Positions 1 through 32,000 of a stretch of DNA of 32,000 bases are shown in pieces. The stretch spans positions 19,632-51,631 of the forward strand of contig CAZECW010000033.1 of assembly GCA_964510585.1 (NCBI GenBank), read 5' to 3'. The DNA comes from an uncultured archaeon. GTDB taxonomy: Archaea > Asgardarchaeota > Jordiarchaeia > Jordiarchaeales > Jordiarchaeaceae. Position 1 is the stretch's first letter, and the number at the start of each line of letters is the position of its first letter. The position numbers and the translations under genes are program-made. The notes beneath the pieces were generated by a model that did not search any database, was not told the DNA's origin, and worked only from the letters and a program-made list of their open reading frames with translations.

Positions 1-154
1 CCTCTGCTGCTTCCTTTGGAATATTCCCAAGAGCCGCATGTGCCCTCGCTAGGGCCGCTTCTACATCAAGCCATTTTTGAAGTTTATTCTCTTCTGTAAA
101 AACCTGCTTCATTTCAGGTGTATAATATCTATACTCTATGGGGTGCACCGACAT
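1..154 (-). CDS. purB: Adenylosuccinate lyase, 5' part (runs off the window start; not in the ORF track)
   Basis: Manual translation from ATG at 154: MSVHPIEYRYYTPEMKQVFTEENKLQKWLDVEAALARAHAALGNIPKEAAE, the typical archaeal PurB N-terminus; SD-like GAGGTGTGAGG upstream. Confidence 0.9.
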   Translation of the reverse strand, partial: MSVHPIEYRYYTPEMKQVFTEENKLQKWLDVEAALARAHAALGNIPKEAAE

Positions 155-334
155 TCCTCACACCTCAAAGCCCATCTATATTTTCTTAAGAGATAGAAAA
201 TATTAAAAGGGTATTCCTTCCACTGTTAAAGACCGCTAAATATTCATCACACCAATAATTCTACTCAAGTGCCAAAATTTTAATTTCAAATATTTGTAAA
301 CTTTTAATTGTTTAAAGGAGTTAGGTGAAGCAAG

Positions 335-1489
335 TTGCGTGGATTCGACGAAGATCTTTTAATGATTCCGGGTCCTACATTTGTCCCAGACAGTACACTT
401 AGGGCTATGTCTCGCCAAATGATTAATCATAGGGGAAAAAAGTTTGGTGAGATGCTTACAGAGTGCACAGAGAATTTAAAGAAAGTTTTTAGAACTAAAA
501 ACGACCTCTTCATACTAACATGCTCGGGTACTGGGGCAATGGAAGCCGCTATCAGTAACATAATAGAAGATGGAGATAAAGTACTCTGTCCAGTATACGG
601 CAAATTTAGTGAGAGGTTCAAACTAATTGTGGAAGCCTTCGGGGGAAAACCCATCGAGTTATCTGTGGAGTGGGGAGACATTCCACAACCAGAGCTAATT
701 GAAGAGGCTCTAGATAGGGAAAAAAATGTTAAGGCTGTAACAATAACCCAAAACGAAACATCGACCGGAGTAAGAGTTCCGCTTGAAGATATAAGTAAGA
801 TTGTGAAAAGGCATAACGCATTATTAGTTGTGGATACAATTTCAAGTATGGGCGGCGACTACGTTCCAGTTGACGATTTGAAAATCGACCTCTGTGTTTC
901 AGGTTCACAGAAGTGCTTTTCACTCCCACCCGGTTTAGCCTTCATCTCAGTATCCGAAGAAGCTTGGGAGGTAATTAGAAGTACAAAAAGGAGGGCGTTC
1001 TACTTTAGCCTACCAGCATACCTAGAAAGCTATAAGAAGAATCCTCCAGAGCAACCCTACACACCCGCCTTAACATTCTATTATGCCCTACAAAATTCTC
1101 TAAGACTACTACTAGAAGAGGGACTGGATAATGTAATCTCCCGCCACCGAAAAGTAGCCCAAGCCACCAGAGAAGCCATAAAAGCACTAGAATTGGAACT
1201 CTTCCCAAAGAGAGAGGAGAACTGCTCAGTGACAGTAACTGCGGTGCGAATCCCTAACGGCGTATCGGACAAGGATTTACGAGAACATATGCAGAAGGAG
1301 TACGGTATCCTCATATCAGGTGGACAGTCCAAGTTAAAAGGAAAAATCTTCAGAATAGGACATATGGGATGCGTAACTGATAAAGAGATACTAACAACCA
1401 TATACGCACTAGAACAGTCACTTAAAAAGCTAGGTCAAAGTGTAGAAATCGGAGCAGGACTAGAGGCGGCAATTAAAGTATTTAAGTAA
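335..1489 (+). CDS. Class V PLP-dependent aminotransferase (alanine-glyoxylate / serine-pyruvate type)
   Basis: LMIPGPT start, SGTGAMEAA, NETSTGV, VDTISS and SGSQKC (PLP lysine), FRIGHMG near the C-terminus; TTG start after GGAGTTAGGTGA. Confidence 0.92.
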   Translation: MRGFDEDLLMIPGPTFVPDSTLRAMSRQMINHRGKKFGEMLTECTENLKKVFRTKNDLFILTCSGTGAMEAAISNIIEDGDKVLCPVYGKFSERFKLIVEAFGGKPIELSVEWGDIPQPELIEEALDREKNVKAVTITQNETSTGVRVPLEDISKIVKRHNALLVVDTISSMGGDYVPVDDLKIDLCVSGSQKCFSLPPGLAFISVSEEAWEVIRSTKRRAFYFSLPAYLESYKKNPPEQPYTPALTFYYALQNSLRLLLEEGLDNVISRHRKVAQATREAIKALELELFPKREENCSVTVTAVRIPNGVSDKDLREHMQKEYGILISGGQSKLKGKIFRIGHMGCVTDKEILTTIYALEQSLKKLGQSVEIGAGLEAAIKVFK

Positions 1490-1817
1490 TCCTTTATTGA
1501 GCTATTTTACTTAGTATGCTATTACTTTTTTATCTTAAGAGGCAAAATTGGCTCAAGAAATAATTTTAAAAAAGTTCCGTCCAGATTTAATCAGTTGAAA
1601 TTTTTGAAACGTTTAAAACTCCTTTAACTCAGGGAAGGTGGTAAATAGGTAAAAGGGGAAATGGTTTAAACCTTCTAATCAGTTATTTATCGTTAAAAAC
1701 GGATTTAATATAACATCATTTTAGATGTGAGTATGATTGGAGCCTGATACCTAAAGTTTTGAGTGACTCTTAATAGAGAATTTAGGAAATTAAGCATAGC
1801 GGTATTCTTTGAATTGC

Positions 1818-2201
1818 TCAGCTTTCTTTTTCTGTTTCTCTTGCTATTTCTTTAAAGAGCAGCCTTCTACCCTCTCGAGTGGGTATTACTTTGTTTCCTT
1901 GGACTTTAACCAGTCCCTTCCTCGCCATTAGTACAACTTCTTGTTCTATTTGCCATGGTTCAGCGTCCAGATATTTTGCTATTTGCTCGATGGTTTCTCT
2001 GTATCTTAGGCTTTCAAGAATGTTCCGATGGGATACCTTTTCGCCTGTTCTTTCTCTCTGAATTAATCCGCAAACGCTACAGACTCTTAATTTGCGGGAA
2101 GAATCGTAAAGAACTGAGCCACCACAAGCATCACATTTCTGATCTGTTTGTTGTGTACCATACCATTTTCCAGATGACCGTATGGAATCTTTCTTCGACA
2201 T
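1818..2201 (-). CDS. Small protein with TFIIB-type Zn ribbon (CDAC...CSVC) and C-terminal winged-helix-like segment; putative DNA-binding regulator
   Basis: Start moved from 2231 to ATG 2201, which follows SD TGAGGTG. Two CxxC pairs, then TIEQIAKYLDAEPWQIEQEVVLMARKGLVKVQGNKVIPTREG, an HTH plus wing pattern. Confidence 0.7.
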   Translation of the reverse strand: MSKKDSIRSSGKWYGTQQTDQKCDACGGSVLYDSSRKLRVCSVCGLIQRERTGEKVSHRNILESLRYRETIEQIAKYLDAEPWQIEQEVVLMARKGLVKVQGNKVIPTREGRRLLFKEIARETEKES

Positions 2202-2462
2202 ATAACAACACCTCATAAGAAATACAAACATTCAAATTATTATTCATTATTATATATCAAAAATTTTAATATTATATATTATTAGTTATTAATTAAAATT
2301 TATGTAAATATAGTAAAGGTAAGATTTTTTCTCAATTTTAAGAAATGGTGTAATGGAAAGAAAAATAAGGCTTAAGGTTTCCATAGATGTGTGTAGCATG
2401 TATTAGGACAGCGGGTAGAAGGAAAATAGAGTAATCTAGATTATTTAAAGATTGCATTTTTT

Positions 2463-3125
2463 ATGGGTATAATGTCAAAGGTGAAGATAGTGAGCAGGAA
2501 GAAGTTAATTAAAGAAGTCATAGCAGCCGTGAGTGTTGCTCTCCTACTTGGAGGAATTGTGGCCGCCCCTGCGGCAACAGTCTTAACGCTGTATTTTCCA
2601 GAGGTGGACCTGATGCCAATATCATATGGCGAAAGTTATAACTTTACAAGAGTCTGGATAGTGCTTCCAGGGCAAATGAACTGGATAGGGATTTATCTGG
2701 GTTACGGTGAAAGTATGGTCGGCGTATATACTTCAAACCTAAGAATTAATGCATACGTTATGGATGTTTTCAACTTCTTTCACTACTTACAGGGAGCCAC
2801 ATTTTTCACGCCAATAATGAAGGGGCAACCGTCAGAGTTTTCACTCTTCGGCTACACCGCTGCAATCCCTGGATATTATTACTTAGTTGTTGAGAACTAT
2901 TCCCCGTACCCTGCTTTAGTAGTCGTTGATGGACAAAAAGTATCTACTGCAGTAATTCCGGTAACCAGCTTTAAGCATAATTTGTCTCAGTTACTACTAA
3001 AAATAGCCTTAGTAGGTGCATCGATTGGCTTTTTAATGTATCTACCCATAAGAATTTTAAAGTTTAGGCAATCCAAAAAAGAAATCAAAAGAAAAGAAAC
3101 TAAAAAGTCCCAAAATAGGAAGTAA
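2463..3125 (+). CDS. Membrane protein: N-terminal TM/signal, beta-rich (GOLD/p24-like) domain, C-terminal TM, basic tail
   Basis: Hydrophobic VIAAVSVALLLGGIVAAPAATVL and LLLKIALVGASIGFLMYLPI; central INAYVMDVFNFFHYLQG...PGYYYLVVEN; Lys-rich tail. The GOLD assignment is pattern inference only. Confidence 0.7.
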   Translation: MGIMSKVKIVSRKKLIKEVIAAVSVALLLGGIVAAPAATVLTLYFPEVDLMPISYGESYNFTRVWIVLPGQMNWIGIYLGYGESMVGVYTSNLRINAYVMDVFNFFHYLQGATFFTPIMKGQPSEFSLFGYTAAIPGYYYLVVENYSPYPALVVVDGQKVSTAVIPVTSFKHNLSQLLLKIALVGASIGFLMYLPIRILKFRQSKKEIKRKETKKSQNRK

Positions 3126-3387
3126 TAACGTTAAAAAGAGGACATATTAGCCCTCCATATTTTGCTATAAAAACATGTTTTCGTTCTTTGTCTAAGAAGC
3201 GCAGCTTATGTACGTTTTTATAAAAAACCCCTTTTCCTAATTTTGTTGGGAAGCCCTTTAACCAGTAGTGCTTTACCATTAAAAGATTTTTCAGTTTTAC
3301 TCAATTTAGTTTTAGTACAGCTGCGCTTTTAACAGAAAAATTTTGTAGGATCCAATTTTTGGGTTATGAGACAGTTTACCACAGGTT

Positions 3388-3395
3388 TTTATATA
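3388..3395 (+). promoter_or_regulatory. TATA box of the gelsolin-like gene
   Basis: TTTATATA about 43 nt upstream of ATG 3438, with SD GGGGTGA in between. Confidence 0.55.
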
Positions 3396-3437
3396 TAAAA
3401 AAGAGTAATTCTTACTAGATGTTTAAGGGGTGATTTT

Positions 3438-3989
3438 ATGTCAGTAGGGGTTGAAGCTTTTCAGATAAGAGATGATGGAGAATTAATACCTGTGCCTTTA
3501 GATTACACGAATCTATCTAGGGCTTTGATCGTCGTTGACCATAATAGAAAAAATATCTGGTTTTGGAAAGAATCGGAGGATCTTCCAAAGCTTTTGAAAG
3601 TTGTTGGTTCAAGGATAGCAAACTCTCTGAAAATGAAATATGGCTTGAATTACTCTACAAAGGAGATAGTAGGAAAAAAGGAACCAGAAAAATTTCTTAT
3701 ATTATTTGAGAATTTACCCTCCAGAAAGGATTCAAAGGAAAAATCCGCTGAGAGGAAAGCAGAATTTGCACAAACACAATCCATAGCAGCTAAGATGCCC
3801 AAACAGCCAAAAATAAGTGAAAGGGAAAGGATAGAAATTCAATCTGTACAAAGGCAAATTGCAAAAGGCTTTTCAGAAATACCTATTTCAGTTAACATAA
3901 ATATCAACTTGGAAAATCTTGACAGTTTTGATGAGAAGAAACTAGAAGATTTGATCAGAAGGGTCAGAGAAGTATTAGACAAACTATAA
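3438..3989 (+). CDS. Asgard-type single-domain gelsolin-like protein with low-complexity linker and C-terminal helix
   Basis: FQIRDDGELIPV...ALIVVDHNRKNIWFWK...SRIANSLK...EIVGKKEPEKFLILF follows the gelsolin repeat pattern (D-x-x-x-x-I-W-x-W, then A..L helix, then EP..F..LF). Confidence 0.65.
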   Translation: MSVGVEAFQIRDDGELIPVPLDYTNLSRALIVVDHNRKNIWFWKESEDLPKLLKVVGSRIANSLKMKYGLNYSTKEIVGKKEPEKFLILFENLPSRKDSKEKSAERKAEFAQTQSIAAKMPKQPKISERERIEIQSVQRQIAKGFSEIPISVNININLENLDSFDEKKLEDLIRRVREVLDKL

Positions 3990-4035
3990 CTGGCACCATT
4001 TGTTAAATATTCAGGAAAAGAATTCGTCTATTAAC

Positions 4036-5229
4036 TTATTTCTTTATGTTTTCGAGTACAAATTGGAGAGTACTTTTCGCCGTCTGTCTTACACTATCGT
4101 CTTTGTCTTCGTTGGCAAGTATTTCAATTTTGGGTAAAATTGTTTTCACAACTTGGGGCGAGTTTCCAGCTATCCATCCTAGAGACTTAACTGCATTTTT
4201 GCGAATTAATGCCTTTTTATCTTCCAAGACTTTTGTCAATTCGTTTACTATTTCTTCAATTAAGGGCTGTGTTTCTTTGGGATTGTTGCCTGTAATCCAG
4301 CCTATGCCAAGGATTGCTAATTCTTTTATATTTTCATTATCTGAATTTAGGAGCTGCTTTAGGTTGTTAAGGATAACATTGGTTGTTTTAGGATTGCTGT
4401 TTCCTATATATCCCAGCGTTGTGACTGCATTCCAAATTATCAGTTCATCTTCTTTCTCCACAACACTAGATACACTTGAAATAATTTCATTTATCAATTC
4501 CACTTTTCTTTTAGTTAATAAGACTAAAGCCTCTGATGCACTACCCTTAACAAGAGGGTCAGGATCCTTGACCGCCATAAAAGCAAGATCAGATACAATA
4601 TTCTCAATACTTTCAGGCTTCTTATAACCTATGGAAACCAATGCTTCCGTAGCATTAGATCTAACATAGTCGAGGCCATCATTTTTAGCCAATTTTAATA
4701 AAATTGGAATGTATTTCTCAACTATTTCGGGGTTAGAGCTTCCTATCCAGCCAATTGCCACCACAGAGGTCGTTTTCATCATTGTATTCTTAGAATCCAA
4801 ATATTTAATTAGGTTTGGGATTAGGCTTTCAATAGCTTGGGGATTGTTACTACCAATCCAGCCCAAAACCAGTATGGTGTTCCACTTGCAATCAATATCC
4901 GATTTTTCTAGTGACTCAAATATTTTAGGTGTTAATTTTTGGAATTGTTCCGTGAAGCTCAAACTGAGAAGCCCTAGAACTTCTGTTGCGTTTGCTCTAA
5001 CATAGGTGGAGTTATCAGTGATAGCTAGATTGAGAATGTGTGGTAAAACTTTTTCTACTAATTTTGGGAACTTTTCTGCGGAGGAGTTAACAGCCCACAA
5101 AGCAGCGGTTCTAGTTTCTGAATGTTTATCCTTAAATAGGGATATAAGCATATCAGATGCTTTTTCGACCTTATTTTCTAATAAGAGGTTTACCACAGTT
5201 TTGAAAGCTTCTTCACTCAATTTCTTCAC
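4036..5229 (-). CDS. HEAT/ARM-repeat alpha-solenoid protein (about 9-10 repeats)
   Basis: Recurring ~38-aa units such as VRxNAxExLG and LGWIGSNNP/IGWIGSSNP/LGYIGNSNP/LGWIAGNSP. Confidence 0.9.
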   Translation of the reverse strand: MKKLSEEAFKTVVNLLLENKVEKASDMLISLFKDKHSETRTAALWAVNSSAEKFPKLVEKVLPHILNLAITDNSTYVRANATEVLGLLSLSFTEQFQKLTPKIFESLEKSDIDCKWNTILVLGWIGSNNPQAIESLIPNLIKYLDSKNTMMKTTSVVAIGWIGSSNPEIVEKYIPILLKLAKNDGLDYVRSNATEALVSIGYKKPESIENIVSDLAFMAVKDPDPLVKGSASEALVLLTKRKVELINEIISSVSSVVEKEDELIIWNAVTTLGYIGNSNPKTTNVILNNLKQLLNSDNENIKELAILGIGWITGNNPKETQPLIEEIVNELTKVLEDKKALIRKNAVKSLGWIAGNSPQVVKTILPKIEILANEDKDDSVRQTAKSTLQFVLENIKK

Positions 5230-5470
5230 TTCTAGCCTTTTTTTAAGAGAAGCCTAAGACACTACTTATGAGCCAAAGATATTAAGTTCACATTGAAAAT
5301 TTTATCTCATAGAAAGAAATTAATATTTACCTTTTAACTTATTTGATTCATTTAGATGTTCAAGGAAATACCCTTTACCAAATTTAAATAAAGGACATAA
5401 AGTTGTTTCTAGGAAGGACGGGGAATATATTTTATTACGGATATAAAGGTTTTAGCAATAGTCAATAAAA

Positions 5471-5491
5471 TTATGTAGTAAAACTACATAA
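5471..5491. promoter_or_regulatory. Perfect 9-bp inverted repeat (candidate operator) in the divergent HEAT/roadblock promoter region
   Basis: TTATGTAGT-AAA-ACTACATAA. Confidence 0.5.
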
Positions 5492-5603
5492 AATTTAAAT
5501 AGTTAATGTTCTATACTTTATGTAAATAACACCAAAAAATTTGCGGAGTTTAAATACCATAAATTATAAGAAAATTCTAGACGAGTACCATTGAGGTGAG
5601 AAA

Positions 5604-5966
5604 ATGGCAACTTCAGCTGATTTAAAAGCAGAGTCCACCAAATTCAACAACACCCTTGAGGAATTACAGTTCTCAAGCGGATTAGACGTTGTTATTACGG
5701 ATATGGACGGAAAAATTAAAGCTAGTAAATTAAGATATGGAAGGGTAGAGGGAATAGGATCAATAATTCTGGAAAGCCTCGAAAAAAACAGGAAAATATC
5801 AGAAACCTTCTCTACGGATAGAATTGAGGATTTTATAGTCCACGGTAAGAAAGGTTACACGGTAGTGAAAATAACTGAATCTAATATTTTTGTTATTTCT
5901 GGACTGAAGGAGCACCAGCTCGGCTTAGCATTGTATAAGCTGAGACAAATAGCCGGTAATGTATAA
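5604..5966 (+). CDS. Roadblock/LC7-like protein (divergent)
   Basis: 120 aa; VVITDMDGKIKAS...IEDFIVHGKKGYTVV...IFVIS...LGLALYKLRQIA; SD GAGGTGA. Confidence 0.75.
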   Translation: MATSADLKAESTKFNNTLEELQFSSGLDVVITDMDGKIKASKLRYGRVEGIGSIILESLEKNRKISETFSTDRIEDFIVHGKKGYTVVKITESNIFVISGLKEHQLGLALYKLRQIAGNV

Positions 5967-6133
5967 TAAGGTATAGAATTCATTTTAATTTGTTGGCTTT
6001 TAGGTTTCGTCATTGACGTGTTCTGCACAATGTAGCGGAGAATTACCATTTTCGTTGCAAAAAGGGTACTTTAAGGGAGAAGGAAAGTCTGTGAGGCTCA
6101 AAGAGTAGGTATGACTTTAACTGGTTAAGTGGT

Positions 6134-6514
6134 TCAAATCTGTGCTAGGATTTCTTGAATTTTTTCGCTTGCCCTTCTCATTTCGAGGAGTACGAGGCCT
6201 AAATTTGAGTCGGAGTTCGTTATTGCAGATAATAGTGCTGAGTCTCCTACTCCGCATATGACAACGTCTCCCTTGGATCCACTTATTATTACCTTGCTGA
6301 GTTCGCCTCTTTTTAACTCATTAACCGTTCTGTTGCCGATGTTTAGAACCGCTGCACCCATGGCGCCAATAATTCCCTCATCAGAGTCTTTGGGTAGTGA
6401 CGAGGCTAGAACGAGGCCGTCATTTCGCACTATTGCAGAAGCGATGATTTGTGGATCGGCGCGACTCATTTCTCTTAAAGTAGATTCTAATTCTAGGCGC
6501 CATTTTTTGGACAA
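6134..6514 (-). CDS. Roadblock/LC7 (MglB/LAMTOR-like) protein
   Basis: IIASAIVRNDGLVLAS...IGAMGAAVL...ELKRGELSKVIISGSKGDVVI...NLGLVLLEMRRA, the canonical roadblock signature; SD GGAGGA before TTG. Confidence 0.92.
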   Translation of the reverse strand: MSKKWRLELESTLREMSRADPQIIASAIVRNDGLVLASSLPKDSDEGIIGAMGAAVLNIGNRTVNELKRGELSKVIISGSKGDVVICGVGDSALLSAITNSDSNLGLVLLEMRRASEKIQEILAQI

Positions 6515-6816
6515 TAAAAAATCCTCCAGAGTACTTCTGCTTGGATTAAGATTTGGTATTCTTAAATTTAAAAAGTTTCCCTTTTAGTAGGGTAGTTCTT
6601 AAGTAGATTGGTTTCTTGGTTCAGCATTGCCAAAAGTGGAGAATTTTTTTCTCCCTAGAATAAAAAGGTAGAATAAGAGGATAAAGGCCCAGAAACGAAA
6701 TAATGTTAATACTTTTGGGTGGGTAATTTTTATAGTGTTATGTTGACCTTTTTAAAGGATAGACGAAATAATTTAATTGTATCAAACAATTCTTGGTTTG
6801 TAGAGGCGGTCTTCTA

Positions 6817-8157
6817 GTGATTAGATTAAGTTATGATAGGGGAACTATTCTGATTCGTGGAGGTAGGGTTCCAAATGCGTATTGGGACTCTCGTTTAAAT
6901 GCTTATAGAGCTTTAGCAGTTTACTATTCGGATATTGTGGATTATTTGAAGCGTTCAAGAATTGATTTTTCGGACAACGTTTTAGATTTGGTTCCCTGCC
7001 CTGTTTTTAGCTCTACCATTCAGCTCCGAGACTACCAGGAGGATGCTTTAAACGCTTGGCTTAAGGCTGGTAAAAGGGGAGTTATAGTCTTGCCCACAGG
7101 TGCAGGCAAAACCATTATTGCTCTGAAGGCAATATCTATACTTGGCGAACCCACATTAATTGTTGTTCCAACCCTGGATTTAATGGATCAGTGGCGTTCT
7201 CAATTAACTGATGAGTTCAAAATAAAGATTGGAAGCTATGGGGGTGGAGTTCATGAACTGGAACCCATTACGGTTGCCACTTATGACACTGCATATTTGC
7301 GGGCTGAGGAATTGGGAAACCGGTTTACCTTCGTCATATTTGATGAGGTACATCACTTACCTGCACCGGGCTACGCAAACATAGGTGAAATGTTGGTAGC
7401 GCCCTATCGTATGGGACTTACTGCCACCTATGAAAGAGAAGACGGATTGCATTCAGAATTAGATAGGCTTGTAGGTGGAAAAATTTTCGAATTAACTATT
7501 GGTGAATTGGCTGGTAAACACTTAGCGGACTTTGTCTTGGAGAAAATAGTTGTGGAGTTAACACCAGAAGAAAAGGAGGAGTACGAGAAGGTGTACAAAA
7601 TTTATTTGGATTACTTAGCCTCAACTAATATATCTTTAAAATCTCCAAAAGACTTTAGGAAACTGGTGATGAGGAGCGGTAGGGATCCAAGGGCTAGGGA
7701 AGCCCTACTTGCCAGACACCGCGCCCGAGTGATAGCTTTGAATGCCTCTTCAAAATTAAAGGTGTTGGGAGATATTTTAAGAAAACATGTTGGAGAGAGA
7801 ATACTGATTTTTACTGAGTATAATGATTTGGTCTATGCGATATCTCGGAGATTTCTCATTCCTTCCATTACGCATAAGACACCCAAAAACGAAAGAGTTG
7901 AAAATCTAGATAAATTTAGAAGGGGCAAGTACAATATTCTTGTCACTTCCAAGGTTTTGGATGAGGGTGTCGATGTTCCTGAGGCAAGTGTGGGAATAAT
8001 CCTAAGTGGAACTGGTAGCAAGAGAGAGTTTGTACAGAGGTTAGGAAGAATTCTCAGGAAAAAAGGGAATAAGTCCGCTGTGCTTTATGAAATAATTACA
8101 AAAGCCACCTCTGAAGTAGCTATATCTAGAAGGAGGAGAACTGCCTTAGAGGCTTAG
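6817..8157 (+). CDS. xpb: XPB/Rad25-type SF2 DNA repair helicase
   Basis: LRDYQ, LPTGAGKT, DEVHH, LTAT, LDEGVDVP, QRLGRILR motifs; probable GTG start at 6817 (ORF track 6793); directly upstream of Bax1. Confidence 0.92.
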   Translation: MIRLSYDRGTILIRGGRVPNAYWDSRLNAYRALAVYYSDIVDYLKRSRIDFSDNVLDLVPCPVFSSTIQLRDYQEDALNAWLKAGKRGVIVLPTGAGKTIIALKAISILGEPTLIVVPTLDLMDQWRSQLTDEFKIKIGSYGGGVHELEPITVATYDTAYLRAEELGNRFTFVIFDEVHHLPAPGYANIGEMLVAPYRMGLTATYEREDGLHSELDRLVGGKIFELTIGELAGKHLADFVLEKIVVELTPEEKEEYEKVYKIYLDYLASTNISLKSPKDFRKLVMRSGRDPRAREALLARHRARVIALNASSKLKVLGDILRKHVGERILIFTEYNDLVYAISRRFLIPSITHKTPKNERVENLDKFRRGKYNILVTSKVLDEGVDVPEASVGIILSGTGSKREFVQRLGRILRKKGNKSAVLYEIITKATSEVAISRRRRTALEA

Positions 8158-8159
8158 TT

Positions 8160-9695
8160 ATGCTGCCCTCTGAACTTTTAGTGTTTAGAATTTGGGGGAA
8201 CAGGATAATGCCTGTTTTTTCTTCGCTGGATGAGGAGCAAATAGTTATAGCAGCAGAAATCATTAAAACTTTTAAGGATTATAAGGGAAGAAAGCAGGGA
8301 GAGCTTTCAGAGGTACTTGATGAATTTGAGGAGGGAATTAACTACAGATTTATTCGGGGATTACGCGTCCTTCTGGAGAGAAGATGCAGCTTTGAGAGCA
8401 CCAGCCCCCTAAATCCCATCGAGGCAAGAAGAGTAGTTTTTGAGGAAGCAAACAAAATGGGTTTAGTAATCGATGAGAAGCAAAGGACAACAGTATTGAA
8501 AAACGCCGCATCCATTCTGGGCGTCTCCGTGGACGACTTGGAAAAATCACTGTGGGCGGATAACGAATCAGAGCTGGTACTACGAGAATTTGAAGATATT
8601 GACCCTCTTGAACTTTTGAAATGGTACAATCTTGCTTTAGCTCAGACTATGCTATTTGGCGCCACAAATATGGAAATTGTGGTTAAATCAGGTTATCAGC
8701 AACTCTTAAGGGCAATAAAGTACTATGGGCTAATGTACAATGCAGAAGTACGCAACGGCAGTTTCACAATTAATATTGAGGGACCTGCTTCACTCCTCAA
8801 ACTAACCGAGCGCTATGGAACATCTATGGCAAAGCTTCTACCATTAATTATCTCTCTGGAGGGATGGCAAATAAAAGCGGGAATACTAAGAAGAGGCGTA
8901 GCAAAAAAACCCCGAGTATATGATTTTATTCTAGATGAAAGAGACAAAGACAAATTAGCAGTCAGAAGCATGAATAAAACAGAAAAGTTTGATAGCCGGG
9001 TGGAGGAAGATTTCTACCATAGATTCAATGCCCTAAAAACAGGTTGGACCATAATAAGGGAGCCGGAGCCGCTGATAAGTGGATCAACAGTAATGGTGCC
9101 AGACTTCGGCTTTGAGAAGGAGGGAATGAAAATTCTCATGGAAATAGTAGGATTCTGGACAGAAAAGTATCTGGAAAGAAAAATCAGCAAACTCGAAAAA
9201 ATAAATCAAGAACTAATTTTAGCTGTTGACGAAAACCTAGCCTGCTCATCCTTTGAAAACATTCCCGGCAAAGTAATATACTATAAGAACAAAGTACCCC
9301 TAAAACCAATAGTTGAAATACTACAAAAACTCGAGCAAAAAAAGATAAACCAAGATATAGCAAAACTAAAAATTGCAACAATCAAACCTGACAAGGATGT
9401 CGTCCCACTAAAAGAACTAGCGGAAAAACACAAGGTAACCATAGAAGCAATTAGAAAAAGCATCAAAGTCGATAACTACACACTAGTAGGTAATACACTA
9501 ATAAGCAATGAAACGCTAAACAAACTAAGACAGGAGCTGGAAAACCTCCCAGAAAAAAAACGTTCCGAAGCAGCAAAAATCTTCCAAAAGAAAGGAATCC
9601 CAGAAGTAGACTGCCTGCTAGAAGCCCTAGGCTACAAAGTTATATGGTCAGCACTAGACCCCGATAACGTAACTATAGCAAAGAAGCAAGATTAA
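8160..9695 (+). CDS. bax1: Bax1 endonuclease (DUF790 family), XPB partner
   Basis: MLPSELL start, WYNLALAQTMLF, GPASL...ERYG...AKLLP, FDSRVEEDF, REPEPL...PDFGF...EIVGFWTEKYL; 2 nt after the xpb stop. Confidence 0.9.
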   Translation: MLPSELLVFRIWGNRIMPVFSSLDEEQIVIAAEIIKTFKDYKGRKQGELSEVLDEFEEGINYRFIRGLRVLLERRCSFESTSPLNPIEARRVVFEEANKMGLVIDEKQRTTVLKNAASILGVSVDDLEKSLWADNESELVLREFEDIDPLELLKWYNLALAQTMLFGATNMEIVVKSGYQQLLRAIKYYGLMYNAEVRNGSFTINIEGPASLLKLTERYGTSMAKLLPLIISLEGWQIKAGILRRGVAKKPRVYDFILDERDKDKLAVRSMNKTEKFDSRVEEDFYHRFNALKTGWTIIREPEPLISGSTVMVPDFGFEKEGMKILMEIVGFWTEKYLERKISKLEKINQELILAVDENLACSSFENIPGKVIYYKNKVPLKPIVEILQKLEQKKINQDIAKLKIATIKPDKDVVPLKELAEKHKVTIEAIRKSIKVDNYTLVGNTLISNETLNKLRQELENLPEKKRSEAAKIFQKKGIPEVDCLLEALGYKVIWSALDPDNVTIAKKQD

Positions 9696-10261
9696 ATCCA
9701 ATTTTCCCCAAAAATTAGTTTAATATTCAAATAGGTAGATAATCGCACATCCCATACGGAAACACCGGAGACTCTAAGCTACACACAAGTAGCATGGAAT
9801 ACACCAAACCACCCCTCTTTAATGATTCCTGCACTCTCCAGTTGGAAAAGTCCCATCGTTCTGCTTTTACTATTTTAAGTGCTGAAATATTCCAGATTCG
9901 CCCCACCCATAAAGAAAGCAGGCTTTTTTGCCTCATTCTTTTAAAGAATTAACTTACAGATTACCTTAAAAAAGCGGCAGCACAGCCACTCTACCATTTT
10001 CGCACATATACAAAGACTATGGAACCACTCTCTTGAAATACAGTTACTGAAACTGAAGGACAAATAAGCAGCTACTCCACCTAGTTTACATTTTCACCTA
10101 TTATTCTAAAACTCCCCTCTTCTCCACAAATTGCGTTACCATTTATATTAAAACAAAATAATAACCCAATTATCACAGAAATGGATTAGTCACCGATAAA
10201 TATACATATTACCCCTCTACTACATTTATGCAAAATTAGCCATCAACTTGGAGATGATAAT

Positions 10262-10687
10262 GTGGTGCGTAGACTTAGCGTCGTAGATTTGAACCGTTGC
10301 ACCGGTTGTCAGCTGTGCTCCATAAACTGCGCCCGCAGGTTCGGTGTCGGTGGCCTTGGTAAGAGTACTATTCATGTAAAGTCTGCAGGAGGTGTTGAGA
10401 GGGGTTTTGTGGTGGTTGTTTGCCGAGCCTGTAAGGAACCCGCCCCATGTGCAAGAGTGTGCCCTGTAGACGCGCTTAAATCTAGAAAGGGATACGGCGT
10501 TACTCTAGATAAGGATAAGTGTATTGGTTGCGGGGAATGTGTTGAGGCTTGTCCAATTGGGGCAGTTTTCTGGGACGAGGAAAATAATAAGCCAGCAATA
10601 TGTGTTTATTGTGGAATTTGTGCCAAGTATTGCCCTTATGACGTATTGGAATTGGAAGAGGTTAAAACTGGAGGGGAGGTGAATTGA
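10262..10687 (+). CDS. 4Fe-4S dicluster electron-transfer subunit of aldehyde oxidoreductase
   Basis: CTGCQLC, CRACKEPAPCARVCP, CIGCGECVEACP, CVYCGICAKYCP: four cluster motifs; abuts the aor start. Confidence 0.92.
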   Translation: MVRRLSVVDLNRCTGCQLCSINCARRFGVGGLGKSTIHVKSAGGVERGFVVVVCRACKEPAPCARVCPVDALKSRKGYGVTLDKDKCIGCGECVEACPIGAVFWDEENNKPAICVYCGICAKYCPYDVLELEEVKTGGEVN

Positions 10688-12445
10688 GTGTCTCAGTTTT
10701 TACCTTCAAGTGTTTTGTATGTTGACTTGTCAAAGCACCTTTACCGGGTGAGGAACAGGCAGGAGCTTTTTGAGAAGTATATTGGAGGCACTGGGGTAGC
10801 CACACAACTCTTACTTGAGGAGTGCGAGAAGGGTGCTGATCCTCTTGGTCCAGGAAACGTGATAGTGTTTGCTGTGGGACCCCTTACCAACCTTTATCCT
10901 ATGGCATCAAAAACAGTTGCCATGTTTAAATCCCCCCATACTGGCAATCTGGGGGAGAGCCATGCCGGCGGCAGGAGCGCCATAGCTATTAGATCTGCGG
11001 GCTACGGCGCAATAGTGATAAAGGGAGTGAGTGAAAGCCCGGTTTACCTGGCCATTCATGAGGATAGAGTGTTTTTCAGAGACGCTACGGCATACTGGGG
11101 TATGAATAGTGCTCAAACTGTGGGTAGAGTTATAAGAGAAAATGAGCCAGGTTCGGGGAATAGAACGATTATGCGTATTGGGAAAGCCGGAGAAAACTTG
11201 GTCACTTATGCGAATCTGGTTACTGAAACTTACCGTCACTTTGGCAGATTGGGACTTGGGGCAGTTTTCGGGAGCAAAAGATTAAAGGCAGTTCTGGTAT
11301 CTGGGAGAAAAACCACCCCCGTAGCGGATAGAAAACTCTTCAAAGAAGTTTATGAAACGTTGTATAATCAGCAAACAAAATCATCTGCCCTACAAAAATA
11401 TCATGATCTGGGAACAGCCTCCAACATACTGGTGTTAAATGAGTTGAAGGGGCTACCCACAAGAAACTTGAAGCAAGCATGGTTTGAGGGAGCAGAAGAA
11501 ATATCTGGAGAAAATTTGGCCGAAAAGTATTTGGGCCGCAGGGTGGCGTGCGCCCACTGCCCAGTAGCCTGTATACATTTGGCGACGTTAAGGGAACCCT
11601 ATGAGGATGAACCCTACTTTTACAAGACCACTATGGTTCCCTATGATTATGAGCTACTCTATGCCTTGGGTTGTATGCTGGGAGTCTCCAGTGTAACCGG
11701 GGTTCTGAAACTTATAGACGAGGTGGAAAACTGGGGACTGGACGCCATTAGCACGGGAGTAGTTCTTGCTTGGGCTACAGAGGCAGTCCAAAAAGAGCTG
11801 GTAACAAAGGAAGAAACCCTAGGACTGGAACCCAAATGGGGAGACTATAAAACCTATCTTAGAATGATTGAGTTAATAGTGGAGCAGCCAAACCAATTCT
11901 ACAAACACCTTGCAAGAGGCGTAGAAAAAGCTGCAGAAAAGTATGGGGGGATGGAATTCGCACTTGCAATGGGCGGGAACGAGCCCGCAGGGTACCATAC
12001 TGGCCCCGCAGGATACGCTGGATTCTACACTGGAGCTAGACACAGTCATCTAGACTCAGCAGGATATGGCATAGACCAGAAGGCTGTTGGGAAGACCCAA
12101 GAGCTAACCGCCCAAAACATCGCTAATGGTCTCATTAAAGAGGAGGCTTGGCGCCAAGTATTATCAAGCCTTGTGGTATGCTTTTTTGCTAGAGGAGTGT
12201 ACACCCCCGAAATAGTCGCAAAAGCCTTAAAAACAGTCGACCTAAACTTCACCGAAAACCAGCTAATGGAAACAGGTCTGAAAATACTCAAAGAGAAATA
12301 TAGATTCAAATTTAGGGAAGGGTTCGAATTCAAAAACTTGAGAATCCCCCAGAGAATCCTTGAAACCGAATCCCCACACAAAAACATACAAAAGGAAATC
12401 ATAGAACAAGCCATAGAACTCTACGCCCAAAAAATCAAAACCTAA
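10688..12445 (+). CDS. aor: Aldehyde:ferredoxin oxidoreductase family (W/Mo-pterin) enzyme
   Basis: YIGGTG, KSPHTG..GESHAGG, IGKAGENLV, GRLGLGAVFGSKRLKA, CAHCPVAC, GLDAIS, GARHSH; substrate class not determinable. Confidence 0.92.
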   Translation: MSQFLPSSVLYVDLSKHLYRVRNRQELFEKYIGGTGVATQLLLEECEKGADPLGPGNVIVFAVGPLTNLYPMASKTVAMFKSPHTGNLGESHAGGRSAIAIRSAGYGAIVIKGVSESPVYLAIHEDRVFFRDATAYWGMNSAQTVGRVIRENEPGSGNRTIMRIGKAGENLVTYANLVTETYRHFGRLGLGAVFGSKRLKAVLVSGRKTTPVADRKLFKEVYETLYNQQTKSSALQKYHDLGTASNILVLNELKGLPTRNLKQAWFEGAEEISGENLAEKYLGRRVACAHCPVACIHLATLREPYEDEPYFYKTTMVPYDYELLYALGCMLGVSSVTGVLKLIDEVENWGLDAISTGVVLAWATEAVQKELVTKEETLGLEPKWGDYKTYLRMIELIVEQPNQFYKHLARGVEKAAEKYGGMEFALAMGGNEPAGYHTGPAGYAGFYTGARHSHLDSAGYGIDQKAVGKTQELTAQNIANGLIKEEAWRQVLSSLVVCFFARGVYTPEIVAKALKTVDLNFTENQLMETGLKILKEKYRFKFREGFEFKNLRIPQRILETESPHKNIQKEIIEQAIELYAQKIKT

Positions 12446-12487
12446 AAAAACAACGCTCACAACAACCCATTTTTATGATGGGGAAAA

Positions 12488-13045
12488 TTATCTGCGAGTA
12501 ATACCTAACTCCGTCAAAGTGTTAAGCACATTATCCACCGCAGCATAAATCTCCTCCTCCTTTTTGGCACCTGTAACCACTAGTTTTCCAGTCGTGAACA
12601 AAAGGAGTACTACCTTGGGATTTTTCATACGGTATATGAGTCCAGGGAATTGTTCTGGCTCATACATAACGTTTGGGAGTGTGTAGGCTGCGAGTTCGAG
12701 GTTTAGGTCTGCTCCTAGGCTTGCAGAAGCAACAATGTTTTGAATCTGGATGATCGGTTCTGAGTCAGTGTCAATGATACCGGCATCTCGCAGATCCTTT
12801 ATGATAATGTTAACAGCCTTATGAACTTCCTTCTCGGACTTTCCTCCGGTGCAGACCATTTTTCCTGAGCCGAAGATGAGCGTTGCAGTTTTTGGTTTTT
12901 CGAGTCTGTATACGAGCCCTGGGAATTGTTCAGGGTCGTATTCTACGTTTAGTGCTGCTCTGGCTATTTTTTCGAGATCGATTTTCTGGTCTATTGCTAC
13001 TGATGCAACTACATTTTCTATGTGGACAGATTGGACTTTCGGCAA
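12488..13045 (-). CDS. tbp: TATA-box binding protein
   Basis: Two direct repeats (IENVVAS...YDPEQFPGLVYRL...LIFGSGKMVCTG; IQNIVAS...YEPEQFPGLIYRM...LLFTTGKLVVTG); probable TTG start at 13045 after TGGGGGA (ORF track 13084). Confidence 0.97.
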   Translation of the reverse strand: MPKVQSVHIENVVASVAIDQKIDLEKIARAALNVEYDPEQFPGLVYRLEKPKTATLIFGSGKMVCTGGKSEKEVHKAVNIIIKDLRDAGIIDTDSEPIIQIQNIVASASLGADLNLELAAYTLPNVMYEPEQFPGLIYRMKNPKVVLLLFTTGKLVVTGAKKEEEIYAAVDNVLNTLTELGITRR

Positions 13046-13092
13046 GTATTTCCCCCATTGTGAGTTTAGCCATATACCTATCACGTTTTTGG

Positions 13093-13100
13093 TTTATAAA
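13093..13100 (-). promoter_or_regulatory. TATA box of tbp
   Basis: TTTATAAA about 48 nt upstream of the TTG start. Confidence 0.5.
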
Positions 13101-13459
13101 TATGTGTCCCTGTGCTGGTCCTAGTTTTCTATATGAGTTTAAAACTCAGGGATATGTTTTTGAGTGTTTTGCTCTTTGGTTCTTGGTTTTGTGTTTTAGG
13201 TTATGGCGGTTCTCAGGCTTTTATGAGATTAGCCAAGGAAAAGTAAAAAAATTGTTGCAGATTACCGGAGAGCGTGAATACGCCGAAAACACCTTTGCCC
13301 TAACTTTACAACCAGCTAAGCAACAAGCTAGACGACGACCCTCACTAATCCATTCTGAATTTTTATGCAGTGTTTTGTTAGGATTTAAATTAAAATGAGT
13401 TTACAAGTCAATTTGTAGAGTTTTGTTCATTTATTTTGTGGTAGTGATGATTTTGTTTT

Positions 13460-14641
13460 TTATTTGATTTTTTTGGTGATTTGTTCGAGGTCTGCTAGAA
13501 ATTGTTGTATGTGTTGTGGTTTCACGTGGGGCATTACGACTATACGTAGGAGATTTTCAAATTTTCCTAGCGCCCAGCGAAGTTTTCTCAGTTCTTGGTC
13601 GATTTGGCAAATGTCTAGTTCTTTAGAGGTTATACCTACTATGTTCATTACGGGTTTGGTTGCCAGTTCCACATTTTTTATTTGCTGTATTCCTTTTTCT
13701 AGTTGGTGCGTGACTTCCATGCAGTTTTTGACTATTCGGGTATATCCTTCTATGCCGAGGTGTTTTAGCATTGCCCAGGTGGCTATTACTGCTGCTCCGG
13801 AGCGGGTGCCGAGTATTATTGGGTGTGCGTATGTTCCTCCAGCGAGGTAAGGGATTTCAAAACAGTTTTCGAGTATAAATGTGCGGTCTTTAAAGAGTAT
13901 TCCGCCTGCGGGTATGGGTGCAAGTCCCATTTTGTGGGGGTCTATGGTTATGGAACAGACTCCTTGGTTTCGGAAGTCAAATTTGGGAAGTTTATACCCT
14001 AACCTTTCCAGAAAAGGGATTACCATTCCTCCAAAGGCAGCATCTATATGTAGGTACAGGTTTTTTTCTAAGGCGATTTCTGAGAGTTCTTCTATGGGGT
14101 CTATGGTGCCTAGGCTTGTGGTGCCTGCTATACCCACTATTGCAATTGTTTTATCGGTTATGGCCTTTTTTACTTCTGAGGGTTTTACGCGGTACTCTTG
14201 GTCAAGGTTAACCCGGACCAGGCGAATGCCCAGTAGGTCGGCGGCTTTGTCGAATGATGCATGCGCAGAAGTAGGAATAATTACTTCTGGTGTCCCGCCT
14301 CTAATTTTTGTTCTTCCAATGTTTCTGGCGATTCTCATTGCCACTATGTTGCCCTCTGTTCCTCCACTCACAATGTATCCCCAGCTTTTGGGATTATTTA
14401 ATAAGCTGCCTAGCATTTTTATTGTTTCTATCTCAATTTCTTGGGTCCCCTTGAATAGCCCGGGATCGCCGAGATTCTTCTCCAGGTACGTGGTCATCAA
14501 TTTTCTCCCTAAGTCATGGGGAATGGTGCACATGCTTCCAAGAATTTTTCCGGATTCGTAGGTTAAGTCTTTGTTTAGTTTTTCGCTTAGCTCTTCTAAG
14601 ATTTTTTCTTGAGGAACTCCTGATTGGTTCAAGTTTTTCAC
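13460..14641 (-). CDS. mfnA: Tyrosine/L-aspartate decarboxylase (MfnA/ADC, group II PLP decarboxylase)
   Basis: ILGSMCT, NLGDPGLF, SGGTEGN, AHASFDKA, HIDAAFGG, DPHKMG; overlaps the panE stop by 4 nt (GTGA). Confidence 0.93.
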   Translation of the reverse strand: MKNLNQSGVPQEKILEELSEKLNKDLTYESGKILGSMCTIPHDLGRKLMTTYLEKNLGDPGLFKGTQEIEIETIKMLGSLLNNPKSWGYIVSGGTEGNIVAMRIARNIGRTKIRGGTPEVIIPTSAHASFDKAADLLGIRLVRVNLDQEYRVKPSEVKKAITDKTIAIVGIAGTTSLGTIDPIEELSEIALEKNLYLHIDAAFGGMVIPFLERLGYKLPKFDFRNQGVCSITIDPHKMGLAPIPAGGILFKDRTFILENCFEIPYLAGGTYAHPIILGTRSGAAVIATWAMLKHLGIEGYTRIVKNCMEVTHQLEKGIQQIKNVELATKPVMNIVGITSKELDICQIDQELRKLRWALGKFENLLRIVVMPHVKPQHIQQFLADLEQITKKIK

Positions 14642-15579
14642 CTGTTTCTATTTTTTGTGGTTCTTTTTTCCAGTCCTTTTACCAGAGCAGTTATGAGGTC
14701 ATTCATTGGTGTTGGCACGTGAATTTCTCTTCCATATTTAGATATTGCTCCATTTATGTAGTCAATTTCAGTGCGCTTGCCTTTTTCAATATCTTGGAGC
14801 ATTGAATTTTTATTTTGGGCGGTTTCTCTAGCCACCTCGAAAGTTTTTTCAACGGGATTGAAAGGTAGATGTACACCAAGTTTATGTGCAACCTCCGCTC
14901 CCTCCAGAACCAGTTCCTTAATTCTCTCAACTATTTCGGGAACCTCCAAGAGTTCACCGTTTCTCAGACCGGTAAGCGTGCCAAATGGATTTATTCCCGC
15001 ATTTACTAGGGCTTTTCCCCACACTACTCCAGAAATATTTGGGGTAACATTTGAGGGCAACCCGCTCTTTGTAATCATTTGAGCTATGTTATCAACTTCA
15101 TTGGTGTTTGGCCCATAGCATCTGCCTATTATGGTTTCACCGGTTCCGGTGTGAATAACTTTTCCGGGTTTTTCAAGCATGGCACCATTAGTGGTTATTC
15201 CTCTGAGAATCCTCTCCCTTCCAATTATGCAGGATGCTATTTCTTCGTTTCCCAATCCATTTTGGAGACACATAACCCACGTGTTTTTGCCGATTAGGGG
15301 AACAGCGTCCTTGACTGCCTGTTCGGTATCGTAGGCTTTCACTATAATCATGACTAGATCTGCTGTTCCTACCTCTGAGGGATTATGGGTAGCTTTAACT
15401 TTGATATGATGGTGGCCGCTGACACCAGTTATTTCTAATCCCTTTTTCCTAATGGTATCTGTTATGGTTTTTTTGTCGATAAGTGTGACGTCTACTCCGC
15501 TTTTGGCGAGAAAACCGCCAAATAGGCTACCCATACTTCCAGAACCCATGATAACAACCTTCAACAAGGTACACCACAC
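14638..15579 (-). CDS. panE: 2-dehydropantoate 2-reductase
   Basis: GSGSMGSLFG, VKAYDT, LQNGLG, WGKALVNAGINP, NSMLQDIEKGKRTEIDYING; true start may be TTG near 15564. Confidence 0.95.
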   Translation of the reverse strand: MWCTLLKVVIMGSGSMGSLFGGFLAKSGVDVTLIDKKTITDTIRKKGLEITGVSGHHHIKVKATHNPSEVGTADLVMIIVKAYDTEQAVKDAVPLIGKNTWVMCLQNGLGNEEIASCIIGRERILRGITTNGAMLEKPGKVIHTGTGETIIGRCYGPNTNEVDNIAQMITKSGLPSNVTPNISGVVWGKALVNAGINPFGTLTGLRNGELLEVPEIVERIKELVLEGAEVAHKLGVHLPFNPVEKTFEVARETAQNKNSMLQDIEKGKRTEIDYINGAISKYGREIHVPTPMNDLITALVKGLEKRTTKNRNR

Positions 15580-15750
15580 TTTTCGGATTGAAGTGATTAG
15601 TCCAGCTTCAGTAATTTTCTATTTTTTAGGTTTGGAAAGACTTATTTTTATAGGGTTACTATTTTCTGGGATAAATTTGGCTAGAGTAAAAATGTTTTGT
15701 ATGAAGATTATGTTATTATTCATTTTTGGTGAATAAAGGGTTTTAAATGC

Positions 15751-17643
15751 TCACCTTTTTTCTCTGAGTAATTTGAGGATTGTTGGGTATTCTTCTATAT
15801 TTTTGTATGGTATGTACATGGAATTAACAAATTCTTTTTGGAAGTCAGGATCTACGGCTAGCTCAAGATACCGTATTTTCTTTGAGAGGTTGTAGGCCTT
15901 TTCTCTGGTTTCCCGGGAAATTAGGCACATTTTGGCTCCTGTAACGGCGGTGTTTCCTACGAATTTGATTTTTTCAGGGGGTATGTCAGGTAGCATCCCA
16001 ATGGTTTTAGCACTTAGGGGGTCTATATGGTATCCAAACGCCCCAGCTATGTAGATATGATCCAAGTCCTCCTTAGTGTATCCTCTTCTCCTCATAGTTA
16101 TGACTACTCCAGTGTGTATTGCGCCTTTTGCAAGTTGTATTTCCCCTATGTCCTCTTGGGTTATTGTGATGTTTTTACCAGTGGTGGTTTCACTACCCCA
16201 GGCGATAACAAACTCTTTTTTACCGTTTTGTTGTATTAAGCGTTTGCACTTAATTTGGTTGAAGCGTCCCCTATTGTTTATTATTCCCGCCTTGAACAAT
16301 TCAGATATACCGTCTAGTATTCCGGAACCGCAGATGCCTACTGGTGGCTGGTCACCTATTGTTTTGTAGGTAACGTCCAGAGTTTCGGAATTAATTTTAA
16401 TTTTTTCTATTGCACCCGTGACAGCTTTCATTCCATATTTGATATGCGCCCCTTCAAAAGCCGGTCCCGAAGCACAGGAGCAGGAGAGTATGCCCTCGCT
16501 GTTTCCTACAAAAACCTCGGTATTGGTTCCAATATCGATGAGCAGCGAATGGTCTTCACTGTCACAAATACCCGAAGCAATTACGTCTCCAACTGCGTCA
16601 GCACCCACAAAACCAGCCACACATGGTAATACGTAGACGTTTACCTCTGGTTCCGCGGCGAGATTTAGGTCTGAGGCTCTTACATTTAAGGGACTTTTCA
16701 CAGCGGGAACATATGGAGTGTAAGATACATATTTTGGTTGAATACCAAGGAAGAAGTGGTGCATTGCGGTATTTCCGACAATGGTGAATTCGTAAATATT
16801 TCTATTAGTTATTCCCACCCTGCTACATGCCTGTTTAACTAAGGAATTTATGGCACCTACAGCAAGTCTCTGGAGTCTTTGCAGATTCTTTTCCCCTTCA
16901 AGGGTATAGGATATCCTAGTCATTATGTCCTCTCCATGAGTTATTTGCGGATTCTCTACATAGGCGATTTCCTCTGTTTTGCCGCTTATGAGATTCACGA
17001 GATACCCTACAATTTTGGATGTTCCTATATCTACCGCAAATCCATAGAGTATGTTGGTGGTATCTCCAGGCTCTAATGCAATAAGTTTTTCATTATTCCA
17101 AACAACCGCGGTGACGTCCCAGTTCTTTTCTCTTAAAACGTCGGGGAGATTGCTGAGTACTCTTTGACTAAGTTTTATATTTTTAAGTCCATAGTCACTC
17201 TCTAAAGCATCAAGTAACCTTTCTGCATCTGGCCTAATATCATAAAGTGTTGGCTTCGGTAGAACCAGGTGAAACTTTTTTACTAGAGGCTCCAATTTTA
17301 CTGGGAGCTCCATGCCTGTGATTTGAATTCTACGAATTCTTATCCGGCTTTCTTCAGGAATCTCAACCACCAAATCGCCTTTAGCAATTGTGCAACAAGC
17401 TAGACGGTAACCATCAGATATTTCACTCTCCGACAAGTGATTTCTTTCAAGATCAATTACTTCACTCACACGACTCTGATCCTGTATGATAATGCGACAT
17501 TTACCACAACTACCTTTTCCTCCACATTCCGATCTGATGTCAATTCCAAATGCTTCCGCAATGTCCAAAATTTTCTGGCCAGAATCGGTTTCGATTCTCC
17601 GACCCTCTGGCTCAAATTGGATAGTAATCTTTTTCAAAACCAT
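15751..17643 (-). CDS. ASKHA-fold reductive activator of corrinoid proteins (RACo/DUF4445) with N-terminal 2Fe-2S domain
   Basis: CGGKGSCGKC...RLACC, AVDIGTSKIV, HGEDIMTRI, DIGTNTE, ASGPAFEG, GICGSG, YIAGAFG, GNTAVTGA. Confidence 0.92.
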   Translation of the reverse strand: MVLKKITIQFEPEGRRIETDSGQKILDIAEAFGIDIRSECGGKGSCGKCRIIIQDQSRVSEVIDLERNHLSESEISDGYRLACCTIAKGDLVVEIPEESRIRIRRIQITGMELPVKLEPLVKKFHLVLPKPTLYDIRPDAERLLDALESDYGLKNIKLSQRVLSNLPDVLREKNWDVTAVVWNNEKLIALEPGDTTNILYGFAVDIGTSKIVGYLVNLISGKTEEIAYVENPQITHGEDIMTRISYTLEGEKNLQRLQRLAVGAINSLVKQACSRVGITNRNIYEFTIVGNTAMHHFFLGIQPKYVSYTPYVPAVKSPLNVRASDLNLAAEPEVNVYVLPCVAGFVGADAVGDVIASGICDSEDHSLLIDIGTNTEVFVGNSEGILSCSCASGPAFEGAHIKYGMKAVTGAIEKIKINSETLDVTYKTIGDQPPVGICGSGILDGISELFKAGIINNRGRFNQIKCKRLIQQNGKKEFVIAWGSETTTGKNITITQEDIGEIQLAKGAIHTGVVITMRRRGYTKEDLDHIYIAGAFGYHIDPLSAKTIGMLPDIPPEKIKFVGNTAVTGAKMCLISRETREKAYNLSKKIRYLELAVDPDFQKEFVNSMYIPYKNIEEYPTILKLLREKR

Positions 17644-17863
17644 TCACCCCATGAAGACAAGTAACACTAACATGAGAAATAAGCTTCCACAGCACATCTC
17701 ACAAATTAACATTCCTATTCTCTCTAGCGATTTTTTGATTTAAACATTTATAATAAATTTGAAACAAAAAGGAAAAATTACCATTATTCATCTCAAATAG
17801 AATAGAAGAAGAGTGAAAAATTTAATGAAGTATAAATCCAAATTCATTTTTGGCAGGGTTACT

Positions 17864-18640
17864 TTAGTAGTCCTGAATGCCTTTCTTTGCAATTTCGGTT
17901 AGTCTGTCCCGGATTAATACTAAAATTTCCCCCAAAACTTTTTGGTTGTCATACTCCTCAAGAATCTTTTTGAGTTCTTCTTTGGGAACACTTTTTAGTT
18001 TTTTGACTTCTTCAACTAGCAGAGGCATGCATCTTACATGATTATCAACTATGGTAATATTTGCGGATTGTGATGTTCTACTTAGAGGGTTAAGATCCAC
18101 GGCTATTACAGTTTTTCCCATTTTTCTCAAAGCTTGAGTTCTATCACCGTCCTCTATGGGTACTAGAACGGTGTCTGCGATTAGAATTCCCCTTCTGTCC
18201 ACAACTCTTCTTATGCTTGAAATTTCGGGAATAACACCATCAGCGGTTTCCCCAACACCTAGCACCTCTTTAGCTCCAGCTTTTTCCAAAACTTCTTTGA
18301 TGGCTTCCACGCGTCCAGGACTGCGGTAAAAAATATTTATCTCCAACTTGGCCCCTGAAACCTCTGAAAGTTCCACTATTTCTTTGGGTGTGAGGGCAGC
18401 AGAGTTTCCATTAACACTAATAACGGGATATTTAGATAATAGTAAAGCTGCTGCGGCGGCTCTGATAGCCTTTCTGGCGGGTGGCGTTGTTTTTTCTCCC
18501 AAAAGGTAGTCAAACGCTTCTCCTCTGCCGTGGGCTATTAATCCAGCCTTAGCAACCACATTATGCTCCATTCCCTCAATAATTCTATGTCTTATTCTTA
18601 GGGATTCTGCACGAGGATGATTATCGGGAATTTCACTCAA
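17864..18640 (-). CDS. pps: 4-phosphopantoate--beta-alanine ligase
   Basis: HPRAESL, GLIAHGRGEAFDYLLGE, SVNGN, EDGDRT..L..MGK, DLNPLSRT, VDN. Confidence 0.96.
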   Translation of the reverse strand: MSEIPDNHPRAESLRIRHRIIEGMEHNVVAKAGLIAHGRGEAFDYLLGEKTTPPARKAIRAAAAALLLSKYPVISVNGNSAALTPKEIVELSEVSGAKLEINIFYRSPGRVEAIKEVLEKAGAKEVLGVGETADGVIPEISSIRRVVDRRGILIADTVLVPIEDGDRTQALRKMGKTVIAVDLNPLSRTSQSANITIVDNHVRCMPLLVEEVKKLKSVPKEELKKILEEYDNQKVLGEILVLIRDRLTEIAKKGIQDY

Positions 18641-18653
18641 TAATGTTAACCTC

Positions 18654-19574
18654 CTAAATCAGTCTTGCTCCCAAATTATCGATTTTTGACACGAAAACAA
18701 TCCCATTAGGCATACATTCTTTGATAATGTTGCAGGCATTCTTAGAATCCTTCTCGCTAACAAAACAGAAAACCGATTGTCCCAGCATAACCATACTACA
18801 GTAGGGGAATCCAGAATCCTCTAAGGTCCGAATTGTTCTAATAACAGTGGGGGAAGCCAAGCCTGTTTGCATAGTAAACTTTTTGGAAAGGGAAACCAAT
18901 TTATGGATGGAAGCTTCGTTTAAAAGCTCCTTCACAAGTTTATCGCCTGCATCATTAATCTTTTTTCTTTTCTCAGGATTAGAGAGAACTTCTTTCGTCT
19001 CTATTTTTCCAACAGATCCACAAACCACATCAAAATTACATTCAGAGGGTATTATATCTATCTCTCCATATCCGGGTGCGCCTGGCTTAAGTCTAATTTC
19101 TATACCACCCCTATTCTGTGCAATAACGTCACCCAGACCGGTTTTGTGAGTAACCTCTGAAATATGAGCCAGCTGTGCACTGTTATTCTTGGTCAATCCC
19201 AAATTTAGGGCTTGGTTAAGTGCAAGGGCAGTACTCAAAGCCGCGGCACCGCTAGCCCCATATCCTGCTCCCACGGGAATCTGCATTTCCTGTATTACTT
19301 TTACATCGTACTCCTGACCATGTTTTTGGAGAGCTAGGTCCAATGCCAACCTTACAACTGTTTCAGTCACTCTAGCCTCGCACACTTTACCATTAATAGA
19401 GATTTCAATCGAGGTGTGGTCTGAAGGCATAACCTGTACCTTAGTAATAATACCGTGCTCTATGGAGAAACCAGCTCCCTTAGAGCCCTTCAAGAGGGGA
19501 TCTATTGGTGCATCACAGATTTGGAAGAAGCAAGTAATATGCCCGGGTGAAAAGGCCTTAGCTTCCAATAACAA
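18654..19574 (-). CDS. pok: Pantoate kinase (GHMP family)
   Basis: AFSPGHITCFF, GSKGAG, PVGAGYGASGA, EV..KTGLGDV, RLKPGAPG, MVMLGQSVF; adjacent to pps. Confidence 0.95.
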   Translation of the reverse strand: MLLEAKAFSPGHITCFFQICDAPIDPLLKGSKGAGFSIEHGIITKVQVMPSDHTSIEISINGKVCEARVTETVVRLALDLALQKHGQEYDVKVIQEMQIPVGAGYGASGAAALSTALALNQALNLGLTKNNSAQLAHISEVTHKTGLGDVIAQNRGGIEIRLKPGAPGYGEIDIIPSECNFDVVCGSVGKIETKEVLSNPEKRKKINDAGDKLVKELLNEASIHKLVSLSKKFTMQTGLASPTVIRTIRTLEDSGFPYCSMVMLGQSVFCFVSEKDSKNACNIIKECMPNGIVFVSKIDNLGARLI

Positions 19575-19989
19575 ACCTCCTTTTATAACTCTTGAAATAT
19601 CAGGAGGGGGGAGAGACGCGGTTTTCTAGTTATGTCATTGAACCGAGTTTTTCAATAAATAAAAGCATTATGGTAAGATAAACAGGTGGAATTGTGAGCG
19701 ATAGTAGCGAGTGTGTATTGTGAGTGAAACATTTTGATAAAGGGTGGATGGTTTAAAGTTTAACCGACTTTTTGCCATTGTATTGAACCGCCTTTTCCTC
19801 TTTCATAATGTTTATATGATGAAAATTTAAATATTATTTAGATTAGATAAAAAATAAATATTTTCTGTAATTTATGTTCAATCCATTTTATTTATGCCTA
19901 AAACTTAAATAGCTGTTTAATTTTTTAACAACCCGAGGAGCACCGTAAAATTTTTAAGCGGTGTTCTAAAGCCAGTTGGGGTTTCCAAT

Positions 19990-21291
19990 TTGCTAGACAA
20001 TCATACATCAAAACAGATTATAGGAACCAAAAGCGAAGTATTGAAGGGAAAAAAGATTGTTCTTTGCATCACTGGCAGCGTAGCTGCTATGGAATGTCCA
20101 ATCATAGCTCGTGAACTAATGAGGACTGGAGCAGAAGTCTATGCAGTTATGTCTCCAGCTGCGACTCGGCTTGTTTCCCCGGATCTTATGCAATGGGCCA
20201 CGGGAAACCCTGTAGTTACCCAACTGACAGGAAAGGTAGAACATATATCACTTGCTGGTGATCATCCTGATACTGCTTCTCTGGTTCTGGTAGCTCCGGC
20301 GACTGCCAATACTATAAGTAAAATTGCCTGCGGGATAGATGATACGCCTCCAACAACGGTAGTGAGTAGCGCTATTGGTGCTGGGATACCTATAGTAATT
20401 GTCCCTGCTATGCATGAATCCATGTTCCGTCACCCAATTGTTCTTGAAAATATTAATCGCCTAAAATCTATAGGTATAGAGTTTGTTGGTCCCAGATTTG
20501 AAGAGGGGAAGGCGAAGATTGCCCATATAGACACTATAGTGGCTCATGTTATAGATGTTTTAACAAGACCTAAGGATATGAAGGGTTTAAAGGTGCTAAT
20601 CACAGCTGGCCCAACTAGAGAGTACATAGACGCTGTACGTTACATAAGCAATCCCAGCTCTGGTAAAATGGGCGTTTCACTTGCAATTGCAAGTGTTCAG
20701 AGGGGAGCAGAGGTAACTCTAGTTTTTGGACCCGGTTCTGTGGAGCCCCCTCCACTTACTAAAATAATAAATGTGGAGTCAACCCGAGACATGCTTGAGG
20801 CGGTGGTTTCAAGCTTAAGGAAGGAGCACTACGATATAATGATTTCTAGTGCTGCGGTCAGCGATTATACTCCCGACAAGAAGATTGATGCAAAAACACC
20901 CTCGGGAAAAGAGGAGTTCATAGTTAGATTAGTTCCTTTACCGAAAATAATTAATGCGGTTAGGGAAGTTGCTCCTGACATCTTCCTAGTGGGATTTAAG
21001 GCAGAGTATAACAAATCCAAGGAAGAGTTGATAAGCTGTGCATTGAATAAAATTAAGAAGGCAAATCTAGACCTCATAGTTGCAAATGATGTATCTAAGG
21101 AAAACGCGGGATTCGCGGCTGATAGCAACGAGGTTTATGTTATTGATAAAGACGGTGAGGTAACACACATTCCTCTTAGTCCGAAACGGGTTATAGCGTC
21201 TAGGATTCTTGACATTGTGGTGAAAAAGTATAATCAAAAGCTTCTGAAGATGCAAAGAAGTATTTCACACTCTGAACCCGTCATAAAGTAG
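19990..21291 (+). CDS. coaBC: Bifunctional phosphopantothenoylcysteine decarboxylase/synthetase
   Basis: ITGSVAA, APATANTISK, PAMHESM, ITAGPTREYIDAVRYISNPSSGKMG, AAVSDY, VGFKAE, IVANDV. Confidence 0.97.
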   Translation: MLDNHTSKQIIGTKSEVLKGKKIVLCITGSVAAMECPIIARELMRTGAEVYAVMSPAATRLVSPDLMQWATGNPVVTQLTGKVEHISLAGDHPDTASLVLVAPATANTISKIACGIDDTPPTTVVSSAIGAGIPIVIVPAMHESMFRHPIVLENINRLKSIGIEFVGPRFEEGKAKIAHIDTIVAHVIDVLTRPKDMKGLKVLITAGPTREYIDAVRYISNPSSGKMGVSLAIASVQRGAEVTLVFGPGSVEPPPLTKIINVESTRDMLEAVVSSLRKEHYDIMISSAAVSDYTPDKKIDAKTPSGKEEFIVRLVPLPKIINAVREVAPDIFLVGFKAEYNKSKEELISCALNKIKKANLDLIVANDVSKENAGFAADSNEVYVIDKDGEVTHIPLSPKRVIASRILDIVVKKYNQKLLKMQRSISHSEPVIK

Positions 21292-21308
21292 TTTAAAGCA
21301 GTTTAAAC

Positions 21309-21581
21309 CTATTTGCGAGAAGCCATTAAGATTACCTTGGCGAAGTCTTCAGGCCTGACGCCCACCAGAGTTATTCGCTTCTTCTTAAAAAACTTGGTAA
21401 TGGCCTCATTTACTTTTTCAATAGGTACCCCTACAAGGGCTCTCTCCAGTTTTTCGATTTGCTCCTCGGGATGCATATAAAAGTCTCCAGTTATGTGTAT
21501 CTCACTAATTTTTCCTTGGGATATTTTCACTGTAGCTTCCACCAACTTCCCGTCTGGAACTTTTAACTCCGCACTTCCCAT
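21309..21581 (-). CDS. Lipoate-protein ligase C-terminal/accessory domain (LplB-like), stand-alone
   Basis: KVPDGKLVE...ITGDFYMHPEEQIEKLERALVG...LVGVRPED matches the LplA C-terminal domain (GDFF motif). Confidence 0.85.
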   Translation of the reverse strand: MGSAELKVPDGKLVEATVKISQGKISEIHITGDFYMHPEEQIEKLERALVGVPIEKVNEAITKFFKKKRITLVGVRPEDFAKVILMASRK

Positions 21582-22582
21582 TACCTTTTTTCTCCCTCCT
21601 TAGGTTCAATAAATATCGAAATTTTTTCGCCTTCACAAAGGTCTAATTTCTCTCTTCTTGAAGGCACAAGTTTAATGAGGGGGGATTTTAAATTTATGTA
21701 AAGGGAAAGCCCTCTCAATTGATTCCCTTCACAGCTTATAGAAAGAGGGTGAAGTTTAACAACCCCAATGTTTTGCTGTTTCTCAACCACGCTACCAATT
21801 TGGAGATCTCCTATGAAAACCTTTTGACCTAGGTCAAAATCATTCTCTTCTAATAAAACCCCTCCAAAACCATAGTGGGGCAATCCACAGTCAAGAATTC
21901 CCAGCCGCCCACCAATGCATGCAACAAACCCGCTGAAATTTCCCATTTTAAGGATAACACTCGAATTGGGCTCCACTAAAGTGTAATCTGTTTGAACATC
22001 TACCACCTTACACTCAAAAATTTTATTCGACTGAGCTAATCCTTTCTTTTCTAGGGACAGGAGACGTATAGGGTGGGATCCTCTCGCCCTTATAGGGTCT
22101 TCAGGATTTCTTACTTCCAAATGAATGTGTGGGTCTGTCCAGAAATTAAAAAATCCGCTCCTAATAGATGTTCCCAAACAGTCCCCCGCATCTAATCTAT
22201 CACCAATTTTTACTTTGGGATTAATGTGCAATATTTTGATTAGATATTTTGGGTTTTCTTCGCTCTTGAGAATTATTAAATAATCAGTTTCTTCGGCTGC
22301 GAAATTTTTACGTGCCGGCGCTCTAACCTTCCGAATGCTTATTACCCTCCCCGGAGTTGGACATGGAGCTTCAATTCCAAAATTTCCAGGGCCGAGGTAA
22401 AGATCCATAGCAACCCCATGATTATGCGCATAGTAAGGAGAATTAAATAGGGAGATATACTCAAATCTACCTACCGAGTATATGTAAATACCGCAACTCT
22501 CAGCTAATTTGATTCCTCCAGACAAAGTCAACACCGAAGAAACGTTATTAAATATCAGATTCTCAAATCTATTGAGCCACAT
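21581..22582 (-). CDS. Cytoplasmic M23-like (duplicated hybrid motif) putative Zn metallohydrolase
   Basis: FNSPYYAH...MDLY, HINPKVKIGDRLDAGDCLG, HIHLEVR (HxH); no signal peptide; start uncertain; stop overlaps the next ATG (TAATG). Confidence 0.65.
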   Translation of the reverse strand: MWLNRFENLIFNNVSSVLTLSGGIKLAESCGIYIYSVGRFEYISLFNSPYYAHNHGVAMDLYLGPGNFGIEAPCPTPGRVISIRKVRAPARKNFAAEETDYLIILKSEENPKYLIKILHINPKVKIGDRLDAGDCLGTSIRSGFFNFWTDPHIHLEVRNPEDPIRARGSHPIRLLSLEKKGLAQSNKIFECKVVDVQTDYTLVEPNSSVILKMGNFSGFVACIGGRLGILDCGLPHYGFGGVLLEENDFDLGQKVFIGDLQIGSVVEKQQNIGVVKLHPLSISCEGNQLRGLSLYINLKSPLIKLVPSRREKLDLCEGEKISIFIEPKEGEKR

Positions 22583-22713
22583 ACGACATTAATGTTACTC
22601 TGCAAGAATCTCAAGGCTAAAAAATAAATTTAAAGTCACTTATAGCAAGCATTTTTATTTATTCAGATATATAAGTAAATCTAAAAGTTTTCCAGCAGCT
22701 CAGGTGAGATTAA

Positions 22714-23700
22714 ATGAGCGCAACCAAATTGAAATTCGTTATTCCGAAAGGATCGCTACAAGATGCTACACTACAACTTCTCGAACAAGCAGGTTACAGT
22801 ATTAAAGCTGTAGAACGCTCCTACCGCCCCTGGATAAACGATCCAGAAATCAGCCTTAAACTACTCAGACCCCAAGAAATACCAACCCTAATTCAAGAGG
22901 GAGCACACGAACTAGGAATAGCAGGAATAGACTGGGTTAATGAGACAGGCGCCGACGTAAAAATACTTTCAGAGTTAGACTACGGTAAGGTTAGTATAGT
23001 AATGGCAGTGCCAAATTCTTGGGAAAAGATAAACAGTCTATCTGAGCTAATAAGAGAATTCAGCAGCAACGGAAAACCCATTCGAATTGCAACAGAGTAT
23101 ATAAACATTACCTCAAGATACATAATGGAAAACAGAGAGTATCAAAAACACTACGGAAACAAAACCCCGGAAGTAATAACACCTTGGTCCCGCTATGGAC
23201 AAAACCCAAATGTTAAAATTATGCTCTCCTTTGGCGCTACCGAAGCGAAACCTCCCGAAGACGCCGATGCCATAGTCGACAACACTGAAACGGGAACCAC
23301 ACTAAAGAGCAACGAATTAAAAATAATTGAAGTATTATACAAGTCACAGGCGGTGCTTATAGCAAACAAAAAGGCCCTTAAGGAAAAATGGAAAGAAGAA
23401 AAAATTCGAGATGTCATGACCCTCATTTTAGGCGCGGTAGAAGCTAGGAAAAAGCTACACATCTTCATGAACGTCAAAGAAGAAAACATTGAAGCACTTC
23501 TAGAGCAGCTACCGGCTCTTAAACGCCCAACCATATCACCGCTAGCAGGAGCTGAAGGATGGTTCGCATTAAATACTGTAATAGCTAAGGAGGACCTAAT
23601 TAAACTAATACCGATTTTAAGAAAATTAGCCCAAGGAATAGTAGTTCACCCTGTGCGGCAAGTTCTACCTCTGGAAGAGATAGAAAACAAAAAAATCTAA
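22714..23700 (+). CDS. hisG: ATP phosphoribosyltransferase (long form)
   Basis: IPKGSL, RPQEIP, GIAGIDW, LDYGKVSIVMAVP, RIATEY, GATEAKP, DAIVDNTETGTTL, PALKRPTISPL C-terminal regulatory domain. Confidence 0.96.
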   Translation: MSATKLKFVIPKGSLQDATLQLLEQAGYSIKAVERSYRPWINDPEISLKLLRPQEIPTLIQEGAHELGIAGIDWVNETGADVKILSELDYGKVSIVMAVPNSWEKINSLSELIREFSSNGKPIRIATEYINITSRYIMENREYQKHYGNKTPEVITPWSRYGQNPNVKIMLSFGATEAKPPEDADAIVDNTETGTTLKSNELKIIEVLYKSQAVLIANKKALKEKWKEEKIRDVMTLILGAVEARKKLHIFMNVKEENIEALLEQLPALKRPTISPLAGAEGWFALNTVIAKEDLIKLIPILRKLAQGIVVHPVRQVLPLEEIENKKI

Positions 23701-23795
23701 TTTTCTGAGACAGCGAAGTTTGGAAAAATTTTCAGAAACTAAATTACAATCCTCTTATTTTTAGAAATTTCCGAATATTGCCGTATTAGATTTAC

Positions 23796-24010
23796 TACTT
23801 AACTAGAGTGAATAGTTGACACTCTCCGCGACTAAAGTCGGGAGATTCTTGCTTCTGGCTCATCGGGAGCCTTAGGAAGCAATGGGTGTGCCATCACCCA
23901 GTTAACACGCCCTTCCCTCAAGGGAACGGCGTCTATGTTGGCACCCTCATGGGGGCTGCGTCTTATTTTAGCCTCTTAAGCCCAAGCCAAACCCTTCAGC
24001 TACCAACAAC
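23796..24010 (-). ncRNA. Candidate TnpB omegaRNA/reRNA scaffold plus flank-derived guide
   Basis: Stacked stems ACGCC/TTCCCT-TG-AGGGAA/GGCGT (23932-23907), TGGGTG/CACCCA (23900-23883), TTGCTTC/GAAGCAA enclosing GGCTC/GAGCC (23882-23849), then the right-end hairpin and TCAA. The 5' boundary is inferred from a TATA-like box. Confidence 0.6.
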
Positions 24011-24094
24011 TATTTATGTACCCTACTTTCAAATAAACTTTTTTGGCGATTCATCCCCACGACTTGAAGTCGGGGGCTTTCTCGCCAAGGTTTT
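23816..24094 (-). mobile_element. Non-autonomous IS200/IS605-family mini-element (PATE/MITE-like, 279 bp, no tnpA/tnpB)
   Basis: Minus strand, left end: TTAC | AAAACCTTGGCGAG-AAAG-CCCCCGAC-TTCAA-GTCGTGGGG. Right end: GAAT-CTCCCGAC-TTTA-GTCGCGGAG-AGTG-TCAA. GC 81/140 (58%) at 23821-23960 versus 17/60 (28%) at 23701-23760. Confidence 0.88.
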
Positions 24095-24186
24095 GTAAGA
24101 GGTTGTATAAACGCTTTTTAGGTGGTATTTTTAATAATCCAAGATGTATAGTTTTTCAAGAAGAGCCGACTCTTTTTCGACTAGAA

Positions 24187-25173
24187 TCAAAGACTACTCT
24201 CTATATCTCGAATCTGTTTCTCAATTTCTTCTTTTTCTCTAATTTTATCGTTTAATCTTTTTTCGTCTTCTAGTGACCCGAAACCTGCTTTAATCATAGT
24301 TTTAAGATCAATTATTTCTCTCTCAAGTTTAAGCTTTTTTGTCTCCAAGTTTGTTAGTTGAACATAGGCGGGGGCTCTATCCTCACTTGAAAGTTTTACC
24401 TTTTTTTCCTTTATGTAATCTAACATGTCGAGTCCAAGAGTTCTTAGTAGTTTTTTATCCTCCTCTGTTAGTAAACTATCAAGGTCAGACTCGGGCTTTT
24501 CCAGCCCCTCCTTTACACTTAAACCTTCTGCTTCGCTAAACTCTGCAAACTCTTTTTTGGTAGGCGCCTCCTCAATTTTTTCTGGAAATTCTTCCTCTTT
24601 GAGGCGAGTCAAGAATGTTGGAGACTCTCTAGGTTGCTCCACCGGTGGAGATTCGATTTCTATCATTTCTGCAGTTTGGGGAACCTTTTCAGTTAGAGTA
24701 GCTTCCTCAGGTTTTTCTAATAGAGGTTGTTGGTGTTCCCAGGTTTCAGGCAAAGGTTTTTCTTCTGGAATTTTTTCTTGGGTTTTTGTGAGGGGGCCTG
24801 TTTCGGGCTTTACGATTTCGGGGGCTACGGTTTTCACGAGATCTATTATTGCTTCAATTATATTCGCCACTTGTGCTCGAAGAGATTTGATTTCCTCTTT
24901 AACTTCTTTTTTAAGTATAGAAATATCTTCTCTTATTCCCATAATTTTGGAATCCAAATCGCCTATTTTCCCTAAAATATTTTCTGTTTCTACCACTGTT
25001 TCAGTCGCAGTTCTACTTTTTAGTCGCTCTTCTATTTCGTCGATTTTATCCATTTTTGTTTCCAGTTGTTGAATTCTCTCTAGAACCACTTTAAATTCAG
25101 TAGTTTTTTCAACCTCATTCAACAACTCATCAATCTCGCTTCTTAACTTATTTAGTCGCTCTCTAGTACTCAT
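24187..25173 (-). CDS. Coiled-coil protein with Pro/Glu-rich linker and C-terminal helical hairpin
   Basis: Heptad-rich residues 1-115, PE-rich middle, C-terminal LETKKLKLEREIIDLKTMIKAG...EKRLNDKIREKEEIEKQI; SD AGGAGTGGTGA. Confidence 0.8.
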   Translation of the reverse strand: MSTRERLNKLRSEIDELLNEVEKTTEFKVVLERIQQLETKMDKIDEIEERLKSRTATETVVETENILGKIGDLDSKIMGIREDISILKKEVKEEIKSLRAQVANIIEAIIDLVKTVAPEIVKPETGPLTKTQEKIPEEKPLPETWEHQQPLLEKPEEATLTEKVPQTAEMIEIESPPVEQPRESPTFLTRLKEEEFPEKIEEAPTKKEFAEFSEAEGLSVKEGLEKPESDLDSLLTEEDKKLLRTLGLDMLDYIKEKKVKLSSEDRAPAYVQLTNLETKKLKLEREIIDLKTMIKAGFGSLEDEKRLNDKIREKEEIEKQIRDIESSL

Positions 25174-25355
25174 TCACCACTCCTCCTAGCAAGGAGTATA
25201 ATAAAATATATTACTTTTGTTCTTTTTATAAGTATTCTTTGAAAAATTAACAATAAAATGACAAAAATTTGCGATTGTCACATAATTTTTCCGGAAAAAT
25301 TAAAAAAGATTTAATATGATAATATATTATCGAAAAAGATATCGAGGCTTGGAGC

Positions 25356-26240
25356 TTGGGATTGAAAAACCCTGACAGAAAAGACAAAACAGTAGAAAAA
25401 GAGCCAAACACTTATAAATCAATCAGTAACTCCAGCAGACTTAGTTCAGAACAACTAAAAATAATAAACCAGTTCTCCCACCTCCGAGAGAGCATCATAA
25501 ACTCTGTAAAAAACAAGCTCCCTATGAAGGGCATAGATGCAATAATAAAGCAGGCTTTTGATGAAGCAATAATAAGAAACATGGAAGAAATCCAAAAAGG
25601 TTTCTCAACCAACCTACCTGATAAATCTCTCAAAACCCAAGCTGAGGATAGCCCAAAAGAAAAATTTAGAAATTATGAAAATTCTGAGGAATTACAAGAC
25701 CATCAGCATGGAATAGATGTAGAAAGAGGGGGCAATTTAGAAAAAACGAAAACATCAGACAGAATCAATGCTTTTCCCACAGAGCCTAAAAGCGCGGCAT
25801 CTAATTTAAAAGAAGATTTCCAAAAAAGAATTGATCAATTGATTATGGAAATAAAGACTCGTGACAAGGAGTTAAAAGAGAAAGAAGAAGAAATCAAAAC
25901 TCTCAAAGATCGATTAGAGATTTTAGAGCAACAAAATATGCCCCCATTCCTTGAAAATTGGACAATGAGAGAAGAGTATGGAGAAGAAGATATTAAGTAT
26001 TTACATAATCAGATAAGGCTCTGGGAAATTTTGTGGCAAAAATTGAAAGCCTTCTTGGGAGAAGACCCCAAATTCAAAACACTATTTATACTTCAACGTT
26101 TGGGAAGCATCAGCGTTGGGAACTTATCAAAGGCACTAAACCTTGATTCTAGTCAGACAGAAACAATCCTGCAAGAACTAAAAGAATACAAATTCATCAC
26201 CCTAGATAAAGATATAGTGAGAATAAACTCTGAAAATTAA
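25356..26240 (+). CDS. Coiled-coil protein with C-terminal winged-helix domain
   Basis: LKEDFQKRIDQLIMEIKTRDKELKEKEEEIKTLKDRLEIL coil; C-terminal FKTLFILQRLGSISVGNLSKALNLDSSQTETILQELKEYKFITLDKDIVRI. Confidence 0.75.
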   Translation: MGLKNPDRKDKTVEKEPNTYKSISNSSRLSSEQLKIINQFSHLRESIINSVKNKLPMKGIDAIIKQAFDEAIIRNMEEIQKGFSTNLPDKSLKTQAEDSPKEKFRNYENSEELQDHQHGIDVERGGNLEKTKTSDRINAFPTEPKSAASNLKEDFQKRIDQLIMEIKTRDKELKEKEEEIKTLKDRLEILEQQNMPPFLENWTMREEYGEEDIKYLHNQIRLWEILWQKLKAFLGEDPKFKTLFILQRLGSISVGNLSKALNLDSSQTETILQELKEYKFITLDKDIVRINSEN

Positions 26241-26425
26241 ATGCAAATGTGACAATGAAATTCCAAATATCTGCTGCAAAGTTTTTGAACCAAACCGTGT
26301 GTATCATCTATAGTTTATAGCTCCTCTCCAAAGAGGCTCTCCTTTTTTTCAAAAAAGGAATAATTCAAAAATTCTCCACATACCATAAATATTAAAAACT
26401 CCTGAAATACAAGTCTCGTGGCTTT

Positions 26426-27187
26426 TTAGGAAATTTGGGTTTTTAAGTTAAAAAGAGAAATAGCATTCTCAAACAATTTATTTTTAACTCTATCCTCACT
26501 GTGTCCCTTAATTTCAGCTATTTTCTTCACGATGGCCAAGCAATCTTTTGGCTCACCTCTTATCTTATTATACTCCACGGGGCCGTCGGATTCGGTTAAA
26601 AGGTATTCTAAGCTTACTCTTTCCGCTAAATATTGTACCTTTTTAGAATAAGCTATAGCAGGTGTGATTGAGAAGTAATAACCTCTCTTTATACCAATGT
26701 CTATTAAATCCCTAGGACCAGTGTACCAGTGAATTAGCACAGCTTTAAAATCATATTCTTCAAGGATTTTGAAAACAACTTTTTCAGCCCCCTTAGTGTG
26801 GAGGATTATGGGAAGACCAAGTTTCTGGGAAAAGCCAAGCATTTCTCTAAAAATTTTTTCCTGCCAGGGGTAAAACTCCCTGTTTTTAACAAAGTAGTGA
26901 TCTAAACCAATCTCTCCCACAGCCACCAATTTTTCCGAATTATTTTTTATCAAGTCTAAAGCTTTTATTAAATCCTTTTCGGAAATTTTGCTACACACTT
27001 CTGGATGTAAACCCAAGCTTGCGAAAATATAGTTGGGGTATTGGTTTTGGATTTTTAGGATTTCTTCCATAGATGTGATGTCCATTGAAACAGCTACTAT
27101 TCCTTTCACTCCAAATCGCTTTGCACGTGTTACCACATCCTTCAAATCAGGATATAGATCAACATGACAGTGGACGTCAACTAACAA
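26426..27187 (-). CDS. tatD: TatD-family nuclease
   Basis: VDVHCH, GLHPE, AVGEIGLD, ILHT, IHWYTG, LTESDGP; probable TTG start at 27187 (ORF track 27223). Confidence 0.95.
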   Translation of the reverse strand: MLVDVHCHVDLYPDLKDVVTRAKRFGVKGIVAVSMDITSMEEILKIQNQYPNYIFASLGLHPEVCSKISEKDLIKALDLIKNNSEKLVAVGEIGLDHYFVKNREFYPWQEKIFREMLGFSQKLGLPIILHTKGAEKVVFKILEEYDFKAVLIHWYTGPRDLIDIGIKRGYYFSITPAIAYSKKVQYLAERVSLEYLLTESDGPVEYNKIRGEPKDCLAIVKKIAEIKGHSEDRVKNKLFENAISLFNLKTQIS

Positions 27188-27362
27188 AAATATCACCAAC
27201 CAGATTTTTTTTAGAACCACCAACTTCTTAGCATTATTTCAGATTCTCAGAGGTAATAATCATTTTGAAGCAGTGAAAACGCATCCAATTTTTAGAATTT
27301 AGAAGTTAAATAAAAAAGTTTATAGTTTAAAGAAGCGCCAAGATATGTGGAGAGGTGCTAAT

Positions 27363-28028
27363 TTGTCATCGGATAGAAGGAAGAAGCCTGATTGGAAGGA
27401 ACTAATAGAAAAATTCAATTCCCTCCTGGATTTTGATTTTAGGCACGAGTTTGAGTCGCAGCTTCAAGAACACATAGAGCGTTTCTCGCGGAGCTATAAG
27501 GAAATTTGGGAAAAGTTTTCCAGTACCAATGTAAAGACAAGCATAGAAAATTTTAGAAAATTCTTTGAGAAAACCCAGGAGGGAGAGAGACTAAGAACCA
27601 TTTCCATAATATTTATGGTAACGTTAATTATTGGTTTTATAACTGCAATTGGACTACGTTTTCTTTTAATCCAAAACGAGTTATTTATAGGGTACTCTAT
27701 GGTTCCAGCGACGGGAATATACGGTGTAATATTCGCCTTTTACTTCCTTGGCGCATATCTGGTTTATCACTACTTCACCAATAAAACCTGGAAACAATCC
27801 TTGAAGAAAAACAGGGAAGCCGCCATAGAAAAACTGAACAAAGAAATTGAAAACATTAAAGCATACATAGTGTATCTTAACGAGTTTTCCAAGAAGATTA
27901 CCTCAGAAGCAAGCCATACAATCTCGAGGATTACAAAATTAGAACACAAAAACCAAGAAGAGAAATCCCCACTTACAGAGAATAAAGAAATTTCCCAAGA
28001 ACACAAAGATGAAGGCACTGTAGGATAA
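27363..28028 (+). CDS. Two-TM membrane protein flanked by soluble helical/coiled-coil regions
   Basis: TM1 ISIIFMVTLIIGFITAIGLRFLLI, TM2 IYGVIFAFYFLGAYLVY, then coil REAAIEKLNKEIENIKAYI; probable TTG start at 27363 after GAGGTG (ORF track 27345). Confidence 0.78.
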   Translation: MSSDRRKKPDWKELIEKFNSLLDFDFRHEFESQLQEHIERFSRSYKEIWEKFSSTNVKTSIENFRKFFEKTQEGERLRTISIIFMVTLIIGFITAIGLRFLLIQNELFIGYSMVPATGIYGVIFAFYFLGAYLVYHYFTNKTWKQSLKKNREAAIEKLNKEIENIKAYIVYLNEFSKKITSEASHTISRITKLEHKNQEEKSPLTENKEISQEHKDEGTVG

Positions 28029-28196
28029 ACTAAAAGGGTAAATTAGGAAAATTAGAATAATAAATTTTCTAGGAAATCTTTTTTCTAGTTAGAATCCGTA
28101 TGAAACCCTCAATCTCTTCAAGTTTTGATGCCTTAATCAACACAAATAATAATACTAGGAGAGTAATTCTAATCAGAGTTATTTACAGAAATCAAA

Positions 28197-29045
28197 GTGG
28201 TGATAGTTTTGCCTATCTGCCCGCGTTGCGGTCAAAAAACAGAGGATTGGTTTTCTTACTGTAAATACTGCGGCCTACCTCTAAAACAGGAAAAAGAGAA
28301 AGCCAAAAAACCAATAACTATAAAAGTAAGGGTAGAAGAACCAGAAGAGACAGCTTTGGAGGCTGAAGAGGAAATAGAAGCCTTGCCTCCAAAAAGAACA
28401 GAAGCCAAGGTTGTGGAGAAAACTGCTGAGATTGAGAAGATTCCTGAAGATATTAAAAGAAACCTCATAGAAAGAGGCAAAACCTATCTTGTTGAAACCC
28501 GTTTGAGAAAGCTAAACAGGGATTACGAAACCCTAAAAACAAGGCAAATAGTAGGGGAAATCACAGAGGAGGAGTTAGAAAAGAGAGCCGAGCCCTTAAG
28601 AGAGGAGATTAGCGAAATTAGGAAAACTTTGCAGGAAATGGGTGCAGCAGAACCACTAAATGTAGAGGTACTCTTAGCAGAAAAAGAAACACAAATTGAA
28701 AGAAAAAAGAAACTGGAGGAGTTACTAATAAAAGGAGAGATCCGAGAGACAATATATCAGAAGTTGGTTTCAGAGTACGAAGCAAAATTAAAAGAGGCAG
28801 AGAAAAAACTAGCAGAAGGCATAAGACAAATGGAAAAGTGGCTAGTTTCACTTGAAGCTGAAAAGCAGGAGTTACTAGACCAAGAAGAAATGCTCACAGC
28901 CAAAATGAAAATAGGCGAAGTCCCTGTAAAAGAATATCAAACCCAAAAGAAGGAACTAGAAACCAAAATAAAGGAAGTTGGACTCGCCTGCGAATTCTTG
29001 GAAGGAGTAATAGAAAGATTCCGAATCACCGAGAAGGATAACTAG
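28197..29045 (+). CDS. Double Zn-ribbon protein with three CdvA-like helical-hairpin repeats
   Basis: CPRC...CKYC; repeats centred on VGEITEEEL, KGEIRETIY and IGEVPVKEY; alternative TTG start at 28209. Confidence 0.75.
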   Translation: MVIVLPICPRCGQKTEDWFSYCKYCGLPLKQEKEKAKKPITIKVRVEEPEETALEAEEEIEALPPKRTEAKVVEKTAEIEKIPEDIKRNLIERGKTYLVETRLRKLNRDYETLKTRQIVGEITEEELEKRAEPLREEISEIRKTLQEMGAAEPLNVEVLLAEKETQIERKKKLEELLIKGEIRETIYQKLVSEYEAKLKEAEKKLAEGIRQMEKWLVSLEAEKQELLDQEEMLTAKMKIGEVPVKEYQTQKKELETKIKEVGLACEFLEGVIERFRITEKDN

Positions 29046-29410
29046 ACCACATATTTTAACAACACTTCCAGTCCTAGGAACCTTTTGTTGCGAAGTTTTT
29101 AAGTTAAGGCCCTCACCTCCTTTTAACACTTTGTGGAATGGAGCAAATGGTTGCAAAACAGAGCAAAAACATTCACCCTAAAGTAGTCAACCCATATTTG
29201 GATTTAGAGAGGCAATTTCTAAGCAAAGTAAGTAAAATTAAACCCTTTCTTCTTTGAAAAGTGGTAATTTAAAAATGCATCAAGAACGATTGTTAGCTTC
29301 CCCAGAAGGAATCACTGAGGTTTTCGACGGGCTTTTCAGTGGAAAAAGTCATATTTTGAAAAGTTGTCTTTTAATTATGTGGTAGTTCTATTTTTGGGGG
29401 TGGTGATGAT

Positions 29411-29989
29411 TTGGGGAGAGCTATTATAATTTCTGGTTCTCCAGGTTCAGGTAAATCTACGCTTAGCTCGAGATTGGCTAAAGATTTGAAAATGGAAGTT
29501 ATAAACTTGAGCAAATTAGTTGAAGTTGAAGAGCTTTTTAGTGAAATTGATATTGATAGAGATACTAAGGTTGCGGATTTAGATAGGTTGATTCCTAGGA
29601 TTGTGGAACTGATAGATAGATCAGAAGGTGTTGTTATCGTAGAGGGGCATTATGCAGATATTGTTCCCTCTAACCTTGTTGATGTTGCAATCATTTTGAG
29701 GACGCACCCCAAAATTTTGGCAAAAAGATTGGAGTCTAAGGGTTGGGGTGAGAGAAAAATTAGTGAAAATGTTCAAGCGGAAATTCTCGGTTCTTGTACT
29801 TTTAATGCGTTGGAAGCTTATGGAAAAGATATGGTTTATGAAATTGATACAACTAACCTTTCTGAGGATGAGACGGCTTCAATCGCAAGAAAAATAATAC
29901 AGGAAAAACCCGAGGAGTATAAAGTAGGAAGAATTAATTGGCTCTCTCTGCTTGAGGCAGATAAGGAGCTGGATAAATATTTCTCGTGA
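29411..29989 (+). CDS. Adenylate kinase, AK6/Fap7 (hCINAP) family
   Basis: GSPGSGKST, IVEGH, LRTHP..LAKRL..KGW...KISENVQAE, YEIDTT. Confidence 0.92.
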   Translation: MGRAIIISGSPGSGKSTLSSRLAKDLKMEVINLSKLVEVEELFSEIDIDRDTKVADLDRLIPRIVELIDRSEGVVIVEGHYADIVPSNLVDVAIILRTHPKILAKRLESKGWGERKISENVQAEILGSCTFNALEAYGKDMVYEIDTTNLSEDETASIARKIIQEKPEEYKVGRINWLSLLEADKELDKYFS

Positions 29990-29999
29990 AAGGTTTTGG

Positions 30000-30404
30000 T
30001 TACCTTTTTTTGACCATTCGCATAAGTTTTTGAAGGGATATCTCGTACTGTCCTTCATTCACTGAAAGTATTAGAGGCTTGCCCTCCGCTAACCCGCTAA
30101 TGTCGATTTCGAAAATTCCAATACCTTTGGCCCTAATGGTTTCCAGACTATTTTCAAAAAATGTGTCCTCATTAAGATTATTTTCAGCCACTAATTGAGC
30201 CGTTTTTTGGGTGTAAAAACTTTTATTGTGCTTTATTTTATTTTCATCGTTATGGTTTTCCTTTGTTTCTTTTTGAATTTTAAGTTTAAAGGTGGTTGAT
30301 CCACAGTTGGAACAGCGCAAAATTGTCTGTTCCTGACTTAGTTGTTTACCGCAATTGATACAATAGTGAATAAACCTGGTTTCCGATGTTTCCCTTTTGC
30401 TCAA
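30000..30404 (-). CDS. oapC: Zn-ribbon protein ArvC/OapC (DUF2072-like)
   Basis: HYCINCG...CSNCGSTTF and LETIRAKGIGIFEIDISGL...EGQYEISL; third gene of the GTPase operon. Confidence 0.82.
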   Translation of the reverse strand: MSKRETSETRFIHYCINCGKQLSQEQTILRCSNCGSTTFKLKIQKETKENHNDENKIKHNKSFYTQKTAQLVAENNLNEDTFFENSLETIRAKGIGIFEIDISGLAEGKPLILSVNEGQYEISLQKLMRMVKKR

Positions 30405-30418
30405 CTATGATATCCTTC

Positions 30419-30787
30419 TTAAGCTTGTTTGAATGTTAGTGAAATTATGCTGGAGGTTTCTCTGAGAACGTTTACACTACTTGCGGGGGCTATTATGGTT
30501 ATCTTGGAATCACCGTTGGGTTTGTTTTTCCGCCTCATAAATCCTTTGTTTGTGGAGTTTTTATTAAAGGTAAGTAGTTCTATTCCGGTAAATGTTTCGC
30601 AGTCTATCTCAAGCATTGTTTGCCTTATTAGATCCGCTTGCTCTTCAGGTTCGAGGATGTCTTCAAGAACCAAGATTACGTTTCTCTTGACCTTTTCTAC
30701 TATGAATTTTATTTTGTCTTCTGAGGATAAGCCGTTCAAAACCCATTCTGGTATAATATCGATTCTGGCATTCATTTTCGTTATCAC
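30419..30787 (-). CDS. oapB: ArvB/OapB (DUF2073-like)
   Basis: EDKIKFIVEKVKRNVILVLEDILEPEEQADLI..TM.EID...FTGIE...ITIIAPA. Confidence 0.85.
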   Translation of the reverse strand: MITKMNARIDIIPEWVLNGLSSEDKIKFIVEKVKRNVILVLEDILEPEEQADLIRQTMLEIDCETFTGIELLTFNKNSTNKGFMRRKNKPNGDSKITIIAPASSVNVLRETSSIISLTFKQA

Positions 30788-30790
30788 TCC

Positions 30791-31405
30791 TCACTGCGAT
30801 TCTATGATTAGTTTATAAAGCTCTTCTATGTTCTCCCCCGTCAGAGCAGATATTGCTACGCATTTATGGTCAGGGAAAGACTCGGCTACTAGTTTTGGTC
30901 GAGATTTAGGCAAATCTATTTTATTCGCAACTATTATGTTGGGTATATTTTTTGCCCTCAAGTTTCCAAGGATAACTAGGTTAACTTGGTCAAAAGGTAC
31001 CTTAGTTGTATCGAAAACCGTTAGAGCAAGATCCACAGTATCCAGCCATTGGATGGCTTCGATTACTCCTCTCGTTGCTTCTTTAGCTCTTTGGATCGCC
31101 TCCTCGGTGGATAATCCATGTTTCAGGAAAGCTCTGTAATCAATTTTACTGGAAATGCCCGGCATATCCACAACATTCATTCTGAGACGTTTCCCATTGT
31201 AACGCATCTCTAAGTGTTCTACGATATTGGCTGTTCGAGTTTCATGAGGAATGGGAGAAACTTTCCCAGCTTCTCTGCCCATCCAGTCCATACACAGTCT
31301 ATTGGCAAGGGTGGTCTTACCAGCGTTAGGACTGCCATAAATGCCCAGTGTGAACTCTCCATTTCTTTTAAAAATACCCGCAATTCTTGAGAACCAGTCG
31401 GTCAT
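30791..31405 (-). CDS. oapA: Small Ras/Era-like GTPase ArvA/OapA
   Basis: G1 GSPNAGKT, HETR, G3 DMPG, G4 NKID, G5 SAL; N-terminal amphipathic WFSRIAGIF; probable ATG start at 31405 (ORF track 31420). Confidence 0.9.
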   Translation of the reverse strand: MTDWFSRIAGIFKRNGEFTLGIYGSPNAGKTTLANRLCMDWMGREAGKVSPIPHETRTANIVEHLEMRYNGKRLRMNVVDMPGISSKIDYRAFLKHGLSTEEAIQRAKEATRGVIEAIQWLDTVDLALTVFDTTKVPFDQVNLVILGNLRAKNIPNIIVANKIDLPKSRPKLVAESFPDHKCVAISALTGENIEELYKLIIESQ

Positions 31406-31416
31406 TTCTACTCCAC

Positions 31417-31623
31417 TCACCTAAGCTTTACAGTAGAGATATTAGAAGACCGCTTCCCCCCAAAAAAATTCAGGAGATCTCCGCACACAATTTCTACCGA
31501 TAGGGCATATTCCTCTTTTGATTCCTTTTTTCTAGGGGATTTGGTGGAAACAGGTATGCTCGTAAAAATGAGATCCCCGTTGCGAGAGAGAGTATTCGAA
31601 ATTTCTAGCGGCATAACAGTCAC
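31417..31623 (-). CDS. Possible 68-aa protein leading the arv operon (or an untranslated leader)
   Basis: Lies between TATA-like boxes (about 31659-31689) and arvA; its stop is 12 nt before the arvA ATG; no recognisable motif. Confidence 0.35.
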   Translation of the reverse strand: MTVMPLEISNTLSRNGDLIFTSIPVSTKSPRKKESKEEYALSVEIVCGDLLNFFGGKRSSNISTVKLR

Positions 31624-31826
31624 ACCAAACCCCTAACTAGAACCAAAAATGCCGGCAATTTTTTAAAGCAGCAGTTTATGATTTAAAAATATGTGATATG
31701 AAGGTAACACTTGAATCCTACCAGCATCTGAAATTAAAAATTGCCCAATACATTACCCTTAAACGTGGTAGAAATCGGAATATGTCGTAAACAAAAATAA
31801 TACGCTACTAATTAGGGGAACACGCA

Positions 31827-31855
31827 GCCCGTTAAGATAATATCTTTTTACGGGC
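31827..31855. terminator. Hairpin just downstream of the WYL gene
   Basis: GCCCGT-T-AAGATA-A-TATCTT-TTT-ACGGGC, about 22 nt after the stop at 31878. Confidence 0.4.
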
Positions 31856-31877
31856 AACCAGGACACTATGTTCCTCG

Positions 31878-32000
31878 TTAGTGAATGGGGGTGATTAGGG
31901 TTATGCGGTCTAGTCTGAAGGTTCGCTTCCTGTTCTTCAGGTAGCAGTAGGCTTCAACGTACTGTTCCCTACGTCTTCTGCCGAATCTGTGGATTTTGAG
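31878..32000 (-). CDS. WYL-domain protein, 3' end (runs off the window end; not in the ORF track)
   Basis: Manual translation LKIHRFGRRRREQYVEAYCYLKNRKRTFRLDRITLITPIH*; Y-x-x-A-Y-C...R-T-F-R-L-D-R-I is the WYL signature. Confidence 0.85.
   Translation of the reverse strand, partial: LKIHRFGRRRREQYVEAYCYLKNRKRTFRLDRITLITPIH

Follow-up and report, generated by a model that had tools for sequence, protein, structure and literature searches.

A probable IS608-type gene-less element with an omegaRNA-like tail, present in about 80 copies in an Asgard archaeal genome

RESULTS

A gene-less 279-bp element lies between two convergent genes

The window that we analyzed is a 32,000-nucleotide stretch of the genome assembly of an uncultured Asgard archaeon (Jordiarchaeaceae), and this assembly, which we call G000, comprises 3.78 Mb in 217 contigs. 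We considered a methane-cycling host but rejected this assignment because no McrA was found in G000; the TBP genes that it contains mark the genome as archaeal. Within the window, hisG (22714-23700, plus strand; Pfam HisG and HisG_C) faces a 328-amino-acid open reading frame (ORF) (24187-25173, minus strand) that matched no Pfam family at an E value of ≤0.001. Between these convergent genes, where the initial annotation had placed it, lies a gene-less 279-bp IS200/IS605 element (PATE) on the minus strand, with its left end at 24094 and its right end at 23816 (23816-24094). These boundaries were set by the roughly 80 copies of the element in the genome and by the exact gap in the empty alleles of three congeneric species (G003, G001, and G004). 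No gene resides inside the element, as the reading frames vary among copies and none is in Pfam. A stop-free frame antisense to the element is likewise unconserved and matched no Pfam family, and an Rfam scan of positions 23500 to 24400 at an E value of ≤1 matched no family, HgcC included.

The left end begins directly after the target TTAC (24095-24098), which is the left cleavage site (C_L) and belongs to the flanking DNA outside the element. The left-end module (24033-24094, element positions 1 to 62) is common to the tnpA-bearing copies, with BLAST identities of 92 to 97%. Within it, the left guide (G_L) AAAG (24077-24080) occupies the 4 nt 5' of the foot of the left hairpin; it is kept in the copies and is the same as the G_L of IS608. 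The left imperfect palindrome (IP_L; 24055-24076), CCCCCGACTTCAAGTCG(T)GGGG with a bulged T, was recognized from sequence and fold. An outer 7-bp stem predicted by folding (24043-24088; TTGGCGA at 24088-24082 and TCGCCAA at 24049-24043) encloses both G_L and IP_L, so that the left end reads ...CCTCTTAC^AAAACC TTGGCGA G AAAG CCCCCGACTTCAAGTCGTGGGG ATGAA TCGCCAA on the minus strand, with the caret at the element boundary. Both the 279-bp copies and the left ends next to tnpA retain the outer stem, and a C-to-T change in this stem leaves a G.T wobble in 6 of 29 copies. If formed, this stem would place the guide AAAG inside an internal loop.

Toward the right end, a TATA-like octamer (24013-24020) reads TACATAAA in the window copy and TATATAAA in the family consensus. 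A relic of the last tnpB codons (23880-23940; frame 3, ..GANIDAVPLREGRVNWVMAHPL..) was found by tblastn and by DNA alignment to the tnpB 3' end on contig C8. It falls within a conserved omegaRNA-like scaffold (23816-23949), the same range that our covariance model R1 matched (G000:C33:43447-43580). The scaffold holds hairpin A (23932-23907), hairpin B with the loop AUGGCA (23900-23883), and hairpin C (23880-23851), and the right-end hairpin comes next. The right guide (G_R) GAAT (23845-23848) lies directly 5' of this last hairpin, the right imperfect palindrome (IP_R; 23824-23844; sequence and fold), which is CTCCCGACTTTAGTCG(C)GGAG with a bulged C and is followed by AGTG. The element terminates in the 4-nt right cleavage site (C_R) TCAA (23816-23819), giving the minus-strand layout GAAT CTCCCGACTTTAGTCGCGGAG AGTG TCAA^CTATTCACTC.... 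By analogy with published TnpB biology (PMC10055086), the 3' flank (23800-23815) is the putative guide template of an omegaRNA that would read through the right end.

The two bulged hairpins are nearly identical, lie in direct orientation on the same strand, and are kept in all copies; there are no terminal inverted repeats. Folded as single-stranded RNA, the element scored far better than shuffled controls (z = -5.5). RNAalifold on 29 copies was uninformative because they show too little variation, and the program cross-paired the left and right hairpins.

The ends carry the IS608 guide and cleavage code

In IS608, C_L is TTAC, G_L is AAAG, G_R is GAAT, and C_R is TCAA, with each guide formed by the four bases 5' of a hairpin foot (PMC3201880; PMC5934647). 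The initial annotation had named this IS608 code, which agrees with the published one (PMC5934647, Fig. 1 legend), and had assigned TTAC, AAAG, GAAT, TCAA, the two hairpins, and the outer stem to minus-strand coordinates that proved exact. The element thus shares with IS608 (ISHp608 of Helicobacter pylori) an identical four-tetranucleotide code, bulged subterminal hairpins, and insertion 3' of TTAC without duplication. However, IS608 is bacterial and carries tnpA and tnpB, while the 279-bp element is archaeal and has neither gene. The distance from TTAC to the foot of the left hairpin is 18 nt here versus 19 nt in IS608, and the foot of the right hairpin is 4 nt from TCAA versus the 10 nt given for the TCAA site of IS608. 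The outer stem around the left guide and hairpin is a feature of the 279-bp element and an apparent difference from IS608.

The guide and cleavage sequences of related right ends allowed us to examine this code beyond the window's genome. Among right ends collected from the genus and the phylum, GAAT occurred with TCAA in 16, GAAC with TCAG in 4, and GAAT with CCAA in 1; locus L165 is a fifth GAAC/TCAG right end, which we identified by eye. The guide and the cleavage site change together, with the fourth bases going from T:A to C:G and the first position from G.T to G-C, and such paired changes are expected if the guide and the cleavage site base pair with each other. The stem of IP_R also covaries across genomes (CGAC/GTCG, CGGC/GCCG, and CAGC/GCTG). 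The loci L158, L159, and L163 to L166 (G034, G005, G047, G062, and G023) make up a sub-lineage of the same insertion sequence family that ends in TCAG and has the right guide GAAC (TAAC in L166). This sub-lineage is a natural "reset" of the right guide and cleavage pair. The mini-element L135 of G004 ends in TCAG and still has the guide GAAT.

The element belongs to a family of about 80 copies that follow TTAC

BLAST of the element against G000 returned 140 pieces, including 29 full-length copies at 90 to 100% identity and half copies that are cut off at contig ends. From the junction counts of the 279-bp family (81 left and 73 right), we estimate about 80 copies, which make up about 0.6% of the genome, a recurrence well outside what chance would give. 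The 279-bp repeat contains 90 of the 434 contig ends, with overlaps of about 138 to 141 nt, and the family therefore accounts for much of the fragmentation of the assembly. The full-length insertion sequence copies in the G000 assembly are all broken.

Sibling copies had been expected to follow TTAC, and they do so almost without exception. When the related left ends of full-length copies are counted with the family, 90 of 91 left junctions have TTAC (86 in the standard arrangement and 4 with a left end that is 1 base shorter), and the last has a mutated TCAC. TCAA terminates all 75 right ends. The 3' flanks of the copies are mutually unrelated, and target duplication is absent. Position -5 of the target shows a mild preference for T. 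We also noted a bias beyond the TTAC rule at the first base after the element, which is A in 43 of 73 copies and G in a single one; a preference of TnpA or a target preference of TnpB could underlie this bias. The copies differ from the consensus at a median of 9 of 275 positions, which argues that the burst was not very recent.

We reconstructed 26 empty sites and found no long reading frame across the junction in 23 of them. This result is consistent with the survival only of harmless insertions, and it extends to the family what had been proposed for the window copy, namely, that it was inserted harmlessly. The orientation of the copies relative to neighboring genes showed no bias (9 to 9 upstream and 10 to 8 downstream).

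Three congeneric species retain the empty site

The empty site had been predicted to read ...CCTCTTAC^CTACTCACTC..., and this exact junction occurs in G003, G001, and G004. In these three congeneric species, the flanks of the element align as abutting pieces, the gap relative to the window is exactly 24094-23816, and a single TTAC is kept, with the junction reading CAACCTC(T/C)TAC^CTACTCACTC. We did not find the whole 279-bp family in five congeneric genomes, where searches recovered the conserved core and related left and right ends but nothing more. These results show that the expansion is specific to the species lineage of G000, and the increase to about 80 copies postdates its split from the sequenced congeners.

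The same left end adjoins tnpA genes in the genome

The initial annotation had called for a tnpA- or tnpB-bearing relative with related ends, and the genome holds such relatives in pieces. Genes for a Pfam Y1_Tnp (PF01797) TnpA on contigs C7, C169, and C162 adjoin left ends that are 92 to 97% identical to element positions 1 to 62, and on all three contigs the start of tnpB comes after tnpA. On C8, the 3' end of tnpB is followed by a right end that is about 78% identical to element positions 182 to 279, and this C8-type right end recurs on C45, C54, and C152. The tnpA-linked left ends and the tnpB-linked right end together indicate a parent with the layout LE-tnpA-tnpB-RE, as in IS608. The 129-amino-acid TnpA of C169 has IS608 TnpA as its best match among solved structures (2a6m; E value of 1.6e-28 over about 125 amino acids, with moderate identity), and its HUH motif (DHLHLF) and catalytic Tyr/Gln segment (QKYIETQ) align with those of IS608 TnpA. 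The C162 tnpA is frameshifted at its N terminus.

The tnpB of the C8 type is represented by pieces at contig ends only; its middle is absent from the assembly, and the N-terminal piece on C7 is frameshifted. The C81-type TnpB looks whole, and its scaffold subtype differs from that of the 279-bp element. A search for related loci with TnpA, in which the window's lineage was left out, returned distant hosts only, at ≤73% identity, and no intact parent. We also observed on C81 (5075-6787, minus strand; the same frame as L038:1318-3030, minus strand) a 571-amino-acid stop-free frame in which a degenerate TnpA is joined to the complete-looking TnpB. In this frame the TnpA N terminus is missing, HUH has become YIQ, and the stop codon comes right after TCAA, beyond the right end. 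The frame represents an autonomous element that has decayed or, alternatively, a fusion of a TnpA remnant to TnpB.

The interior resembles a tnpB tail and its omegaRNA scaffold

The right part of the element adds a point that goes beyond the initial annotation. Frame 3 of the element (..GANIDAVPLREGRVNWVMAHPL..SRGECQ) matches the extreme C termini of the C8 and C81 TnpB ORFs (tblastn of these C termini against the element consensus, with an E value of about 1e-5 in a tiny database), and the last ~130 nt align at the DNA level with the tnpB 3' end and right end of C8. This homology identifies the element as an internal-deletion derivative. The alignments indicate that its right ~130 nt are what remains of a tnpB 3' end together with the right end, the region in which TnpB guide RNAs (omegaRNAs) are encoded.

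The congener G004 has gene-less mini-elements of about 200 to 265 bp (L135 to L140; contigs C178, C176, C124, C65, and C141), which have a left end, a scaffold of about 120 nt, and a right end as in the 279-bp family and an AT-rich interior that is different and shorter.

We aligned the 279-bp element with two tnpB-linked right ends and four of the ~200-bp G004 mini-elements and recovered a common structure of a two-part hairpin A, a hairpin B with the loop (A/G)UGGCA, a variable hairpin C, and the right-end hairpin. In this structure, 92% of the alignment cells pair, versus 34 to 49% in slid controls, and 6 pairs have changed on both sides, versus 0 to 1 in the controls. The scaffold hairpins are kept by compensatory changes, which count as few independent events because most stem from one split, that between the 279-bp family and the rest. 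Because the structured strand serves at once as the sense strand of the RNA and as the top strand for TnpA, G.U or G.T pairs do not distinguish a role in RNA from one in DNA. The invariant loop UGGCA can pair with a terminal UGUCA just before the end of the element. Distant relatives preserve the pairing despite changes on one side (UGCCA in L155, UGACA in L166, and UGGCG in L161 and L167), with L160 as an exception, and the pattern makes it a candidate pseudoknot.

Of 151 genomes sampled across the phylum, 29 (in 14 of 52 genera) contained a match to a covariance model of the scaffold. Nine of the 16 scaffold hits that we fetched overlap the 3' end of a tnpB whose product is 45 to 62% identical to that of G004. 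The loci at which the scaffold overlaps a tnpB 3' end are C8 and C81 in G000; L132 and L134 in G004; and the more distant L152 to L155, L158, L160, L162, L165, and L166.

Conservation within the 279-bp family bears on whether the interior still has a function. TnpA may need the ends only, and the region resembling a tnpB tail and an omegaRNA may be a decaying leftover of the same element that has no present role and is neither transcribed nor used by TnpB. We regard this as a real possibility, rated a little short of even. It fits with the TATA-like segment being the least conserved of the family (8.2% departures from consensus), with changes to the octamer in roughly half of the copies, among them the window copy. 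It also fits with the fragmentary state of the cognate C8-type tnpB, with the lack of a match in Rfam, and with the unbiased orientation of the copies, which gives no hint that they use host transcription. However, the scaffold (positions 85 to 255) is the best-conserved part of the element, with 2.2 to 3.3% departures versus 4.7 to 8.2% elsewhere, and its hairpins are kept by the compensatory changes described above. Moreover, the shorter mini-elements of G004, which are independent, keep the ~120-nt scaffold although TnpA needs far less of the right end; for IS608, RE45 suffices for complexes (PMC3201880).

Set against this leftover interpretation is a functional one, in which the copies would be transcribed and used by TnpB. 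Because conservation is lowest at the TATA-like box, tnpB is fragmentary, and the orientation of copies shows no bias, we treat transcription and TnpB use as predictions, and we only infer a promoter role for the octamer.

DISCUSSION

The locus was initially described as a mobilizable nonautonomous IS200/IS605 element, a description that agrees with the ~80 copies, the TTAC rule, the exact empty alleles, and the linked tnpA genes; mobility in the present-day genome is predicted, with presence or absence between species and the ~80 dispersed copies as indirect evidence. We conclude that the 279-bp element is very probably a gene-less IS608-type PATE that is moved in trans by TnpA and has an omegaRNA-type tail.

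We weighed two readings in which the repeat is not a transposon derivative of this kind and rejected both, on the basis of the distinct ends with their TTAC/TCAA code and the exact presence or absence at TTAC. It is very improbable that the family is a REP/REPIN-type repeat moved by a domesticated RAYT (REP-associated tyrosine transposase). Such repeats are also high copy, intergenic, and hairpin bearing, and the genome does encode a Y1 (PF01797) protein, but REPs of 20 to 40 nt occur as inverted pairs, whereas the 279-bp element has two distinct ends that follow guide and cleavage logic with TTAC and TCAA. In addition, the Y1 genes here are multicopy, lie in insertion sequence-like units beside the same left end and ahead of tnpB, and encode proteins closest to IS608 TnpA. 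We give almost no credence to a host structured noncoding RNA family or small-protein gene that merely resembles a transposon, since the strong fold and the near-full-length stop-free antisense frame in 10 of 29 copies are outweighed by presence or absence between species that is exact at TTAC, by copy lengths that differ by non-multiples of three, by an antisense frame that is interrupted in the other 19 copies and has no Pfam match, by the lack of an Rfam match, and by the absence of conservation at orthologous positions across the genus.

For the IS608-type element that we favor, a "peel-and-paste" mechanism can be proposed. An IS608-like Y1 (HUH) TnpA supplied by full-length copies would bind both subterminal bulged hairpins on the top strand and would locate the cleavage sites through the guides, AAAG with TTAC on the left and GAAT with TCAA on the right. 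TnpA would then excise the element as a single-stranded circle that could reinsert 3' of TTAC without duplicating the target. The copies that survive are located almost only between genes. The right ~130 nt (or ~195 nt with a structured 5' extension) retain the omegaRNA-type scaffold of the parental tnpB 3' end, and each copy could therefore be the source of a guide RNA in which the 3' flank of that copy serves as the guide. A TnpB nuclease that has TTAC as its TAM might use such an RNA in trans.

PATEs often encode omegaRNAs, which are necessarily used in trans by TnpB (Meers et al., PMC10055086), and PATEs have been described in Haloquadratum, with PATE-derived RNA expressed in Halobacterium (PMC4615843). 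Like the PATEs of Haloquadratum/Halobacterium, Geobacillus stearothermophilus, and Clostridioides, the 279-bp element consists of fused IS200/IS605 ends without an ORF and is presumed to be mobilized in trans. It differs from them in its lineage, in a copy number (~80, or ~0.6% of the genome) that breaks the assembly, and in its larger interior, which has the TATA-like box and ~195 nt of structured sequence. Our literature search found no description of the 279-bp family or of PATEs in Asgard archaea. PATEs, including omegaRNA-bearing and archaeal ones, are already published, and the family is a further example of modest novelty.

The scaffold can be compared in the same way with the TnpB omegaRNA (reRNA) of ISDra2-like elements, which, like the scaffold, has multiple stems and extends from the 3' end of tnpB across the right-end hairpin. 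The flank-derived guide, the TTAC TAM, and the candidate pseudoknot are the predicted counterparts of omegaRNA features in the 279-bp element. In contrast to that RNA, the scaffold of the 279-bp element is detached from tnpB, and its transcription, processing, and binding by TnpB are predicted. We propose, as a tentative idea that we think somewhat less likely to be right than wrong, that the family constitutes ~80 self-promoted mobile guide-RNA cassettes, each of which would use its own TATA-like box to make an omegaRNA with a private 3'-flank guide for loading in trans into one of a few TnpBs. If this is true, the genome has more than ten guide-only elements for each nuclease gene, and the elements need those nucleases to be retained at their sites. 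That copies still move today, that the TATA-like box drives transcription, and that the RNA is loaded into TnpB are predictions from the features described above.

The family provides a clean natural case of the IS608 guide and cleavage rule outside bacteria, with an empty allele, a strict TTAC, and the GAAT/TCAA and GAAC/TCAG pairs. For annotation, we recommend masking the ~80 loci as mobile elements and not listing them as small ORFs or new RNAs. For work on TnpB, the ~80 natural "guides" that adjoin a TTAC TAM form a test set for the supply of guides in trans by gene-less archaeal elements, and the second, shorter mini-element family in the sister species G004 adds to this set. G000 itself shows signs of further, more divergent mini-element families at C58:28415-28450 and C49:13544-13802, which have only the conserved core (..GTTAACTGGGTGATGGCACACCC..) in common with the 279-bp family or are about 83% identical to it overall.

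Follow-up and report, generated by a model that had tools for sequence, protein, structure and literature searches.

The window (the whole 32,000-nucleotide stretch of DNA that was analyzed) contains a 486-bp spacer between two convergent genes, and this spacer in turn contains a 279-bp gene-less element on the minus strand (24094-23816), with TTAC on its 5' side (24098-24095) and TCAA at its 3' end. What can such an element encode, and by which proteins could it be moved and used? The initial annotation interpreted positions 23796-24044, which comprise the right two thirds of the element and 20 nt of flank, as an orphan omegaRNA cassette composed of a candidate promoter, a scaffold, and a flank-derived guide without TnpB. 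The strings on which that interpretation was built are all present on the minus strand (AAAAAAGTTTATTTG at 24044-24030, TAGACGC at 23935-23929, GTGTCAA at 23822-23816, and CTATTCACTCTAGTTAAGTA from 23815). No open frame was found in the element, in which all three sense-strand frames are closed, and neither a transposase gene nor a nuclease gene lies inside it. The neighboring genes and the two ends are as follows.

22714-23700, plus strand: hisG (Pfam HisG).
24187-25173, minus strand: unannotated 328-aa open reading frame directly upstream of the element.
24095-24098, minus strand: TTAC, target and left cleavage motif; it would be the TAM, and it remains in the donor joint, outside the mobile DNA.
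24033-24094, minus strand: left end, 97% identical to the left ends of tnpA-tnpB elements on contigs C162, C15, C49, and C42.
24080-24077, minus strand: guide tetranucleotide AAAG, directly 5' of the left-end hairpin.
24076-24055, minus strand: left-end hairpin CCCCCGACTTCAAGTCGTGGGG, with the enclosing stem TTGGCGA/TCGCCAA.
23848-23845, minus strand: guide tetranucleotide GAAT, directly 5' of the right-end hairpin.
23845-23823, minus strand: stem D, the right-end hairpin TCTCCCGACTTTAGTCGCGGAGA, identified by RNAalifold and by covariation among 25 relatives.
23816-23822, minus strand: tail GTGTCAA, ending in the right cleavage motif TCAA, which is the element boundary.
23796-23815, minus strand: 3' flank CTATTCACTCTAGTTAAGTA, a candidate guide, as judged from TnpB biology, if the RNA reads through.

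The 328-aa open reading frame (24187-25173, minus strand) has no Pfam matches, and its C-terminal part is rich in lysine and glutamate and has the look of a coiled coil. Read-through from this frame would transcribe the element as well.

Both ends of the element carry subterminal imperfect palindromes with guide tetranucleotides 5' of the hairpins, and there are no terminal inverted repeats. The AAAG/TTAC logic of the left end is that of IS608 from Helicobacter pylori (He et al. 2011, PMC3201880). As in IS608, TTAC and TCAA are the left and right cleavage sites, insertion occurs 3' of TTAC, AAAG precedes the left hairpin, and GAAT precedes the right hairpin. By analogy with this system (PMC3201880), stem D can be designated as the TnpA recognition hairpin. 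In contrast to IS608, the element has neither tnpA nor tnpB, the hairpin sequences and their spacing are slightly different, and TCAA ends 7 nt past the hairpin foot instead of 10 nt.

Copies were counted by BLAST against the window's own assembly (G000; 3.78 Mb, 217 contigs). We found 29 complete copies with 90-98% identity, together with approximately 40 right ends and 50 left ends situated exactly at contig termini, where the partial copies represent assembly breaks with overlaps of ~140 nt. The family in G000 amounts to ~70 near-identical copies, each with its own unique flank and no gene inside. TTAC precedes 28 of the 29 complete copies (TCAC precedes the remaining one), and all 69 right ends finish with GGAGAGTGTCAA, beyond which the sequence is unique; the insertion motif and the flank proposed in the initial annotation are thereby confirmed. 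Orthologous empty sites are present in two sister genomes of the same genus (G003:C29 and G001:C116). In both, the flanks abut exactly and precisely the 279 nt between TTAC and 23815 are absent, which indicates that the element inserts 3' of a fixed tetranucleotide and does not duplicate the target site. Because the element is multicopy with unique flanks, has exact empty sites and IS608-like ends, and contains no open frame, it is a palindrome-associated transposable element (PATE), i.e., a non-autonomous, gene-less derivative of the IS200/IS605 family.

Three hot-spring DNA runs contain the organism, and in these runs the depth of element words is 40-300 times that of the flank, which should not be read as a copy number. 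At the present locus, the DNA runs gave no joint spanning the element; the empty site is known from the sister genomes. Approximately 90-110 of the 434 contig ends of G000 stop within the terminal 140 nt, left or right, of the element with k-mer-sized overlaps (for example, C193:1-140, C184:1-138, C62:1-141, and C30:1-141). Therefore, the PATE/IS605 family is a main cause of the fragmentation of this MAG, and roughly half of the contig breaks can be attributed to the element. In addition, an exact 52-nt repeat that starts at the last CAA of a PATE right end is shared by C62:12656-12707 and C75:18685-18736; the copy on C75 comes after TTACAA, and the sequences on both of its sides are unrelated.

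The left end connects the PATE with tnpA-tnpB elements of the same genome. The first 66 nt are 97% identical, after which these elements continue into tnpA (Y1 HUH, 129 aa) and tnpB; tnpA lies downstream of such a left end on C162, C15, C169, and C7. The resident tnpA-tnpB elements are broken at contig ends in G000, and an intact element, designated as type A, was found on two metagenome contigs (L060 and L061) with the left end, tnpA, tnpB (393 aa), and the right end in this order, the TnpB proteins being 97-99% identical. A Y1 TnpA with matching ends is available in trans (Y1_Tnp in Pfam, E value of 3e-41, on a 97-99% identical metagenome copy), and the tnpB behind the same left end encodes OrfB_IS605 and Cas12f1-like TNB domains (Pfam). 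As for individual resident copies, those at C7:1-1093 and C162:1-735 (both on the minus strand) are decayed, with a frameshift in tnpB and near the tnpA start, respectively, whereas the copy on C169 is open to the contig end; full-length tnpA-tnpB copies are never assembled through in G000. The interior of the PATE contains the following features.

24030-24044, minus strand: BRE/TATA-like box 1 (AAAAAAGTTTATTTG), spanning the breakpoint of left-end homology.
24011-24020, minus strand: TATA-like box 2, TACATAAATA in this copy and TATATAAATA in the family consensus.
23941-24010, minus strand: PATE-specific 5' RNA module, 72% identical to gene-less elements of genomes G038, G314, and G315.
23982-23970, minus strand: small hairpin of the 5' module.
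23962-23958, minus strand: GACGC of the 5' module, which may close on the 3' tail.
23956-23941, minus strand: hairpin GCCCCCATGAGGGTGC of the 5' module.
23877-23945, minus strand: decayed coding remnant of a TnpB C-terminus in frame 1, GANIDAVPLREGRVNWVMAHPLL, identified by blastx against the C81 TnpB.
23907-23932, minus strand: stem A (ACGCC GTTCCC TTGA GGGAAG GGCGT), with GC-to-AU and UA-to-CG changes relative to tnpB-linked relatives.
23883-23900, minus strand: stem B (GGGTG ATGGCA CACCC), identified by RNAalifold and by covariation among 25 relatives.
23849-23882, minus strand: stem C (TTGCTTC...GAAGCAA) with the inner hairpin GGCTC CCGAT GAGCC, identified by covariation.

The homology of the left end breaks at position 66/67 of the element, inside box 1 after TTTAT, and the junction lies at 24033 according to the loose ends of DNA contigs. 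For positions 67-160, a counterpart was undetectable in either the type A element or the element on contig C81. Positions 186-278 are only ~75% identical to the type A right end, the last 41 nt are 93% identical to the C81 element, and the closing sequence of stem C is also C81-like. Because the 97% match is confined to positions 1-66 and the 3' part reaches ~75%, sequence comparison indicates that simply deleting part of the resident type A element would not yield the PATE, at variance with the deletion from which the initial annotation had derived the cassette.

The initial annotation also considered LGLKRLK* (frame 2, 23986-23963) as the possible last codons of the lost gene. This peptide is read in a different frame and from a stretch upstream of the true remnant, and it has no similarity to any of the TnpA or TnpB C-termini examined. 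The true remnant, GANIDAV...GRVNWVMAHPLL (frame 1, 23945-23877), corresponds to GRDNWVVAHPLL in the C81 TnpB and to GGHINWVMAHPL in that of type A. In the comparison with type A, GANIDAVPLREGRVNWVMAHPLL is aligned with GALNIGAVYNGGHINWVMAHPL, and the type A TnpB terminates in ...GALNIGAVYNGGHINWVMAHPLEVQI*.

The homology to the 3' end of tnpB and to the right end, which includes the remnant GRVNWVMAHPLL, extends up to the element boundary, and this stretch is predicted to fold into four stems. The fold has a z-score of -4.2, and none of 200 shuffled sequences was as stable. When the PATE was aligned with 11 tnpB-linked right ends (n = 12), RNAalifold recovered all four stems, with compensatory changes in 12 of the 32 pairs. 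Among 25 diverse relatives, 90.8% of the cells are paired, compared with 43-56% for slid partners, and both sides change in 27 of the 41 pairs; none of 500 shuffles reached the observed values, although this alignment was fitted to the covariance model and is therefore biased towards structure. The paired changes include one from U-A to C-G at the base of stem B in three copies within the family, and one from GGAGG/CTTCC in type A to GCTTC/GAAGC in both the PATE and the C81 element at stem C. The four intact stems up to TCAA described in the initial annotation were thus borne out.

A covariance model of length 148 was built from 10 tnpB-linked 3' ends, leaving out the PATE. It matches window positions 23969-23816 over all of its positions (1-148 of 148) with 83.3 bits and an E value of ~1e-27, which is the kind of match to TnpB omegaRNAs that the initial annotation had anticipated. 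In G000, this model gives 84 matches, only ~5-10 of which are linked to tnpB; four are of type A (150-167 bits), ~70 are of the PATE type (62-83 bits), and a few others include C81. No Rfam family was matched at the gathering score, and an E value of up to 10 gave one chance-level match to an unrelated sRNA. These comparisons support the assignment of the stretch as a homolog of the omegaRNA-encoding 3' end of tnpB that ends at the transposon boundary TCAA.

The partner of the 3' tail in the predicted structure has two candidates. In the first, which is weakly supported, GACGC (23962-23958) would pair with GUGUC (23822-23818) as a nested closing helix (helix 1 of the model), for which 85% of the cells are paired and the changes are mostly one-sided. 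The second is ACAU at 23938-23935 in the MFE structure. The pseudoknot between TAGACGC (23935-23929) and GTGTCAA suggested in the initial annotation was rejected, since four of the seven bases of TAGACGC belong to the 5' arm of the covarying stem A, with which it competes.

The full-length elements have the same box as box 1 (AAAAAAAGTTTATAGG) ~47 nt upstream of the tnpA ATG. Box 2 is the better conserved of the two boxes, and PATEs of another Asgard genus have its TAAATAG motif in the corresponding position. In this copy, box 2 has a minority C at element position 81, which speaks against a functional promoter here. The 5' module that follows exhibits modest covariation. Gene-less IS605 elements of ~330 bp were observed in another Asgard family, where one copy has 40-50, mainly partial, matches in each genome (loci L155, L159, L163, and L165 in G314; L156 and L160 in G315; L149, L150, and L158 in G038). 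Their 5' half is 72% identical to PATE positions 99-189, and their 3' half resembles the local tnpB-only IS (L197 and L198), which suggests, at the level of sequence, modular evolution or an exchange of PATE parts. The 5' module was not found in the tnpB-linked IS of the G038/G314/G315 family, which share only the region from stem A onwards.

A second, independent PATE family, ~210 bp in length, occurs in the sister species G004 (L140-L147; contigs C124, C141, C37, C176, and C105). It consists of a left end and ~35 nt of the tnpA leader followed directly by AAATAGGTGCC, and it was derived from the type A element via a different internal junction. Stems A-D and the TATA-like box of the left end are retained, and the covariance model gives 78-90 bits. 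Because the G004 family keeps stems A-D and the 5' module is shared across two Asgard families, a function of the extra RNA module can be argued for.

The element itself lacks tnpB, and in this sense the orphan cassette of the initial annotation stands. The genome as a whole contains several tnpA-tnpB elements and five TnpB zinc-ribbon matches, so that the term 'orphan' applies to the cassette only locally. The candidate partners are the type A TnpB (393 aa; L060:768-1946) and the C81 TnpB (424 aa). Identification of a cognate tnpB, which the initial annotation had proposed as a check, succeeded as far as TnpB genes are present in the genome, but neither the genome nor 80 metagenome loci yielded a strictly cognate one. 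Among these 80 loci, which are relatives of the TnpB N-terminus, no right end is more than ~75% similar to that of the PATE. Contig-end walking in the MAG revealed no tnpB continuation, and a scan of genome contigs gave one relative with 61% identity, in a Ca. Hermodarchaeota MAG, as the nearest relative of the TnpB. Together with the relatives at the phylum level, this agrees with the Asgard assignment of the DNA.

Both candidate partners keep the RuvC-I and RuvC-III aspartates and have a Gly at the position of the RuvC-II Glu of Cas12f and canonical TnpB (IIVGDL and IVLGRL). [quoted passage not shown] 2023, PMC10691335). In both resident TnpB types, a Glu also stands shortly ahead of the zinc-ribbon TS motif (NERGTS and SEYKTS). 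In the C81 element (L058; G000:C81:4900-7643, minus strand), the tnpA part lacks the HUH histidines (PGYIQLF), and the tnpA part and tnpB lie in one open frame of 571 codons without a stop.

The predicted RNA can be compared with the omegaRNAs of ISDra2 and its relatives (Karvelis et al. 2021, PMC8612924). As in those systems, the right end and the 3' end of tnpB gave rise to the scaffold, which stops at the transposon boundary, the guide would come from the flank, and the TAM would be the insertion motif. In contrast to omegaRNAs of the ISDra2 type, the scaffold is apart from any tnpB and has no matching Rfam model, and the likely partner TnpBs, as predicted from sequence, have Gly at the canonical RuvC-II Glu.

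Given the scaffold homology, the TCAA boundary, the TTAC motif, the TATA-like box, and the presence of TnpB genes, a trans-acting omegaRNA is a reasonable reading of the locus. We consider with moderate confidence that the PATE RNA is probably such a guide, used by a TnpB encoded elsewhere for retention or homing. The element carries both TnpA recognition ends and, beyond the needs of TnpA, a further ~195 nt. These include a TATA-like promoter region, the PATE-specific 5' module, and the omegaRNA scaffold of four stems, which in full elements normally lies in overlap with the tnpB 3' end. The TnpA of resident tnpA-tnpB elements would mobilize the PATE in trans, transcription would presumably proceed through TCAA into the flank, and a TnpB encoded elsewhere in the genome may bind the PATE RNA in trans. 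Upon excision by TnpA, the restored site TTAC+CTATTCAC... would be cut by TnpB (predicted target, TTAC + CTATTCACTCTAGTTAAG) and repaired from the sister chromosome that still carries the element, resulting in its retention. This retention/homing scheme was demonstrated for full IS605 elements (Meers et al. 2023, PMC10055086). Because the scaffold is only ~75% identical to that of type A, only its last 41 nt are close to C81, and no strictly cognate tnpB was found, recognition of the PATE scaffold by a resident TnpB has to be assumed here.

The predicted guide is compatible with this scheme. With up to three mismatches allowed over its 20 nt, the flank of this copy has no second match in the genome, so that the search for guide matches suggested in the initial annotation returned only the element's own flank; such uniqueness fits homing or retention rather than regulation. 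By analogy with the model of Meers et al. (2023; PMC10055086), the sole expected target would be the restored empty site, TTAC followed by the flank. When 69 guides were searched, one perfect off-site match after TTAC was found, for the copy on C12, and there was no sign of regulatory targets. The C12 guide (G000:C12:8956-8975) matches all 20 nt directly after TTAC on G000:C154:2120-2143. The 198 nt downstream of this site are 98% identical to the C12 flank and the upstream sequence differs; therefore, the C154 site looks like a paralogous or strain-variant unoccupied site and not a promoter. An active TnpB-omegaRNA complex would be expected to cut it.

A trans-acting guide has to be weighed against an inert hitch-hiker, which would spread via TnpA only and carry the omegaRNA-like part as a functionless relic whose stems are intact since the copies are young. 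We regard this as a serious alternative, albeit one that is rather unlikely. It agrees with the 90-98% identity of the copies and with the polymorphism among ~69 of them, in which paired sites have 0.94 minor alleles per site and unpaired sites 1.63, a difference that is not significant (p = 0.16), so that a recent burst of transposition could be enough to explain the intact stems. It would also account for the failure to find a cognate tnpB in the genome or the 80 metagenome loci, and PATEs of only 52 bp, apparently still mobile, are present in Haloquadratum (PMC3119063). It would likewise fit the RNA data, which consist of low-depth contigs from other copies. The only RNA run yielded a 217-nt contig with a depth of 3.4 that spans the equivalent of 23969-23816 in a different copy and carries neither strand nor end information, with possible DNA carry-over; in total, two contigs with depths of 3-4 were obtained from other copies or relatives, and these were not counted as expression, being possibly DNA. 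A relic, however, does not readily explain why the complete four-stem module is kept in two PATE families that are independent and differ in their junctions, when a right end of ~45 nt suffices for TnpA (robust complexes of IS608 TnpA were formed with a 45-nt right end; PMC3201880). The compensatory changes between the PATE scaffold and tnpB-linked scaffolds, and the conservation of the PATE-specific 5' module across two Asgard families, also argue against it.

The stems could alternatively act as single-stranded DNA in excision and integration by TnpA or in second-strand priming, not as RNA. IS200/IS605 elements transpose as top-strand single-stranded DNA and their TnpA recognizes hairpins (PMC3201880); stem D is certainly a hairpin of this kind, and the whole structure lies on the transposed (top) strand. 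The TnpA of IS608, however, can form its complexes without the sequence 5' of the right-end guide tetranucleotide (PMC3201880). Moreover, stems A-C coincide with the omegaRNA-encoding region of tnpB elements, and several conserved G-U pairs would be weak in DNA. A role as DNA is improbable for these reasons.

Least of all do we expect the RNA to program a nuclease-dead or exapted, TldR-like TnpB for gene regulation, as the initial annotation had also envisaged, or to act as an antisense RNA on the convergent hisG, whose 3' end the transcript would enter in antisense orientation ~115 nt past the element, because the resident TnpBs keep both RuvC-I and RuvC-III aspartates, the guide is unique to its own flank, the only perfect off-site match after TTAC among 69 guides looks like a paralogous empty site, and the flanks differ from copy to copy, as they would for a transposon.

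For the favored reading of a trans-acting guide, the idea itself is not new. Meers et al. (2023; PMC10055086) already stated that omegaRNAs are often encoded by PATEs and depend on the TnpB of other IS elements acting in trans, and a further literature search gave nothing more specific. The definition of archaeal PATEs comes from Haloquadratum walsbyi (Dyall-Smith et al. 2011, PMC3119063). Like the PATEs of this species and of Geobacillus stearothermophilus (PMC10055086), the present element is gene-less, has subterminal hairpins instead of inverted repeats, causes no target duplication, is present in many copies, and appears to be mobilized in trans by TnpA. It is therefore a well-supported further example of a kind of element already described, a PATE with an omegaRNA module. 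In contrast to those PATEs, its host is a hot-spring Asgard archaeon with ~70 copies in a 3.8-Mb genome, the element is a mosaic whose left end is 97% and whose right part is 75% identical to resident IS, and its 5' module is common to PATEs of another Asgard family.

It is conceivable, though we offer this only as a doubtful extension, that PATEs of this type form an independent 'guide-RNA-only' selfish lineage that parasitizes TnpA for movement and TnpB for retention, with its own promoter, its own 5' RNA domain, and a 3' scaffold and ends that were swapped or co-evolved to fit the resident IS605 elements. If so, the ~70 copies would load the TnpB of the cell with ~70 different guides. If the RNA is made and used, the family would represent a natural case of a guide RNA that has been separated from its nuclease gene and multiplied alone. 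Such a case in an Asgard archaeon would come a step closer to the CRISPR arrangement of 'one effector, many guides', and it would provide a thermophilic archaeal TnpB with a compact and well-defined scaffold (~125-195 nt), on whose structure covariation already sets limits.
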